Source: Gemmatimonadales bacterium (GTDB lineage Bacteria; Gemmatimonadota; Glassbacteria; GWA2-58-10). Taken from it: 64,000 bases of DNA. The stretch covers positions 6,679 to 70,678 of the forward strand of contig JAJRTS010000003.1 of assembly GCA_024278175.1 (NCBI GenBank). Reading direction: 5' to 3'. Positions 1-64,000 of this stretch are shown here, one piece after another. The notes below the pieces were generated by a model, which saw nothing but the letters and a program-made list of their open reading frames with translations, was not told the DNA's origin and did no database searches. Position 1 is the stretch's first letter; each line of letters begins with the position of its first letter. A program made the translations under genes and the position numbers.

Positions 1-621
1 GGACGCAACAGTTACGAGCTTGTTGACAGCGACACGGCCGAACTGCGCCGCAAAAACGCCGATTTCGTGATTCACTGGTCGATGCCCGTGCGGTTCGAGG
101 AAAAAAAAGGGGACACGGTGTTTGAGATCACCATCAACCCGGTGTTCGGCAGCGATGGCCGGGTTAACCGCCTGGCCGTTTTCAGCCGCGACACCACCGT
201 GCAGAAACGCAAGGAATTGAAGCTGGAAACCGATGAACTGAAATACCGGACCGTGTTCAACCACTTGACCTGCGCCGCCGTGCTGTTCGACAGCGAGGTA
301 GGGATCATCCGCGAGGTCAATAACCAGTTGGAGCGGTTGCTGGAACGGAGCGCAGGCGAGATTACCGGTATGCACTTCAGCGAGCTTTTCTGCGCCGGCT
401 TTCTGCACGACTGCCAGGAAATGCTTGACCGTGCGACAGAGGAAGAAAACCTGTTTGAAACTATCCTGGCCACGATCGAAACCAAAAACGGAGAAAAAAA
501 AGAGGTTATTGTCTCCGTGCGTAATATGTGGATAGCCAACAAATGCTATCTGCTGGCGACTGTCCAGGAGAAGCGTCAACTGGAATCGCTGCTGAAATCA
601 CGCGATAAAAAAAAGCGCTGA
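1..621 (+). CDS. PAS/PAC domain-containing protein, 5'-partial
   Basis: Frame is open from base 1. PAC-like end (INPVFGSDGRVNRLAVFSRDTT) is followed by a PAS domain (YRTVFNHLTCAAVLFD...VNNQLERLL...EITGMHFSELF). No output domain before the stop. Confidence 0.75.
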   Translation, partial: GRNSYELVDSDTAELRRKNADFVIHWSMPVRFEEKKGDTVFEITINPVFGSDGRVNRLAVFSRDTTVQKRKELKLETDELKYRTVFNHLTCAAVLFDSEVGIIREVNNQLERLLERSAGEITGMHFSELFCAGFLHDCQEMLDRATEEENLFETILATIETKNGEKKEVIVSVRNMWIANKCYLLATVQEKRQLESLLKSRDKKKR

Positions 622-695
622 ATCTTTTTGCAATGTTCAGCGCCCTCCTGCAAAAAACGTCACCACTCTCCACTGCCTTCTTGCCCGGGAACAGC

Positions 696-1997
696 TCAGC
701 GGCGGCCTATGTAGCGATCCGCCCACTGCAAATACTTGTCCCAGTCGTAAGCGGTAACGTCGTGCCCACCGCTGCGCAGATGGTAACTCATCCTGCCGAT
801 AACCGGCTGGTTCACTTGCGGCATGGCCGCCGCGGCCAGGGTGTCTCCGCTAAGCAGAAAATAGACCGGGTCCGCGTTCTTGAGTGCCAGGAACTCACCG
901 CGCGGGTCGGCCCAGCGGTCATCCTCGGCGCTGGCCACGTAAACCGGCCGCGGGGCGATCAGCGACAGCAGTAGATGCTGATCCACCGGCAGGCTGTTTT
1001 CCCTACCGTCGTACTGCCTGAAATTTTCGCAGAACCAGTGCGGGAAAGACTCGTTGATCCGGGCCACGGTCTCGCCGAACGCCCTTCTCGATAGCGCCGC
1101 TCCCCCGCAACCGGAGTTGTTGGAGATCACCATCGCAAAGCGCTGATCCTGCGCACCCGCCCATAGCGAGGTCTTGCCCAGCCGTGAATGGCCCAGCACT
1201 GCCACCCGCGCATGGTCGATGTCGCTGTCGGTTTCCAGGTAGTCCATGATCCGGCTCAGGCCCCAGGCCCACGTGCCGATACTGCCCCAGGCGTCCGCCG
1301 CGCGCTGGCCGCCGCCGCCGCGCTTGTCGAAAAGAGCGTGGACGCCGTTGCGGAACCCGTCGTCGAAATCCGGGTCGATATCCCCGTAATAGGCGCTCGC
1401 CACCGCGTAGCCCCTGCGCAGAATAGTCTCGAGCGGCCAGCGCGAAGACGACGTGCCGCGTGCGGCCTCCGTGGCCCTGTTATCGACAATGCCGCTGTCC
1501 TTGCGCGGACGCATCCAGTTGGTGTTGAGAATAATCGCGGGGTCGTCGCTCAGAGTGTGATTGCCGGCGAAATTGAGCCCCAGAATCGCGGGGGCCCCTG
1601 TTTTGCCGCGCTCAGTGGGGATATAGAGCAGAAGGCCCACGCTAAGCTTCTTGCCTCCCTGCCTCAGCTTAATCTCCACCTGTTTGCGCACCGCCAGCCC
1701 ATCGAACGCCTCTCCGCTCTCGACAACGCGATAGCTGACATCCTCGGGGCGACCCGGCGCGTGGCCGTAAACCTGGTCCCGAAACAGTTTCAGTATTTCC
1801 GGCCGCCGCCTGGCGAACCACTGCTGCGAGTCGGCCACGGCGGAGCCATCCAGGCAGACCAGCGCCTCCGGCAGCGTGTAGCGCGGCACTTTGGCCTCGT
1901 TGTAGTTGGCCTCTGCCTCCTGGGCGCGTAGCGCCATGTGAGAGAACAGCAAAGACCCGGCTAACAGGACGGTTAACAATACGCTGAATCGTTTCAT
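696..1997 (-). CDS. Secreted CE15-family glucuronoyl esterase-like (4-O-methyl-glucuronoyl methylesterase)
   Basis: GHSRLGK catalytic Ser motif, SNNSGCGGAALSRR, WAWGLSR and SAEDDRWADPRGEF. Signal peptide from ATG 1997 with GGAGGA RBS upstream. Confidence 0.85.
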   Translation of the reverse strand: MKRFSVLLTVLLAGSLLFSHMALRAQEAEANYNEAKVPRYTLPEALVCLDGSAVADSQQWFARRRPEILKLFRDQVYGHAPGRPEDVSYRVVESGEAFDGLAVRKQVEIKLRQGGKKLSVGLLLYIPTERGKTGAPAILGLNFAGNHTLSDDPAIILNTNWMRPRKDSGIVDNRATEAARGTSSSRWPLETILRRGYAVASAYYGDIDPDFDDGFRNGVHALFDKRGGGGQRAADAWGSIGTWAWGLSRIMDYLETDSDIDHARVAVLGHSRLGKTSLWAGAQDQRFAMVISNNSGCGGAALSRRAFGETVARINESFPHWFCENFRQYDGRENSLPVDQHLLLSLIAPRPVYVASAEDDRWADPRGEFLALKNADPVYFLLSGDTLAAAAMPQVNQPVIGRMSYHLRSGGHDVTAYDWDKYLQWADRYIGRR

Positions 1998-2248
1998 TCT
2001 GCTATCCTCCGAAGATTGTATACAAACATTTCCCGATCTTTTAAATGATAGTCGAATGTTAGCGCCGTGAAGGTTGAAATTCAAGATCATAGCTAATCAA
2101 GAACAACCTGTTGAGCTGCCTTTAAGAGCTTTTATAACTTGAATAAACAACCTGTCAGAAATTGTTACTATTGAGATGCCTGGTATGAAGAAAGTGGAAT
2201 CAGGCAGATTGATTAAATAGTTATTTCTAAATTATACATATAAATCAT

Positions 2249-2286
2249 CAACAAAGGGGGCCGCAGTGATGCGGCCCCCTTTGTTG
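2249..2286. terminator. Intrinsic terminator hairpin downstream of ppdK, potentially bidirectional
   Basis: caacaaagggggccgca-gtga-tgcggccccctttgttg, a perfect 17-bp stem. Confidence 0.85.
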
Positions 2287-2310
2287 TCATATTTCTCTGT
2301 TTCTTCGTGC

Positions 2311-4989
2311 CTACTTCTCCGCCTCAAGCGCGGCGTGGGCCGCCGCCAGCCGCGCGATCGGCACGCGATACGGCGAGCAGGAAACGTAGTTCATCCCGAT
2401 CCGGGCGCAGAACTTGACGCTCCTGGACTCGCCACCGTGCTCGCCGCAGATACCGATCTTGAGATCCTTGCGGGTGCTGCGGCCCCTCTCGATACCCATC
2501 TGCACAAGCTGGCCGATGCCTTCCTGGTCCAGGACCTGGAACGGATCGTCTTCCAGCACGCCGGCGTCAACGTACTGGGGCAGGAACTTGCCCGCGTCGT
2601 CGCGGCTGTAGCCGAAACCCATCTGGGTCAGGTCGTTGGTGCCGAAGCTGAAGAACTGGGCGTGCTCGGCAATCTTGTCGGCCACCAGGCAGGCGCGCGG
2701 AATCTCGATCATCGTGCCCACCAGGTAGTCCACCTCGATGCCCTGCTCCTCGAACACCTTTTTCGCCGTTTCGACAACGACCTCGCGCTGGTTGACAAAC
2801 TCGCCCACCGTGCCGACCAGCGGAATCATCACCTCGGGAAGGCTGGCGATATTTTCTTTCTTGAGCTTGCAGGCGGCCTCGAAAATGGAGCGGGCCTGCA
2901 TGGCGGAAATCTCAGGATAGATCAGGCCCAGACGGCAGCCACGGTGCCCCAGCATCGGGTTGAACTCGTGGAGGCTGTCCACCTTGGCCTTGACCACCTC
3001 GGCGCTCACGCCCATCTCGTCGGCCATCTCCTGCTGGTTCGCTTCCTCGTGGGGCAGGAACTCGTGCAGGGGCGGGTCCAGCAGGCGGATCGTTACCGGC
3101 TTGCCGGCCATGGCCTTGAAGATACCGTAGAAATCATCGCGCTGGTAGGGCAGCAACTTGGCCAGGGCGTGCTCACGGCCTTGCAGGTCGTCGGCCAGGA
3201 TCATCTCGCGTACGGCCTTGATCCGGTCGCCCTCGAAAAACATGTGCTCGGTGCGGCACAGGCCGATTCCCTCGGCGCCGAAGTCGAGAGCGACCCGGCT
3301 GTCCTTGGGGCTGTCGGCGTTGGTGCGCACGCCGATGGTGCGAATCTCATCGGCCCACGACATCAGCGTGCCGAAATCGCCGCTGAGCTTGGGGATAACC
3401 GTGGCCACCCGGCCGGTCATCACCTCGCCCGCGCTGCCGTCGAGTGAAATCCAGTCGCCCTCGGCCACAACCGTGTCGCCGACCGTGAATTTCTTTTTCT
3501 TGTAGTCGATGCTGATGGCGCCGCAACCGGCCACGCAGCATTTGCCCATCCCACGGGCCACCACGGCGGCGTGGCTGGTCATTCCACCCTGCTGGGTCAG
3601 AATGCCCTGGGCCACGTCCATGCCGCCGATATCCTCGGGGCTGGTCTCGATCCGGACCAGGAGCACCTGCTCACCCCTGGCGGTCCACTCCTCGGCGTCT
3701 TCGCTGTGGAACACAACCCGGCCGGAAGCCGCGCCGGGGGAGGCAGGCAGGCCCAAGGCGATCACGTTCCTGACCGCCTTGGGATCGAAGGTGGGGTGCA
3801 GGAGCTGATCCAACTGCTCCGGATCGATCCGGCTGACAGCGGTCTTCCTGTCGATCATGCCCTCGTCCACCATGTCCACGGCAATCTTGATCGCGGCGGC
3901 GGCGGTACGCTTGCCGGTGCGGGTCTGCAACATCCAGAGCTTGTTTTTCTGGATCGTGAACTCGATATCCTGCATGTCCTTGTAGTGCTTCTCGAGCTTG
4001 AGGTAGATTCCCTCGAGGGTCTTGTAGGCCTCGGGCATCACTTCCTCGAGCGTCACCTGGTCAGCGGAGGTCTTGCCGGCTTCGTTGACAGGCTGGGGAG
4101 TGCGGGTACCGGCCACCACGTCCTCGCCCTGGGCATTGATCAGGTACTCGCCGTAGAAACGGTTCTCGCCGGTGGCGGGATCGCGGGTGAACGCCACGCC
4201 CGTACCGGAGTCATCGCCCATGTTACCGTAGACCATGGCCTGCACGTTAACAGCGGTACCCCAGTCTGCGGGGATGCCGTTCAGCTTGCGGTAGCGGATA
4301 GCGCGCGCACCCATCCAGGAGCCGAACACGGCGTCGATGGCGCCCTGCAACTGTTCCCACGGGTCCTCGGGGAACTCCACGTTCAGCCGGTCCTTGATCA
4401 GTTTCTTGAACTCGGCCACCAGCTCCTTGAGGTCGCCAGCCGAGAGTTCAGTGTCGTCCTTAACGTTCAACTGCTTTTTCTTCGCCTTGAGCACGACCTC
4501 GAACGGGTCTTCCTCTTCCTTGCTTTCAGGCTTCATGCCCAGCACCACGTCGCCGTACATCTGCACGAAACGGCGGTAGCTGTCCCAGCCGAAACGCTCG
4601 TTGCCGCTCTGCCTGATCAGGCCGAGAACCGTAGTGTCGTTCAGGCCGAGGTTAAGCACGGTGTCCATCATACCGGGCATCGAAACCCGCGCGCCGGAGC
4701 GAACCGAAACCAGCAGAGGATTGTCCCGGTCGCCGAAGCTGGCGCTCATGCTCTTCTCCACGTTGGCCATCGCGTCGCGGATCTGGGTCTTGAGTTCGGG
4801 CGGATAATTGCGTTCCATCTTGTAATAGACCGTGCACATCTCAGTGGTGATAGTGAACCCGGCGGGCACGGGTACGCCGAGGTTGCTCATCTCGGCCAGG
4901 TTGGCTCCCTTGCCGCCCAGCAGGTTTTTCATGTCGGATTTACCATCGGCCTTGCCATCGCCGAAAGCATACACGTACTTAGCGCTCAT
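2311..4989 (-). CDS. ppdK: Pyruvate, phosphate dikinase
   Basis: [32 protein letters not shown], phospho-His motif [30 protein letters not shown]; 892 aa. Confidence 0.98.
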
Positions 4990-5077
4990 CAGTTTCCTCC
5001 GAAACGTCTGTTGGTTATAAAATTTTCATCCCGGATAATACAGCTTGGTGTTATGGCGAATCAGACAGCCGAACCGC

Positions 5078-6559
5078 TCAGGCTGTCCCATCATCGAGCA
5101 GCGAGGGTTGGAAATCCTCGTGCATCGTTTTCTGAAAGTTTTTCTCGAATGGAACCGCGTAGTTGCCGTTGAAACAGGCCTTGCAGTACTGGTCGCCGTC
5201 GAGAGCGCCCAGCGCATCGAGCCCTTGCTCGCTCAGGTAACCCAGGCTGTCGACACCCAGGTAGGTCTTTATCTCGTCAACCGTATGGCTGTTGCCGATC
5301 AATTCGCTGCGCGTGGGCATGTCGATCCCGTAGAAGCAGGGGAACTTGATCGGCGGGCTGGAAATCCGCATGTGGACTTCGCGTGCGCCGGCCTGACGGA
5401 TCATTTTCATCAGGCGGCGGCTGGTGGTTCCACGTACTATCGAGTCGTCAACCACCACCACGCTGCGTCCCTTGAGCACGCTACGCACCGGGTTATACTT
5501 GATCCTGGTGTTGATATCGCGGATGGACTGGCTGGGGTGGATGAACGTGCGACCCACGTAATGGTTGCGGATCAGCCCCAGTTCGAGCGCGATACCGCTC
5601 TCCTCGCTGAAACCCAGCGCCGCGGAGTTGCTGCTGTCCGGGACCGAAATAACAATATCGGCTCCCGGCACCGGGTGTTCCCGGGCCAGAACGCGTCCGA
5701 ACAGGCGGCGAATCCGGTCCACGTCGTAACCGAATACCTTCGAATCCGGGCGCGAGAAATAAATCAACTCGAAAATGCATTGCTGGGCCTGTTTGCTGGG
5801 GAACTGTTTGAACCCCCGGAGGCCTTTATCGTCGATCCTCACGACTTCTCCAGGCTCGACATCCCGCACGTACTCTGCGTTGATCAGATCAAGCGCGCAG
5901 GTCTCGCTGCTGACCACCCACCCCTCGCCCAACCGGCCGATTGACAGGGGACGGTAGCCGTAGGGGTCCCGGGCGGCATAGAGCGTATCGTTGATCAGCA
6001 GCACCAGGCAGTACGCGCCTTTGACGTGCACCAGCGCATCCGCGATTTTATCCACCGGGTCATCGAACGAACTGCGCGCGATCAGATGCAGGATCACTTC
6101 CGTATCGGTGGTGGACTGGAAAAGCGATCCCTGAACCTCCAGTTCCCGGCGCAGCTCACGCGTATTGACCAGGTTACCGTTATGGCCGATAGCGATAAAG
6201 CCGTCCTTGAAGGCGCTTGTCAGTGGCTGAACGTTGTAGCGGGAACCGCTGCCGGTGGTGCTGTAGCGGTTGTGGCCGATCGCAACCCGGCCCTTGAGGG
6301 ATTCGAGCACCTGGGTGTCACTGAAAATATCGCTGACCAGACCGGTGTCGCGATGGACGTGGAACTGACTTCCATCGGCGGAGACAATCCCGGCGCTCTC
6401 CTGGCCTCTATGCTGAAGAGCGTACAGGCCGTAATAGGTCAGTTCGGCGGCGTTGGGAAGATTATATGCACCGAAAATTCCGCAATACTCCCTGAGCCGG
6501 TCCTTTTGAGAACGAGGACAACCCCGACAACCACCCTTCACTGGTGTGACATCTTCCAT
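5078..6559 (-). CDS. purF: Amidophosphoribosyltransferase
   Basis: Propeptide followed by CGIFG, LQHRGQESAGI, GHNRYST, PRPP motif VVVDDSIVRGTT, and Fe-S cysteines (PCFYGID, YCKACF). Start is 6559 or 6601. Confidence 0.96.
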   Translation of the reverse strand: MEDVTPVKGGCRGCPRSQKDRLREYCGIFGAYNLPNAAELTYYGLYALQHRGQESAGIVSADGSQFHVHRDTGLVSDIFSDTQVLESLKGRVAIGHNRYSTTGSGSRYNVQPLTSAFKDGFIAIGHNGNLVNTRELRRELEVQGSLFQSTTDTEVILHLIARSSFDDPVDKIADALVHVKGAYCLVLLINDTLYAARDPYGYRPLSIGRLGEGWVVSSETCALDLINAEYVRDVEPGEVVRIDDKGLRGFKQFPSKQAQQCIFELIYFSRPDSKVFGYDVDRIRRLFGRVLAREHPVPGADIVISVPDSSNSAALGFSEESGIALELGLIRNHYVGRTFIHPSQSIRDINTRIKYNPVRSVLKGRSVVVVDDSIVRGTTSRRLMKMIRQAGAREVHMRISSPPIKFPCFYGIDMPTRSELIGNSHTVDEIKTYLGVDSLGYLSEQGLDALGALDGDQYCKACFNGNYAVPFEKNFQKTMHEDFQPSLLDDGTA

Positions 6560-6979
6560 CACGGATAAAACCCACCGGGCTGCAAAAGGATATATGCTCA
6601 CACCGCCTTGCCAGGCGGCAGTTTGCCAACGAATAATCTTCAGCCCGCATCATTCACAAAAATATCGCCCCATTTTAATAACTTCCGGCCATGAAGCGAG
6701 TTAACACGGAATTGCGTTGTCCGTAGAAAACGGTTTTTTATGCCAAAGAAAACAAGCCTGCACTTATTTTCCCTTCGGCTCGCCTGCTTTGTCCGAAAAT
6801 AGCGGCCTCAATGACGTGGATTGCGACAGTGGCGGCAACCGCGGCGCCACTGCTTCCTTGCTTTTGCAACAAATCAGGCTTCGTGAATAATACGGGTTTA
6901 GACTTGTAAAATACAAAAAACCACATGTTTGGGCAAGGGGTTTGTTTCCTGTGACCAGCGCTGCGGTAACACGGCCGCG

Positions 6980-7720
6980 TCAGCCCGAATTCTTATCCGG
7001 CAAGTGGCTGACCGCGCCCAGAAGGATAGCGCGGAGCATCCCCCAGCTGGCGTAGATGAATGCGAAGGGGAACAGCAGGGTTTTCCAGAAGTAGACCATA
7101 CTAAACATAAAAACGGCGCCGGCCAGCAGGCCAAACTTCCCGCCAATCGTGCCCAGGTTGATCCGCGGTGCAACGGGATACTCCACGTTGCTGACCATCA
7201 GCCCGGCCAGAATCAGCATCATCGATACAAGAAAACGGCTGTAATTCACATCGAAGAAAAGAGCGTTGAACAGCGGGCCGCTGCTGAACGGGACAAAACT
7301 GATCAGGCAGCCCGCGGCCATCGGTATCGGCAGGCCCTTGAACTTGCGCTTGCCTGCGCCGGTGGCTTCAACGTTGAACCGCGCCAGCCTCAGCGCACCG
7401 CAGAGCAGGAACAGGAAGCTGATCAGCCAGGACCATTCTCCCCGGCCGGAGAGGAAGAAGTGGTACATGATAATCCCGGGGGCGATCCCGAACGAGGAGA
7501 GGTCGGCCAGGGAGTCCAGCTCCATCCCGAAACGGCTTTCCGTATTGCTGAAAAAAGCCACCTTACCGTCGATAAAATCCAGCAGTCCGGCAAGGACGAT
7601 CAACCAGCAGGCAAATTCAATATCGCCGCGGGTAGCGGAAATTATCGCAAAAAAACCGCAGAAGATATTGCCGGCGGTAAACGCGCTGGGCAGGATCATG
7701 CCCTTGTTCGATATTTTCAT
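6980..7720 (-). CDS. pssA: CDP-diacylglycerol--serine O-phosphatidyltransferase
   Basis: CDP-alcohol phosphotransferase motif DFIDGKVA...FGMELDSLADLSSFGIAP, LRLARFNV, FKGLPIP. Coupled to psd. Confidence 0.9.
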   Translation of the reverse strand: MKISNKGMILPSAFTAGNIFCGFFAIISATRGDIEFACWLIVLAGLLDFIDGKVAFFSNTESRFGMELDSLADLSSFGIAPGIIMYHFFLSGRGEWSWLISFLFLLCGALRLARFNVEATGAGKRKFKGLPIPMAAGCLISFVPFSSGPLFNALFFDVNYSRFLVSMMLILAGLMVSNVEYPVAPRINLGTIGGKFGLLAGAVFMFSMVYFWKTLLFPFAFIYASWGMLRAILLGAVSHLPDKNSG

Positions 7721-8397
7721 TTATACTCCGCCAGTACGGTTTCTCCTGCTTTTACCCTGTCACCTTCGCCTACTTTCCAAACAGCAGTGTCGGCAGGGAG
7801 GAACACTTCGACCCGGCTGCCGAAGCGGATCATCCCGAATCGCTCTCCGGCTGCAAGGCTGTCACCCGGCTCAACCCGGCAGACGATCCGCCGGGCGATC
7901 AGTCCGGCGATCTGACGCACCAGCACCTTGCCGCGCCCTGCGGACTCGAACCCGATTGTCATCGCCTCGTTGCCCTTGCTGGCCTTGTCCAGGCTGGCGT
8001 TGAAAAACTTACCCGGACGGTAGCTGCGGTAGCCCACCACGCCGGCGAGCGGGGCGCGATTGACATGGACGTCAAAAACGTTCATGAAGATACTCAGCTT
8101 TTCGGCCGGTCCGTTCAGGTATTGCGCCTGCTCCACCTGTTCAATAGCCAGCACCAGCCCATCGGCGGGGCTGATCAGCAGCTTATCGCCGGCGGGTGTT
8201 TCGCGCTGCGGGTCACGGAAGAAATAGAGGCTGAACACTGTCAGCAGCACGAACAGCATGGCCACTGCCAGCAGGACGCTCCTGAGCCATGAAGGCAGGG
8301 CGCCGCAGTAAGCGCCGAACAGCGCTGCCGCCAGAAACAGAACATGTCCGCCGACAAACGAAAGAATAATAGGAATGCCTTCCCGGGCAATGGGCAT
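7717..8397 (-). CDS. psd: Phosphatidylserine decarboxylase proenzyme
   Basis: FFRDPQR, SPADG, SIFMNVFDVHVNRAP, QIAGLIARRIVC and the autocleavage motif IRFGSRV. Confidence 0.95.
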   Translation of the reverse strand: MPIAREGIPIILSFVGGHVLFLAAALFGAYCGALPSWLRSVLLAVAMLFVLLTVFSLYFFRDPQRETPAGDKLLISPADGLVLAIEQVEQAQYLNGPAEKLSIFMNVFDVHVNRAPLAGVVGYRSYRPGKFFNASLDKASKGNEAMTIGFESAGRGKVLVRQIAGLIARRIVCRVEPGDSLAAGERFGMIRFGSRVEVFLPADTAVWKVGEGDRVKAGETVLAEYK

Positions 8398-8412
8398 ATC
8401 GGTAAAGTGTCC

Positions 8413-9318
8413 TTATTTAACTTCGTCGCCGGTGATCATCCTGAAAGCCTTGCGATACAAATCGCTCATGTAGTCTACCACCTCAGCGGGCAACTCCGGG
8501 GCGGGCGGGGTTTTGTCCCACTTGCCTTCATCGGTCAGCTTCTGCAGCCAGTCGCGCAGAGGCTGCTTGTCGAAACCCTGCTGGTCCTTGCCCGGCTCGT
8601 ACTCGTCGATCATCCAGAACCGGCTGCTGTCGGGCGTGAAAATCTCGTCGATCAGCATCAGATGCCCGTCCAGCAGGCCGAACTCGAACTTGGTGTCCGC
8701 GATCAACATCCCGCGCGTGGCGGCATAGTCGGAAGCCTTTTTAAACAGGGCGAAAGAGGTCTCGATGATGCTCTCCGAGAGCCCCCGGCCGATCATGTTT
8801 TTCATCCTGCCGATCGAGATGTTCTCGTCGTGGCCGCTCTCGGCTTTGATCGCGGGGGTGAACATCGGCGTATCCAGCTTCTGGCTCTTGACCATGCCGG
8901 CAGGCATCTTCACCTCGGCCACAGTGCCGCGCTCGGTGTACTCGCTCCAGGCGCTGCCGGCCACGTAGGCGCGCACAACGCACTCCACCGGGATAGTCTC
9001 GGTCCTGGTGGCCAGCAGGCTGCGGCCCTCGAGCACCTGCTCATGGCCGGCCAGCCCGGGCAGTTTTTTTACCATCTCGGCCACGTCGGTGGTGACCACG
9101 TGGTTGCGGACGATATCTTTCGTCATCTCGAACCAGAACGAACTGACCTGATTGAGCACTTTACCCTTATCCGGTATCCCGCCGGGCATCACCACGTCGA
9201 ACGCGCTGATACGGTCGGTGACCACCAGCAGAAGGTAGTCGTCAAGCTCGTAGCAGTCGCGCACCTTACCCCGGCGAAAAGTGCCTACACCGAGATCCGT
9301 CTCTCTGATTATATCCAT
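8413..9318 (-). CDS. purC: SAICAR synthetase
   Basis: RGKVRDCY, TDRISAFDVV, ECVVRAY, ADTKFEFG, DEIFTPDSSRFW, FDKQPLRDW. Confidence 0.97.
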   Translation of the reverse strand: MDIIRETDLGVGTFRRGKVRDCYELDDYLLLVVTDRISAFDVVMPGGIPDKGKVLNQVSSFWFEMTKDIVRNHVVTTDVAEMVKKLPGLAGHEQVLEGRSLLATRTETIPVECVVRAYVAGSAWSEYTERGTVAEVKMPAGMVKSQKLDTPMFTPAIKAESGHDENISIGRMKNMIGRGLSESIIETSFALFKKASDYAATRGMLIADTKFEFGLLDGHLMLIDEIFTPDSSRFWMIDEYEPGKDQQGFDKQPLRDWLQKLTDEGKWDKTPPAPELPAEVVDYMSDLYRKAFRMITGDEVK

Positions 9319-9422
9319 TGCAAATCCCCTCTATACAATCTGATATGTGTGTCATATCAAGTTATACTGTAATTAATCAGCGGATGAAGTTCAGCCTCGT
9401 TCCCGCAGCCACCGCGCCTCCT

Positions 9423-10724
9423 TCAGTCCAGCAGGCCCACCCGGCCGAAGATGTAATCGACATTGCGGGTGTGGGTCTCGATGCTGAACAGTTCCTCCAG
9501 CTCGGCGGCGGAAAGCAGAGCCGTGACCTCGCTGTCGGCCTTGAGCGTGTCCAGAAAGTCAAGCTCCTCTTTCCAGACCTTCATGGCGTTGCGCTGCACC
9601 ACCCGGTAGCCGTCCTCGCGGCTCATCCCTTTCTCGGCCAGGGCAATCAGCACCCGCTGGGAGTAGATCAGTCCGTGCAGGCGGTTCAGGTTTTTCTCCA
9701 TGTTTTCCGGGTAGACCAGCAGCTTGTCCACCAGAGAGCCGAACTTGCGCAGCATGTAGAGCACGGTCATCGTGCTGTCGGGCAGGATAACCCGTTCCAC
9801 GCTGCTGTGGCTGATATCGCGCTCGTGCCACAGCGCCTGGTTCTCCAGCGCCGCCAGGCTGTTGCCGCGCACCAACCTGGCCATGCCGCTCAGGCGCTCG
9901 CAGATAATCGGGTTACGCTTGTGGGGCATGGCGCTGGAACCTTTCTGCCCCTTGCTGAAAAACTCCTCGGCCTCCAGCACCTCGGTGCGCTGAAGGTGTC
10001 TGATCTCGACAGCGAATTTTTCGATGGAGCCGGCCAGCACGGCCAGGGCGGTCATGTACTGGGCGTGGACGTCGCGCTGGACGATCTGGTTGCTGGTCCT
10101 GGCGGCCTGGAGGTCCAGTTTCTCGCAGACGTAGAGTTCCACCTGCGGGTCAAGATGGGCGAACGTACCCACGGCGCCGCTGAGCTTGCCGGTTGCGGCC
10201 ACTTTAACCGCCGCGGCGAACTGGCTGCGGCGGCGGGTGAGCTCATCGTACCACAGCGCCAGCTTCAGCCCGAACGTAACCGGCTCGGCGTGAATCCCGT
10301 GGCTGCGGCCCATCATCAGCGTGTCCTTGTGCTCCAGGGCGCGTTTTTTTACAGCGGGAAGCACTTTCTCATCGAGCTCGCTCAGGATTAACTCGCCAGC
10401 CTGTTTCATCTGCAACGCCAGGGCGGTGTCGAGCAGGTCGCTGGAGGTCATCCCCAAGTGGATATAGCGCGCGTCGGGGCCCACGTACTCGGCCACGTTG
10501 GTCAGGAACGCGATCACGTCGTGCTTGACCTCTTCCTCGATCTCCAGGATTCGCCCGGTATCAAACGCGGCTTTTTCGCGGATGGTTTTAACCGCGGACT
10601 CGGGCACGCGGCCCAGAGTAGCCAGGGCCTCGCAGGCCAGGATTTCGATCTCCAGCCAGTGGCCGAAGCGGGCCTCATCGCTCCAGAGGGCTTCCATCTC
10701 GGGCAAAGAATAGCGTGGTATCAT
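9423..10724 (-). CDS. purB: Adenylosuccinate lyase
   Basis: MIPRYS start, KHDVIAF, GRSHGIHAEP, fumarase-family signature GSSAMPHKRNP, WHERDISHSSVER. Confidence 0.97.
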   Translation of the reverse strand: MIPRYSLPEMEALWSDEARFGHWLEIEILACEALATLGRVPESAVKTIREKAAFDTGRILEIEEEVKHDVIAFLTNVAEYVGPDARYIHLGMTSSDLLDTALALQMKQAGELILSELDEKVLPAVKKRALEHKDTLMMGRSHGIHAEPVTFGLKLALWYDELTRRRSQFAAAVKVAATGKLSGAVGTFAHLDPQVELYVCEKLDLQAARTSNQIVQRDVHAQYMTALAVLAGSIEKFAVEIRHLQRTEVLEAEEFFSKGQKGSSAMPHKRNPIICERLSGMARLVRGNSLAALENQALWHERDISHSSVERVILPDSTMTVLYMLRKFGSLVDKLLVYPENMEKNLNRLHGLIYSQRVLIALAEKGMSREDGYRVVQRNAMKVWKEELDFLDTLKADSEVTALLSAAELEELFSIETHTRNVDYIFGRVGLLD

Positions 10725-10845
10725 CGGCGCCTGTTTTCTTCCATGATAGTGTTTCTTAAAGATTAACCGCACAAGTGTGAGAGGGGAAAATAATAGCCGC
10801 CACGAGCTATCGCAATTCAAATCGAATTTTTTTACCTGGGGGCTT

Positions 10846-12423
10846 CTACCGGGTAATATAGCGCCGGATACTGCGACCATCGCGCTCGATGTAGAGCACA
10901 GCGCCCCGGCTGCGCTGGAAACGCTCCAGCAGCGTAACGGCCTGCTGCGCCGATGTGATCGGAATGTCGTTGATCCGGTAGAGGATATCGTAGCGCAGCA
11001 GACGGCCCTGGCGCTCCAGCGCGCTGTCGTCTATCTCCACCACCACCGCGCCGGCGGTGGAACGCGCCTCGAGCTGACTGCGCACCTCGCGGGTCAGGTC
11101 CACCAGCGAGAAGCCCATGCCCGTATCGTGTCGCTCCATTTTTTCGGTGGGCAGTTCCGCGGGCGTGATCGTTACCGTAAACTCGGAGCCGGGACGGCGC
11201 AGACCCAGCCGCACCGGGGAATCGACCCTGATGTCCAGTTGTTCACCGGTCCAGTCGTCGAGCGAGCGCAACACCTTGCCGTTTATAGAGGTTATCACGT
11301 CGCCGGACTGAATGCCGCCGCTGGTCTCGGCCGGAGAGAAATCCTGAATGTGGGCGACTACCACGCCGCCGATACGCTCGCCGGAGCCGAAACCCAGGCC
11401 GGAGAGCAGGTCGGGGGTGAGTTGCTGCACCTTGAGGCCAAGCCAGGGATGACGCACCTTGCCGCCACGGATCAGGTCCTCGGCGATCCGCACCGCGCGG
11501 TTGATCGGGATGGCGAACCCCATGCCAACGCTGCCGCCGCTGGGAGAGAAGATAAACGTGTTGATCCCGATCACCTCGCCCAGGGCGTTGGCCAGCGGTC
11601 CACCGCTGTTGCCGGGGTTGATCGCGGCGTCGGTCTGGATCATGTTGGCGTAAACCTGGCCGCTCTTGTTACGCTCGCGGACAATGTCGCGGCCGATAGC
11701 GGAGATCACGCCGACAGTCACCGTGGGCTGGGGGTCGTCAAGCAGCAGGCCGAACGGCGAGCCGATCGCGATCACCCATTCGCCCAGCAGCAGGTCGTCG
11801 CTGTCGCCAAGCCGGACGGCGGGCAACTTGTCCCGGCCCGGGTCGATCTTGAGCAGGGCCACGTCGGAGTTGCCGTCCAGGCCGACTATCTCCGCCTCGT
11901 ACTCGGTCCCGTCGCTGGTACTCACCGTGATCTGCGTCCCGTCGTGAACCACGTGGTCGTTAGTCAGGATATAGCCGCGGGAGTTGATGACGAACCCGGA
12001 GCCGATATTCTGCACGGTGCGCTGCCGGGGGATATAGAAGTTGCCGAACCAGTCGCGGTAGGCGGTGCGGACAACCTCGGTCTGCTTCACGTTGACACTC
12101 ACCACCGAGGCGGCCACCTGCTCGCTGGCGGTTACTATCGCGTTGCGGCGGCCCCTGGTCAGGTCCTGCCCGATACTGTCCAGCCCATCGCCCCCCGGGG
12201 GCATGGCAGGATCGGTCCGCGCCCACAGCGCACCGGAATTTTTTACAGATTGCCATGCCGGTTTTTTTACCGGGGGGGCAGGTGCTTCCACGCTGGAGCC
12301 GGAGTCCGCACTGGCTGTAATTCCGGCAGCCGGGCGGCCTGCTGACTCGCGCCTGCCAAAATAAAGTAACGCCACGGATATCAATGCAATAGCCAGTGTT
12401 ATTTTAAACAGTACTTTAAGCAT
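10846..12423 (-). CDS. HtrA/DegP-family serine protease with two PDZ domains
   Basis: GSGFVI...LTNDHVV, DVALLKI, IQTDAAINPGNSGGPL; N-terminal membrane anchor; C-terminal PDZ repeats. Confidence 0.93.
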   Translation of the reverse strand: MLKVLFKITLAIALISVALLYFGRRESAGRPAAGITASADSGSSVEAPAPPVKKPAWQSVKNSGALWARTDPAMPPGGDGLDSIGQDLTRGRRNAIVTASEQVAASVVSVNVKQTEVVRTAYRDWFGNFYIPRQRTVQNIGSGFVINSRGYILTNDHVVHDGTQITVSTSDGTEYEAEIVGLDGNSDVALLKIDPGRDKLPAVRLGDSDDLLLGEWVIAIGSPFGLLLDDPQPTVTVGVISAIGRDIVRERNKSGQVYANMIQTDAAINPGNSGGPLANALGEVIGINTFIFSPSGGSVGMGFAIPINRAVRIAEDLIRGGKVRHPWLGLKVQQLTPDLLSGLGFGSGERIGGVVVAHIQDFSPAETSGGIQSGDVITSINGKVLRSLDDWTGEQLDIRVDSPVRLGLRRPGSEFTVTITPAELPTEKMERHDTGMGFSLVDLTREVRSQLEARSTAGAVVVEIDDSALERQGRLLRYDILYRINDIPITSAQQAVTLLERFQRSRGAVLYIERDGRSIRRYITR

Positions 12424-12458
12424 CGCACGTTCCCCTCACGTCTGTTCCGCCGCCTGGT

Positions 12459-13271
12459 TTAAACCGCTGTTGTCTCGTAGTGTACCTTAATCATGGTTAA
12501 TCCACATGCCGGAGCGGGCACGGCACTTTTCCAGCGTCCCGGTTGCTCCAGCGCCCGGCCGAACTCGCTAAGCGGCGTCCTGCCATCGGCCACGGCCAGC
12601 ATTGCCCCGCAGAGCATCCGCACCATCGAACGCAGGAACCTGTCACCCTTTACCTCAAAATATAACGTGCCGTTGCCGGTAGTCCAATGGGCATCGAAAA
12701 TAGTGCAGAGGTGGTTATCCCGGTGGCCTTCCTGCTTGCTGAACGTAAAAAAATCGTGGCATCCGCGGACCAGCGCGCAGCAGCTCTCCAGCAGGGCCGG
12801 CTCCACGTCAGTCTTGCGCAGCCAGTGTGTGCGCATCAGCAAGGGAGCTTCGGGGAGGCCCGGCCCGGCGATACTGTAGCGGTAGATCTTCCACACCGCG
12901 CCGTAGCGGGCGTGGAAGTCGGGATCGGCCACTCGCACGTCCCCGACCCTGATCGAGCGGGGCAGCAGGGCGTTAAGCGCGCGCTCAAACTGCTCCGGCT
13001 CCAACCGGCCTGCCGTGTCGAAATGCGCCACCTGCCCGCTAGCGTGCACACCGGCGTCCGTGCGGCCCGCGCCGATGACCCTTATTTGCTCCCCGGTGAT
13101 CCGCCGCAGCGCTTGCTCCAGCTCCCCCTGGACCGTGGGCACGGCAGGCTGCAACTGCCAACCGGCATAGTCGGTCCCATCGTAAGAGACTCTCATCCGC
13201 AGCCGCCGGCTTGTTTGGTTTTGTTCCGCCGGGGTTTTTTGCTGGTTTTTTGGAGAAGTGCTGTCGATCAT
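12459..13271 (-). CDS. truA: tRNA pseudouridine(38-40) synthase
   Basis: YDGTDYAGWQ, AGRTDAGVHASGQVAHF, FHARY, FLRSMVRM, APACGL. Confidence 0.96.
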   Translation of the reverse strand: MIDSTSPKNQQKTPAEQNQTSRRLRMRVSYDGTDYAGWQLQPAVPTVQGELEQALRRITGEQIRVIGAGRTDAGVHASGQVAHFDTAGRLEPEQFERALNALLPRSIRVGDVRVADPDFHARYGAVWKIYRYSIAGPGLPEAPLLMRTHWLRKTDVEPALLESCCALVRGCHDFFTFSKQEGHRDNHLCTIFDAHWTTGNGTLYFEVKGDRFLRSMVRMLCGAMLAVADGRTPLSEFGRALEQPGRWKSAVPAPACGLTMIKVHYETTAV

Positions 13272-13297
13272 CGAGTTATCAGGCTCAGGTAGAAATT

Positions 13298-14095
13298 TTA
13301 CAGATAAACGCTGGTCAGAATAACTGTAAGGGAAACCGTACAGAACAGCCAGTCTGCGCTCGAGAAAGGTTTGCCGCCCGGGTGCGCCGGAGGACGGAAC
13401 GGGTTGTAGCCCCGGGCCATCAGGCTCAGGCTGAGCAATTCCGCCTCGTGCAGGGTGTAGTGCATGTAGCAGACCATCGTATCGATCACCGAGCGGAGAT
13501 TGCGGCCGAACCTTGCCGCGTATCCGTTTCCGGCATCGGCGAGCTTGCCCTGGCGGCGGAAATTATCGAACAGCTCGCGCATACGCTCCAGGGCCGGGGG
13601 AAACGTACGCAGCACCAGGCCCACAGTGAAACCCAGTTCGCCCACCGGCACCTTAAGCCTCTCCAGCGGTCGCAGCGCTCTGGTCAGCGAATCCACAACC
13701 TCCATTGGAGGGGTACTGAAATAAAGCCACAGCGCGGTGGCCACCAGCACCGCCAGTTTGCCGCACAACATCATGCTCTCGGCCAGCACCCGGGGCAGCC
13801 CCTGCGGGGAAAGTCCGCCGCCAAGGGAATATTCCGCCCACAGATAGTAAACAACGACAAGCAGGAACACGGACCACAAGCGTTTAAGCCTGCCCAGCAC
13901 CTTGACGGCACAGGGTCCCGCCAGGGCCAGGCAACCCAGGCAGAGCAGGACGTTCAGCCCCAGGCCGATAAGTGTATCCACACTCCAGAGAGCCACGCTG
14001 AGCACTGTCAGCACGGCCACCTTGGCCCGCGCATCGATACCGTGGGCGATACTGCCGTTTACCGCACGTTGCGAAAACCGGGAATAGCGTGACAA
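13298..14095 (-). CDS. ecfT: Energy-coupling factor transporter transmembrane component (EcfT/CbiQ family)
   Basis: HGIDARAK N-terminus, STPPMEV...LRPLERLKVPV...LRTFP, C-terminal MARGY motif; multiple TM segments; upstream of truA. Confidence 0.8.
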   Translation of the reverse strand: MSRYSRFSQRAVNGSIAHGIDARAKVAVLTVLSVALWSVDTLIGLGLNVLLCLGCLALAGPCAVKVLGRLKRLWSVFLLVVVYYLWAEYSLGGGLSPQGLPRVLAESMMLCGKLAVLVATALWLYFSTPPMEVVDSLTRALRPLERLKVPVGELGFTVGLVLRTFPPALERMRELFDNFRRQGKLADAGNGYAARFGRNLRSVIDTMVCYMHYTLHEAELLSLSLMARGYNPFRPPAHPGGKPFSSADWLFCTVSLTVILTSVYL

Positions 14096-14297
14096 TCGAT
14101 ATTCCTCCGCTGATAAAGGTGGGGTTTAAGATAATCCCTTACATGGCTACACTGCAACATTCGGTGTAAAAAGCGGGCCTGACGGATTGACCGGTTTGCC
14201 GGAAGCGGCTATATTGACCAACGCAAGTTATTCTCCGGTGGGGATATAATGGATTAAACGTCAGATTGTAATATAATTCAGGGAGCGGGAAAGGGCG

Positions 14298-16886
14298 ATG
14301 AGTTCAGTGAACGGGTCTCAGTTAAAACCACACGTGGAAACGTCAGCGGAAAAAACACGGCTCGACACGCTGGCGCGGCGGGCAAACCGGGCACTGAGTG
14401 AGGGGAAAGGGATCGAAGATGTTCTCGAACCGGCTCAGATCGAGCGCCTGCGCACAAGATACAGCACATTCGAGGACAAGCGGGATGAACAGGGATTTCT
14501 CAGCGGTGGATGCCATCAGGTGCACAAAGTGGCCACACCCCGACCGTTCATGCACCTGCTGAGCAGTTGCCACAGCCGCGAGCACGGCTCGTTCGGCTCG
14601 TTCTGGGATGTGAGCGGTTCGGGTTTCTGTTGCCTGGACACGGTGCTGGCCGGGCCGGTCACCTCGCACAAGGACCCCAGTTACGTACCCACTGCTCCCT
14701 GCGCCAGTGACCACCGTCATTTTTACATCCGCGAGGAAACGGCCGCCGGCGTGGCGGTCCATCATCTTTTTCCCCAGCGCGGAGTGGATGAGCAGCGCTA
14801 CGATTCGTTTTCCTGCGCCCAGGGCCTGGGCACGGTCAGGATCGAAGCCGGGCGCGACGGGCTGGACGCCGCCCTGCTGGCGTTCGTCCCGGTTGAGCAG
14901 CCCCTGGAAGTCTGGCGGCTGAGCGTGACCAACAAATCGGGCCGACGGCGCGTGATCGATCTGTTCAGTTGGATCAACTGGGGGCTGGAGTCGTATCCCG
15001 GCTACTATTTCGATCCGCGGGTGGTCAGCGAGGGCCGCGTCTTTGAGGAACTTAACGCGCTGGTGGCGCTCAATAACGATCAGAACAACAAGCATCCCCG
15101 CACGGGCTTTTTCATGAGCAGCGGGCGGTTCGAGGATTTTGACCTCGCGGCCGAAGAGTTTACGGGCGGGGCCAGGTTCCGCGCTTTCCCCGCCGCGGTT
15201 GAAAACGGAAAATGTACAGGCAGCCCGGGGGTGCAACCCTACCAGGGCCTGATAGCGGCCGCCCGCTGGAGGCTGGAACTGGACCCCGGTCAGGCGGTGG
15301 AACTGGATTTCCTGCTGGGAGTTACCGACCCCGATCCCGAAAAGGGCCGGGCGGATCTTGCAAGCCTGCGCTCGCATTTTTTTGCCGATGGCGGTATCGA
15401 CAAGGAACTGCGGCGTCTTAAGCTGCGCTGGCAGGCGATGGTGAGCGCCCACGTGAGCGCAACGGGCGACGATGAGTTCGACCGTTTTTTCAATGTCTGG
15501 TCCAAGTACCAGGCGCTGAACTCATCGCGCTGGATCAGGGCGCTGGACAAGGTGGGCTACCGTGACCTGCTGCAGGACCTGATGGGGATCAACTCGTTCG
15601 ATCCCGCTTATACGCGCACGATGTTGCCCGCGGCTCTTCGTTACCAGCTTCCCGACGGGCGCGCCGTGCGTCAGTTCGCCAAGTTCGAGGGCGCACCGCA
15701 CGATGAGCGGATGTACATGGACAGCACGAGCTGGATCCCGGACACCCTGGTGAGTTACATTCAGGAAACCGGCGATATGGCCTTGCTCCGGCAGCAGGAG
15801 GGTTTTCTCGATCTGGCGACAGGCAGGGTGGAAGGGAATGCGAGCGTTTACGAGCACGCGTTGCGAGGATTGCGTACGCTGGATGAGAATCGCGGGCTGC
15901 ACGACCTGTGCCGGATCGGCTACGGCGACTGGAACGATTCGCTCGACGGGGTGGGCCGCGACGGCGAGGGCGTGAGTGTCTGGCTGTCGATGGCGCTGGT
16001 GTACGCGGCCCGCAGGATGCGCGAGCTGACAGTGCGGCTCCGGGACACGCAGAACACGGCCCTGATGGACCGGATAATCACGGAGTTGACCGAAGCGATC
16101 AACTCCTCGGCCTGGGACGGCGCTCATTATGTTTACGCGTTCATGTCGGACGGTACGCCGGTGGGCTCACGGAGCAACGGCGAGGGCCGGATTCATCTGA
16201 ACGTCAACTCGTGGTCGCTCTTTAGCGGTGTAGCCGCCTCCGCCGGACGTGAAAGCCAGGTGCTGAAATCAATCGAGCGCCTTCGCACCCGGCTGGGCTA
16301 CCTGCTGGTGGCTCCCGGCTATACCCCGCGCAGCAAGGACGTGGGCCGGATCGCCGATATCCGCACCGGGCAGTTCGAAAACGGATCGATCTATACCCAC
16401 GGGCAGAGTTTCATGATCTACGCCCTGGCCGGCCTGGGCAAGGGCGATGAGGCTTTCGACGCGTTCAAGGCCGTGCTGCCCGACAACACGCTGCCGGACA
16501 TCAGCACGGGGCCGCCGCACCAGCTCTCAAATTTCACGGTCGGGATCGAGCACGAACATTTCGGCCGCAACCTTTACAGCAATTTCAGCGGCGCACTGTC
16601 GTGGCTGCGCAAGAGCGCCGAGAGAATGCTGGGGCTGCTGCCGGATTTTGACCGGCTGGTGATCGATCCGTGCATTCCGTCGCGTTGGCCGCAGTACCGT
16701 GTGCGCAAAGTGTGGCGTGGGCGCAACGTGCTGATGCACGTGCACAATCCCGAGTCGCGCTGCACGGGTGTGGTCGCCGCCAGCCTTGACGGGGAGGCGC
16801 TGCCCGTCGTTGATGGGAAAAGCCAGGTTGAGCTTGATAAATTGCCCGGGAACGGCGAAGTTAATATCGAGGTTGTACTCGGTTGA
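14298..16886 (+). CDS. GH94-family glycoside phosphorylase (cellobiose phosphorylase-like)
   Basis: GYRDLLQD, catalytic GDWNDSL, GVSVWLSM, ENGSIYTHG, IDPCIPSRW; 862 aa. Confidence 0.85.
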   Translation: MSSVNGSQLKPHVETSAEKTRLDTLARRANRALSEGKGIEDVLEPAQIERLRTRYSTFEDKRDEQGFLSGGCHQVHKVATPRPFMHLLSSCHSREHGSFGSFWDVSGSGFCCLDTVLAGPVTSHKDPSYVPTAPCASDHRHFYIREETAAGVAVHHLFPQRGVDEQRYDSFSCAQGLGTVRIEAGRDGLDAALLAFVPVEQPLEVWRLSVTNKSGRRRVIDLFSWINWGLESYPGYYFDPRVVSEGRVFEELNALVALNNDQNNKHPRTGFFMSSGRFEDFDLAAEEFTGGARFRAFPAAVENGKCTGSPGVQPYQGLIAAARWRLELDPGQAVELDFLLGVTDPDPEKGRADLASLRSHFFADGGIDKELRRLKLRWQAMVSAHVSATGDDEFDRFFNVWSKYQALNSSRWIRALDKVGYRDLLQDLMGINSFDPAYTRTMLPAALRYQLPDGRAVRQFAKFEGAPHDERMYMDSTSWIPDTLVSYIQETGDMALLRQQEGFLDLATGRVEGNASVYEHALRGLRTLDENRGLHDLCRIGYGDWNDSLDGVGRDGEGVSVWLSMALVYAARRMRELTVRLRDTQNTALMDRIITELTEAINSSAWDGAHYVYAFMSDGTPVGSRSNGEGRIHLNVNSWSLFSGVAASAGRESQVLKSIERLRTRLGYLLVAPGYTPRSKDVGRIADIRTGQFENGSIYTHGQSFMIYALAGLGKGDEAFDAFKAVLPDNTLPDISTGPPHQLSNFTVGIEHEHFGRNLYSNFSGALSWLRKSAERMLGLLPDFDRLVIDPCIPSRWPQYRVRKVWRGRNVLMHVHNPESRCTGVVAASLDGEALPVVDGKSQVELDKLPGNGEVNIEVVLG

Positions 16887-16921
16887 TTTGCAACGTACCG
16901 GCATTGGCCTGAGGAGCTATA

Positions 16922-18022
16922 ATGGTGAACCGGGGAAAAATATTGGCCCCGCGGCGTGAGACCGTCACAGTCAGGGCGGGCAGGCTCGCTATCGGTTCCG
17001 GCCATCCGGTGGTGGTCCAGTCGATGACCAACACGGACAGCAGGGACCCGCGGGCCACGTTGCGCCAGATCGGGCAACTGGCGGCCGCCGGTTGCGAGCT
17101 GGTGCGGGTGGCCGTGCCGGACAAGGAGGCAGCCGGCCGCTTGCGGGAGCTGGTGGACAACTCGCCGCTGCCGCTGGTGGCTGATATCCATTTCAATCAC
17201 CGGCTGGCCCTGGCGGCGCTGGAAGCGGGTATCGCCAAGCTGAGGATCAACCCCGGCAACATCGGCGGCGCGGACAAGGTGAAAGAGCTGGCCCGCGAGG
17301 CCTCGGCCTGCGGAGTGCCGATCAGGATCGGGGTCAACTCCGGCTCGTTGGAAAAAGAGCTGCTGGAACGCCACGGCGGCCCCACTGCCGTGGCGCTGGC
17401 GGCCAGCGCCCTGGGCCATTGTAAGCTGCTGGAGGACGGGGGGTTCGGGGAGATAGTGGTCTCGATCAAGGCCAGCGATGTGCCTACCACGGTGCGGGCC
17501 AACCGCGAGTTCGCCGCGCTGCGAAATTACCCGATTCACCTGGGCGTTACCGAGGCCGGCACTCTGATTCGCGGCACCGTGAACAGCGCGGCGGGGATCG
17601 GGATCATGCTGGCCGAGGGGATCGGCGACACGTTGCGGGTGAGCCTGACCGCCGACCCGGTGGAGGAGATTTCCGTGGCCTGGAAGATCCTGGCCGCTCT
17701 GGGCATCAGACGCAGGGGAGCCGAGGTTATTTCCTGCCCGACCTGCGGCCGCACGGAAGTGAAACTGATCGCTCTGGCCGAGCGGGTCGAGCGGCTTCTT
17801 CGCTCCGTGGAGCAGCCGATGACTATCGCCGTGATGGGCTGCGTGGTCAACGGCCCCGGCGAGGCCAGGGAGGCTGATTTCGGGATCGCCGGGGGCAGGG
17901 GCAACGGCTTGTTGTTCCGTGGCGGCGAGCAGGTGAGCCGGGTTCCGGAGAGTGAGCTGGTGGAGGAACTGCTGCGGCTGATCGAACGGGAAACCGGCGT
18001 GGTTATCCCCCGCCGGGAGTAA
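16922..18022 (+). CDS. ispG: (E)-4-hydroxy-3-methylbut-2-enyl-diphosphate synthase
   Basis: VQSMTNT, PLVADIHF, RINPGNIG, IRIGVNSGSL, HLGVTEAG, CPTCGR...MGCVVNGPGEA. Confidence 0.98.
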   Translation: MVNRGKILAPRRETVTVRAGRLAIGSGHPVVVQSMTNTDSRDPRATLRQIGQLAAAGCELVRVAVPDKEAAGRLRELVDNSPLPLVADIHFNHRLALAALEAGIAKLRINPGNIGGADKVKELAREASACGVPIRIGVNSGSLEKELLERHGGPTAVALAASALGHCKLLEDGGFGEIVVSIKASDVPTTVRANREFAALRNYPIHLGVTEAGTLIRGTVNSAAGIGIMLAEGIGDTLRVSLTADPVEEISVAWKILAALGIRRRGAEVISCPTCGRTEVKLIALAERVERLLRSVEQPMTIAVMGCVVNGPGEAREADFGIAGGRGNGLLFRGGEQVSRVPESELVEELLRLIERETGVVIPRRE

Positions 18023-18128
18023 GAAGCTGCTGTTGTGGGCCGGGTAAATCACTTGCCAGCCGGGCCGTAATTTGTTATCTATACCTTTCCTTGCCACTGA
18101 GAGATATTTTGCTTCTTTTGCCTTTTTT

Positions 18129-18203
18129 GCCCCTGTAGCTCAGTGGATAGAGCATCGGATTCCGGTTCCGGGTGCGCTGGTTCGATTCCAGTCAGGGGTA
18201 CCA
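18129..18203 (+). tRNA. tRNA-Arg (anticodon CCG)
   Basis: Cloverleaf GCCCCTG-TA-GCTC-AGTGGATA-GAGC-A-TCGGA-TT[CCG]GT-TCCGG-GTGC-GCTGG-TTCGATT-CCAGT-CAGGGGT-A-CCA, with encoded CCA. Confidence 0.96.
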
Positions 18204-18208
18204 TAAGC

Positions 18209-18257
18209 AAAGCGCCGCGAGGCCTTGATATTAAAGGGTTCGCGGCGCTTTTGTTTT
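18209..18257 (+). terminator. Hairpin with U-tail immediately after tRNA-Arg
   Basis: aaagcgccgcga...tcgcggcgcttt arms enclosing ccttgatattaaagg, followed by a T-rich tract. Confidence 0.7.
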
Positions 18258-21080
18258 GTCTGATATTTATAGCAAAATCGGATCAGACCCAGAAAATCAT
18301 TGATGCTCACGATGAGAACGGATAATTTATAGCAGAGATAATGGGAATCTCTTGATGCAAGCTGAAAAAAAATGAAAGTTTTAGCTCCGAATCGATAAAG
18401 AAAGCCGTCTCCTTTAATCTGAGAAAAATCGAGCATGATCAAGTATAGTTCTTTCCGGCAGTCATGGCTGCAATTAGCAAGTGTGTCAGCAGTGTTTGCA
18501 ATGAGTGGTTTTGTTTTTTCCATGACCGAAGTAGCCATGCGGATGGAGCGCATTACAACATATGACTTCCTGCTTCCGATCTATGTAGTCAAGGTTACGC
18601 TGGTATTCTATATATTAGGGTGTATGTGCTTTATTGCCGTAAAGGCTATTTATAAAATCAGGCCTTTGAACAATGGAATATCACTGGAGCTATTAGTCAT
18701 AGCTACCTTGGTGTTTGTGGTTATCACATATTTCTTCAATGTATCCGGGCATCATAACTACATTAAAGAGGAATATGGAAACTCCGGATCCATTGTGGAT
18801 AATATTATTGTTCAAGCTGCTATAGTGCTATTCAGCATAGTGGTATATTGTGTACTGAGCTTATTAAAAGGCAAGCGAATCATGGCAGGAATATTTGTGC
18901 TGTGGATTTGCTTGGCAATTTTGTTGAGCTATCTGGATACAGAATATTTGGGCGGTGGTTTAGGAAAAGCGTATGAATCGACATCAAAGGCCCAAATAGG
19001 ACTTCTTTTTTATCTGGTAGCCGTCCATTCCATTGTTTTGATCTGTATCGGAAAATGGATGCTCAATGATTTTGAGTTGGCGGGTTTTCTGACTTATTTG
19101 GTAATAGCTGTCTTTCAGGCTAACCTTCCGATACCGATAATCGTTTTCTGTTACGGCATGCTCGGTATGTGGTTTGTTGTCCGTCAACGAAGGAAAAAAG
19201 TCAAAAAGAACATCCATGTAGTGGTAGGGCTGATTTTTATTATCGGATTGGGACTGACGCATAAATACTTATTCGGCGACGTGTTTCAGTACAGAGTTCT
19301 TTTTGCCGATGCAAGCAACGATTTGGTCGGCAGCACTTGGTGGCTTCAAGCTTTTTTGGCACCAGCGGTGAAATTGTCAGTTTTGTTAATTGTCTTAAAA
19401 ATAGCATTTCCTAAATACAACGGTACGGATTACGGAAAATGTTATTTCAGTGCAAAAGAAATATGCGTACCGGTATTTGCAGCAGTTTTTTTGTTCGCAA
19501 TTTCCTCACAGATTGTTTTTGGAAATAAAGGTTGGTTAGGTTCGCTGACAAGTGTGAGCAATAACTATTTACCGGCTAACACGCCTAATATAATCCTTAT
19601 TACCTGGGATACTGTCCGGCAGGACCATCTCTCAGTTTACGGTTATTCCCGAAAAACCACGCCTAATCTGGAAAAATTTGCTGAAAAAGCTTGCCTTTAC
19701 CGGAATTTTTATGCAGCCACCGGTCTGACCCTTCCAAGCCATGCTTCTGCTTTTACTGGAATGCTTCCTTATATCCACGGCGTTCAAGACCATCGGACCA
19801 AATTCAGGTTATCTTCTCAAAACCAAACTTTAGCGGAAGTCTTGCGGGAAAAAGGATTCGTTACCGCGGCGATCTCCGCTCACCCTTCAATTCACAGTGC
19901 AAATCTGACGGAAGGGTTCGGTTTCGTATTGGATGGAAAAACTAATACAGACCTCTATATGTTAGAAAGTTTAATATTTTGCCCTCAAAACAATCGGTTA
20001 AAAAGTTTGCTTGAAAAACTGCCTTGGTATAAGTCCAACTGGCATTTATTTCCTGCCAATGCGGAACAGGTTACGCGCAAAACTTCCAGTTGGCTGGATA
20101 TGAACAACAGGAAAGCGTTTTTCCTTTTTATTAACTATCTGGATGCACATGCTCCTTACACTCCTGCCGGAAAATATGTCGATTATTACGATAACAAAAC
20201 AATCGATATCAAATACAACGAATATCCGAATGATGTGAAAGAGTCCATTAATAATTATGATGCTGAAATAACTTACCTGGACCATCATCAGGGTCGGCTA
20301 TTGCAAAAACTCAAGCAATTGGGCCTGTACGATAACTCGTTGATTATAATTCAAGGCGACCACGGGGAAGCGTTCGGTGAGCACGATTTTTTCCAGCATG
20401 GGCCTTTTCTGTATAATGAAGTGTTACACGTTCCCATGTTGATTAAATACCCGCGGCAAGACACGGCTGGCATTTGTGACAGACTGGCATCCCACCCCGA
20501 TATTTTCCCTACCGTGCTTGCAACATTGGGGTATGAGATTTCCGATAAGATTCAGGGTAAGTCATTGTATTCCATCGATCCTCATCGGTCGATCATTAAT
20601 GAAGGATATTTGATGGATGAAAATGGCAGATCGAAGGCAAGAAGAAGCTTGATCAAATATCCTTTCAAAATGATGGCGGAACCGGACGGCTCTCTTAAAC
20701 TATACAACTTTGCAGATGATCGTGACGAGTTGAATGATTTGTCTGTCGAAAAAAGAAATATTGCTTTGGAAATGAACGACAGCTTGCGCAAGATACTGAA
20801 TGACATCGATTCTTTGAAAATAACTCCAATAATAGGCGCTTGGAACTTATCGGACCAGGTGGTTGAGCAGTTGAAAGCTCTTGGATATGTAAAATGAAAA
20901 ATAAGTAGAAATAATCCTGCTGTGAAGAAGTTGTTGCACCAACTGCCGATTGTATACTCCCGAAAGCTCAAAGAGGTTTTTCTTATCCGAAAAAGTAATG
21001 CTATCAAAGTGATAAAATCTTATCGAAATTGTCGCCGCAAAAACAAACATTAGCTATACTCCAAATGTATCACCCGTAAA
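18258..21080. mobile_element. AT-rich putative horizontally acquired islet next to tRNA-Arg (no integrase)
   Basis: Abrupt compositional shift: by hand count line 18841 is 23/60 G+C versus 44/60 for line 17101 in ispG. One cargo gene; tRNA-adjacent. Boundaries are approximate. Confidence 0.6.
18435..20897 (+). CDS. Polytopic membrane protein with C-terminal sulfatase-like (alkaline phosphatase superfamily) domain
   Basis: About 10 hydrophobic segments, then PNIILITWDTVRQDHLSVYGY, TLPSHASAFTG, NYLDAHAPY, YDAEITYLD, GDHGEAFGEH, LHVPMLIKYP, and the ending EQLKALGYVK. Confidence 0.85.
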   Translation: MIKYSSFRQSWLQLASVSAVFAMSGFVFSMTEVAMRMERITTYDFLLPIYVVKVTLVFYILGCMCFIAVKAIYKIRPLNNGISLELLVIATLVFVVITYFFNVSGHHNYIKEEYGNSGSIVDNIIVQAAIVLFSIVVYCVLSLLKGKRIMAGIFVLWICLAILLSYLDTEYLGGGLGKAYESTSKAQIGLLFYLVAVHSIVLICIGKWMLNDFELAGFLTYLVIAVFQANLPIPIIVFCYGMLGMWFVVRQRRKKVKKNIHVVVGLIFIIGLGLTHKYLFGDVFQYRVLFADASNDLVGSTWWLQAFLAPAVKLSVLLIVLKIAFPKYNGTDYGKCYFSAKEICVPVFAAVFLFAISSQIVFGNKGWLGSLTSVSNNYLPANTPNIILITWDTVRQDHLSVYGYSRKTTPNLEKFAEKACLYRNFYAATGLTLPSHASAFTGMLPYIHGVQDHRTKFRLSSQNQTLAEVLREKGFVTAAISAHPSIHSANLTEGFGFVLDGKTNTDLYMLESLIFCPQNNRLKSLLEKLPWYKSNWHLFPANAEQVTRKTSSWLDMNNRKAFFLFINYLDAHAPYTPAGKYVDYYDNKTIDIKYNEYPNDVKESINNYDAEITYLDHHQGRLLQKLKQLGLYDNSLIIIQGDHGEAFGEHDFFQHGPFLYNEVLHVPMLIKYPRQDTAGICDRLASHPDIFPTVLATLGYEISDKIQGKSLYSIDPHRSIINEGYLMDENGRSKARRSLIKYPFKMMAEPDGSLKLYNFADDRDELNDLSVEKRNIALEMNDSLRKILNDIDSLKITPIIGAWNLSDQVVEQLKALGYVK

Positions 21081-21082
21081 CC

Positions 21083-21143
21083 TTGTGTCAACTGGTCGGG
21101 TTTATTATCATAACCGCAACTTATGAGAATGATACTCTATCTC
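21083..21143 (+). promoter_or_regulatory. Sigma70-like promoter followed by a Fur/Zur-family box
   Basis: TTGTGT(21083)-17 nt-TATCAT(21106). gagaatgatactctatctc (21125-21143) matches 14/19 of the Fur consensus GATAATGATAATCATTATC. Lies directly upstream of a metal ABC operon. Confidence 0.55.
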
Positions 21144-21161
21144 TTACCGGGGAGCCTTTCA

Positions 21162-22100
21162 ATGTCCTCTTTCAAAATTTTTTTTGTACTTTGTGCAGTA
21201 TTGCTAGCCGCCTGTTCCGGTGGTGACCGAGGCAACGAAACGGCGCGTCCGGACGATTCCAGACCGGTAATTGTCGCCACCACCACTATCGTGGCCGATA
21301 TTGCCCGTAACGTGGCCGGCGGGCGCATGAGAGTGGTCAGTATCATGAAGACCGGCGAGGACCCTCATATCTACGACCCCCGTCCCGGCGACGCGCGCCT
21401 GATAGCCGGGGCCGATGTGGTCCTGACCAACGGCCTGCATCTGGAGGGTACGCTGCAGGGGATCGTGCGCAACAACCTCAGAGAGGGGGCCGTTTTCCGG
21501 GAACTTGCCGAAGACGAGCGGATCGAAGTGATCGAAAGCGTACAATACCAGGGAGCTCCCGATCCGCACTGCTGGTTCAGCATCCCCTACGTTAAGGTCT
21601 ATGCCCGGAACGCCACCGAGGCCCTGTGCGATGCCGACCCGCCCAACGCCGATTATTATCGCGCCAACGCCCGCAGCTACCTGGCCCGGCTCGATTCGCT
21701 GGACTCCTATGCCCGCGGAGTTTTCGCTATGATTCCGGAAAAGAACCGGATTCTGGTCACGGCCCACGATGCGTTCCACTATTTCGGGATCGAGTACGGG
21801 ATCGAGGTGATGACCGTGATCGGGATCAGCACGGACAGCGAGCCACGGCCCCTGGACCTGGAGAACCTTGTCAACCTGATCAAGCGCAACAACGTGCCGG
21901 CGGTGTTTATCGAAACCAGCGTCAGCGCCAGTCTTAACAACCTGGTGCGCAAGGTGAGCGAGAAAACCGGCGCGCTAATCGGCGGAACGCTTTACAGCGA
22001 CAGCCTGGGAGAGCCTGATGGCGATTCCGGCACATTCCTCGGCATGTTCCGTCACAACGTGGACACTATCGCCGGCGCCCTGGGCAAGGGAGGGGCGTGA
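21162..22100 (+). CDS. Cluster A-I metal (Mn/Zn/Fe) ABC transporter substrate-binding lipoprotein, TroA-like
   Basis: Lipobox LLAAC; ligand motifs GEDPHIY, PDPHCW, AHDAFHYF, YSDSLG; GGGAG RBS before ATG 21162. Confidence 0.93.
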   Translation: MSSFKIFFVLCAVLLAACSGGDRGNETARPDDSRPVIVATTTIVADIARNVAGGRMRVVSIMKTGEDPHIYDPRPGDARLIAGADVVLTNGLHLEGTLQGIVRNNLREGAVFRELAEDERIEVIESVQYQGAPDPHCWFSIPYVKVYARNATEALCDADPPNADYYRANARSYLARLDSLDSYARGVFAMIPEKNRILVTAHDAFHYFGIEYGIEVMTVIGISTDSEPRPLDLENLVNLIKRNNVPAVFIETSVSASLNNLVRKVSEKTGALIGGTLYSDSLGEPDGDSGTFLGMFRHNVDTIAGALGKGGA

Positions 22101-22861
22101 GCATGGAGAAAGCGCTCGAAGTGCGGAACCTGACTGTTTCCTACGGCAGTAAAATCGTGCTGCGTAATGTCACGTTCAATATCCCCGCAGGCGTAAGCGT
22201 AAGTATGGTCGGGCCCAACGGCGCTGGCAAGAGCACACTGCTCAAGGCCGCCCTGGGCCTGATCGAACGTGACAGTGGCGAGGTGGACGTGCTGGGCGCG
22301 CCGTTCAACCCCCGTCAGGGAGTACTGGCCTACATTCCGCAGAAAGAGATTATCGACTGGGATTTCCCCGTCACCGTGCGCGATGTGGTAACGATGGGCC
22401 GCGGCGCCAGGCACGGCTGGCTCGGCAGGCCGGGGCGCAAGGACAGGGCCGCGGTGGAACAGGCGCTGGAAAAATGCGGGATGACCGAATATACGGACCG
22501 CCATATCCGCCAGCTCTCCGGGGGCCAGCAGCAGCGCGTGTTTATCGCCCGGGCGCTGGCCCAGGGGGCGCGGATCCTGATCATGGACGAGCCGTTCGCC
22601 GGGGTGGACGCCGCCACGGAGAACGCGATACTCGACCTGATGGACGGCCTTCGCGCCGAGGGCCGCACGCTGATCATGGTCAACCACGACCTGGACATCC
22701 TGGACCGGTTCGACTGGATAGTGATGCTCAACGGCACCCTGATCGCCGCCGGGCCGATGGCTGAGACCTACAACGAAAAAAACCGGCGGCTCACGTTCGG
22801 GCCCACACTGAGCGAGATTGTCCGCGCCGAGCAGATTATTGCAAAGGGGGTGGCGCGATGA
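22097..22861 (+). CDS. Metal ABC transporter ATP-binding protein, TroB/MntB-like
   Basis: GPNGAGKST, AYIPQKEIIDWDFPVTV, LSGGQQQRVFIARALAQ, MDEPFAGVD. Confidence 0.93.
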   Translation: MSMEKALEVRNLTVSYGSKIVLRNVTFNIPAGVSVSMVGPNGAGKSTLLKAALGLIERDSGEVDVLGAPFNPRQGVLAYIPQKEIIDWDFPVTVRDVVTMGRGARHGWLGRPGRKDRAAVEQALEKCGMTEYTDRHIRQLSGGQQQRVFIARALAQGARILIMDEPFAGVDAATENAILDLMDGLRAEGRTLIMVNHDLDILDRFDWIVMLNGTLIAAGPMAETYNEKNRRLTFGPTLSEIVRAEQIIAKGVAR

Positions 22862-24120
22862 TTGAAGCTTTCGCAACGGTGTTCGACGGTTACACGCTGG
22901 AGCTGGCCGCCAGTATGCTGGTGGGCACGGCCTGCGGAGTGATCGGCTGTTTCGTGGTCCTGCGGGGAATGGCGCTGGTGGGCGATGCGCTCAGCCACTC
23001 GGTGCTGCCCGGCGTGGTGGTGGCGTTCATGCTGGCAGGCGCCGGGCCGGTGCCGATGTTTATCGGGGCGATGACCTCGGGGATAGCCACCAGCGTGCTG
23101 ATCAACACGATCCAGAACAACAGCCGGATCAAGGGCGACTCGGCGATCGGACTGGTGTTCACGGTCTTTTTCGCTGTCGGCGTGATCCTGATCAGCGCCC
23201 TGCCGCGCGGCACTCATTTCGATCTGAAATGTTTCCTGTTCGGCAACCCGCTGGCGGTGGGCCAGTCTGACCTGTGGATGATGGTGATCGTGGCCGCGGT
23301 GGTATGCGCGGCGGTGGTGCTGCTGTTCCACCCGCTGCGCACGGCCAGTTTCGATCCCGTGATGGCGGCCTCGGTGGGGATCAACCCCAAGGTGGCCCAT
23401 TACGTGGTGATGATCCTGCTGGCGGCCACGGTGGTGGCGAGCCTTCAGGCAGTGGGGATCATCATGGTGGTGGCGATGATTATCGCCCCCGGAGCCACGG
23501 CCTACCAGTGGACGGACAGGCTGGGTACGATGCTGTGGCTGGCCGCGCTGATCGGCACGTTCAGCACGGGACTGGGGTTCGTGGTCAGTTTCTGGCAGAA
23601 CTGGCCCAGCGGCCCGGCGATGACCCTGGTGGCGGGCGGGCTGTTCATCTTCTCGATGTTATTCTCGCCCAGCTACGGGATTGTCGCCGCGGCAACAACC
23701 AGGCGGCGCAACAAACAGCATATCGCCCGCGAGGACTTGCTCAAGGCGCTGGCCCGGATGCCGGACCATGTCGCTTCGGATAAACAACTGGCGGAGTCGA
23801 CCGGATTGAGCAGGAAAAGGGTTGTGGCTCTGGGCGGCAAGCTGGCGGCAAAAGGACTGGTGGATAAGCTGGGCGATGGCCGCTACCGGCTCAGCGCCGC
23901 CGGTGACGAGTTCGCTCACGGCCTGCTGCGCACGCACCGGCTCTGGGAGTCCCTGCTGCATGAGACGGGTATCGACCCGGCCCAGTTACATCCGCTGGCC
24001 GAGCGGCTGGAGCACGCCCACGAGCTGGCCGACGTGCTGGACAGCAGGCTCGGCTCGCCGGAGAGGGACCCTCATGGACGAAAAATTCCGCGGCCTGAAG
24101 GCAAGTATGCGGACGATTGA
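22858..24120 (+). CDS. Metal ABC permease (ABC-3) fused to a C-terminal DtxR/MntR-like metal-dependent repressor domain
   Basis: GDALSHSVLPG and DSAIG permease motifs. The C-terminal ~130 aa carry an HTH (QLAESTGLSRKRVVALGGKLAAKGLV) and HRLWE...AERLEH...LGSPERDPHGRKIP. Confidence 0.88.
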   Translation: MIEAFATVFDGYTLELAASMLVGTACGVIGCFVVLRGMALVGDALSHSVLPGVVVAFMLAGAGPVPMFIGAMTSGIATSVLINTIQNNSRIKGDSAIGLVFTVFFAVGVILISALPRGTHFDLKCFLFGNPLAVGQSDLWMMVIVAAVVCAAVVLLFHPLRTASFDPVMAASVGINPKVAHYVVMILLAATVVASLQAVGIIMVVAMIIAPGATAYQWTDRLGTMLWLAALIGTFSTGLGFVVSFWQNWPSGPAMTLVAGGLFIFSMLFSPSYGIVAAATTRRRNKQHIAREDLLKALARMPDHVASDKQLAESTGLSRKRVVALGGKLAAKGLVDKLGDGRYRLSAAGDEFAHGLLRTHRLWESLLHETGIDPAQLHPLAERLEHAHELADVLDSRLGSPERDPHGRKIPRPEGKYADD

Positions 24121-25659
24121 TCAGATCAGGCCGATACTGGCCAGGCTGCTCCAGAGCAGATAGGAGCCGATCAGCACCAGCGCCGCTCCCGCAACAGCCG
24201 GCAGGGACTGGACCACCTTGCCCGCTGTTTTACCAAATATTTTGCTGCTCCGCTCTTGCCTGTCAAACAGGCCACGGACGTAAATGGTCGCAAGCCCCAC
24301 GGCCATCAGCACCAGCGCCAGGCCCAGGCTCATCGCCACTATCAGCATCAAACCCAGCCCCGGTTCGCCGAATCCGAGAGCGAGGAAAAAGATCCAGATC
24401 GCTCCGGGGCACGGCGCCAGCCCACCGGCGAACCCCAGCCAGAGAATCTGCCGGTAGCCGCCCTCTTCCGTAGGCGGCAGGTGATGATGGTGATCGTGAT
24501 CGTCATCTTGATGCTCATGGCCGTGAGAACCATCATGGTCATGCTCATGGCTATGGCCTCCCCCGCCGCGGATGCGCTGGATACCCAGCGCCAGCACGAT
24601 CAGGCCCGATACAGCGCCCAGGATCGCCTGGCTCCGCAACCCTATCCCATCGCCCCAGGCCAGTTTCGTTATCACTGCCAGCACCAGGATGCTGCCGGTA
24701 TGAGTGGCCGTCACGATGCCCGAGAGCGCAACGGCGTGGGGCCAGCCATGCCTGCTGCCCACCAGATAAGCGGCGGTGAGCGTTTTGGCGTGGCCGGGCG
24801 TGAGCGCGTGCACGGCCCCGTAGGCGAACGCCGCCAGCAGGATCAGCCATAACCCGGCCAGTCCTTCCCGCCCGTTTTCAAAGTACTCCCGCACCCGGTC
24901 GCGAAGATTATTACCGCGGCTATCCTCCGTGGCTCTTCCCTGCGCCGCGGTTACCGCAAACGGCTTGTCGGCAGGGGCGGGTTTAACCGAGCCGGGGAAA
25001 TAGTAGGCCTGGGCATAGCGCACAATCCGCCACTGCCGCTCCCCTTTCGTTATTGCCTGTTCCAGTTCCGGGCTATCGCGGCGGCGCACGGCAAGCTCGA
25101 TATTCTCCAGTTGCTTAGCCCCCGCCGGCGCGCTGTCCGGCAGGCTGATCCGCTCTACTTCAAGCGCCCTGTCCGCCACCACGGCCACGATCAACTGCCC
25201 CTGGTGCGGCCACTGGCCGCTACCGGTAAGAGCCAGTTGCATCTTTTTCGTCCGGCCGGATTCAATGCTTAGCGGCGCGCTCAGCTCTAAAGTGATATCG
25301 CAGTGCTGGGGAATAATCCCGCGGCTGTCGAACAACTCCACCATCGGCTCCCGTATCGGCGTGAGCTCCAGCCGCGCTCCGTCCGCCCTGAGCTCTATCC
25401 GCGAGGCCACGCTGTCGAGCAGACCGGTGCTGAAAGTCGCCGCTTCCCTGTCCGTGATAACATCGTCGGCATCCCGGTCCATCGCCAGCCGCACGCTCAG
25501 CGCTGGAAATTCCTTGTAGCCGAACTGGATCCGCAACTCCACGGCTTGCCCGGAAAGACGCAGCTCCGCCACCCGGTCGGTGTCGTACATGTTGAGCATG
25601 TGGGCGCTCGCCAGGGACGGCAACAGTAAAAGGATTATCGCGGAGACAAATTTATCCAA
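24121..25659 (-). CDS. RcnA/NicO-family Ni/Co/Zn transporter with His-rich loop, fused to an N-terminal periplasmic DUF1007-like domain
   Basis: HALTPGHAKT, TATHTGS, HSHEHDHDGSHGHEHQDDDHDHHHH, GLAPCPGA. Signal peptide ending ASA-H; EF-hand-like DRDADDVITDRE. Confidence 0.8.
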   Translation of the reverse strand: MDKFVSAIILLLLPSLASAHMLNMYDTDRVAELRLSGQAVELRIQFGYKEFPALSVRLAMDRDADDVITDREAATFSTGLLDSVASRIELRADGARLELTPIREPMVELFDSRGIIPQHCDITLELSAPLSIESGRTKKMQLALTGSGQWPHQGQLIVAVVADRALEVERISLPDSAPAGAKQLENIELAVRRRDSPELEQAITKGERQWRIVRYAQAYYFPGSVKPAPADKPFAVTAAQGRATEDSRGNNLRDRVREYFENGREGLAGLWLILLAAFAYGAVHALTPGHAKTLTAAYLVGSRHGWPHAVALSGIVTATHTGSILVLAVITKLAWGDGIGLRSQAILGAVSGLIVLALGIQRIRGGGGHSHEHDHDGSHGHEHQDDDHDHHHHLPPTEEGGYRQILWLGFAGGLAPCPGAIWIFFLALGFGEPGLGLMLIVAMSLGLALVLMAVGLATIYVRGLFDRQERSSKIFGKTAGKVVQSLPAVAGAALVLIGSYLLWSSLASIGLI

Positions 25660-25672
25660 CTCTCAAAACTCC

Positions 25673-27283
25673 TTATCGCGCTTCCGGCAACGGCAGGGCG
25701 CTGGGACGGCCCTCGAGCAGGGCTTGCAGCACCAGCTTGGCCCGCGCCAGGGCGCTGTCGATTTCGCCGGAGGAAATATGCTCCATCGAACCCTCCAGCC
25801 GTGCAATTATCTGGCGGGCGCTGTCACGGCTGAAGGGCAGTTTACCGCCGACATATACGTACACCGGATTGGTGTGGGCCTCGGTACCGGCCGGCCCGCT
25901 GACCCGCGCGGCGATCCAACTGCTCGAATTAATCCTGACTTCCCTGCTCAGGTTGACTCTCGTGCGCGGCTGGTTGTAAAGCTCCCTGGCCACCGCCCAG
26001 CCGTTGACTATCAGATCCACGCAGTTAACCGGGTAGAGCGGGCTCCGGACGCTGAGCCTCACCGTGAACGTGGTGTCCACGCCCTCGCCCAGCGAGATGA
26101 TATCACCGGGCAGGTGACCGTCCATGTCGAGAAAAAGCATCGGGGCGCTGGTGGCGAAACTTTTTCCCGCAACGGCAAGCTCCGCCCAGGTTCTTGGCGA
26201 CGGCGTGTTTTGCGAGTACACATAGGTAAGCTCGCTGCCCAGCTCGCGCGTGTATGGAAAATCGCTGGCCCCGACAATCGGCAGGCGGAAGCCGATATTG
26301 AGGAAGTCGTACCAGCCGTCCAGGCCCAGGCTACGGTAGCCGCCGAACTGCAACAGCTCGAGAAAATCCATCTTACTCTCCAGTAACAGACGGTCGGTTT
26401 CCGTGTCGGAGTACCCTCCGTGGGCCAGGCCGATGAAACCATTAATATCGTGCGCCTGATCCGCGATAACCCCCAGCGACGGGCCCGCGCTCACGTCCGC
26501 GCTGGCATCTGCCTGTCCCGGCACGTAGCCATCGGGCAGGATAATAGTCACGTGGCCCAGCTCACCCGACCTGTACTCCTGCCCGGAGCTGATCCAGTAC
26601 CCGTCACGGTCGAACGAACTCCCCTCACCAAGTCCCTTTTCCTGCAACCAGGACTCGTACCGACTGCCTCTGCCGTAACCCGTGGTGTTCATCGACAACA
26701 GGTATCCGTAGCGGATACCCCTGGCGCTGGTGAGCGTCAGCAGGGAGTCGTCATTGGTCCCGGTGCGATTCATGTGGATATGCGTGTCCCCGGCGTACCA
26801 GCCGCGCGCGGCCATGTCGGTCCAGCGCTCCAGTTCAAGGGTAAGCTCCAGGGTGTCGCGCGGCGCGGTTTTGACCAGGGTTTTGCTGCTAAAGTACTCG
26901 TAGCCCCGGCCGGCCTGAAGCGTGCAGTCCCCCGGCGGGACTTTTATCGTGAATTCTCCACCGGTGTAGAAGTAATAACCCAGCTCCCGGAAACGCACCG
27001 GACCTTTTTGGCGGTTGCCGCTGTAGCGCAGGCCGAAACGCCGGTAGCCGTTGTGTTCCGGCTCCACCGCGCCGCCGTTGACGCTTACGTGGGCGCTGAC
27101 AACTTTGCCCGTGCTGCTGTCAACCACCCGGACCCTGAGCAGCGCCCAGTCCGGCTGAGGCTCAAGCGGCGGCGGAGCCACGGGCTTCGTGACTTCGATC
27201 ATCGGACGGAAATGCGCAAGAGCGGGAGATCCAACGGACAAAGCCGGCAAAAACGCCAGCGCAAGAATCAGCAAAAATCTCAT
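25673..27283 (-). CDS. Secreted CehA/McbA-family (PHP-like) metallohydrolase
   Basis: GWYAGDTHIH, GQEYR...GHV, AHGG, WYDFLNIGFRLPIVGASD, SSWIAAR, AHTNPVYV. Signal peptide; ATGA overlap with the upstream gene. Confidence 0.8.
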   Translation of the reverse strand: MRFLLILALAFLPALSVGSPALAHFRPMIEVTKPVAPPPLEPQPDWALLRVRVVDSSTGKVVSAHVSVNGGAVEPEHNGYRRFGLRYSGNRQKGPVRFRELGYYFYTGGEFTIKVPPGDCTLQAGRGYEYFSSKTLVKTAPRDTLELTLELERWTDMAARGWYAGDTHIHMNRTGTNDDSLLTLTSARGIRYGYLLSMNTTGYGRGSRYESWLQEKGLGEGSSFDRDGYWISSGQEYRSGELGHVTIILPDGYVPGQADASADVSAGPSLGVIADQAHDINGFIGLAHGGYSDTETDRLLLESKMDFLELLQFGGYRSLGLDGWYDFLNIGFRLPIVGASDFPYTRELGSELTYVYSQNTPSPRTWAELAVAGKSFATSAPMLFLDMDGHLPGDIISLGEGVDTTFTVRLSVRSPLYPVNCVDLIVNGWAVARELYNQPRTRVNLSREVRINSSSWIAARVSGPAGTEAHTNPVYVYVGGKLPFSRDSARQIIARLEGSMEHISSGEIDSALARAKLVLQALLEGRPSALPLPEAR

Positions 27284-28230
27284 TTGGAACCTCTGAACGC
27301 GGTGAGTGAAAACAGGCTGGCCGAGACAATACACCAGACCGTGAATATGGCCGAGGGCAGGGCCACGCCGGGCATGTGGCTGAAATGGGTCAGGGCCAGC
27401 ACGGTACCCATCCCGGCGTTCTGCATGCCGATCTCGATTGCCAGGGTGCGACGCTCTGCCTCCCGCAGACGGATCAGCCGGCCGAAGTACCAGCCGCCGG
27501 CCATCCCGACCGCGTTAAGGGCGACCACCAGGACCAGCAACGTTGCGCTGGCCTCACGGATAAGCTCCACGTTGCGGGCCACCACCACGGCGCAGATCAC
27601 CACTATCGCGAAAATACTCAACGTGGGAAACAACTCGATAAACCCGGCGATCCTGCGGCCCAGCAGCCGCCGGAACACCATCCCGGCCAGCAGCGGCAGC
27701 AGCACGGCCTTGATAATGGTCAACATCATGCCCACGTACGGAATCTGAACCACATCGCCCAGCAGCACCAACGTAAGAGCCGGGGTGATCCACGGGCTGA
27801 GAAAAGTGGAAACCGTGGTCAGCGCCACCGAGTAGGCCACGTTGCCCCGCGCGAGATAGGCCAGCACGTTGGAACTCATCGCCCCCGGCACGCAGCCGGT
27901 GAGCACCAGGCCCAGGGCCAGCTCGGGCCGGACCGCCACCAGCCGTGTCAACGCGAACGCGGCCAGCGGCATAATCGTGAACTGGGCCAGCGAACCGAGC
28001 AGGATCTTGTCCCAGCGGCGAAGAGTGCCGGAGGCGTCCTCGATCCGAAGCGTGACCCCGATCCCGAACATGGTCAGCCCGAAAAAGAGAGTCACCTGCT
28101 CGCTGACCCAACCGTCGAACAGAGCTGGATGGTAAAACGCCAGAGCGCACCCGGCCACCACCCAGAGCGGAAACATGCCGTTGATCAGCTTTACCGTTCT
28201 CATCCGTTCCCGTTCTCCGGGCGCCGTCAC
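27280..28230 (-). CDS. Bile acid:sodium symporter (BASS) family transporter, possibly PanS-like
   Basis: MFGIGVTL, AQFTIMPL, GCVPGAMSSNV, RTLAIEIGMQNAGMG; about 9-10 TM segments. Confidence 0.9.
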   Translation of the reverse strand: MTAPGERERMRTVKLINGMFPLWVVAGCALAFYHPALFDGWVSEQVTLFFGLTMFGIGVTLRIEDASGTLRRWDKILLGSLAQFTIMPLAAFALTRLVAVRPELALGLVLTGCVPGAMSSNVLAYLARGNVAYSVALTTVSTFLSPWITPALTLVLLGDVVQIPYVGMMLTIIKAVLLPLLAGMVFRRLLGRRIAGFIELFPTLSIFAIVVICAVVVARNVELIREASATLLVLVVALNAVGMAGGWYFGRLIRLREAERRTLAIEIGMQNAGMGTVLALTHFSHMPGVALPSAIFTVWCIVSASLFSLTAFRGSK

Positions 28231-28528
28231 AATGACTTCGCTATCGCTTTATTATCCGGTTCATTTAGCTTGCCTGGCGCAATGGACTGATGATCAATAC
28301 TAAGCCACGTGTTGTGCGCTGGCAAGCTATTCTCCGGCCTTGTGGACCGGTATTCGTGCCGGGCCGTTTGATTTTGCGCGTTGTGAGAGGTGAAATAATT
28401 ACCTGGGCGGGATTTATGCGAACAGGCATAATTTCGGCGATTTATTGACCCGCCGGTACAAAGATTCCAACCCGGTTATCCGCCGGAAATCCAATAACCG
28501 GGCCCGGCGCTTCCGGGAAAAGACGGCG

Positions 28529-28879
28529 CTACGGCTTAACTCTGTTCCCGCTGTCCATCAGCAGGATTCGGGGCTTAAGCGCAGCGGCCTCCGCCTGGTC
28601 CACCTGCGCGTAACTCATGATGATAACCCTGTCGCCCTCAACGGCCAGCCGGGCCGCCGCGCCGTTGAGGCTGATCGTACGGCTGCCGGCCGGGGCCTCG
28701 ATGACGTAGGTCTGGAAACGCTTGCCGTTGTTTACGTTGACCACGTCCACTTTCTCGAACGGCAGCAGTCCCGCGCCATCGATCAGCTCACGGTCAATTC
28801 CGATAGAACCCTCGTAATGCAGCACGGTCTCGGTCACCGTGGCCATGTGAATCTTGCATTTCAACATCGTGAGCAGCAT
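28529..28879 (-). CDS. panD: Aspartate 1-decarboxylase
   Basis: MLKCKIHMATVT, LHYEG-SIGID autocleavage site, NNGKRFQTYVI, LNGAAAR, GDRVIIMSY. Confidence 0.96.
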   Translation of the reverse strand: MLLTMLKCKIHMATVTETVLHYEGSIGIDRELIDGAGLLPFEKVDVVNVNNGKRFQTYVIEAPAGSRTISLNGAAARLAVEGDRVIIMSYAQVDQAEAAALKPRILLMDSGNRVKP

Positions 28880-29295
28880 GATTTTAACCCCCGGCAAAAC
28901 CAGCGCGTCATTACTGCCGGCCAGACAAACGGAACGAACCGGCAGGGAAAACTTAAATTAACTCCGGTGCAAGAAATTTACTCGTTAATCGTGAATTTGT
29001 AAATGCGCTGGACCCGAATCAGCTATCAAAACAGAGATCTTACCCTGATCAACCAAAATCCGCAAGCGGCTCGAAGGAAGAGCGGCAATCAATCAAAACC
29101 TGCTTAAAGTGTAACCGGGGCATTGAAATGTAAGTTAGTAAGGTGGTAACATCAGCCGGGGCTGTCTCCTCTTTGCCAATCCCCTGCCGGTTGTGTTCAA
29201 CGACCGGCAGGATCATTGCAGCACCGATGGCGCTATCCCGGGCTATGCTGGTTTCATTGGATTGCCCTGTTACCTGATTAAACAGGAGCGGTAAT

Positions 29296-30807
29296 ATGCG
29301 GAATCCCAAGTCATTGCCGGTCCCGGCTGCTCTGGCGACAGCACTGTTGCTGACCGCGGGAGCGGCGCTCGCCCAAAGCGACACCACGGGTTACAGGGAT
29401 ATGATGGCGGATGTTTTCTCGCCGGTCTGCCTTAACTGCCACGACAGCGAACTCAGTAATCGCAGCGGCGCGCCTGCCGAAATTAATTTCAATACTTACA
29501 CATTGGCCGCTGCCAACGCCGGCGCCGGCAATACCCGTGTCCAGGCCGGTACCATGCCGCCCGCCTCTTTCGGGTCTCTCACCGCTTCCCAGAAAAGCAC
29601 CTTCCAGGCCTGGGTGGACCAAGGCACGCCGCTCGGCACGATTGTGGACTACCAGGACCTGCGCTCACAGCTTTTCCAGCCCGTGTGCATGAACTGCCAC
29701 AGCAGCACGGCCAGCAACCGTAAGGGCGCACCCGCATCTGTGAATTTTGATACTTTCGCCGCGGCAAGAACAAGCGCGGTCAAGGGCAACAACCGGGTCC
29801 AGGCCGGCACCATGCCACCCTCCTCTTTCGGCTCGCTTACGGCCGCCCAGCAGAGCGCTTTTCAGGACTGGGTCTGGCTCGATACCCCCAGCGGCGAGCG
29901 AGTCACCTATCAAACCCTCTCCGATTCCCTGCTGAAGGATTCCTGCGTGCTCTGCCACGACAGTAACAAGAGCGCAAGCTCCCGTGGGGGCGCACCTGCC
30001 AGTGTAAACTTCGACAGCTATACAGCCACCGTGGCCAGCGCCAATATCGCCAACAACCGAATCCAGAGTGCGACCTCATCTCCCCACGGGCCGCAGAGCC
30101 AGAGCATCAAGGACTTGTTCTTCAACTGGATCTACGCGGGCATACCGGAAAGCGACACGCCTGCCTGGCCTGTCTGCGACCTGGACGGCAGCGGGGTGGT
30201 GGAAACCGCCGATGTTATCTGGCTGATCCTGTTCATCCGGGACAACTCATTTGACGAGACCTACGACCTCAACAACGACGGCAGGCTCAGTATCGGCGAT
30301 GTGGTGACGCTGGTGGTAGCTATCCGCAACGGCGCGTGCAGCGATGGCGGCTCGTTACTGGCCTCGGCCGACGCGCACAACACGCCGCGGTGGCTCGCCA
30401 CTCTCCCGGACCAGGACAAGGCCGATGTGGAGAACACCCAAGCCATGCTGAGCCTGAGCCCCGAGGAAGAAGCCGCGTTCCGTCAGGCTCTCCACGGTGG
30501 TACCGGCCGGGCCGCCCTGCCCCGCGCTTTCAGCCTGGGCCAGAACAGACCCAACCCGTTCAATCCGGTCACCACTATCAGTTTCACTGTACCCGAGGGG
30601 GCCGGGGCCAGAGTGAGGATCGAGGTATTCGACATCTCCGGCAGGCTGGTTGCCGTGCTGGCCGACCAGTTCAAGGCAGCCGGCAGCTACTCGGTGTTCT
30701 GGGACGGCTCGGACGGTAACGGAGCGGACGTGTCCAGCGGAATCTATTTCTACCGGATGCGGGCCGGGGACTACCTCCAGACACGCAAGATGGTGCTGCT
30801 CAAGTAG
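29296..30807 (+). CDS. Secreted tri-heme c-type cytochrome with dockerin-like module and C-terminal T9SS type A/FlgD-Ig sorting domain
   Basis: AGGAG RBS and signal peptide (AALA-Q). CLNCH, CMNCH and CVLCH at aa 45, 131 and 217. Paired Ca-loops DLDGSGVVETAD / DLNNDGRLSIGD. C-terminus FSLGQNRPNPFNPVTTISF...SSGIYFYRM...TRKMVLLK. Confidence 0.85.
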   Translation: MRNPKSLPVPAALATALLLTAGAALAQSDTTGYRDMMADVFSPVCLNCHDSELSNRSGAPAEINFNTYTLAAANAGAGNTRVQAGTMPPASFGSLTASQKSTFQAWVDQGTPLGTIVDYQDLRSQLFQPVCMNCHSSTASNRKGAPASVNFDTFAAARTSAVKGNNRVQAGTMPPSSFGSLTAAQQSAFQDWVWLDTPSGERVTYQTLSDSLLKDSCVLCHDSNKSASSRGGAPASVNFDSYTATVASANIANNRIQSATSSPHGPQSQSIKDLFFNWIYAGIPESDTPAWPVCDLDGSGVVETADVIWLILFIRDNSFDETYDLNNDGRLSIGDVVTLVVAIRNGACSDGGSLLASADAHNTPRWLATLPDQDKADVENTQAMLSLSPEEEAAFRQALHGGTGRAALPRAFSLGQNRPNPFNPVTTISFTVPEGAGARVRIEVFDISGRLVAVLADQFKAAGSYSVFWDGSDGNGADVSSGIYFYRMRAGDYLQTRKMVLLK

Positions 30808-30840
30808 CATTTGCTTTTGGCAACGGATATCGGGTAAAAT

Positions 30841-30872
30841 AAAGGGACGGCCTTAAGGGGCTGTCCCTTTTT
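30841..30872 (+). terminator. Intrinsic terminator-like hairpin after the cytochrome gene
   Basis: aaagggacggcc...ggctgtcccttttt stem with one G-U pair and a T tail. Confidence 0.7.
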
Positions 30873-30938
30873 ATGAAAAACCCGCAGAATGCTCCGCCTT
30901 GTGGCGGGGTAATTCATTTCTTTTTGCCCGGGGGTGAT

Positions 30939-31913
30939 ATGCGAAACCAACTGCTGGCTGTGTCCTGTGCGCTCATATTAGCACTGGCAGGCTGCGGCAG
31001 CCGTGCTGCTGACCAGACACCACAACAACAGGCTGCGGCGGACAATGACGGGAGGCATTGCATGTTGCTGCGTGCCGGGGAGATCGAGGCAATTATCGGC
31101 GATGGATCGAGAATCCGCAACCACCCCGGGATCTGGCTGCTGGCCAGCCAGTACAGCCCGTTCAACGTGGCCCATAACAAGAGCGCGATGATGCTCGGCG
31201 GCGGCCTTCGTAACCGCCAACCCACCTTGAGAAAACTGGACGATTTTTCCTGCGCATTGGAGCGCTCATCCACACCTGACGATCCCTCTGACATCAGGGC
31301 AATCTACCGGATCAGTGCGCCTTATTACCTGGACTACGAGCACAATATCCGCGATACGGCCGACCGGATTGACTCAAGCCTGGACTATCGCTCCGTGGGG
31401 TTCGCCAATTATACGAACAGCCCCGATGATCTCAGGATTCACTTCATTTCCAATGGAGAGTGGTTTCGCTGGACTCCCGACAGACACGGCGGCGAGGGCA
31501 GCGCCGTGGCGCCCTCCTACCTTCCGGCCGCTAAGCTCGAGGTCTGGCCCGAGGGGCATCCTGACCCGTCTTTCTGGTGGTACAAGCGGCTTGATCGTGG
31601 ATTCGACGAGCCTTTCTTCTACGGGCGGTTCGAGGACATGGTGCTGATCTGGGTCTTCGACCAGCCGCGCTATCTCCGGTTCTTCCTCTCCCCTGAGGGC
31701 GGCGGCAGGAGCCATCGCGAGGGCAAAACAAGCACGGCCTGGGATTTTGAGTGGATTATTCCGCGCGACCAGTGGCAGGTGGGCAAGTGGTACCGCTTCC
31801 GCGCCAGGTTGATCCTGAAGCGCTACGCAGGCGACGACGACGTGCTGCTGGAGGTGAGGAAAGCCCAGCAGGAATTAGGATTTGAGACCGTAGTGGCGGT
31901 GGATGACAAATAG
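30939..31913 (+). CDS. Hypothetical lipoprotein (beta-rich)
   Basis: GGGGTGA RBS, lipobox LALAGC, host-like codon usage; no recognisable motif. Confidence 0.7.
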   Translation: MRNQLLAVSCALILALAGCGSRAADQTPQQQAAADNDGRHCMLLRAGEIEAIIGDGSRIRNHPGIWLLASQYSPFNVAHNKSAMMLGGGLRNRQPTLRKLDDFSCALERSSTPDDPSDIRAIYRISAPYYLDYEHNIRDTADRIDSSLDYRSVGFANYTNSPDDLRIHFISNGEWFRWTPDRHGGEGSAVAPSYLPAAKLEVWPEGHPDPSFWWYKRLDRGFDEPFFYGRFEDMVLIWVFDQPRYLRFFLSPEGGGRSHREGKTSTAWDFEWIIPRDQWQVGKWYRFRARLILKRYAGDDDVLLEVRKAQQELGFETVVAVDDK

Positions 31914-31959
31914 CTGCAAAGACACGGCATGCCGCGTCTTTTTCCGTTTCCGGCAAAGA

Positions 31960-32280
31960 TCAGCCAAGCGCTGCCTCCACAAGCTCGCGTGTGATCAGAT
32001 GGTGGCTCCAGTGCTCGATGACCATGCCGTCCCCGATCAGCAGCAGTTGCGGAGACTCGTGGAGCACTCCCAGTTTTTCTGCCAGCTCGTTGGAGATATT
32101 GCGCTGCTCCTGCACTACCACAAGGTAAACATCGAGATCCGGATTATCCGCCAGCAGACTATCCAGCTCGCGCTTTGCCCGGCTGGAGATCGGGCATGTG
32201 GCGCTGTGCTTGAGCACCATCAGTTTCTGGCCCCGGCTGGCCACCAGTATCTCGTCCACTGTTTTTACCTGCTTGTACAT
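31960..32280 (-). CDS. ytxJ: YtxJ/BrxC-family monothiol bacilliredoxin-like protein (DUF2847)
   Basis: LKHSATCPISSRA, VQEQRNISNELAEKLGVLHESPQLLLI, WSHHLIT; GGAGG RBS before ATG 32280. Confidence 0.85.
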   Translation of the reverse strand: MYKQVKTVDEILVASRGQKLMVLKHSATCPISSRAKRELDSLLADNPDLDVYLVVVQEQRNISNELAEKLGVLHESPQLLLIGDGMVIEHWSHHLITRELVEAALG

Positions 32281-32390
32281 CCGACCTCCCTCTGCTTTCG
32301 CCTTTTCATGCTCAGGGACGCTCAGGCTCAGCCGTTTCGTCAACATGCGCTTAATTGCACTGAACACTCCGGTTCTCTCCTCGTGAGTTG

Positions 32391-34070
32391 TTATTTGCCT
32401 GGTTTCGCCTGGTTGACCGATAGGTTAAGCTGTTTTCCGCCGGGCAGTTCCAGCTCAATTCCATCGATCAGCTTGCTGCCGGTCAGAGTTCTGCTCTCTT
32501 TGCCCACGCCGCCGTCCAGCCGGTAGAGCTCCAGCGGCCGGGCTGTAAACCACTCGGCGAACGCGTTGATTCTCGGGTAGTTGGCGCTCATCCCCAGCCA
32601 CTGGGAGTAACGCTGCCTGTCGAAGAACAGCTTACCGCGCCAGGGCTTCTCGCTGCTCAGGTAGAGTTCGAGACTTTCGCTGTCACCGCCGAAGCGGGCG
32701 GCGATCCGCAGGTCCTCGCGCCAGGGCGCAAGGCGGCAGCCGGCACTTTTCCAGAACGCGTACATCAGGGCCGTGCGCGCGAAATTCCCATCACCCCACC
32801 AGCCCTCGATTACCCCGTCATCGCGCTGCATGGCCAGCATCCTGCCTATTTCATGGTCGACCCATTCGCCGGCGCCCGGCTCCGGCAGATAGCTCAGCAG
32901 CAGCAGCGCGCCCTCCACCGCGTCGGCGATCCCGTCTTGCGACTGCCCGCTTTCGCCGCGCGGCTCCCAGCGGTAATCCTTGAATTGGTTCAGGTTCCCC
33001 AGCGCCCGCCGCACAGGGACCAGGTAGGACTCATCCCCCGTGGCCATCGCCATCGTGATCCAGGCGTAATAGTCATAGCCCCAGTTATCGGAAACGGCGC
33101 CGCGCGTTAACTCGCCCGTGGCGGCGTCGACCTCGTTGTAGAAAAATCCCAGGCTGTCGGTGCCGATCTCAACCGAGCGCCGCAGCATTCTGTCGATCGC
33201 CGGAAAATACGTATCCGCGCGGCGGCTGCCCAACTCCTTTTCGATAGCGTAAAGCAGAGTCAGCCCGCTGATAATTTCGCAGCCGTGATCGCGCAGCTTC
33301 AAGCTGCCGTCGCCCGTGTGGCTGCTGAAATCCCAGAAATGGGCCGGGACCCCGTAATTGCCCGGCAGAACTTCAAAACAGTAGGCGTCGCCTATCCTGC
33401 GCGAGAACTCCAGGTATTCCTCCCGCCCGGTCATCCAGTACAGGCGACACAGTACCTGGAGCATCTCCCCGTTCACTTCGGCATCGTTCGAGGGCAGCTT
33501 GCCCCACGCAGTCTCCAACGGAGCAGCGCTGATTATCCCCTCCGCAAGCGCGGCCATCCGCTGTGACCAGACGCCGGGGCCGAGGATTTCCAGCATCGGC
33601 ACCAGACCGTCCTTGGCGTACTCCGAGGCCCCGAATATCAGGCGATCCAGTTGCATGGGCACTTGCCTGCCGGCGGCCAAATCGAATGTGCCGGGCAGGC
33701 CGAATCGCTGGATCGTATGTTTCAGTTCCCCCACAAGCGAGTTTTCCAGCAGCGGACGGAACAGCTCCCGGCGGGTAAAAAACGCGGAGATCAGCATGAA
33801 CGGGAAATTATCGGCGGCGGAGTTGGCGGTGGTCCAGAGCGGGCTGTCGCCCAGCCGCTGCGGCAGCAGGCCGGTGGCCGGGTCAACCTGGGGCAGCCAG
33901 CCCTCCAGGAACTTCCGGCTGTGGTTGAACGCCTGTGCCGCCAACTGCGCATCATCAGCCAAAGCATCCTGACCGGGCGCACAATAGAGCGGTTTTGAAT
34001 CATAAAACAATATTGCAACACATAAAGCAATACATGATACGAATGAACATATCTTATTTACAATAAGCAC
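32391..34070 (-). CDS. Secreted hypothetical protein, probable (alpha/alpha)-barrel glycosidase-like fold
   Basis: 559-aa ORF with signal-like N-terminus and helical repeats (EMLQVLCRLYWMTGREEYLE, MATGDESYL, GDGNFARTALMY). Family not assignable; start uncertain. Confidence 0.65.
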   Translation of the reverse strand: MLIVNKICSFVSCIALCVAILFYDSKPLYCAPGQDALADDAQLAAQAFNHSRKFLEGWLPQVDPATGLLPQRLGDSPLWTTANSAADNFPFMLISAFFTRRELFRPLLENSLVGELKHTIQRFGLPGTFDLAAGRQVPMQLDRLIFGASEYAKDGLVPMLEILGPGVWSQRMAALAEGIISAAPLETAWGKLPSNDAEVNGEMLQVLCRLYWMTGREEYLEFSRRIGDAYCFEVLPGNYGVPAHFWDFSSHTGDGSLKLRDHGCEIISGLTLLYAIEKELGSRRADTYFPAIDRMLRRSVEIGTDSLGFFYNEVDAATGELTRGAVSDNWGYDYYAWITMAMATGDESYLVPVRRALGNLNQFKDYRWEPRGESGQSQDGIADAVEGALLLLSYLPEPGAGEWVDHEIGRMLAMQRDDGVIEGWWGDGNFARTALMYAFWKSAGCRLAPWREDLRIAARFGGDSESLELYLSSEKPWRGKLFFDRQRYSQWLGMSANYPRINAFAEWFTARPLELYRLDGGVGKESRTLTGSKLIDGIELELPGGKQLNLSVNQAKPGK

Positions 34071-34294
34071 TTAACGTCTCCTTCCAAAGGTAAGCGCACG
34101 GGCGCGGCAACAATTCATCGCAGATGACAGCTAATTTTCTTCTAATAATTGTGCCGGGAGGCCAGGCGCGCATTGTACCGTATCGCCATACCACCGTTGC
34201 TTGTGCCCTCCGGTATTATATATTAAATTTTTCTCAAGCGCAAAGCTTAACACTCCCTTGCTTCCGACACGCCTTCCCGTGCGAGGACATACCG

Positions 34295-36646
34295 GTGCGT
34301 TACTTTTACAGAATTCTTTATTCAGGCCTGCTGTTGCTGCTGCCGTTGGTCTGTTCCTGCCAGTTGGATGGCGGTCCCGGCGGACTGCAGAGCGAAGCCT
34401 ACAGCAGACTTAACTCTCTCTATAAACTCCATCCCCGCCTGCTTATTCCCGCCGGCGAGGACAGTCTGCTTCGCGAGCGGCTGGGAAGCTCCCACCGCAT
34501 GCTCTGGAAGCGCTACCTTCAGGACCTGCCCGGCAAGCTTGAGCGTGGGCGTTCATTCACGGCTGACCCGGACCGTGGCGAGGGTAACCTGGCCGCAGAT
34601 CTGGCGTTCGCCTGGCGCGCCACCGGCGAGGACAGTTTACTCGACGCCGCGCGCAGTTACCTGCTGAAACTGGCGAGCCTGGAAACCTGGGACCCGGATT
34701 ACGATCTTCTGCAGGGCCATCTGCTGCTGGGAACAGCGCTTGCCTACGACTGGCTCTACCATGAACTCAATCGCTCCCAGCGCGCGCTTGTGACCGCCAA
34801 ACTGGGTGACGAGGCCGAGGCGCAGTACCGGCAGATCACCCGCAACAGGGCCTGGTATCGCACCCAGTACCTGCAGAACCACGCCCATGTAAACTATACC
34901 GGGATGGCTTACGCCGCCGTGGCGCTCTACGGCGAGGACGCCAGGGCGCAGAAATGGCTGGCGGCCTGTGAGGAGTTTTTCCCCCGCGTGTTCGAGTTAA
35001 GCCCATCCGACGGCGGCTCCATAGAGGGACTGAGCTACGGCAACTATGCCATGGAGTTCTGCCTGCTCTATGCCGAGCTGGCCCGCGCTGCGCTGGGCAA
35101 GGACTACTATTCCAGTAAATGGATCGAAAATTATCCGCGCTACGTTCTGCACAGCACGCTTCCCGTTCAGACAGAGAAAGAGTGGGCGATGACGTTCGGC
35201 GACAGCCCTCGCCACGGCAACTCTCACGGGCCGGAGCAGATGCTGTATCTGATCGCCTCCCGGCTCAACGACCCCAGCGCGCAGTGGCTGGCCAATCATC
35301 TGATCGCCCTGAACGATTCGGGCCTGGCCAGCGCATCCTGGTGGGCGCTGCTCTGGTATGACCCGAACGTGGGAGAATCCTCGCCGGCCTCGTTCGCACC
35401 CCTGCACCGTTTTAACGAAATCGGGCAGGTGGTGACGCGCACCGCCTGGCAGGATACGGCAGCCACCATGATCGCCCTTAAGAGCGGCGCGTTCATGGGC
35501 GATTCCAACGCGGAGGGCGCCGTGTTCGATCTGGGAGCGGCCCACGGGCACCCGGATGCAGGCAGCTTTCAGCTTTACTCTCATGGGCGTTTTCTGCTGA
35601 TCGATCCAGGTTACACCTCTTTCAAGAGTACGGCCAACCACAACACCCTGCTGGTGAAGGGCCGTGGCCAACTGGGCGAGAACGAACCCTGGTTCGCCGC
35701 CGCGGAGGCGATTCAATACGGCCACCGGCCGCGGGTGCTGGAAACGTTGTCCACCACTGCTTACGACTACATCCTTGCCGATATCGCCCCCGCGTACCAT
35801 CCCGCGCTCAATCTGAGCAAGGCGCTGCGCCACCTGCTGTTCGTCAAACCGGACATTCTGCTGATAGTCGATGAGGCGATCCTGGGAGACACGGGTGTGC
35901 TCTACAGTTGGCCCGCCGATACGCTGGAACTCTCCGGCCTGCTGCGCCTGGAGGACGGTTACGTGGTTGGCAGCCGCGGCAGCGCCGGTGCCACATTCGC
36001 CGGCGTGGGGGGCGACTATACGGTCGGGGTAAGCTATCTCGACAACTTCCCCGGTAGCGGCTCGTACAGCCTGCTGATCAACGGGGAGAAAATATCCGCT
36101 TGGAAAAACCATGCCGAGGCAACCGACACGCACCTGAAACTGATAGAGTCCGTGCGGCTTGATCCCGGCTGCAAAATCAGCGTGGCAGCGGACCCGATGG
36201 GCCGGGAAGCCAGGATTGTCAAAATCACCGCCCACAGCAGCCGTGTCCGCCAGCCGCGCAGCGTAACCTGGCTGGCTCATTTCGACCCGTCGGTTAAGCT
36301 GGAGCGCAAGTACACCTGGATCGAAGCGGACGCCGGCGAGTTGCTAGTCGATATCCACCCCCTGGCTCCCGAACATCGCTCCCACGACTGGGGCATCCAC
36401 ACGGTCAAGGGTGGGCGACAGATCAAGCAGACCATGCGCCTGGAGATAACACCGGCGTTCACCGACTCGGCCACCACGATGATGAACCTGCTCTTTATCC
36501 GCCCCAAGGGCGGCAGGCCGCTGCAGTGGCTGCGCGCGGGCATTACCGGCAGGACCGCCACGGTGCGCTACTACCGCGACCAGCGTCTGCATACGATCAC
36601 CTTGAATCTCGACACCAGGGAAATCGGTATAGAGCCGCAGGATTGA
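34295..36646 (+). CDS. Heparinase II/III-like polysaccharide lyase lipoprotein (DUF4962 N-terminus) with an inserted beta-sandwich domain
   Basis: GAGGA RBS with GTG start; lipobox-like VCSC; HPRLL, ALAYDWLY, QNHAH, DGGSIEGLSYGNY, HGHPDAGSF, IDPGY...STANHNTLLV. Confidence 0.8.
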   Translation: MRYFYRILYSGLLLLLPLVCSCQLDGGPGGLQSEAYSRLNSLYKLHPRLLIPAGEDSLLRERLGSSHRMLWKRYLQDLPGKLERGRSFTADPDRGEGNLAADLAFAWRATGEDSLLDAARSYLLKLASLETWDPDYDLLQGHLLLGTALAYDWLYHELNRSQRALVTAKLGDEAEAQYRQITRNRAWYRTQYLQNHAHVNYTGMAYAAVALYGEDARAQKWLAACEEFFPRVFELSPSDGGSIEGLSYGNYAMEFCLLYAELARAALGKDYYSSKWIENYPRYVLHSTLPVQTEKEWAMTFGDSPRHGNSHGPEQMLYLIASRLNDPSAQWLANHLIALNDSGLASASWWALLWYDPNVGESSPASFAPLHRFNEIGQVVTRTAWQDTAATMIALKSGAFMGDSNAEGAVFDLGAAHGHPDAGSFQLYSHGRFLLIDPGYTSFKSTANHNTLLVKGRGQLGENEPWFAAAEAIQYGHRPRVLETLSTTAYDYILADIAPAYHPALNLSKALRHLLFVKPDILLIVDEAILGDTGVLYSWPADTLELSGLLRLEDGYVVGSRGSAGATFAGVGGDYTVGVSYLDNFPGSGSYSLLINGEKISAWKNHAEATDTHLKLIESVRLDPGCKISVAADPMGREARIVKITAHSSRVRQPRSVTWLAHFDPSVKLERKYTWIEADAGELLVDIHPLAPEHRSHDWGIHTVKGGRQIKQTMRLEITPAFTDSATTMMNLLFIRPKGGRPLQWLRAGITGRTATVRYYRDQRLHTITLNLDTREIGIEPQD

Positions 36647-36678
36647 CCCCGCGCAACCTCAAACACCGGATGGCGGCG

Positions 36679-38604
36679 ATGGAATTATTCGTACCCGGCA
36701 GGATCTGTATGTTCGGCGAGCACTCGGACTGGGCGGGCGGCTACCGCAGGATCAATTCCGAAATCGAAAAGGGTTACACGATAATCGCCGGGACCAATCA
36801 GGGGATCTACGCCCGCATACGCCCCCACCCCGGCAAGCTGGTACTGACATCGTGCCTGCCCGACGGGCGCAGGATCGGGCCGTACGAGATACCGATGACC
36901 CGCGAGGCGCTGCTGGCCGAGGCCGAAAAAGGCGGGTTTTTCAGCTACATCGCGGGTGTGGCGTTCCAGGTGATGACGTTCTATCCGGTCAAGGGACTGG
37001 AGATAGACAACTACCGCACGGACATGCCGGTCAAGAAGGGACTGAGCAGTTCGGCGGCGGTTTGCGTGCTCACCGCCAGGGCGTTTAACAAAATCTACGA
37101 TCTGCGGATGACTGTCCGCGGCGAGATGGAGTTCGCCTACATGGGCGAAGTGATCACTCCCAGCCGCTGCGGCAGGATGGACCAGGGCTGCGCCTACGGC
37201 AACCGCCCCACGATGATGACGTTCGACCGTGACCTGCTGACCGTGGACGAGCTGAACGTGCCGGAAACGCTCCACATGGTGATTGTCGACCTCCGGGCGG
37301 AAAAAGATACCAAGGAAATTCTGGCCAGCCTGAACCACTCCTACCCGTTCGCCGAGAACGAGCTGGACCAGGGCGTGCAGCATTACCTGGGCAAGGCCAA
37401 CAAGATGCTGGTCCACGAGGCGGTCAAAGCGCTAAAAGCGGGCGATGCACAAGCTCTCGGCGCACTGATGACGCGGGCGCAGAAACTGTTCGACCAGTAC
37501 CTGACCCCGGCCTGCCCGGAACAACTGACAGCCCCGATCCTTCACGAGGCCCTCCGGTTCGGGGATATCAGCAAATTGATCTGGGGCGGCAAGGGTGTTG
37601 GCAGCCAGGGTGATGGGGCCGCGCAGTTCGTGGCCAGAGGCCCTGAGGAGCAGGCCGAAATAATCAGGCTGTTCGAGGAAGTAAAGGCAATGAAGGCGCT
37701 CAAGCTCGATATTCCGGCCACGCGAAGGGCGCGCAAGGTGCTGATCCCGGCCGCGGGTTTCGGTACGCGGCTGTTCCCGGCAACCAAGGCTATCCGCAAG
37801 GAGTTGTTTCCGGTTATCGGCCGCGACGGGGTGGCCCGCCCGGCGATTCTGATTCTGGTGGAAGAGGCGTTCGACTCTGGGGCGAGCTCGGTTTGTATCG
37901 TTGTGCGGAAAGAGGACGTGGAGATGTTCGAGAGCTTTTTCAACGCTCCGCTGGAGATTGGTCATTTCAACAAGCTCAGCCGCCAATCGAAAGCATACCA
38001 GAACCGGCTGATGGAACTTGGCTCAAAAACAGCCATTATCGCTCAGGACCACCAGGAAGGCCTGGGCCACGCGGTCCACGTGGCCGGCGACTGGGTAAAC
38101 GGCGAGCCGTTTCTGCTGATGCTCGGCGATCACATCTACCGCTCCAACTCCGATCTCCCCTGCGCCCGCCAGTTGCTGGACGTCTACGAAAAATACCAGA
38201 AGAACGTAGTGGGCCTTCGCGTGACAAAAGAAAGCGAGATCGGCCGCTTCGGTACGGTGGCGGGCCTGTGGGAGCCGGGCGATGAGCGTCTGCTCAATGT
38301 GACCGGGATCGCCGAGAAACCCTCGGTGGACTACGCCCGCGCCAACCTGAGAGTGGACAACCTGGCCGACGACGAGTACCTGACCATATTCGGCCTCTAC
38401 GTTCTCAGCCCATCGGTGCTGAACATCCTCAGGGAACATATCACCGACAACCTGCGCCGCAAGGGCGAGTTCGACCTGACCGCCGCGCTGGACGTGATGC
38501 GGGCCGAGGAAGGTTTCCTGGGCTATGTGGTCGATGGCGACCGGTTCGACATCGGCGTGCCCCAGGCCTATCTGGAGAGCCTGTTGGAATATCCGGCCGG
38601 CTGA
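36679..38604 (+). CDS. Bifunctional GHMP sugar kinase (galactokinase-like) / GalU-like sugar-1-phosphate nucleotidyltransferase
   Basis: N-terminal half: PGRICMFGEHSDW, PVKKGLSSSAA, CGRMDQ, GGKGVGSQGDG. C-terminal half: IPAAGFGTRLFPATKAIRKELFP, EGLGHAV, MLGDHIY, IAEKP, RFDIG. Confidence 0.88.
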   Translation: MELFVPGRICMFGEHSDWAGGYRRINSEIEKGYTIIAGTNQGIYARIRPHPGKLVLTSCLPDGRRIGPYEIPMTREALLAEAEKGGFFSYIAGVAFQVMTFYPVKGLEIDNYRTDMPVKKGLSSSAAVCVLTARAFNKIYDLRMTVRGEMEFAYMGEVITPSRCGRMDQGCAYGNRPTMMTFDRDLLTVDELNVPETLHMVIVDLRAEKDTKEILASLNHSYPFAENELDQGVQHYLGKANKMLVHEAVKALKAGDAQALGALMTRAQKLFDQYLTPACPEQLTAPILHEALRFGDISKLIWGGKGVGSQGDGAAQFVARGPEEQAEIIRLFEEVKAMKALKLDIPATRRARKVLIPAAGFGTRLFPATKAIRKELFPVIGRDGVARPAILILVEEAFDSGASSVCIVVRKEDVEMFESFFNAPLEIGHFNKLSRQSKAYQNRLMELGSKTAIIAQDHQEGLGHAVHVAGDWVNGEPFLLMLGDHIYRSNSDLPCARQLLDVYEKYQKNVVGLRVTKESEIGRFGTVAGLWEPGDERLLNVTGIAEKPSVDYARANLRVDNLADDEYLTIFGLYVLSPSVLNILREHITDNLRRKGEFDLTAALDVMRAEEGFLGYVVDGDRFDIGVPQAYLESLLEYPAG

Positions 38605-38721
38605 CTGATGTCGCTACAAAATGGTGGACAGCTCAAAACTCCAAAGCCATTCCCCCGGGCTGGAGGCCGTGGGGCCTGGTCCCATCGCCCGCTTTAGCGA
38701 ACACGTTAAGCTCCCGCTCAT

Positions 38722-39627
38722 TCAACCGCTCAACATCCCGATCTCCTTCAGCCAGGCCGTGAACAGCCCGCTCCAGCCGGCCACGGCGCCGCCGCGTACT
38801 CCCAGACCGAAACCGTGGCCGCCGTTGTCGAACAGATGCATCTCCGCCCTGACCCCGGCGCTTCTGAGGGCCCGGTAGATCCGGATACTGTTTTCAGCCG
38901 GGGTGGTCGTGTCATCGCCCGCGTTGACCAGAAACATCGGGGGGGCGTTTTTGGTCACGTTCGTGGTAAAATCAGGCGGCAGGCCCGGATAAATCAGCCC
39001 CGCAAAATCGGGGCGGCAGCTTACGCCCGCCACGGGGTCACCCACACCGTCCTTGCCCGGATAGGCCCCGGAGGCCACCGAAGCGGCCAGGTAACCGCCG
39101 GCCGAAAAACCCATCACACCGATCCTGGCCGGATCGATCCCCCACTTTTCGGCGTTAAAGCGCACCAGCCGCACCGCCCGCCTGCCATCGGAGATAATCG
39201 CTTTCATCTGCTCCGCCCGGTCCGGCGGCCCATCCGAGCGGGTGCGGTACTTGACCACGACCGCGGTAACGCCGACAGTGTTGAGCCAGAGGGCCACGTT
39301 GTGGCCCTCTTTGTCGATAGCCAGATGGGTGAACCCACCGCCGGGGAAAATCACCACCGCGGACCCGGTCGCCTTGCCCGCCGGCGCGGGGTAGACCGTA
39401 AGGGTCGGGACGCTCACGCGGTCAATCGAGCGGTTCCGGCCGCCGGGACGCTCGGTGATCGTCTCCGCGCCGGCATGGACGATAGCGTTGTCCGGGGGGC
39501 CGGCGGGCCAGAGGGGGATTATTTCCGGCTCCCCGGCCGCCACCGAACCGGCAACGAGCAGAACGGCAAACAGTGAAACGAAACTAAAACGGCTGGCAGG
39601 AAAAGTCCCGCGCGGGCTTAAGAGCAT
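38722..39627 (-). CDS. Secreted alpha/beta hydrolase (xylan/feruloyl esterase-like, BD-FAE type)
   Basis: FPGGGF, IDKEG, GVMGFSAGG nucleophile elbow, RPDFAGLIYP, GGHGFG; AAGGAG RBS. Confidence 0.85.
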   Translation of the reverse strand: MLLSPRGTFPASRFSFVSLFAVLLVAGSVAAGEPEIIPLWPAGPPDNAIVHAGAETITERPGGRNRSIDRVSVPTLTVYPAPAGKATGSAVVIFPGGGFTHLAIDKEGHNVALWLNTVGVTAVVVKYRTRSDGPPDRAEQMKAIISDGRRAVRLVRFNAEKWGIDPARIGVMGFSAGGYLAASVASGAYPGKDGVGDPVAGVSCRPDFAGLIYPGLPPDFTTNVTKNAPPMFLVNAGDDTTTPAENSIRIYRALRSAGVRAEMHLFDNGGHGFGLGVRGGAVAGWSGLFTAWLKEIGMLSG

Positions 39628-39699
39628 ACCGCAACTCCTTAGTCAATTAGAGACAACCTGTAGATTATCAAGCAGTTATATCAATAATGGCTTTCCCCG

Positions 39700-41502
39700 T
39701 CAGAACGGCCAGAACACGGGGATCAGCAGCGTGGCGGTAACAAGCAGAATGACGTTCAACGGCAAGCCCACCTTAACGAAATCGGTCAGCCGGTAGCCCC
39801 CCGGCCCGTAGACCATCAGGTTGGTCTGGTAGCCCAGCGGGGTGGCGAAACTGGCCGAGGCTCCGAATATCACCGCCATGGCGAACGCGCGCGGGTCCAC
39901 GCCCAGTTGCGCGGCCAGGCTGATCGCGAACGGGAACATCAGCGCGGCGGCGGCGTTGTTGGTTATTATCTCGGTAAAAACAGAACTCAGCAGGAACACC
40001 AGCGCCAGCATCGCCAGGTTGCCCAGACCTCCCAACTCACTTACCAGCACGCCGGTCACGCCCTCGACCAGCCCTGCATTGACCAGCGCCTTGCCCATCC
40101 CGAACGCGGCGGCGATAGTAATCAGCGTGGACCAGTCAATCTTCTGCCGCGCCACGGAGAACGGCACGCAGCGCGTGGCCACCATCAGCCCCGCCACCAG
40201 GAACGAGGAGTAGACAATCGGCAGGACCCGGGTGGCGAGCAGTGTCACCAGCAGGCCCAGCAGGGCGATCGAGAGGATAGCCTTGTCGTGACGCACGGGC
40301 CGGGAGTCGTCGAGCCCGCCCACCAGAAAAAAATCCGGGTTGTTGCGATGGGCGCGGATAAAGTGGGGCCCGGCCTGGATCAGCAGGGTGTCGCCCGCGC
40401 ATAGCTCGACACTGCCCACCTTGCCGCGCAGGCGCTCCCTGCCACGGTTGATCGCCATGATCGCCGCGTTGTAGCGGGCGCGGAAGTCGCTGGCGCGCAC
40501 GGTCTTGCCGATCAGCGGCGAAGTGTTGGAGATCACCGCCTCGCACATCATTCCCGCCTGCTGACGGATAACCGTGTCGCTTAACGGCGTCTCTCCCACC
40601 GGCTCCAGCCCGGCGATCTTGTCCAGGTCGACAATCGTGGAGGCGACACCGGTGAAGGTGAGGATGTCGCCCTCGCGAAAAATTTCATCGGGGCGCACCG
40701 GGGCAATCACCTGCTCGCCACGGATGATCTCGATCAGGAACAGGCCCGGCAGATGGCGCAGACCGGCGGCTTCCACCTGCTGGCCGCACAGACGGCAGCC
40801 GGCGCTTACCCGCATGTTGACCAGGTACTCACGCCGCGAATCGCCTGTTGCCTCGCTGAGGTCGACATGTGCGGGCAGCACCCTCCGTCCCCAGAGGACA
40901 AGGTAAAGAATCCCGATCACGGCGTAAGGTACTCCCACCACGGCCAGTTCGAACATGCCGATCGAGTGCAGCGAGGAGAACAGCTCGGGGTTCTCCTTGA
41001 ATTTTTCGACCATCAGACCGTTGACCACCAGGTTGGTGCTGGTCCCGATCAGCGTGCAGGTCCCCCCCAGAATCGAGAGGTAGCTCAACGGAATCAGCAA
41101 CCGTGAAGGTGAGATTTTGTGCGCCTTGCACCAGTTGTTGATTACCGGAATAAACATCGCCACCACCGGCGTGTTGTTCAGGAACGCGGAGATCGAGGGC
41201 ACGAACAGGGTCATGCGCTGGATCAGGCTCAGTTCGGTTTTTACCCGGCCCAGCAGGTAGCGGCCGATCACTTCCAGCGCGCCGGTTTCGGTCAGACCCG
41301 CCACCACCACGTAAAGCGCGGCCACGGTTAACATCCCCGTGTTGGCAAACCCGGAGAACGCCTCCTGCGGGCTGATTATCCCGGCCACCCCGCAGATCAC
41401 CACTCCGCCCACCAACACGAGGTCTGGCGGGAACTTGCGCAACAATCCCCAGAATATTGCGCCCAGCACCAGCACGGTGAACCAGATTTCCCAGTTGTAC
41501 AT
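39700..41502 (-). CDS. SLC13/DASS-family permease with two TrkA-C domains
   Basis: SAFLNNTPVVA, LGGTCTLIGTSTNLVV, TEIITNNAAA, FATPLGYQTNLMVYGPGGY. Confidence 0.92.
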   Translation of the reverse strand: MYNWEIWFTVLVLGAIFWGLLRKFPPDLVLVGGVVICGVAGIISPQEAFSGFANTGMLTVAALYVVVAGLTETGALEVIGRYLLGRVKTELSLIQRMTLFVPSISAFLNNTPVVAMFIPVINNWCKAHKISPSRLLIPLSYLSILGGTCTLIGTSTNLVVNGLMVEKFKENPELFSSLHSIGMFELAVVGVPYAVIGILYLVLWGRRVLPAHVDLSEATGDSRREYLVNMRVSAGCRLCGQQVEAAGLRHLPGLFLIEIIRGEQVIAPVRPDEIFREGDILTFTGVASTIVDLDKIAGLEPVGETPLSDTVIRQQAGMMCEAVISNTSPLIGKTVRASDFRARYNAAIMAINRGRERLRGKVGSVELCAGDTLLIQAGPHFIRAHRNNPDFFLVGGLDDSRPVRHDKAILSIALLGLLVTLLATRVLPIVYSSFLVAGLMVATRCVPFSVARQKIDWSTLITIAAAFGMGKALVNAGLVEGVTGVLVSELGGLGNLAMLALVFLLSSVFTEIITNNAAAALMFPFAISLAAQLGVDPRAFAMAVIFGASASFATPLGYQTNLMVYGPGGYRLTDFVKVGLPLNVILLVTATLLIPVFWPF

Positions 41503-41779
41503 CGTAACTCCCCGAACAAAACCAACGGACGTGCGCGACGCCATGTCATCACTTCGCTGATACGCTTATCTACATAATCGCTTCGTTGCCCGCTGGCAAG
41601 TATTTATGCATCCACACCGTCATTCGACACAAATTCAACCGCATGCGGCTCTAACCAGCGCCGGCAAGGTTGGCGTTTAATTCCCCGCCGCCGGCTGCCT
41701 TTAACACCCGCCCGTTACCCTTGCTCTTGTTTTTTCAGCTTTCCCGAGTTATCTTCAGCCATAGCCGCACATTGGCGGC

Positions 41780-41948
41780 TCACATATCCAGCAGTGCTTT
41801 TTCTTGCAAGGGAAGACGGGTAATCAATCCCGCGCTGACGTGCAGCCGTATGGAGCAACTTATGGGTCGGAGCCGGTCACTGTCCGTATCGGATGGGAAG
41901 GCCGGTTCTCTTGTGATGGCCCGCTCCAGAGCCGGAAAACCTTGGGAA
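41780..41948 (+). ncRNA. Cobalamin riboswitch
   Basis: Conserved elements in order: aagggaa (41808), cggg...cccg T-loop stem, gcagccgta, gtcactg (41876), gggaaggc (41895), and B12-box gagccggaaaacct (41929-41942). Lies in the leader of a TonB-dependent receptor. 5' end approximate. Confidence 0.85.
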
Positions 41949-41998
41949 AAAGCGATGCGCTTTCCGTACCTTTCACGTTTTTTGAAGGAGGAAGTGCC

Positions 41999-43993
41999 TT
42001 GCGTACTATCCACTGCCGTTTTTCCCTCCCGCTCCTGCTCACCCTGCTCGGTTTTGCGTCGCTCAGCGCGCAGACCGACGCCGGCACGGTGGTTGTTACC
42101 GCGGCGAGACACGAAACCAGCCTGCGCAGTGTGAGCACCACGGCCACTGTCGTTACCGCCGAACAGATCGGGCAGCGCGGCTACCGTAACGTGGCCGACA
42201 TCCTGCGCAACGAACTCAGCATCGATATCGCCCAGAGCGGCGGCCCCGGCGGACTGAGCTACCCCCAGGTCCGCGGCCTGCCCGGCAAGTACCTGGTGGT
42301 GCTGGTCGATGGTGTCCGCGTAAACGATCCCTCCGACCCCAACGGCGGACCGGGCACGATTTTCAGCCACGTGACCACCGGCGATATCGCGCGGATCGAA
42401 GTTATCCGCGGGGCCAAGAGCGCGCTCTACGGCTCCAACGCCGCCATGGGCGTAATCAACATCATCACCCGCAAGGGCGAGGGCAACGGGGAACTGAGGC
42501 TCTCCTACGAGGGCGGCTCACTGGCCAGCAACCGGGTGGATTTCGGCTACAGTATCGCCCAGGCCGGCTGGTCCCTGCGCGCCGACCAGAATATCACCGA
42601 CACCGACGGGGTTATCAAAGGCGAACAGTATAGCAACTTTACCACCAGCGTGAAACTGGGTTACGCAAACGGCAGCAAGTTTGAGTGGGAAACCCTTGTG
42701 CGCTACGCCAACACCGAGCAGAATTTTTCAGAGTTGAAAGAGAATTACGGCGGCCCGGCATGGACCGTCCAGCTTCCCGATCCCAACCAGAGAAACAACA
42801 TTAACTACACCACTTTCGGCACCAGGATTAAGCACTCGATTTTCGACAACTGGCGCCAGGAACTGAACTTCGGTGTCGGCCGCCGCTCCAGAACGACCTC
42901 CGATCCAGATGACGGGCTGCTGGGCAGCATGAGAGCCCCCTATGACGGTTTTACGCTGAACTGGGCGGACTACTACGACAAGGGTCAAAACGTTCCGGTT
43001 AGCGACGGGGCCTGGGGTGACTACTCCTACACCGGCACCAATGTCGATGTCGATTATCGTCACACGGCCACGTTCAGCGGCCAGAGGGCGAATGACATTC
43101 TGACCGCCGGGTTCGAGTATCTTTACCGTGACTACAAACAGACCGGCTCCAACGGCGATTTGACCACAAACGTCGGCAACGTGGCCGGATACCTCAACAA
43201 CCAGTTGCTGCTGCTCGAGGACGCCCTGAGTATCGACGCGGGCCTTCGTTTCGACAACCATCAGCAGGCGGGCAACTCCACCACCGGCAGTCTCGGCGCG
43301 GCCTACGACATCAAAAAGATCGGCCTGGTGCTGCGCGCCAACTACGGCAGCGCTTTCCGCGCTCCGGCAGTGTACGAACTCTTTTTCGATAACGCCTACG
43401 GCAAGGGTAATCCGAATCTTCGGCCAGAAGACGTTACTTCCTGGGAGTTCGGCTTCGAGAAATACTCCTGGGGAGGAAAATTCCAGATAATAGCCTCCAC
43501 CTGGCATTCCGAAATCGACAACGCGATTATCTATGTTACCGATCCGGCCACCTGGCAGGGGACTTATGTCAACGCCGATGAGGCCAAAAGTGATGGGGTG
43601 GAGGTGGGTATCAGCGCCGCGCCCCATCCCAACTGGCGCTTCGGGCTGAACTACACCTACACGGACAGCCGCAAGTTTGTCAAAGCCGATAACGCCTGGT
43701 CGCGGATGGTGCAGGTACCCTACAACAAGTACAACATCAACGCCACCTGGCTCTGCGGGGAAGCCTCCGTAAGCGTGGATGGCTACTGGGTCGACGGCAC
43801 CCGCCTGCGCTGGAACCTGACCGACAAGCTGGGCAGCTATTTCAAGCTGGACCTGACCGCCCGCGCCCCGGTTTCCCAGCATTTTGAACTGAGCCTGCGG
43901 GTGCGTAACCTGTTCGACAAGGACTACAACGAATCGTACGGGATGAGAGAAGCGGGAAGAACCGCTTATGGCGGCCTGACATTCAGGTATTAG
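41999..43993 (+). CDS. btuB: TonB-dependent receptor, probable vitamin B12 transporter
   Basis: AAGGAGG RBS with TTG start; TonB box TVVVTAAR; plug motifs VLVDGVRVN and IARIEVIRGAKSALYGSNAAMGVINIIT; NLFDKDY; terminal aromatic residue (FRY); riboswitch upstream. Confidence 0.85.
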   Translation: MRTIHCRFSLPLLLTLLGFASLSAQTDAGTVVVTAARHETSLRSVSTTATVVTAEQIGQRGYRNVADILRNELSIDIAQSGGPGGLSYPQVRGLPGKYLVVLVDGVRVNDPSDPNGGPGTIFSHVTTGDIARIEVIRGAKSALYGSNAAMGVINIITRKGEGNGELRLSYEGGSLASNRVDFGYSIAQAGWSLRADQNITDTDGVIKGEQYSNFTTSVKLGYANGSKFEWETLVRYANTEQNFSELKENYGGPAWTVQLPDPNQRNNINYTTFGTRIKHSIFDNWRQELNFGVGRRSRTTSDPDDGLLGSMRAPYDGFTLNWADYYDKGQNVPVSDGAWGDYSYTGTNVDVDYRHTATFSGQRANDILTAGFEYLYRDYKQTGSNGDLTTNVGNVAGYLNNQLLLLEDALSIDAGLRFDNHQQAGNSTTGSLGAAYDIKKIGLVLRANYGSAFRAPAVYELFFDNAYGKGNPNLRPEDVTSWEFGFEKYSWGGKFQIIASTWHSEIDNAIIYVTDPATWQGTYVNADEAKSDGVEVGISAAPHPNWRFGLNYTYTDSRKFVKADNAWSRMVQVPYNKYNINATWLCGEASVSVDGYWVDGTRLRWNLTDKLGSYFKLDLTARAPVSQHFELSLRVRNLFDKDYNESYGMREAGRTAYGGLTFRY

Positions 43994-44223
43994 TCTAAAA
44001 GCGTGTTGAAATATTCGAAAGTATGGGCATATGGTTGTCAAGGGCCGTTTTCCGCTATTCAAACCTGAAATGGCGTGTGCGATGTAACTGACTGGTATAA
44101 CTTAAGTAACAGGATCAGCAAAAAAAACGGCTTGTCTTGCCCTTGACAACCAGCCGAGCAAAAATTTTCACCACAGGGCGTTGAATGTCTTTATTTCAAC
44201 GCCCCTCTAACAGGTAGCTCGCT

Positions 44224-44901
44224 ATGCATAAGCGCAGGATCCAATACGAACGCATTCTGCTACCCGCCCTGGCACTCAGCGCGGCCTGCCATCTGCTGGC
44301 CGCGCTGGTGCCCGCCGGGGCTGTCGACTTTCTCCTGCGGCGGGAAGCCCGGCCGGCGCGCACCGTGCGCTTCGAGGTCGTGGAGTTGCTCGAGGAGCCG
44401 TTGCGCTTACCCGAAATCCGCGACGAGCAACGCCCTCCCCTCCCGCACACGGAAATTTTCGGAGCGCCTCCCCCACCCCGGCCCCGGCAGTCTGTCAACT
44501 GGCAACTGGCGGCCGTGGCCCCCGATCTCAGCTCTTTTGTAAAACCGGAACCCGACATCGTAGCGCCACCTCAACCGCCCCCTGCGGTGACGGCCACCGA
44601 TTCAGCGGCCAGGATCAACTCATATATCTCCCAGGTGCTGGCCCGGATCGAGCAGGCGCGACTCTACCCCGAAACAGCCCGCAGAATGGGCCAGCAGGGC
44701 GCGGTTGAGGTGGCGTTCGCCATTGGCCGCGATGGTGCGATAAGCAGGCCCGCCCGCCTGGTGATGGCCTCCCCGTTCGGCTCGCTCAACCGGGCCGCCT
44801 GTAACAGCATCAAACGCAGCGACCCGTTCCCCTCGCTCCCCCCCTGCATCATCGCCGATACGCTGTCGCTGGTGGTGACAATCAAGTTTCAACTGCATTA
44901 G
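44224..44901 (+). CDS. TonB-family energy transducer
   Basis: TM with SxxxH (SAACH), Pro-rich linker, and YPETARRMGQQGAVEVAFAI C-terminal domain. Confidence 0.8.
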   Translation: MHKRRIQYERILLPALALSAACHLLAALVPAGAVDFLLRREARPARTVRFEVVELLEEPLRLPEIRDEQRPPLPHTEIFGAPPPPRPRQSVNWQLAAVAPDLSSFVKPEPDIVAPPQPPPAVTATDSAARINSYISQVLARIEQARLYPETARRMGQQGAVEVAFAIGRDGAISRPARLVMASPFGSLNRAACNSIKRSDPFPSLPPCIIADTLSLVVTIKFQLH

Positions 44902-44913
44902 CCCGCTGGCCGA

Positions 44914-44942
44914 TTGACAACCCGTGCCCACTGGCCTACTTT
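44914..44942 (+). promoter_or_regulatory. Sigma70-like promoter
   Basis: TTGACA-17 nt-TACTTT, 50 nt upstream of the oxidoreductase start. Confidence 0.6.
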
Positions 44943-44992
44943 GTCTGCCAGCGGCATTGAACCGCAACAATCAACCAGAGCGGGAGGCATAG

Positions 44993-46264
44993 ATGAGCAA
45001 GAGGATCGGGGTCGGGTTTATCGGTGCAGGCTTTATTACCAACTTTCACATCCAGTCGTGGATAGGCGTGCGCGATGCCGACATTACGGGCATTGTCAGC
45101 CGCACCAGAGCCCACGCCGAGAGTGCGGCCGGGAACTGCCGCAAGTACAAGGTGGGCGATCCCAGGGTTTACGACAACGTGACCGACATGATCGCCGACC
45201 CGAATGTGGATGCGCTCTGGATCTGCGCTCCCAACTACGTGCGGATCCAGTTGATGGAAGAAATTGTGGCCGCGCTAAAGAGCGGCCGGGGCAAGCTGAT
45301 CGGTATCGCCTGCGAGAAGCCGCTGGCGCGTAACGTGGCCGAGGCCAAAAGGATGCTTGAGCTGGTGCAGGAGGCCGGAGTGCTTCACGGGTACCTGGAA
45401 AACCAGGTATTCGCGCCCTGTATCACCCGCGGCCGCGATATCCTCTGGCGGCGTGGTGCGGCGGTGAGCGGAGCACCGTATCTTACCCGTTGTGCGGAGG
45501 AACACTCAGGCCCGCACGAGCCGTGGTTCTGGCAGGGGGAACAGCAGGGTGGCGGCGTGCTCAACGACATGCTCTGCCACAGTATTGAAGTCGCTCGCCT
45601 GCTCCTGACCGATCCTGCTAAACCATCGAGTTCCCTGGTCCCGAAAGCTGTAGCGGCGGAAATTGGCTGCCTCAAGTGGAGCCGCCCCGAGTACGCCGAG
45701 ATTCTCAAGAACAACAGCGGCGGCCAGTTGGACTATTTGAACCATCCCTCTGAGGACTACGCACGGGCCACGGTTACGTTCGAGGACGACGAAGGCCGGG
45801 CGTGCATTGCCGAAGTGAGCACCAGCTGGAGTTTTGTCGGCGCGGGCCTTCGGCTCACCTACGAGGTAATGGGCCCCGAGTACAATATGCAGAGCAACAG
45901 CCTCAATACCGAACTGAACGTGTTCCTCAGCCGCAAGGTAACCGGCAGCGAGGGCGAGGACCTCGTTGAAAAACAGAACGCCGAGCAGGGGCTGATGCCG
46001 GTCGTATCCGATGAGCCGGTTGCATACGGCTACACGGAACAGAACCGCCAGATGGCCCGCTGTTTCGCCGAAGGCCGTCAGCCGGAGCAGGGATTCGAGA
46101 ATGGCGTGCTTGTGATGCAGCTTTTAATGAGCGCCTACATGGCCGCCGAGCAGAACAAGAAGCTTTCGTTCCCGCCCAGGGGGCTGGAACGGTTTGTCCC
46201 GAAAGTGGCGCTGGGCACCTGGAAGGCCAGGGACCTGGTGGAGGGCCTTGAGCCGGAAGACTGA
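44993..46264 (+). CDS. Gfo/Idh/MocA-family oxidoreductase
   Basis: GFIGAGFI Rossmann motif, CEKPLARN, GGGVLNDMLCHS; GGAGG RBS. Confidence 0.92.
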   Translation: MSKRIGVGFIGAGFITNFHIQSWIGVRDADITGIVSRTRAHAESAAGNCRKYKVGDPRVYDNVTDMIADPNVDALWICAPNYVRIQLMEEIVAALKSGRGKLIGIACEKPLARNVAEAKRMLELVQEAGVLHGYLENQVFAPCITRGRDILWRRGAAVSGAPYLTRCAEEHSGPHEPWFWQGEQQGGGVLNDMLCHSIEVARLLLTDPAKPSSSLVPKAVAAEIGCLKWSRPEYAEILKNNSGGQLDYLNHPSEDYARATVTFEDDEGRACIAEVSTSWSFVGAGLRLTYEVMGPEYNMQSNSLNTELNVFLSRKVTGSEGEDLVEKQNAEQGLMPVVSDEPVAYGYTEQNRQMARCFAEGRQPEQGFENGVLVMQLLMSAYMAAEQNKKLSFPPRGLERFVPKVALGTWKARDLVEGLEPED

Positions 46265-46302
46265 GTGTCCGGTCTGCTGTTGTTCAACACAGATCAATCG
46301 AG

Positions 46303-46339
46303 AAAAGGACCGGGCGGTAAATCGCCCGGTCCTTTTTTT
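46303..46339 (+). terminator. Intrinsic terminator
   Basis: aaaaggaccgggcg-gtaaat-cgcccggtcc followed by a T7 run. Confidence 0.88.
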
Positions 46340-46512
46340 ACCCTTCCCGGGCGGACGGGAAATATTTTACTGCCCCTTGCGCTTGAGACCACGCTTTGAA
46401 TTTGTTATTAACTTGACTAACGGAAATAAATTGTTGATTTTACTGCTACCGCTGTTATTACGTCAGCGGCAAACCTTACCGTTATCAAAACCAACTGTCC
46501 GGGGAGAGCGCC

Positions 46513-48966
46513 ATGAGGCATGCTTTATCAACGTTAACCATTTGTCTGCTCGTTTTCGGCTCGGCTTCCGCCGAATACCAGCTCGTGGACCATCCCCGGA
46601 TGTTTATCACCAAAGAGACCCTGCCCCTGCTGGCCGAAAGGGCTTACGGGACCGGGACGCTGGCCGGCGACTACGCCCTGATGAAACAGGAAGCCGACTA
46701 CTTTGTCGGGCGCGGCGTGCTGAAAAAGCCGACCAGCCAGTGGCACCCGCCCTACGAACTCGTCAGCGCAGGGATCTGTTATCTCGTCGAGCGGGAGCGG
46801 GGTAACGCAAACGCGGCGGCCTATGCCCAGGCGGTAATAGATTACTGGAACCTGGATGACGGAAAGATTCTCTCCAACTTGGGCAACAAGCATTTCGGCT
46901 ACTATGCTTTGATATTTGATTGGATTTACGATGCGATGACTCAGGCGGAAAGAGAAAAGTTCGGCTTATACCTTGGAAGCTGGCTATACTGGTATACAAA
47001 CAAGCCGGAGATCACGCTGCGCTACGGCGACTGGCTTTACAATCAGACATGGGGGCCGGCCCATTTAAATGTTGGCAACACGCGCGACGGGATTACGCCC
47101 AAGCTGTTTGTCGCTTTGGCGCTCTCCGGCGCAGGCACCTCCAACGAAGATGCCAGCAAGCAGTTCCTCGACTCGTTCGACAGCCGGATCCCGGCCGAGT
47201 GTATTCCCCGGTTCGACATCATGGGCGGAGTGTGGTCCGAGAGCTACGGCCACGGCAGCTACGGGCCGACAAGGGTAATCCCCTGGGCGTTCGAGGCTTG
47301 GCGCACCGCCACGGGCCAGAACTGGTTCGAGCTTGGGGAACCGAACACCTACCTGAAGGAACTCAACAAATGGGCCGTGCATCTTAACGTGCCGTTCTCC
47401 AACCGCACCGCCTATATCGACGACAACCAGGGTGCGCCGTTTTTCAGCAGTTGGCTGCCCACAGCCCCTATTCTGGCAGCGCGTTACAACGATCCCGTGG
47501 CCGCCTGGTGCGCACAGCAATACGACCGCGGAACCTGGTCCACTCGCTGGCGCGTACTTCCCTGGCAGCGCCTGCTCAGCTTTGATCCGGATATCGAGCC
47601 TCAGTCTCCGGGGCAGGCGCTCTGGCCGGTTGCCAGGCTGTTTCGCGGCGCGGGGCACGTCTACATGCGCGGCCGCTGGGACGACCCCGACGCAACCTGG
47701 GCCTTTTTTGGCGCGGGACCTTGGCTGGCGGGGCACTCTCGCGACGACGAGGGGCATTTCATGATCGCCCGCAAAGGCTGGCTGGTCAGCCGTGCCGGCG
47801 GGATGGGGCACAACGACTGGGATTACTACTCCGGTGGATCGCTGGCGTTTAATATCGTCACGGTTTTCGATCCCGACGAGCAATACAGCCGGCTCTCGCC
47901 CAGTGAATCGGCCCTTGCCGACGGCGGGACCAAAAACGAGCGGGACGGCGGCACGATCCGTCACGTGTACGGCGCTAACGGCGGCAACTACGGCGCTGTT
48001 CTCGCCAGGGGGAAGATTACCGCGTTCAAGCACGACTGGCGCTACACTTACGCCGCGGCCGACATGACCAAAGGTTATCGCTCCATAAAAATCAAAGAGA
48101 TTACACGCCAGTTTCTCTACCTTCGCGGCGAGCAGGAATTCTTCATCATCTTCGATCGGGTGGACGCCAGGAACGAAAAATTTCCCAAAACATGGTTTCT
48201 GCACATCCCCACCGAACCCTCGGTCAGCGGCAGCGAAACCGAACTCACCGCCGACCACGTATACTCCTACAGCGATGGAAACTACAGCACCTGGCTCAGC
48301 GACCCGGCGGGTATCGATGATGTTCTTTCCAGCGGCAGATCCAGGGCCCACCTGACCACCCTGCTGCCGCGGGAATTCACGATCACCAAGCGCGGTGGCG
48401 CTGGATACCAGTTCTGGGGACATCCTCACGAACCGACCGCCCAGTACAACCATGCCAGCAAAAGAGCAGACGATCCCCCGGTTATCAACTGGCGGCTGGA
48501 AGTGGAGGCGGGCCAGCAAGTAAACCGCGATTATTTTCTGCACGTGCTCGAGGTGACGGACGAGGACGTAACCACCCCCTCTGAAGTCACCCTGTTAGAC
48601 CAGGGATCGGCCGTGACAGGCGTTCAAATCGTGCCCTCATCGGGGGGCGAACCGATTGAGGTCTATTTTTCGAGCGAGGGAGCGATGAGCGGCTCGATTA
48701 AATTCGGTAGCGCAGAGCCCGAGGCGCTACCCTCGGCAGTGGACACGACCCTTGAAATCGGCAGCAGGGGCGATATCGACGGCGACGGCCGGCTGTCAAT
48801 CGCCGACGCCGTGAACATGCTGCTTTTCGGCAGGCGCGACCCCGGGCGCAGTATCAGCGATTTCAACGGGGACGGTCAGTTTACGCTGGCGGACATAACA
48901 GACCTGCTCGGCTATCTTATCATGCGGGCGGATTATCCCACGCTGGCGGGAACGGGCAAAAACTAA
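46513..48966 (+). CDS. Secreted heparinase II/III-like lyase-fold protein with C-terminal dockerin-like module
   Basis: Signal peptide (ASA-E), DHPRMFIT, IFDWIYD, GGVWSESYGHGSY, VYMRGRWD, GHSRDDEGHF, FFIIFDRV, TWFLH. Tail GDIDGDGRLSIAD...DFNGDGQFTLAD. Confidence 0.78.
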   Translation: MRHALSTLTICLLVFGSASAEYQLVDHPRMFITKETLPLLAERAYGTGTLAGDYALMKQEADYFVGRGVLKKPTSQWHPPYELVSAGICYLVERERGNANAAAYAQAVIDYWNLDDGKILSNLGNKHFGYYALIFDWIYDAMTQAEREKFGLYLGSWLYWYTNKPEITLRYGDWLYNQTWGPAHLNVGNTRDGITPKLFVALALSGAGTSNEDASKQFLDSFDSRIPAECIPRFDIMGGVWSESYGHGSYGPTRVIPWAFEAWRTATGQNWFELGEPNTYLKELNKWAVHLNVPFSNRTAYIDDNQGAPFFSSWLPTAPILAARYNDPVAAWCAQQYDRGTWSTRWRVLPWQRLLSFDPDIEPQSPGQALWPVARLFRGAGHVYMRGRWDDPDATWAFFGAGPWLAGHSRDDEGHFMIARKGWLVSRAGGMGHNDWDYYSGGSLAFNIVTVFDPDEQYSRLSPSESALADGGTKNERDGGTIRHVYGANGGNYGAVLARGKITAFKHDWRYTYAAADMTKGYRSIKIKEITRQFLYLRGEQEFFIIFDRVDARNEKFPKTWFLHIPTEPSVSGSETELTADHVYSYSDGNYSTWLSDPAGIDDVLSSGRSRAHLTTLLPREFTITKRGGAGYQFWGHPHEPTAQYNHASKRADDPPVINWRLEVEAGQQVNRDYFLHVLEVTDEDVTTPSEVTLLDQGSAVTGVQIVPSSGGEPIEVYFSSEGAMSGSIKFGSAEPEALPSAVDTTLEIGSRGDIDGDGRLSIADAVNMLLFGRRDPGRSISDFNGDGQFTLADITDLLGYLIMRADYPTLAGTGKN

Positions 48967-49006
48967 ACTGGCCCGTACTTAAAGGATTACAAACGCAGGA
49001 GCAAGA

Positions 49007-49045
49007 AAAGCCCGACAGGCGGCATCGAGCCGTCGGTCGGGCTTT
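49007..49045. terminator. Terminator-like hairpin between convergent genes
   Basis: aaagcccgac-aggcggc-atcga-gccgtcg-gtcgggcttt. Confidence 0.65.
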
Positions 49046-49099
49046 ATGTGCATCATCAGGGTAATCATCTTGAATCGATTGAGAAAAAGTCCGAGGCAG

Positions 49100-49184
49100 C
49101 GCGGGCCGGCACGTTCATTGCCCGTTCCACCGTCCGGACATTCACTCCGCCCGCGGCGATTCGCAATGAACGTGCCGGCCCGCG
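49100..49184. repeat. Perfect 22-bp inverted repeat with 41-nt spacer
   Basis: cgcgggccggcacgttcattgc (49100-49121) and gcaatgaacgtgccggcccgcg (49163-49184). Confidence 0.85.
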
Positions 49185-49200
49185 TCCTTACCCGTTTTTA

Positions 49201-49359
49201 TCAATGAAACAACACATGGTAGATTACGTAGAGCCAGCTCAGGAACCCGTGGACAATAGCCCAGAGCACGCTGTGGTTGTAGCTCCAGCTGATCGCAATG
49301 GCCAGGGCGGTGCCGAACGTGATTCCGCTCCTGACGATTTCAGTCCTGGTGCGACTCAT
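49201..49359 (-). CDS. Small two-TM membrane protein (52 aa), below the ORF-track cutoff
   Basis: Manual translation MSRTRTEIVRSGITFGTALAIAISWSYNHSVLWAIVHGFLSWLYVIYHVLFH*. Overlaps the thyX 3' end; host-like codon usage; tandem stops TGA TAA. Confidence 0.75.
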   Translation of the reverse strand: MSRTRTEIVRSGITFGTALAIAISWSYNHSVLWAIVHGFLSWLYVIYHVLFH

Positions 49360-50185
49360 CTTCAATCCCCATCTTGACAAAGAACTCGGCGCGAAGGCGG
49401 CCCTCCAGCGGGCACGGACCGCCGCCGATCATCGCCTTGAGCGCCTCGATTTCCGCGCGGCTGAAATTGGCCCCGTGCAGCAGGTGTTCCTCGAACGACT
49501 CGTAGGCCCACGGCGCCACGGCCCTGGCGATAGTGGCCAGCGCGTCGGCGTACTGCCGGATTTCCCACTGGGCGTGAGAGTCCATCCGGAGTTTGAGGAA
49601 ATGGAACAGGTTGTGCAGGTCGATCTGCCAGTACCACTGGGTGTAGAGATTGAGCGGCAGGTTGATCCGGGCCAGCTCGCGCGAGACGCCGTCGTCCAGC
49701 ATGGAGCGGTAGCTGGCGAACGCGTCACCGCTCTCGCCCCGGATCAGGGAGATTACTTTCTGCTGAAGGCCAGCCGGGACTTCCTCATCGCTGGAACCCT
49801 GGACGTTGACACTGTCCTGCTTGCGGATGCGTTGGGGCGAGGGAATGTAGAACTCGTCGAGCATCTCGCTGTAGCGGCCCGAGAGTTCGTTGAGCCGGGC
49901 GGTGCGGTGACGGATCCACTGGCGGGCGACAAATATTGGCAGCTTGGCGTGGACAGTGATTATCACCTGCTCGAACGGCGAGGTATGAAGGTGGCGCATC
50001 AGGTAGTCGATCAGGATTTTATCGCGATTAACCGTAGTGGTGCCCTCGCCGTAGGATACGCGTGCCGACTGCACTATGCGGGCGTCACCGCCCATATAGT
50101 CCACCAGCCGGACGAAACCCTTGTCCAGCACGGGGATTTCCTGATCGAGCAGTTTTTCCGCTTCGGGGGAGGTAAGACGGGCCAT
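49340..50185 (-). CDS. thyX: Flavin-dependent thymidylate synthase
   Basis: ARVSY, HTSPFEQ, ThyX motif RHRTARLNELSGRY, RELARINLP, LRMDSHAQWEIR; GGAGGA RBS. Confidence 0.96.
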   Translation of the reverse strand: MARLTSPEAEKLLDQEIPVLDKGFVRLVDYMGGDARIVQSARVSYGEGTTTVNRDKILIDYLMRHLHTSPFEQVIITVHAKLPIFVARQWIRHRTARLNELSGRYSEMLDEFYIPSPQRIRKQDSVNVQGSSDEEVPAGLQQKVISLIRGESGDAFASYRSMLDDGVSRELARINLPLNLYTQWYWQIDLHNLFHFLKLRMDSHAQWEIRQYADALATIARAVAPWAYESFEEHLLHGANFSRAEIEALKAMIGGGPCPLEGRLRAEFFVKMGIEDESHQD

Positions 50186-50308
50186 GTATGTTCCTCCAAC
50201 AATATGCAAAGGTATCTCTACAATATCCGATTCGTGCGATCTGTTAGCTGAACATAAGCCCGGAAAATGTGACATACAAGGGAAAAATCCGGAGAGATTA
50301 GCGGCAGG

Positions 50309-51499
50309 TTAAAAATACCAGCTCGTTGTCACGAAAAACGAATTCTTGGCCAGGCTGAACTCCCCCCGGTCGTTGGAGAGCATCGCGCCGAAATCGATGT
50401 CCAGGTCCTGGCGCGCGTTCCAGCTCAGGCGCGGCCCGAAAAACACTCCCCCCGCATCCGGGTCCACGCTCAGATAGCCGGCCAGATGCAACAGCGGGTG
50501 GAACTGGTAGTCCAGGTAGCCGCCGGCAAGGTGACGGCTGGTTGTCAGCACTCCCCCGGCGTTCGAGCGGTCCAGGGCGCCCAGCAATTCCAACTCGCTT
50601 AATGCGCCCGTGTTGTAAAGGTACTCGGCCGTAACGAGCATTTTCATGCTCAAGCGGTAGTCTACCCCCAGCACGAGCTGGTCGTAATCGTCGCCGATGC
50701 CGCTAAAACTGTGCAGCCACTCGCCCCTGAACCCAGCCACGCCGATCTGGCCGCTGAAATCAGCCCCGAGCACGTTGTCCCGGAAAAAGCGCCCGGCCAT
50801 CAGCGAAAAGTCGTAACCGGCAACATTGGTGGTGAATTTCAGCGCTCCGCGGTTCCGATCCGGATCGCGCGCCTGCGCCCAGACAGCCTGCAACTGGCTC
50901 AGATCTCCCAGGGCGATCTCCACACTGGCGGCGTCCGTGCCGAAAAGTTCCCCCGGCTCCACGAGCGCGAACGTCACCGGGTTGAACAGGTCGGTGGGCT
51001 TCCAGAAATAACCCGTGCCCCAGCTTATCTGCTGACGGCCCAGCGTAAACCTTACCGGGTAGGAGTCGTACTCGGCGTAGGCCCGGTAAAGCCTGTGCCG
51101 CCAGAGGAATTCCCCGCGAGAGTAAATCCGGCTGTCCAGATTGACCAGCTCCACCGGCGCGTAAGAGCCGAAAGTGCGGTACTCAGCCGTGGAAAGATAG
51201 TTGCCGAAACGCGCCTCGTGATCGTACACCACGCTGAATTTCCAGACCCTGTCGGCTGTAAACAGCCAATCCGTGCGCACTCGCTGGATATCCAGATTAT
51301 AGCTTTCTTCCGCCGCCAGCGGCCCCAGCCCGATTGTGCTGCCTGTGGAAAAAATATTGCGCAGTTGGCCCCGGTGACGGACACTGAGGTGCTCGCCGCG
51401 GTAGATTGTGCCCGCGCTCAGAATACCAGGCGCCATCATAATTACCCAAATCAATACGGTAAAAAACTTAGACCGTTGCATGGTTCCCGTTTCCGTCAT
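50309..51499 (-). CDS. Probable outer-membrane beta-barrel protein (DUF1302-like)
   Basis: Signal peptide, LYRAYAEY, GRQQISWGTGYFWKPTD, amphipathic strands and terminal WYF. Confidence 0.75.
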   Translation of the reverse strand: MTETGTMQRSKFFTVLIWVIMMAPGILSAGTIYRGEHLSVRHRGQLRNIFSTGSTIGLGPLAAEESYNLDIQRVRTDWLFTADRVWKFSVVYDHEARFGNYLSTAEYRTFGSYAPVELVNLDSRIYSRGEFLWRHRLYRAYAEYDSYPVRFTLGRQQISWGTGYFWKPTDLFNPVTFALVEPGELFGTDAASVEIALGDLSQLQAVWAQARDPDRNRGALKFTTNVAGYDFSLMAGRFFRDNVLGADFSGQIGVAGFRGEWLHSFSGIGDDYDQLVLGVDYRLSMKMLVTAEYLYNTGALSELELLGALDRSNAGGVLTTSRHLAGGYLDYQFHPLLHLAGYLSVDPDAGGVFFGPRLSWNARQDLDIDFGAMLSNDRGEFSLAKNSFFVTTSWYF

Positions 51500-52178
51500 C
51501 GACCACCAAGCCGTCGCGAAGGCGCACCACGCGATGGGCGCGCTCCACTACCCGTGGATCGTGGGTGGAAAAAAGGAATGTGATCCCGCGCTGACGGTTA
51601 AGCTCCTCCATCATGCCCAGCAACTGCCCGGCGGACCCGCTGTCCAGGTTGGCGGTGGGCTCATCGGCAAGCACAAGCCGGGGGTTGGTGCTGATCGCCC
51701 GGGCCACGGCCACCCGCTGCTGCTGGCCACCGGAGAGGCGTGTGGGACGACGGTCGGCCATGCCGGCCAGCCCGACGGCACCCAGCAGTTCCAGGGCTTT
51801 CCTGCGGCGCTCGGCCGCCGGCACGTTTCGCAACATCAACACGTATTCCACGTTCTCCGCGGCGCTGAGCACCGGGAACAGGTTGTAGGCCTGGAACACG
51901 AATCCGATGTTGTTCAGCCGCACTTTTGACAGCTCCTTCTCGCTGGCCAGGTCCAATCGGGTCCCATCGAGCGTGATCCGCCCCTGCGTAGGACGGTCCA
52001 GGCCGCCGAGCAGGTTGAGCAGGGTGGTTTTTCCGCAGCCGGAGGGCCCCACCACGGAAACGAATTCGCCCTGGCCCAGAGAAAGGTCCACGCCCCTGAG
52101 CGCCGGGGTTTGCACTTCTCCGCTAAGATAGATTTTCTTCAACCCGTGCGCCTCAAGGACCAACTCGTCGGCTAACAT
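51468..52178 (-). CDS. ABC transporter ATP-binding protein (LolD/MacB-like)
   Basis: GPSGCGKTT, IGFVFQAYNL, LSGGQQQRVAVARA, LADEPTANLD, STHD. Confidence 0.93.
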   Translation of the reverse strand: MLADELVLEAHGLKKIYLSGEVQTPALRGVDLSLGQGEFVSVVGPSGCGKTTLLNLLGGLDRPTQGRITLDGTRLDLASEKELSKVRLNNIGFVFQAYNLFPVLSAAENVEYVLMLRNVPAAERRRKALELLGAVGLAGMADRRPTRLSGGQQQRVAVARAISTNPRLVLADEPTANLDSGSAGQLLGMMEELNRQRGITFLFSTHDPRVVERAHRVVRLRDGLVVDDGNGNHATV

Positions 52179-52202
52179 ATTTCCTCCGTTACGTGAAAAA
52201 AA

Positions 52203-53438
52203 TCACTCGAATTGAATCGCCCGCACAGGTTCTATTCCGGCCGAACGCCATGCCGGCCAGATCGAGCTGACAATCACGGCCGCCTCCGCCGAAAGGAACG
52301 AGACCAGCCATTCCAGCGGCTCGATACGCGGATAGATCACGCTGCCCAGCCCCATGAACTCCATTCCGTCGGCCCAGCGGCCCAGGTCGAGACCGTTGGC
52401 CGCCAGGTAGCCGTTGAGCAGCCAGGCCGCTCCCCCACCCACGATTATGCCGGCCACTCCCAGCAGGGCGGCCTCCAGCAGCACCATTGTCATCACCTGT
52501 CCCGGGGTTGTGCCGATAGCCCGCATCACGCCCAGCTCCCGCGTGCGGTCGAGCACGACCATCAGCATGATATTGACCACCCCGAACGCCATCGCCAGAT
52601 AAATAATCAGGTAGAACACCCAGACAAAAAAGTCGAACATCTCGATCGACTGGGCCAGCAGCGGACTGACCTCTTTCCACTCAAACACTTCCAGAGCACT
52701 TCCCTCACCCGTCACCAGCGAATCTATCCCCGCCACAATCGGTTCAAGGCTCTTCTCGCGTTCGGCCCGGACCAGAATCGCCGTTAGTTGCAGCGGACGG
52801 CCCAGCAACTTCCGCATGGAGCGCAGAGTGATAAACGCGGCCGTTTTCTCCCAGAGCGGCGAGTTGGTCTCGAAAATCCCCCCCACGCGGAACAGGCGGC
52901 TTTGCAGTTCGTTTTCGCTGTCCTGAGTCATCACCACCAGCTTGTCTCCCAACCCGACCCCCAGGTGCTCCGCCAGCTTACGGCCGATCACGATCTTGCC
53001 GTCCTGTCCGGGACCGAGGTATTCGCCCTGGGCGATCATGTTCCGGATCGAGGTAACCCGGCCCTCCCGCTCCGGATCGATTCCCACCAGGTCCACCCGG
53101 TTTGATTTCTCCGCGCTGTTGACCAGCACGGCCGCGCTCAGCCGTCCGGCCGCCGCACGCACACCATGTACGCTCTCGATCCGCTCCATAAGCGAGTTGG
53201 CTGGCGTGAACGAGTTGGACTGCACCGGATGCTGGTAATAGCCCCGGCGCGTCACCTGCACGTGCCCCAGCTCCAGCTCGATGGAGACCTCCACCAACTG
53301 GTTGATAAACCCGTTCGAGATTCCGTAGTAAACCAGCAGGCCGAACAGCCCCACGCCGATCCCGCCGATCATGATCAGCGAGCGCGAATAGTTGCGCCAC
53401 AGGTTGCGCCATGCAATCCGGATAAAAATCCCCATCAT
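52203..53438 (-). CDS. ABC transporter permease (FtsX/LolC-E family)
   Basis: AWRNLWRN...RS, GHVQV, GIDPERE, DRTRELGVMRAIG, WPAWRSAGIEPVRAI. Confidence 0.9.
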   Translation of the reverse strand: MMGIFIRIAWRNLWRNYSRSLIMIGGIGVGLFGLLVYYGISNGFINQLVEVSIELELGHVQVTRRGYYQHPVQSNSFTPANSLMERIESVHGVRAAAGRLSAAVLVNSAEKSNRVDLVGIDPEREGRVTSIRNMIAQGEYLGPGQDGKIVIGRKLAEHLGVGLGDKLVVMTQDSENELQSRLFRVGGIFETNSPLWEKTAAFITLRSMRKLLGRPLQLTAILVRAEREKSLEPIVAGIDSLVTGEGSALEVFEWKEVSPLLAQSIEMFDFFVWVFYLIIYLAMAFGVVNIMLMVVLDRTRELGVMRAIGTTPGQVMTMVLLEAALLGVAGIIVGGGAAWLLNGYLAANGLDLGRWADGMEFMGLGSVIYPRIEPLEWLVSFLSAEAAVIVSSIWPAWRSAGIEPVRAIQFE

Positions 53439-53455
53439 CGCTCCATCCACAGTGC

Positions 53456-54691
53456 TCAGTGCCTGCGCGAAACCGCCTCGGCCGGACTGATCCGGGCCGC
53501 GCGCCATGCCGGATAGATCAGCGCCAGCAGGATCACGACCGCCACGAAAAGGTTGGGATAAACAAGCGTTTGCCAGGTCAGCCTGGTGTATATCCGTGGG
53601 TCCATACCGTAAAATTTAGAGAGCTCATCACCACCCATCTCGCTGAAATCCAACGGGTGGACGCTGTTGTACACTGAGGCCCCGATACCCACGATATTGG
53701 CCAGCACGAACCCCAGGCCCACCAGCAGGGCGGCCTCGACCACGATCAGCCCGACAACACGGCCAGGGCTGGCTCCCAGGCTGCGCATGATGCCGAACTC
53801 CCTGATCCGCTCCATCACGCTCATCAGGAACGTATTGAGCACGGTGAACCCGATCACCAGCAGCAGGATCAGGTTGGTCAGGATGCCGAACACGTTGTCG
53901 AGCTCCACGGCCTGGACGATATCCGGCATGATTCTGCGCCAGCCGATAACCTCCAGGCCGCCGGCGCCCAGCCTGTTATCCAGTTCGGAGATAAGCTGCG
54001 GGACCTGCTCGCTGCCGGTGGCCATCACTACCGCCGTATTGGCCATCCCCTGCATCGAGAGCATCTCCCGCGCCGAGGCGAGGCTGATCAGCAGCCCGCC
54101 CCTGTCCAGTTCCCGGGCGTGGCTGCGGACCGTGCCGCGCACTACCCTGAGCGCCCCGCAGAGCGAACCGTAGTAGTCCTGGGTGACGATTATCACCGTG
54201 TCGCCGATCCCGATGCCCAGGTTTTCCGCCAGATCGGCCCCCACCAGCGCCCCGTTTATGTCACCGGGATGAAGGTATCTGCCTTGCTCGATCTTCCGGT
54301 CCCAGTGGATGAACTCCTGCTCACGCTCCGGTTGTATTCCCACTATCATCGCCGCAAACGAGGTCTCGCCCACACTGGCCAGACCGAACGTGCTGATCCG
54401 AAAGCTATAGTTTGCCAGGCCGGGTACGCCGCCCTCAAGCTCCGGCACGAACTGGCTGTCGGGGTAAAACACCTTGCGCAGACTTGGGTCGTCGTGGAAC
54501 CCCTTGCGGTGCACCTGCACGTGGCCGGTGAACGACTCCACGGAGTTGCGGATAATCTGTTCGTGGCTGCCCTCGGTAAAGCAGAAACCCCAGATAGTGA
54601 TACTCAGGCCGAACACCACCGCCGCCGCGGTGAGCCCGCTGCGCCAGCGATGCCGCCAGTTATTGCGCCAGGCCAGCTTGAACAGAATCAT
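53456..54691 (-). CDS. ABC transporter permease (FtsX/LolC-E family)
   Basis: LAWRNNWRHRWRS, GHVQV, MERIREFGIMRSLG, YPAWRAARISPAEA. Confidence 0.9.
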   Translation of the reverse strand: MILFKLAWRNNWRHRWRSGLTAAAVVFGLSITIWGFCFTEGSHEQIIRNSVESFTGHVQVHRKGFHDDPSLRKVFYPDSQFVPELEGGVPGLANYSFRISTFGLASVGETSFAAMIVGIQPEREQEFIHWDRKIEQGRYLHPGDINGALVGADLAENLGIGIGDTVIIVTQDYYGSLCGALRVVRGTVRSHARELDRGGLLISLASAREMLSMQGMANTAVVMATGSEQVPQLISELDNRLGAGGLEVIGWRRIMPDIVQAVELDNVFGILTNLILLLVIGFTVLNTFLMSVMERIREFGIMRSLGASPGRVVGLIVVEAALLVGLGFVLANIVGIGASVYNSVHPLDFSEMGGDELSKFYGMDPRIYTRLTWQTLVYPNLFVAVVILLALIYPAWRAARISPAEAVSRRH

Positions 54692-54701
54692 CGCAGCTCC
54701 C

Positions 54702-55481
54702 CTACCTCGACCGTTCGAGATGCTGGCGGGTGAAATAGCGGTCCGGAATCGTAACGTCGAAATCCACGTCCAGAATCTCCAGCACGGTCCTGTTTCCCTC
54801 TTTCTTCAGGTGCGGCTCCAGGACCCATCTGGTGGGAATCCGGCGGCCGTCCATCGTTTTGATTTCCTCGTAGGACATCGTCCGCACCTTGCGGCCCTTC
54901 TCGTCGAAATACTCATCCCTCATCAGCATGAAATCGCCCTGACGCACCCAGAACTCGATCCGGTCCCAGACCACCGGCGCGTCCTCGTGGGGGATCAGCC
55001 GCACATGCCAGGCAGCTACACCGTCAAGAGTATCCGCACCGACCAGCTCGTGGCCGTAATCATCCAGCAGCGAGCTCTCGTTGAGCAGATCGTCGTTGGT
55101 CAGGTCGGAGCCCATCCACGAGTCCATCATCATCGACGGCGGAATCTTGACCGTGCGCTCTATGTTCGGCAGAAACGTCCACATCTGGCCATCGCGCTTA
55201 AGATATGCCGTGCCCAGATCGCGCGGCGGATCGGTGACCTCCATGTAGCTCAGTTTCTTGCCCCGCTCCCAGGAGTCCATCGTGATAGAGCGGGTCCATT
55301 CGGGCCGCACGATTGTCATCCGGTAGGTGGAGCTGTTCGAGGAGCCGCGCATCAGGGTGTCCGCATGCTCGGCGATCCTGCGGGCCAGGGTGCTGTCCGG
55401 CTCGCGGGCCTCGACAACCGGGACGGATATCAACACTGCCAACAGACACAATAAAAAAACCGGGGCCGGTATTGATTTCAC
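54702..55481 (-). CDS. LolA-like outer membrane lipoprotein-sorting protein
   Basis: Signal peptide; PPRDLGTAYLK, MWTFLPNIERTVKIPPSMMMDSWMGSDLTNDDL, FTRQHLER. Confidence 0.85.
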   Translation of the reverse strand: MKSIPAPVFLLCLLAVLISVPVVEAREPDSTLARRIAEHADTLMRGSSNSSTYRMTIVRPEWTRSITMDSWERGKKLSYMEVTDPPRDLGTAYLKRDGQMWTFLPNIERTVKIPPSMMMDSWMGSDLTNDDLLNESSLLDDYGHELVGADTLDGVAAWHVRLIPHEDAPVVWDRIEFWVRQGDFMLMRDEYFDEKGRKVRTMSYEEIKTMDGRRIPTRWVLEPHLKKEGNRTVLEILDVDFDVTIPDRYFTRQHLERSR

Positions 55482-55504
55482 TTCGTTTTCCTTTTTCCCA
55501 CGGT

Positions 55505-56101
55505 TCAGAGATCGAACATTTCATATAGAGTTTGCTTGAGAGCTTCTCGCCTGGTCCGGCTTGTGCTGAATTCGGCCGGCTCCATTTCCATGATCCGGTA
55601 AAACCATAGCCCATCAAGTAATACGGCCAGCAGATAACACTGTTCTTTAAGTTCCGCGCGCCCCAGCCTGGTAAACAACGCCTCGATAATGCCGAAGTAC
55701 TCGGCCATGTACCTGTCCATCCGGGACCGCACCAGCTCCATCAGCGAGGGATCCATCACGGCCCGGTAGATGAACATGATCTCATCGTTGAGCGAGGTCT
55801 GATTCACGGCGAACCCGATCATGGCGCGCAGGGCAATCCGTGGATCATCGATTGCACTGAAGCGGCTGAATTCCTCGGAGAACAGTTTTGTAAAAAAGAG
55901 GTCGAATACCTGCAGGTAGAGCTCGTCCTTACCCTTGAAATACATATAGAGGCTGCCCTTGGCCATGCCCGCCCGGGCGGCGATATCCTCGATCCGGATT
56001 GCCGCGTAGCTGCGGGTCCTGAATAAATCAACCGCCGCCTGCCGCAGCCGCTCCATGCTCTGCTCGCGCCGCTGCGCGTGCCGTCCTTCCGGTGATGCCA
56101 A
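55505..56101 (-). CDS. TetR/AcrR-family transcriptional regulator
   Basis: AAVDLF...IEDIAARAGMAKGSLYMYFKGKDELY HTH. Confidence 0.93.
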   Translation of the reverse strand: MASPEGRHAQRREQSMERLRQAAVDLFRTRSYAAIRIEDIAARAGMAKGSLYMYFKGKDELYLQVFDLFFTKLFSEEFSRFSAIDDPRIALRAMIGFAVNQTSLNDEIMFIYRAVMDPSLMELVRSRMDRYMAEYFGIIEALFTRLGRAELKEQCYLLAVLLDGLWFYRIMEMEPAEFSTSRTRREALKQTLYEMFDL

Positions 56102-56112
56102 TTTTCCCCCCC

Positions 56113-56168
56113 ATAATTATGACTGACCATTCAGTCATAATTATAAGACACGCAACTCTCCCTGTCAA
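56113..56168 (-). promoter_or_regulatory. Consensus sigma70 promoter overlapped by a TetR operator palindrome
   Basis: Minus strand TTGACA(56168)-17 nt-TATAAT(56145-56140). Perfect 14-4-14 palindrome ataattatgactga-ccat-tcagtcataattat (56113-56144). Confidence 0.88.
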
Positions 56169-56220
56169 GGGATTATAATGTTTTTTGTGGGAGATACCCA
56201 ACAGGCTAACCGTTAAGCAA

Positions 56221-57060
56221 CTACCCCTCGCCCAGCGGCCTGTCCAGCTGCGGATGGACACCCTCGGCCGCACTGCGGGCGGCCCCACGGATAAAGTCGG
56301 TGAACCGCTCGCTGTCATCGGCGTCCAGCGTGGCCAGCGCCATGCCCGGCGTATGCCGGACAACGGACGAGAGCACCTGGCCGTTGAAGCGGACAATCAT
56401 GCTCTCGTGCCAGGCCGGGGCTTCGCAGGTATTGGAAGCGCTCAGCCAGATTCCGTTCTCGCTGGCGCGGGTGATCAACGTGGCGGGCGCAACCGAGCGC
56501 ATGTGCTCTGCGCGCGGACCACCGCTCTGGTAACCGCTGAGCAGCACCAGCGACACCCCCGCCGCCGCCAGCCGGCGGAACAGTTCGGGGAAACGCATAT
56601 CGAAACAGATTGTCAGACCGACAGTGAAATTCCTGATCCGGGTCACGGCCAGGCGGTTGCCGGGGCTGTAGGCTTCGCGGTCGGCATCGGTGAGGAATAT
56701 TTTGTCATAGCGGCTCACCTGAGCCCCGTCGGGCCCGATCAACATCAGCGAATTGAACGGCATGGCGGCATTAGGCTCAAAATTGGTCGTGCCATAAGCG
56801 ATCCAGACACCCCTGGCTGCCGCAAGTGCGGCGATATCGGCGCTGCGGCGCTGCAGAAGATCGCGGTCGATAGCGTCCATTTCTTTCACGTGCACGCGGT
56901 TGTAGCCGGTAAGCGCTGCTTCCGGGAAATGCACCAGCGCCGCGCCCTCGTCCGCGGCGCGGTTCGTCCAATACTCGATAGCCTGCCAGTTGCGGCTGAT
57001 ATCCCCGCTCATCTCGAACCCCACACACGCTACTTTCAGCTTACCGCCGGCCATCGCCAT
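56221..57060 (-). CDS. Carbon-nitrogen hydrolase (nitrilase superfamily)
   Basis: Catalytic E-K-C triad: FPEAAL, YDKIFL, ICFDMRFPE; RASENG; GGAGG RBS. Confidence 0.9.
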   Translation of the reverse strand: MAMAGGKLKVACVGFEMSGDISRNWQAIEYWTNRAADEGAALVHFPEAALTGYNRVHVKEMDAIDRDLLQRRSADIAALAAARGVWIAYGTTNFEPNAAMPFNSLMLIGPDGAQVSRYDKIFLTDADREAYSPGNRLAVTRIRNFTVGLTICFDMRFPELFRRLAAAGVSLVLLSGYQSGGPRAEHMRSVAPATLITRASENGIWLSASNTCEAPAWHESMIVRFNGQVLSSVVRHTPGMALATLDADDSERFTDFIRGAARSAAEGVHPQLDRPLGEG

Positions 57061-57193
57061 TTTCGCCTCCTCAAATTTATGGTTCGCCACATTCTTCAAT
57101 ATAACGCCCCCGGCAAGAGAGTAAAGCTGTAGCCTGTTTACGATGACGATATTATCTTGAGCGAATACCAGTCATCCTGACCAAAGAGAAAAA

Positions 57194-58351
57194 ATGAACG
57201 AATACAGCCCCCCCACCCTGCCGCTGCCGAACCTGCTCGAAAATCACGCCCGTAGCACCCGTAACATATTGATATTCCGCTCCGGTCCGCTGGAGATGCT
57301 GCGGGACATCATCGACACTCTACGGCAAGTGATCCCCGCGGCAGAGATAACCCAGTACTGTCACAATGGCCGGCAACTCGATTGCTGCCGCAACCTACTC
57401 TACAGCCATCCCGGCTATTTCCGGCTGGCCCACGCCGATACCGCCGCCCTTCGCAAACAGGAATTCGACCTGACGATAATCCCCTACGCCACCGACCGGC
57501 GGCTGCATCCGGAGTACCACGAGTTGGACAGGATCGCCGCTCAGTCCGGCGCTGATACGATAGTGGCTGTGTTCTGGGACCGCAGCGCCGCTGTGTTGGA
57601 CGAAAACCTGCTGGCGCGCAAACAGCGCGAGGTTGTCGAACCATACCTGAAAAACAAAAGCGCGGCGATAGAGGAGATCCGGCGTTTTACCGGCGAGGAC
57701 CCCGAAACGATCGAGGACCGTTGCCATCTGGCAGCCGCGCGCGGGGACAGGCTGTGGAGCGAGCTTGCGCCGCGCTCAGACGAGGAGATCGAGCGCTTTT
57801 ACACGGGCACCGATTTCTACGTCTACGCCCTGATGAAAGAATGCGACTGGCGCGGGGCCCGCAGCGACACGGTGGAGCAAATCGCGGGGCAACTGCCCAA
57901 GGGGGCAAGCGTGCTGGACTACGGCGCTGGTTGCGCCGCGGTGGGAATCGCGCTGGCCGAGCGGGGCTTCAGGGTGACGCACCTCGACCTGCCGGGGGCG
58001 CTGATCGAGTTCGCCCGCTCGCGCTACCGGGCGCGCGGTCTGGCTGTTACGGTGCAACCGGCCGGGGAAAAATACCCGCTGAACGGCCTGTACGATGCGA
58101 TAATCTGCACCCACGTGCTGGAGCATGTCCCAGACCCGGTTGAAAAACTGCGCCACCTGGCCGCTCACCTGGCTCCCCGGGGCACGCTGTTTATCGCGAT
58201 TCCGTTCGAGGCCAACCCGGTGGGCGGCGAGCATCCCGGCATGCACCTCAACCGTCTCACCCCGGCGGGATACAAGACCCTGCTCGAAGAACTCGACCTG
58301 GCCCGTATCGACCGGGCCGGGGAGATGGATATCCTCCGGCACTATGGCTGA
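57194..58351 (+). CDS. Class I SAM-dependent methyltransferase with an extra N-terminal domain
   Basis: VLDYGAGCA, HLDL, YDAIICTHVLEHVPDP, LAPRGTLFI in the C-terminal half. Confidence 0.85.
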   Translation: MNEYSPPTLPLPNLLENHARSTRNILIFRSGPLEMLRDIIDTLRQVIPAAEITQYCHNGRQLDCCRNLLYSHPGYFRLAHADTAALRKQEFDLTIIPYATDRRLHPEYHELDRIAAQSGADTIVAVFWDRSAAVLDENLLARKQREVVEPYLKNKSAAIEEIRRFTGEDPETIEDRCHLAAARGDRLWSELAPRSDEEIERFYTGTDFYVYALMKECDWRGARSDTVEQIAGQLPKGASVLDYGAGCAAVGIALAERGFRVTHLDLPGALIEFARSRYRARGLAVTVQPAGEKYPLNGLYDAIICTHVLEHVPDPVEKLRHLAAHLAPRGTLFIAIPFEANPVGGEHPGMHLNRLTPAGYKTLLEELDLARIDRAGEMDILRHYG

Positions 58352-58466
58352 TTTTTTCTTCTGCTGGTGTTGTGTCCTGCGAATTTCGACGTTTCCGATA
58401 ACAGTTCGATCAGTTTATAATGATTTTCTTTCACGATAAATAACCTGCTCTCGATTTGTTGAATAA

Positions 58467-58907
58467 TTGCCAATGAACGCGGACAACAAAAAACAACACG
58501 AACGCCCGGTCACAGTTCCACCCTCACAGCCGGGCAGTGTGCTGAAACGGCGCGCTACCGTGCTGGCCGCGCTGCTGGCCGTGCTTGTGCTTGCCAGCCA
58601 CGAGAGCGTCTCGGAGCTGCCTCGCCTGTGCCCCTGGTACAACCTGACCGGTATCGACGGTCCGTTCTGCGGCCTGACCCGCTCGGTTATCGCCACGGCC
58701 GACCTTCAGCCCGCGCTTGCGCTCACGTTCCATCCGTTCGGCCCGTTGGTACTGGCCCTGCTGGTGGCGTGGCTGATCCTGTGCTGCCTGAGCATTGCCC
58801 GTGGCGGGCGAACGATAAAAATCCCCCGCCGGCTGAAAACAGCTGCCGTGATTTCGCTGGCGAGTGGATGGCTCTGCTGGTGGCTGTACTCCGTTATCAG
58901 CGGATAA
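58467..58907 (+). CDS. DUF2752-family membrane protein
   Basis: CPWYNLTGIDGPFCGLTRS...ALTFHP; three TM segments. Confidence 0.8.
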   Translation: MPMNADNKKQHERPVTVPPSQPGSVLKRRATVLAALLAVLVLASHESVSELPRLCPWYNLTGIDGPFCGLTRSVIATADLQPALALTFHPFGPLVLALLVAWLILCCLSIARGGRTIKIPRRLKTAAVISLASGWLCWWLYSVISG

Positions 58908-59243
58908 ATTAACAACCTTCCAATCTCTCCCAAAAAGTGTTGTTTGAGTAATCGCCAGGTACCCGTGCCAGTTTCCTGCCACCGACATTCACCTTACCAA
59001 GCCACTCTGTAAATACTCCGCTTTATGTTTGCACCTGTTAAGACATGCTATTAAGTTAACGCCCGCCCTTAACACTCAAACCTGGACCAGCAAAAACCAA
59101 TCTCAGCTCTATCTCCTTATATTGCTTATTATACTTCGACATATCGGCAAAATATTTTGCTGGCATCCATCTTGTATTGCTCTCCAGCAAATGCAGTCCG
59201 TTATCGGTTTACTTATTTCAATTAAGATTGAAGGAGAGGCAAG

Positions 59244-59567
59244 ATGAGCACGGCAAAAATTTTAGACGAGACCGATTTCGACACCGAGCTGGCCACCGGC
59301 AAACCCGTGATGGTCGACTTTTATGCCGACTGGTGCGCCCCCTGCCAGGTCCTGGCGCCCAGTGTGGAGAAAATCGCGGAGCTCTACGACGGCAGGGCCA
59401 GCGTGGGTAAGCTAAACGTGGACGCCAGCGGCCCGGTTGCGGCCCGGTTCGGCATCCAGGGCATCCCCACGGTGCTGTTCTTCAAGGACGGCAAGTTGGT
59501 GGACCGGGTGGTCGGCCTGGTGCCTGAAACGGAACTGACCCGCAGGCTTGATTCTCTGATCGAATAA
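59244..59567 (+). CDS. trxA: Thioredoxin
   Basis: VDFYADWCAPC, KLNVD, GIQGIPT, FKDGK. Confidence 0.95.
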   Translation: MSTAKILDETDFDTELATGKPVMVDFYADWCAPCQVLAPSVEKIAELYDGRASVGKLNVDASGPVAARFGIQGIPTVLFFKDGKLVDRVVGLVPETELTRRLDSLIE

Positions 59568-59624
59568 TTTTGCACTTCAACTCTGAGTATTTGGCACACA
59601 CTTTAACCGTTGGGAGAATTAAAA

Positions 59625-59825
59625 ATGAAGATGGAACGGATTATTCGCGCAATCGCCGGTAGTTTCGTGCTTGGCTCGCTGGCCCTGGGATGGTGGGTTC
59701 ATCCGGGCTGGTTCCTGTTCACCGCTTTCGTGGGCGCTAACCTGTTGCAGTCCTCGATTACCAGATGGTGCCTGATGGAAATCATCCTGGCCAAGCTCGG
59801 TATCGCCGAGAAGTCCCCCAGGTAA
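59625..59825 (+). CDS. DUF2892 (YgaP-like) small membrane protein
   Basis: MERIIRAIAG...FTAFVGANLLQSSITRWCLMEIIL; GGGAGA RBS. Confidence 0.85.
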   Translation: MKMERIIRAIAGSFVLGSLALGWWVHPGWFLFTAFVGANLLQSSITRWCLMEIILAKLGIAEKSPR

Positions 59826-59860
59826 CTCCAATCCGAGCACAAGGCACAAGGAGGTATTCA

Positions 59861-61222
59861 TTGTTTAAAATTGCTTACACTTTAAAATCCCTGGCGGTGC
59901 TGACGGCAATCCTCGCGGTTGCCGTCGCCCGTCCCGCCGCCGCCGCGGACACACTGGTAGTATCCCTGGGGCAGGTCCTGGACCATGCGCGGGAGAAAAG
60001 CCCCAGGGTGCTGGCGGCGCGCAGCGGGGCACGGGCCGCCGAGGGCATGGAGCTGGCCTCGCTGGCCGGTTTCCTGCCCCAACTGACACTGAGCGAGCAG
60101 TTCAGCCGGGGCAATGACCCGGTCTATGCGTTCGGCACCAGGCTCAGGCAGGGCCGCTTCACTCAGGCCGATTTCGCGCTGAGTTCGCTCAACGAACCCT
60201 CGCCCCTGGGCAACTGGGCCACTCGCGTCGTGCTGGAGCAGCCGATCTTCAATGGAGGCAAGAGCTTATACGGCCGCAAGATGGCATCCAGCTACGCCGA
60301 GGCCGCCCGCAGCGGCAGCCGGGCGGTTACCGACCGCACCCTGTTCGGCGTCAAACAGGCCTATTACTCGGTAATCCTGGCGCGCGAGAACCTGAAAGTT
60401 ATCGACGCAGCGCTTAAGGCAGCCGGCAGCCATCTGCATCAGGCCCGCCAGATGGCGGCTACGGGTCTGGCAACCAAAGCCGACGAGCTCAAGGCATCCG
60501 TGCGGCTGGCCGAGCGTGAGCAGCAGAGCATCAAGGCCGGCAACATGGTGGCCGTGGCCGTGGAAAACCTGAAGCTGGCCGCGGGCTGGCGCTCCGATGC
60601 TTTTTTACTGCCCGGCGAAAACCTGCACGATCGTAAACTTGAGCTGGAACTCGCCAGTTTGATAAAATTCGCCCGCGCCAATCAGCCGTCGCTGGCAGCG
60701 GCCCACTCGGCCGCCCGCGCCGCGCAGTACGGCGCCAGGGCCGCCTGGGGCGAAGTGATCCCCCACCTCAACGGTTTCGCCCGGTACGAGCGCGACGGGA
60801 CCGGTGCGTTCGGCAACGACGGGAACAACTGGATGGTGGGAGTCAGCCTGGACTGGTACCCGTTCGACGGGTTCGGCAGTATCGGCAAGATCAGGAGCAA
60901 ACGGGCGGAGCGCGAAAAAGCGGCCTACGAAGCCGCCCTGGCCGAGCACCAGCTCGAGGTGCAGGTCAAGGAAGCTTATCTGAACGCCGACGCCTCCGGG
61001 CGGATGGTCGGCGTGGCGCGCTCCGCCGTGGAGCAGGCGCGCGAAAGTTTGCGGATTGTGGAAAACCAGTACACCGGCGGCCTGGCGACTATCACCGATC
61101 TGCTCGACACGGAATTGGCCGCCACCGGCAGCGAGTTGTCGCTGACCCGGGCGCTCTATGAGTATAACGTGGCGCTGGCCCGGCTCTCGCTGGTTACCGG
61201 CGGGTACCCGGCCCTGGAATGA
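59861..61222 (+). CDS. TolC-family outer membrane efflux protein
   Basis: GGAGG RBS with TTG start; signal peptide; FLPQL, QPIFNGG, VKQAYY, YTGGLATITDLLD. Confidence 0.9.
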   Translation: MFKIAYTLKSLAVLTAILAVAVARPAAAADTLVVSLGQVLDHAREKSPRVLAARSGARAAEGMELASLAGFLPQLTLSEQFSRGNDPVYAFGTRLRQGRFTQADFALSSLNEPSPLGNWATRVVLEQPIFNGGKSLYGRKMASSYAEAARSGSRAVTDRTLFGVKQAYYSVILARENLKVIDAALKAAGSHLHQARQMAATGLATKADELKASVRLAEREQQSIKAGNMVAVAVENLKLAAGWRSDAFLLPGENLHDRKLELELASLIKFARANQPSLAAAHSAARAAQYGARAAWGEVIPHLNGFARYERDGTGAFGNDGNNWMVGVSLDWYPFDGFGSIGKIRSKRAEREKAAYEAALAEHQLEVQVKEAYLNADASGRMVGVARSAVEQARESLRIVENQYTGGLATITDLLDTELAATGSELSLTRALYEYNVALARLSLVTGGYPALE

Positions 61223-61260
61223 AGCGGGACTGTAAGAATAATAATGGAAACAATTAACTG

Positions 61261-61341
61261 AAATCCCCCTCGATTCCCCCTTTTGCAAAAGGGGGAGACA
61301 CCTCTTCCCCCACTTTAGCACAGGAGGCCGGGGGGGGATTT
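61261..61341. repeat. REP-like palindromic element (CCCCCTTT...AAAGGGGG type)
   Basis: Terminal inverted repeat aaatccccc / gggggattt, with internal hairpin tcccccttttg-caaaaggggga; intergenic within an operon. Confidence 0.65.
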
Positions 61342-61368
61342 GAACAATACACTACCAGGAGTAAACCG

Positions 61369-62442
61369 ATGAAAGTTTTTACCGTTTTAACCGCTTTTGC
61401 CATCTCGGCCGTGCTCCTTGTTGCCGGTTGCGGCGGCAAGGACCTGGCCGTGAAGCAGGAAAGCGGCGGCACGCTCCAGGCTCCGGTGGCTGTTGTCACC
61501 GCCGGTGAGTTCCCGCTCTACACCACCGCGATGGGCAGCGTGGAACCCTACGACCGGGCGCGGATCAGCACCCGTGTGACGGGTTACGTGCGCTCGGTGC
61601 TGGTGGAGGAAGGCGACCGGGTGCGGGCGGGCCAGGTGCTGCTGCGCCTGGACAGTCGTGACGCGGTGAGCAGGATCGAGCAGGCCGGGGCAGCCCTGGC
61701 CGCCGCCGGGAGCCGGCTGGAGAACGCTGAAACTTATTACAACCGAATCAAGAAACTCTACGACGAGCAGAGCGCAACCAGCCAACAGCTGGACAACGTC
61801 CGGACTCAATACGAGGCGGCAAAGGCAGGCGCGCAGGCCGCGCGCAACCGGGTGACCGAAGCGCGCAGCCAGCTCGATTATTATAACATCAAGGCCCCGT
61901 TTGGCGGGTTTGTCACCAGCCGCGCGGTTGCCGAGGGCGACATGGGCGCTCCGGGCGCTCCGCTGGTGACAGTCGAGATGCAGGACAGTCTGAAAATAGT
62001 GACCACGCTGGGCGAAAAGGATGTGGGCAAGATCTCCGCCGGGCAGAGTGCGCTGGTGGAGATCGGATCGGGCCGCTTTCAGGCGCGGGTGGAGTCGGTG
62101 GTGCCCGCCGGCGACCCGGCCACGCGCCGGTTCAAGGTGCGGCTGGTGGTGCCCAACGAGGACGGGACCCTGGTGAGCGGACTGTTCGCGCGGGTGCTGT
62201 TCCGCACCGGGACCGTCGAGACGATCAGCGTGCCGGAAACCGCCATCGTCCGCCGCGGCCAGCTTACCGGCCTGTTCGTGCTCGATGACGAGAACATCAG
62301 CCGCCTGCGCTGGGTGCGCCTGGGCCGCAGCAGCGGTGAGCGGGTGGAGGTGCTCTCCGGCCTGGCCGCCGGTGAGCGGGTGGTGGCCGGTAAGCTGCGG
62401 CAGTTGCGCGAGGGCGTGAAGGTGCGGGAGGTGAGCTCATGA
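61369..62442 (+). CDS. RND efflux periplasmic adaptor (membrane fusion lipoprotein)
   Basis: Lipobox VAGC, VLVEEGDRVRAGQVL, IKAPFGGFV, DPATRRF, VEVLSGLAAGERVV. Confidence 0.92.
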   Translation: MKVFTVLTAFAISAVLLVAGCGGKDLAVKQESGGTLQAPVAVVTAGEFPLYTTAMGSVEPYDRARISTRVTGYVRSVLVEEGDRVRAGQVLLRLDSRDAVSRIEQAGAALAAAGSRLENAETYYNRIKKLYDEQSATSQQLDNVRTQYEAAKAGAQAARNRVTEARSQLDYYNIKAPFGGFVTSRAVAEGDMGAPGAPLVTVEMQDSLKIVTTLGEKDVGKISAGQSALVEIGSGRFQARVESVVPAGDPATRRFKVRLVVPNEDGTLVSGLFARVLFRTGTVETISVPETAIVRRGQLTGLFVLDDENISRLRWVRLGRSSGERVEVLSGLAAGERVVAGKLRQLREGVKVREVSS

Positions 62443-64000
62443 GCGCATCGATGCAACTGGCGGGCAAGATCGGCCAGTCGTTCATGCAGTCCAAGGTTAC
62501 ACCGCTGCTGGTGCTCGCCTCGCTGTTCCTGGGAGCGATGGCCCTGTGGAAGACACCCCGTGAGGAAGAACCGCAGATCGTGGTCCCGATGGTGGACGTA
62601 ATGGTCGGTCTGCCGGGCGCCAGCCCGCAAGAGGTGGAAAGCCGCCTGGCCAAGCCGCTGGAGAAAATGTTCTGGGAAATCCCCGGCGTGGAGTATGTCT
62701 ATTCCATCTCCAGCCCCGAGGGCGTGCTGGTTGTGGTGCGCTTTGTGGTGGGCGAGGAAATCGAGAACTCGCTGGTCAAGCTTTACAACAAGATTTACTA
62801 CAACATTGACCGGATGCCCCCCGGGGCCACCATGCCGCTGGTCAAGCTGCGCTCGATTGACGACGTGCCGATCCTGGGTCTCACGCTCTGGAGCGATGAC
62901 TACGGCAGCTACGACCTGCGGCGGATGGCCCTCGAGTTGTCCGAGTACCTCAAGCAGGCCGACGACGTTTCGGAGGTCGAGGTTATCGGCGGGCAGAAAC
63001 GTGTGCTGCAGGTCAATATCGACCCGGAGAAGCTGGCGGGCTACGGCCTGAGTATCCTGCAGGTGGAGCCGATGGTGCGTCAGGCCAACGTAAACCTCTA
63101 CGCCGGCGGTTTCGAGCGGAACAACCAGCGCTTCCTGGTGGCCAGCGGCGCGCCCGTAACCTCCCGCCGGGAACTGGGCCGCGTGGTGGTGGGAGTTCAT
63201 CAGGATCGCCCCGTGTATCTTGCGGACGTGGCCCGGATCGAGGACGGGCCCGCGGAGCTGGACAACTACGTCTTTTTCGGCCTCGGGCCGGCCGCCGGGC
63301 AAAAGGGTATCGAGGCGGCGGACAACGGCACGTTCGAGCATACGGCGGTCACTATCACCCTGGCCAAGCGCAAGGGCAGCGATGCCACCCGGGTGGCTGC
63401 CGAGGCGCTGGAGCGCGTTGAAAAAATGAAAGGCGTGCTGATTCCAGCAAGCGTAAACATAACCGTAACGCGCGACTACGGGGCAACCGCCGGTGACAAG
63501 GCCAACGAGCTGCTCACCCACCTGATCGCCTCGATCCTGGCGGTCACGCTGATAATCGCCATCTCGCTCAGCCCGCGGGGCGCGCTGATTATCCTGATCT
63601 CAGTGCCGGTCACGTTCGCCCTGACCCTGTTCACTTACTATCTGTTCGACTATACGATCAACCGGGTCACGCTGTTCGCGCTGATATTCGTTACCGGGCT
63701 GGTGGTGGATGACTCGATTATCATTGTGGAGAATATCTACCGCCACTACAGCCTGCGCGCCCTGCCGCCGTTTCAGGCCGCGGTGGCCGCGATCAACGAG
63801 GTGGGCAACCCCACGATCCTGGCCACGCTGACCGTGATCGTCTCGATCCTGCCGCTGGTGACAGTGGGCGGGCTGATGGGTCCCTACATGAGCCCGATGC
63901 CGATCGGGGCCTCGCTGGCGATGATGTTCTCGCTGATGGTGGCGCTGATGATCGCCCCCTGGTTCGCCTACCGCCTGATGAAATCGAGCTATGGCAAGGA
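62439..64000 (+). CDS. RND efflux permease (AcrB/AcrD/AcrF family), 3'-partial
   Basis: ATGA overlap with the adaptor gene. Manual translation shows TPREEEPQIVVPMVDV, INRVTLFALIF and GLVVDDSIIIVENIYRH. Frame is open to the window end. Confidence 0.92.
   Translation, partial: MSASMQLAGKIGQSFMQSKVTPLLVLASLFLGAMALWKTPREEEPQIVVPMVDVMVGLPGASPQEVESRLAKPLEKMFWEIPGVEYVYSISSPEGVLVVVRFVVGEEIENSLVKLYNKIYYNIDRMPPGATMPLVKLRSIDDVPILGLTLWSDDYGSYDLRRMALELSEYLKQADDVSEVEVIGGQKRVLQVNIDPEKLAGYGLSILQVEPMVRQANVNLYAGGFERNNQRFLVASGAPVTSRRELGRVVVGVHQDRPVYLADVARIEDGPAELDNYVFFGLGPAAGQKGIEAADNGTFEHTAVTITLAKRKGSDATRVAAEALERVEKMKGVLIPASVNITVTRDYGATAGDKANELLTHLIASILAVTLIIAISLSPRGALIILISVPVTFALTLFTYYLFDYTINRVTLFALIFVTGLVVDDSIIIVENIYRHYSLRALPPFQAAVAAINEVGNPTILATLTVIVSILPLVTVGGLMGPYMSPMPIGASLAMMFSLMVALMIAPWFAYRLMKSSYGK

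Follow-up and report, generated by a model that had tools for sequence, protein, structure and literature searches.

Known dockerin-cohesin systems and the lyase locus

Type I dockerins of clostridia, such as those of Xyn10B-CipA from C. thermocellum (PDB 1OHZ and 2CCL) and of C. cellulolyticum (2VN5), are built of a duplicated calcium loop plus helix and carry a Ser-Thr pair at loop positions 10/11. In clostridial cellulosomes, these modules are located at the ends of enzymes (cellulases), and the systems include adaptors and multi-cohesin scaffoldins that are anchored by SLH domains or by sortase. A cellulosome-like system was proposed in silico for Ca. Stygibacter (Cloacimonadota), a diderm from the FCB group that has not been cultured, in which enzymes with signal peptides (the account names chitinase, amylase, and peptidases) carry C-terminal dockerins, and the scaffoldin, with its tandem cohesins, would be attached to the surface through a T9SS-type domain that is conserved at its C-terminus (Williams et al. 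2021, PMC8542988). The non-cellulolytic ANME archaea likewise encode numerous dockerin and cohesin proteins, among them scaffoldin-like proteins with up to five cohesins, and are discussed in connection with extracellular electron transfer; substrate-binding and S-layer proteins are the common cargo, and a dockerin-cytochrome fusion was not noticed in the passages of that study on these proteins (Chadwick et al. 2022, PMC9012536). A literature search returned no report of a dockerin in Glassbacteria, nor of dockerins with cohesins in Latescibacteria.

We analyzed a 64,000-nucleotide stretch (hereafter, the window) of a Glassbacteria-like genome from the Gemmatimonadota, which encodes a predicted polysaccharide lyase with a C-terminal dockerin module (Table 1). 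This arrangement is a variant of the known cohesin-dockerin systems, whereas the lineage-specific dockerin class (class B, defined below), the T9SS anchoring, and the cytochrome cargo set it apart from clostridia. Modules at enzyme ends, multi-cohesin scaffoldins, and adaptors are found in both, and clostridial type I dockerins are matched by the class B profile over their full length, with predicted superpositions at TM 0.65–0.79. In contrast, the lyase dockerin, which was predicted here from sequence, falls under the Pfam cut-off, has a fixed 29-residue spacing, and shows I-A/L-A instead of S-T at positions 10/11. The host is a diderm with scaffoldins on T9SS sorting domains, and the cargo consists of lyases, glycosidases, and cytochromes. 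Compared to Ca. Stygibacter, as far as that system is outlined in its description (PMC8542988), the phylum is another one, lyases take the place of chitinase, amylase, and peptidases in the cargo, two separable dockerin classes carry different cargo, and both a dockerin-hairpin-tail cassette and cytochrome cargo are present. The ANME archaea, as presented in PMC9012536, have neither an outer membrane nor T9SS, unlike the diderm studied here. Our preferred reading, with a probability of about 0.5, is that a Sec-exported, PL21-like lyase plugs non-covalently, by means of its class B dockerin, into a T9SS-anchored cohesin scaffold.

Table 1 Positions of the lyase gene, its predicted domains, and the features compared with it (coordinates refer to the window;., no strand assigned)
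Feature	Position	Strand	Basis
Whole gene, predicted secreted heparinase II-like lyase with C-terminal class B dockerin	46513..48966	+	ORF listing, 817 aa
Putative Sec signal peptide, aa 1-20, ...GSASA/EY	46513..46572	+	reading of sequence
Predicted catalytic core, alpha/alpha toroid + beta-sandwich lyase fold, aa ~21-742	46573..48738	+	phmmer, Foldseek
Class B dockerin module, aa 754-806, 53 aa	48772..48930	+	regex, alignment, profile, fold
Ca loop 1 of lyase dockerin, DIDGDGRLSIAD	48772-48807	+	regex, translation
Ca loop 2 of lyase dockerin, DFNGDGQFTLAD	48859-48894	+	regex, translation
Short disordered C-terminus with motif YPTLAG	48931..48963	+	pLDDT <50 at aa 807-817
G+C-rich inverted repeat between convergent lyase and thyX genes	49009..49042	.	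read in sequence
Comparison cytochrome, 503 aa, three CxxCH	29296..30807	+	translation
Class B dockerin of cytochrome	30178-30336	+	class B alignment of 22 modules
Cytochrome loop DLNNDGRLSIGD	30265-30300	+	regex, translation

A predicted heparinase II-like lyase without a sorting domain

The open reading frame and the three loop strings quoted in the preliminary description are present letter for letter in the lyase and cytochrome genes. The N-terminus of the lyase has a basic n-region, a hydrophobic core, and ASA ahead of the mature start, which matches a motif, (A/E)YxLxxHPR, that is conserved in the lyase family consensus; the first 20 residues are therefore probably a Sec signal peptide. 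The lyase fold that had been read from the sequence was confirmed by phmmer, AF2 (whole protein: pLDDT 91, pTM 0.88), and Foldseek, with an alpha/alpha toroid and an antiparallel beta-sandwich in the model. Heparinase II (HepB) of Pedobacter heparinus (PL21, PDB 2FUQ/3E7J) is the best match in both sequence and fold, even though identity is merely 18–19% and heparinase II has no dockerin. Using phmmer against the PDB, 2fuq/3e80 were matched at E 6e-15, in the C-terminal half only (aa 405-707), and the top Foldseek match was 3e7j_A (E 1.4e-26, TM 0.59/0.64), with 2fuq_A also matched (E 2.8e-26) and dermatan-sulfate epimerase, PL15, exoHep, and PL17 in the ranks after heparinase II. The NCBIfam HepB model (NF045571, an equivalog) scored 82 bits, well under its cut-off of 600, and Pfam Hepar_II_III_C had no match on the lyase. 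Sequence and model comparisons thus identify the predicted core as a distant relative of heparinase II (PL21).

H408 of the lyase is invariant across 92 homologues and pairs with a His of heparinase II that we take to be the catalytic His406, whereas His408 of heparinase II, presumably a Zn ligand, stands opposite Arg410 (R410) of the lyase. The invariant residues H184, H247, and Y250 are candidates for the His/Tyr of the alpha domain. Anionic polysaccharides, which the preliminary description put forward as the substrate, derive from the distant heparinase II similarity only and are not supported.

The absence of a T9SS-type tail from the lyase, as described earlier, was borne out at both the protein and the DNA level. 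Pfam matched 0 families on the whole protein at E ≤1, hence no T9SS-type domain, and the protein, which ends 11 residues past the 53-aa module (16 past the Pfam-matched stretch), lacks the ~75-residue sorting domain at the C-terminus (TIGR04183, PF18962, or FlgD_ig type). A decayed tail was not found in the 370 nt 3' of the stop codon either (tblastn with seven tails, best E 0.16). In the consensus scan, the inverted repeat further downstream resembles a terminator only when read on the minus strand (49031-49009), and terminator-like sites in the region (five, compared to 3.4 ± 2.0 in shuffles) show no excess.

The C-terminal module is a divergent dockerin

The C-terminal module of the lyase contains two 12-residue loops (D-I-D-G-D-G-R-L-S-I-A-D, then D-F-N-G-D-G-Q-F-T-L-A-D), whose starts are 29 residues apart and each of which is followed by a helix (predicted at 763-775 and 792-806, AF2). 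The predicted calcium ligands at loop positions 1, 3, 5, and 12 are D/D/D/D in loop 1 and D/N/D/D in loop 2, which suggests that the module binds calcium. Pfam Dockerin_1 (PF00404) missed it: the isolated C-terminus scored 15.7 bits, and the genome scan gave 12.2, compared to a gathering threshold of 22.9, and there was no match when PF00404 was scanned with the whole protein, so that the dockerin was visible only on the C-terminus alone. The class B HMM gave 69 bits, a score to be read with the module itself being part of the training set.

Independent support comes from solved structures. The 22-module class B profile matched the dockerins 6kg9 (E 8.8e-7), 2ccl (3.5e-6), and 1ohz (4.3e-5) over profile positions 1-50/52, whereas EF-hand proteins matched a single loop only. 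A model of the isolated 53-aa module (AF2, pLDDT 89) returned dockerins throughout the first 25 Foldseek ranks (TMq 0.54–0.79), with 2vn5_B as the best match (TM 0.79, rmsd 2.0 Å, E 0.13); E-values were weak (≥0.13) for this small domain. EF-hand proteins reached TM ≤0.32, and the dockerins matched by fold come from cohesin-dockerin complexes. Profile and model evidence together identify the module as a true but divergent type I-like dockerin.

Two dockerin classes with different cargo

The genome-wide inventory and clustering of dockerins and cohesins proposed in the preliminary description resolved two dockerin classes. PF00404 returned 42 matches at E ≤10 (21 above the cut-off), and using our own HMMs, 44 modules were divided into 21 of class A and 23 of class B, with three class A and six class B members outside the training sets; the class B alignment comprises 22 modules, including those of the lyase and the cytochrome. 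Class B modules have two complete calcium loops with the spacing fixed at 29 residues, and are attached mostly to lyases, glycosidases, and multiheme cytochromes (n = 3: 29296..30807, C83_6026, and one on contig C41), whereas class A cargo consists of peptidases, adhesin-like proteins, and cohesin adaptors. A dockerin at the extreme C-terminus is found in 16 class A proteins, three of them cohesin adaptors. Class B (E ≤1e-10) occurs in all 13 genomes of the Glassbacteria-like family and in none of the 138 genomes sampled elsewhere in the phylum, and is best explained as a lineage-specific class that reached about 23 exported proteins of this genome by domain shuffling.

The placement of class B modules bears on their function. 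Three are N-terminal, 12 are C-terminal without a tail, and seven stand ahead of a T9SS tail, a pattern that an autonomous binding module would be expected to show. However, seven of the 23 are part of a fixed cassette composed of Cys, dockerin, GxC, LLAS, helical hairpin, and T9SS tail, and the hairpin is limited to T9SS-tailed class B proteins, apart from two weaker examples on contig C17; the role of class B could thus lie in secretion or anchoring and not in docking. The modules would then be calcium-binding spacers, structural or linked to secretion, that lack a cohesin partner and either stabilize exported proteins or assist in presenting T9SS cargo close to the membrane, and tail-less proteins would be truncation products that keep the module. 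The Pfam score under the cut-off, positions 10/11 that vary widely among paralogues, and the alternation of tail-bearing and tail-less orthologues just past LLAG (see below) are in line with such spacers. We nevertheless consider them a somewhat doubtful explanation, since most copies (the three N-terminal and 12 tail-less C-terminal modules) do not lie beside a sorting domain, and since both the profile and the fold match cohesin-binding dockerins instead of generic EF-hands.

Comparison of the lyase and cytochrome modules

The preliminary description had emphasized a near-identical loop in the lyase and in the cytochrome, which is encoded 16 kb away. The cytochrome ends in a class B dockerin, a helical hairpin, and a T9SS type A sorting domain, in this order (TIGR04183: 31.2 bits compared to a cut-off of 23; FlgD_ig: 33.1 bits; Dockerin_1: 15.8 bits, under the cut-off). 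At 30% identity in register, the cytochrome module ties for ranks 16–18 among the 22 other class B modules compared with that of the lyase, and the special relationship was not upheld. The shared DGRLSIxD motif lies in repeat 1 of the lyase and in repeat 2 of the cytochrome. Irrespective of register, the closest pair of loops from the two proteins agrees at 8/12 residues, and at least this value is reached by 60 of the 231 pairs among the 22 class B modules; ten other modules score 8/12 or 9/12 against the lyase loops. Exact DGRLSI.D is found in two of the 44 loops of the genome, those of the lyase and the cytochrome (relaxed form: 10/44), and recurs in six of 34 orthologues from other genomes. 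Judged by these alignments, the likeness of the two modules is the class B consensus and no private relationship.

As a narrower case of scaffold docking, the lyase and the cytochrome may still share one cohesin specificity and one scaffold, so that lyases are coupled to redox modules. The earlier proposal that lyases and redox modules are combined stands insofar as both modules belong to class B, and the cargo of this class joins lyases and glycosidases with three multiheme cytochromes and contrasts with that of class A; it does not stand as a special pairing. In addition to low in-register identity and a shared motif in different repeats, positions 10/11 differ (IA/LA in the lyase, TA/IG in the cytochrome, exactly as described before), which argues against one cohesin specificity judged by these positions. 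The cytochrome module belongs to the cassette type, flanked by Cys, and has a T9SS tail of its own, whereas the lyase module has neither Cys nor tail, and the genes share no common operon. A shared specificity is therefore unlikely.

Cohesins, scaffoldins, and the secretion system

Docking needs a cohesin in the genome. PF00963 gave ten matches (five above the cut-off), and a genome-iterated HMM identified 15 cohesin modules in seven proteins (C105 ORF1-4, C109, C111, and C37). A lack of cohesins, by which the preliminary description would have been refuted, can thus be dismissed. Scaffoldin ORF3 on contig C105 (1131 aa) has six cohesins and a T9SS type A sorting domain (34.1 bits), ORF4 on the same contig has two cohesins and likewise ends in a T9SS sorting domain, and in the adaptors of C109 and C111, two cohesins are combined with a class A dockerin. 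The genome therefore holds a cellulosome-like parts list of cohesins, a tandem-cohesin scaffoldin, a surface anchor, and dockerin-bearing enzymes. A SprA-like translocon (SprA_N) is present, and there was no match in the genome to the GldM_1st model or to PorP_SprF (the control for the latter matched in no genome, so this blank says little); SprA and the sorting domains are thus the evidence for T9SS.

Because the genome encodes surface-anchored cohesin scaffolds, it is plausible, from domain content and modeling, that the lyase docks on a cohesin. Sec would export the heparinase II-fold lyase, its calcium-loaded class B dockerin would plug non-covalently into one of the cohesins, and the enzyme would thereby be kept at the cell surface, next to other class B cargo, on a scaffold anchored through T9SS. 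No single cohesin type is indicated as the partner, because the 15 cohesins are only 10–35% identical in pairwise comparisons and form four to five loose groups; clustering accordingly gave no handle on specificity. Predicted complexes of the lyase dockerin with the cohesins C111-1, C109-1, and ORF3-1 scored 0.01, with the fold of the dockerin partner itself being uncertain, and are neutral.

Phyletic distribution and domain fusions also argue against spacers that have no cohesin partner. Cohesins at E ≤1e-5 occur in 11 of 13 family genomes and in six of 138 others (13 of 13 family genomes at E ≤1e-3), so that class B is confined to a lineage with expanded cohesins, although this co-restriction of class B and multi-cohesin systems represents a single evolutionary event and is weak evidence. 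In one relative (G002), two ORFs encode a class B dockerin together with a cohesin and a T9SS tail, and at two loci, adaptors that combine cohesin with class A adjoin proteins with N-terminal class B dockerins.

Lyase orthologues and cellular location

A total of 495 homologues of the lyase were found, the closest of which are, by name, proteins of Candidatus Glassbacteria or Gemmatimonadota MAGs. Most homologues (~720 aa) comprise the core only, without a surface module, and one such paralogue exists in this genome. Among the 39 closest cluster representatives, the dockerin is kept in 22 proteins that lack the tail and in 14 that bear it, and in the family genomes it is kept in nine tail-less frames (six genomes) and five tail-bearing frames (four genomes). 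Orthologues alternate between the two forms, with the tail-less ones stopping just past LLAG. The motif xLLA[GS] is preserved in both, and in tail-bearing proteins it leads into the helical hairpin and then the sorting domain. We rejected xLLA[GS] as an independent sorting signal: it is terminal in only about three of the class B proteins that lack a tail (n = 12), and in tail-bearing proteins it is just the start of the linker.

The lyase follows genes on the same strand for a TonB-dependent receptor, TonB, and a GFO/IDH/MocA oxidoreductase. Together with a signal peptide, a missing T9SS tail, and the prevalence of core-only homologues, this order is consistent with a periplasmic lyase that degrades imported oligosaccharides and whose dockerin is vestigial or has a periplasmic partner. 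However, tblastn of the loci around orthologues in eight relatives, several of which ended early at contig ends, matched the lyase alone (receptor, TonB, oxidoreductase, ThyX, CitMHS transporter, and esterase gave no match), and a conserved utilization locus was dropped as a candidate. The dockerin is intact with all calcium ligands and is conserved in the 22 tail-less representatives, which argues against a vestige, and close orthologues carry a T9SS tail and therefore act outside the cell. A periplasmic location is quite unlikely on this evidence.

Export and implications for surface display

Against docking on a surface scaffold stands the export of the lyase, because no route across the outer membrane is known here for Sec-exported proteins that lack the tail. 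Since 12 tail-less class B and 16 class A dockerin-ended proteins present the same problem, it is not peculiar to the lyase. Piggy-back export, as suggested in the preliminary description, is pure speculation. It is also part of a broader reading that we hold to be very unlikely as a whole, namely that two orthogonal dockerin-cohesin systems coexist on T9SS-anchored scaffoldins in Glassbacteria-like bacteria. Jointly, class A would display peptidases and adhesins; class B would gather lyases, glycosidases, and multiheme cytochromes in one surface complex that couples the breakdown of anionic polysaccharides to extracellular electron transfer; and tail-less cargo such as the lyase would bind a cohesin of a tail-bearing partner and pass T9SS with it.

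The lyase family (495 homologues, with no Pfam model match) represents an unclassified relative of PL21. If class B modules bind cohesins, how the 12 tail-less class B and 16 dockerin-ended class A proteins cross the outer membrane would become a question of secretion, and this uncultured lineage would possess a Gram-negative, cellulosome-style display of enzymes built on type IX secretion, in which cargo is sorted by dockerin class and which is aimed at non-cellulosic, probably acidic polysaccharides instead of cellulose.

A divergent dockerin on a heparinase II-like lyase

The lyase ORF was recovered on the plus strand exactly as first described (features are collected in the table below), and, from the sequence, it begins with a probable Sec signal peptide that ends in ASA. 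Pfam gave no match on the core; aa 405-707 matched heparinase II in a phmmer search of PDB sequences (E 6e-15), and the NCBIfam HepB model scored 82 bits, far under the 600 required by its equivalog cut-off. From an alignment of 92 homologues (A1), AF2 gave a model (pLDDT 91, pTM 0.88) whose top Foldseek matches were heparinase II (3e7j_A, E 1.4e-26; 2fuq_A, E 2.8e-26), followed by dermatan-sulfate epimerase and by PL15, exoHep, PL17, PL35-type, PL40, and PL33 lyases. H408, invariant in all 92 aligned homologues, is aligned with a His of heparinase II that we take to be the catalytic His406, and Arg410 is aligned with the residue that we take to be its Zn ligand His408. Based on these comparisons, the core is an enzyme of lyase fold and a distant relative of PL21. 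Another heparinase II/III-like protein, with DUF4962 and Hepar_II_III_C domains, is encoded 10 kb upstream and has no dockerin, T9SS tail, or obvious signal peptide.

A motif search in all six frames of the window detected only three dockerin-type loops, two in the lyase and one in the cytochrome, and the residues previously reported at loop positions 10/11 (IA/LA in the lyase, TA/IG in the cytochrome) were correct. The lyase ends 16 residues past the Pfam-matched stretch and 11 past the 53-aa module (aa 754-806). It lacks a T9SS-type sorting domain, as had been described, and no relic of one was found in the 370 nt between its stop codon and the convergent thyX. Terminator-like sites are no more frequent in the region than in shuffled sequence.

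Pfam Dockerin_1 scored 12.2–15.7 bits on this module, under the cut-off of 22.9. Despite this score, two independent tests, one of profile and one of predicted fold, mark the module as a true but divergent dockerin. The profile built from 22 class B modules (the class to which it belongs, see below; alignment A2) matched solved dockerins from end to end of the profile, namely C. acetobutylicum 6kg9 (E 8.8e-7), C. thermocellum Xyn10B (2ccl, E 3.5e-6; 1ohz, E 4.3e-5), CelS, and CelD; EF-hand proteins were matched at one loop only. The top 25 Foldseek matches of the AF2 module model (pLDDT 89) were all dockerins from cohesin-dockerin complexes, led by 2vn5_B (TM 0.79/0.76, rmsd 2.0 A), with E-values that are weak (>=0.13) because the query is so small, and EF-hand proteins reached TM <=0.32. 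All four Ca-ligand positions are occupied in each loop.

Two dockerin classes and their cargo

The genome containing the window (4.18 Mb, 113 contigs, 97% complete) yielded 42 PF00404 matches at E<=10, 21 of them above the cut-off. HMMs built from its own modules resolved two well-separated dockerin classes: class A (n=21, motif IFDLL; 46–77 bits with its own HMM, <=45 with the other) and class B (n=23; 44–81 and <=31 bits, respectively). Of these modules, 18 and 17, respectively, served as training sequences, and three and six were found outside the training sets. Matches below 40 bits, including two weak dockerin-like stretches (contig C17), a single loop (C13), and FG-GAP repeats, were left unclassed. 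Loop starts are exactly 29 residues apart in the 22 aligned class B modules.

The lyase and cytochrome modules are both class B. A near-identical loop had been proposed as a special link between the two proteins, but their modules are 30% identical in register, tied 16th–18th of 22, and the common DGRLSIxD lies in repeat 1 of the lyase but in repeat 2 of the cytochrome. The best loop identity in any register (8/12) is met by 60 of the 231 pairs among 22 modules, and DGRLSIxD recurs unchanged in 6 of 34 lyase orthologues from other genomes. Judged from these alignments and counts, the likeness is the class B consensus, ordinary for the class, and the private link is not real.

Pfam domains were determined for 20 class B carriers plus the two inside the window. 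They include five PL14-like proteins (one above the Pfam cut-off, the other four at 20–24 bits vs 27), three heparinase II/III-like proteins (the lyase among them), three beta-helix proteins (one with CBM96), three multihaem cytochromes, and one each of GHL15, GH42/DUF4832, BNR/sortilin, M10 peptidase, and fn3 proteins; three have no catalytic match. The 18 non-adaptor class A carriers comprise peptidases (M6, two S8, M14), FG-GAP/ASPIC, DUF362, lactonase, FGE-sulfatase-type, Ig/cadherin, purple-acid-phosphatase-N/fn3, SH3, and CarboxypepD_reg/lectin-like proteins, one beta-helix protein, and five in which nothing matched except the dockerin or T9SS tail. Class A dockerins are also present on three cohesin adaptors.

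By position, the class B modules (n=23) comprise 12 at a C-terminus that has no tail, three at an N-terminus, one fragment, and seven that precede a T9SS tail at a distance of 156–162 residues. These seven share a cassette in which a Cys just before loop 1 is followed by GxC after helix 2, xLLA[SG], a conserved helical hairpin (~45 residues, L-[ST]-x-E-[EQ]...L-[ST]-x-E-Q-x-A-x-F), and the sorting domain. T9SS-tailed proteins that have no dockerin do not contain this hairpin. The cassette is complete in the cytochrome; the lyase lacks both its Cys residues and the tail. The cassette Cys and GxC may form a disulfide staple.

A putative T9SS-anchored cohesin system

Both proteins had been proposed to dock on an unseen cohesin scaffold, a proposal against which a genome without cohesins would count. 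Cohesins are present: PF00963 gave 10 matches (5 above the cut-off), and a genome-iterated HMM identified 15 modules in 7 proteins. A scaffoldin cluster contains four co-directional genes with 1, 1, 6, and 2 cohesins, three of which end in T9SS sorting domains; the single in-frame TAA in ORF2 may reflect a nonsense mutation or an error of assembly, or mark a pseudogene. Small adaptors on contigs C109 and C111 each combine two cohesins with a class A dockerin. The C109 adaptor lies at a contig end, and in G009, a genome of the same genus, its orthologue (contig C101) directly adjoins that of ORF1, on one contig with the rest of the cluster; therefore, it is probably part of the scaffoldin cluster, just upstream. 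The genome also encodes an SprA-like protein and two secretins, and GldM and PorP/SprF models found nothing in it. By its gene content, the genome has a predicted T9SS-anchored cohesin system.

Other features of the window include a low-GC stretch (0.42–0.49 vs ~0.60 elsewhere), which may be recently acquired DNA, and an apparent sugar-1-phosphate kinase/nucleotidyltransferase fusion, an ORF in which a GHMP-kinase N-terminal domain is linked to a nucleotidyl-transferase one.

Features of the window and of its genome (C, contigs; L, loci)
Feature	Location	Size	Description
Lyase	window 46513..48966 (+)	817 aa	Heparinase II-like core, C-terminal module
Loop DIDGDGRLSIAD	window 48772-48807		In lyase; motif scan
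Loop DFNGDGQFTLAD	window 48859-48894		In lyase; motif scan
Inverted repeat	44 nt past lyase stop		G+C-rich; terminator-like on minus strand only (consensus scan)
Cytochrome	window 29296..30807 (+)	503 aa	Three CxxCH motifs
Loop DLNNDGRLSIGD	window 30265-30300		In cytochrome; motif scan
Cassette, C40 cytochrome	window 30160-30560		Class B dockerin to T9SS tail
Other cassettes	C83_6026, C65_1, C113, C41, C107_147425, C98		Class B dockerin to T9SS tail
Second heparinase II/III-like protein	window 34124-36646	840 aa
Low-GC stretch	window 18001-22000
Sulfatase-type protein	window 18435..20897	820 aa	In low-GC stretch; domain from residue 384 only
ZnuA-type protein	window 21123..22100		In low-GC stretch; metal-binding
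GHMP-kinase/nucleotidyl-transferase ORF	window 36526-38604	692 aa
Scaffoldin cluster	C105:237-15590 (L079)		ORF1–ORF4
ORF1	C105	1478 aa	One cohesin, Ig/cadherin repeats, class A dockerin
ORF2	C105	1633 aa	One cohesin; sorting domain broken by in-frame TAA (C105:9843-10013)
ORF3	C105	1131 aa	Six cohesins, T9SS sorting domain above TIGR04183 cut-off
ORF4	C105	623 aa	Two cohesins, sorting domain
C109 adaptor	C109:36138-37379 (L081)

Distribution among relatives

All 13 genomes examined from the organism's class, which belong to one family, have cohesins (E<=1e-3) and class B modules. Across a sample of 151 genomes of the phylum (these 13 and 138 others), class B (E<=1e-10, among at most 44 candidates scored per genome) occurs in 13/13 family vs 0/138 other genomes, and cohesins (E<=1e-5) in 11/13 vs 6/138. 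This restriction is one evolutionary event, the family genomes being kin. In relative G002, two ORFs carry a cohesin together with a class B dockerin and a T9SS tail, and at two loci (L083, C130:13500-19500; L084, C4:17500-22000) small adaptors made of a cohesin and a class A dockerin adjoin ~400-aa proteins whose class B dockerin is N-terminal and which also contain CarboxypepD_reg/SpaA-like repeats. These fusions and neighbors place class B within the cohesin network, its binding being putative.

Among 495 lyase homologues, the closest clusters bear the names of Candidatus Glassbacteria and Gemmatimonadota MAGs. Their 39 closest representatives include 22 with a dockerin and no tail, 14 with a T9SS tail at the end, and three that are incomplete or differ in some other way; homologues farther from the lyase (~720 aa) consist of the core only. 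Dockerin-bearing lyases of the family genomes are tail-less in nine frames (six genomes) and tail-bearing in five (four genomes), with three more frames cut by contig ends; thus, the dockerin is kept with or without the tail. At least 11 core-only copies are present in these genomes. The window's own genome also has a core-only paralogue, which breaks off at the end of C107 and continues where C49 starts. Tandem duplicates of the dockerin-bearing lyase occur in G012 (L111) and G007 (L117), and in G006 (L118) it adjoins a more distant copy (29% identity). The TonB-dependent receptor, TonB, and GFO/IDH/MocA oxidoreductase upstream of the lyase were not found beside its orthologues at eight loci of relatives.

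Overall, the preliminary observation holds in part and its reading is partly supported: the protein is a heparinase II-like lyase whose dockerin is true though divergent, and its genome encodes a predicted T9SS-anchored cohesin system. The private link to the cytochrome falls. A dockerin-cohesin system with T9SS-type anchored scaffoldins was proposed in silico for Ca. Stygibacter (Cloacimonadota; PMC8542988), and non-cellulolytic dockerin/cohesin repertoires were described in ANME archaea (PMC9012536); our literature search found no paper on Glassbacteria together with dockerin. New here are a separable, lineage-restricted dockerin class B, the bias of its cargo to lyases and cytochromes, and its cassette with a T9SS tail.
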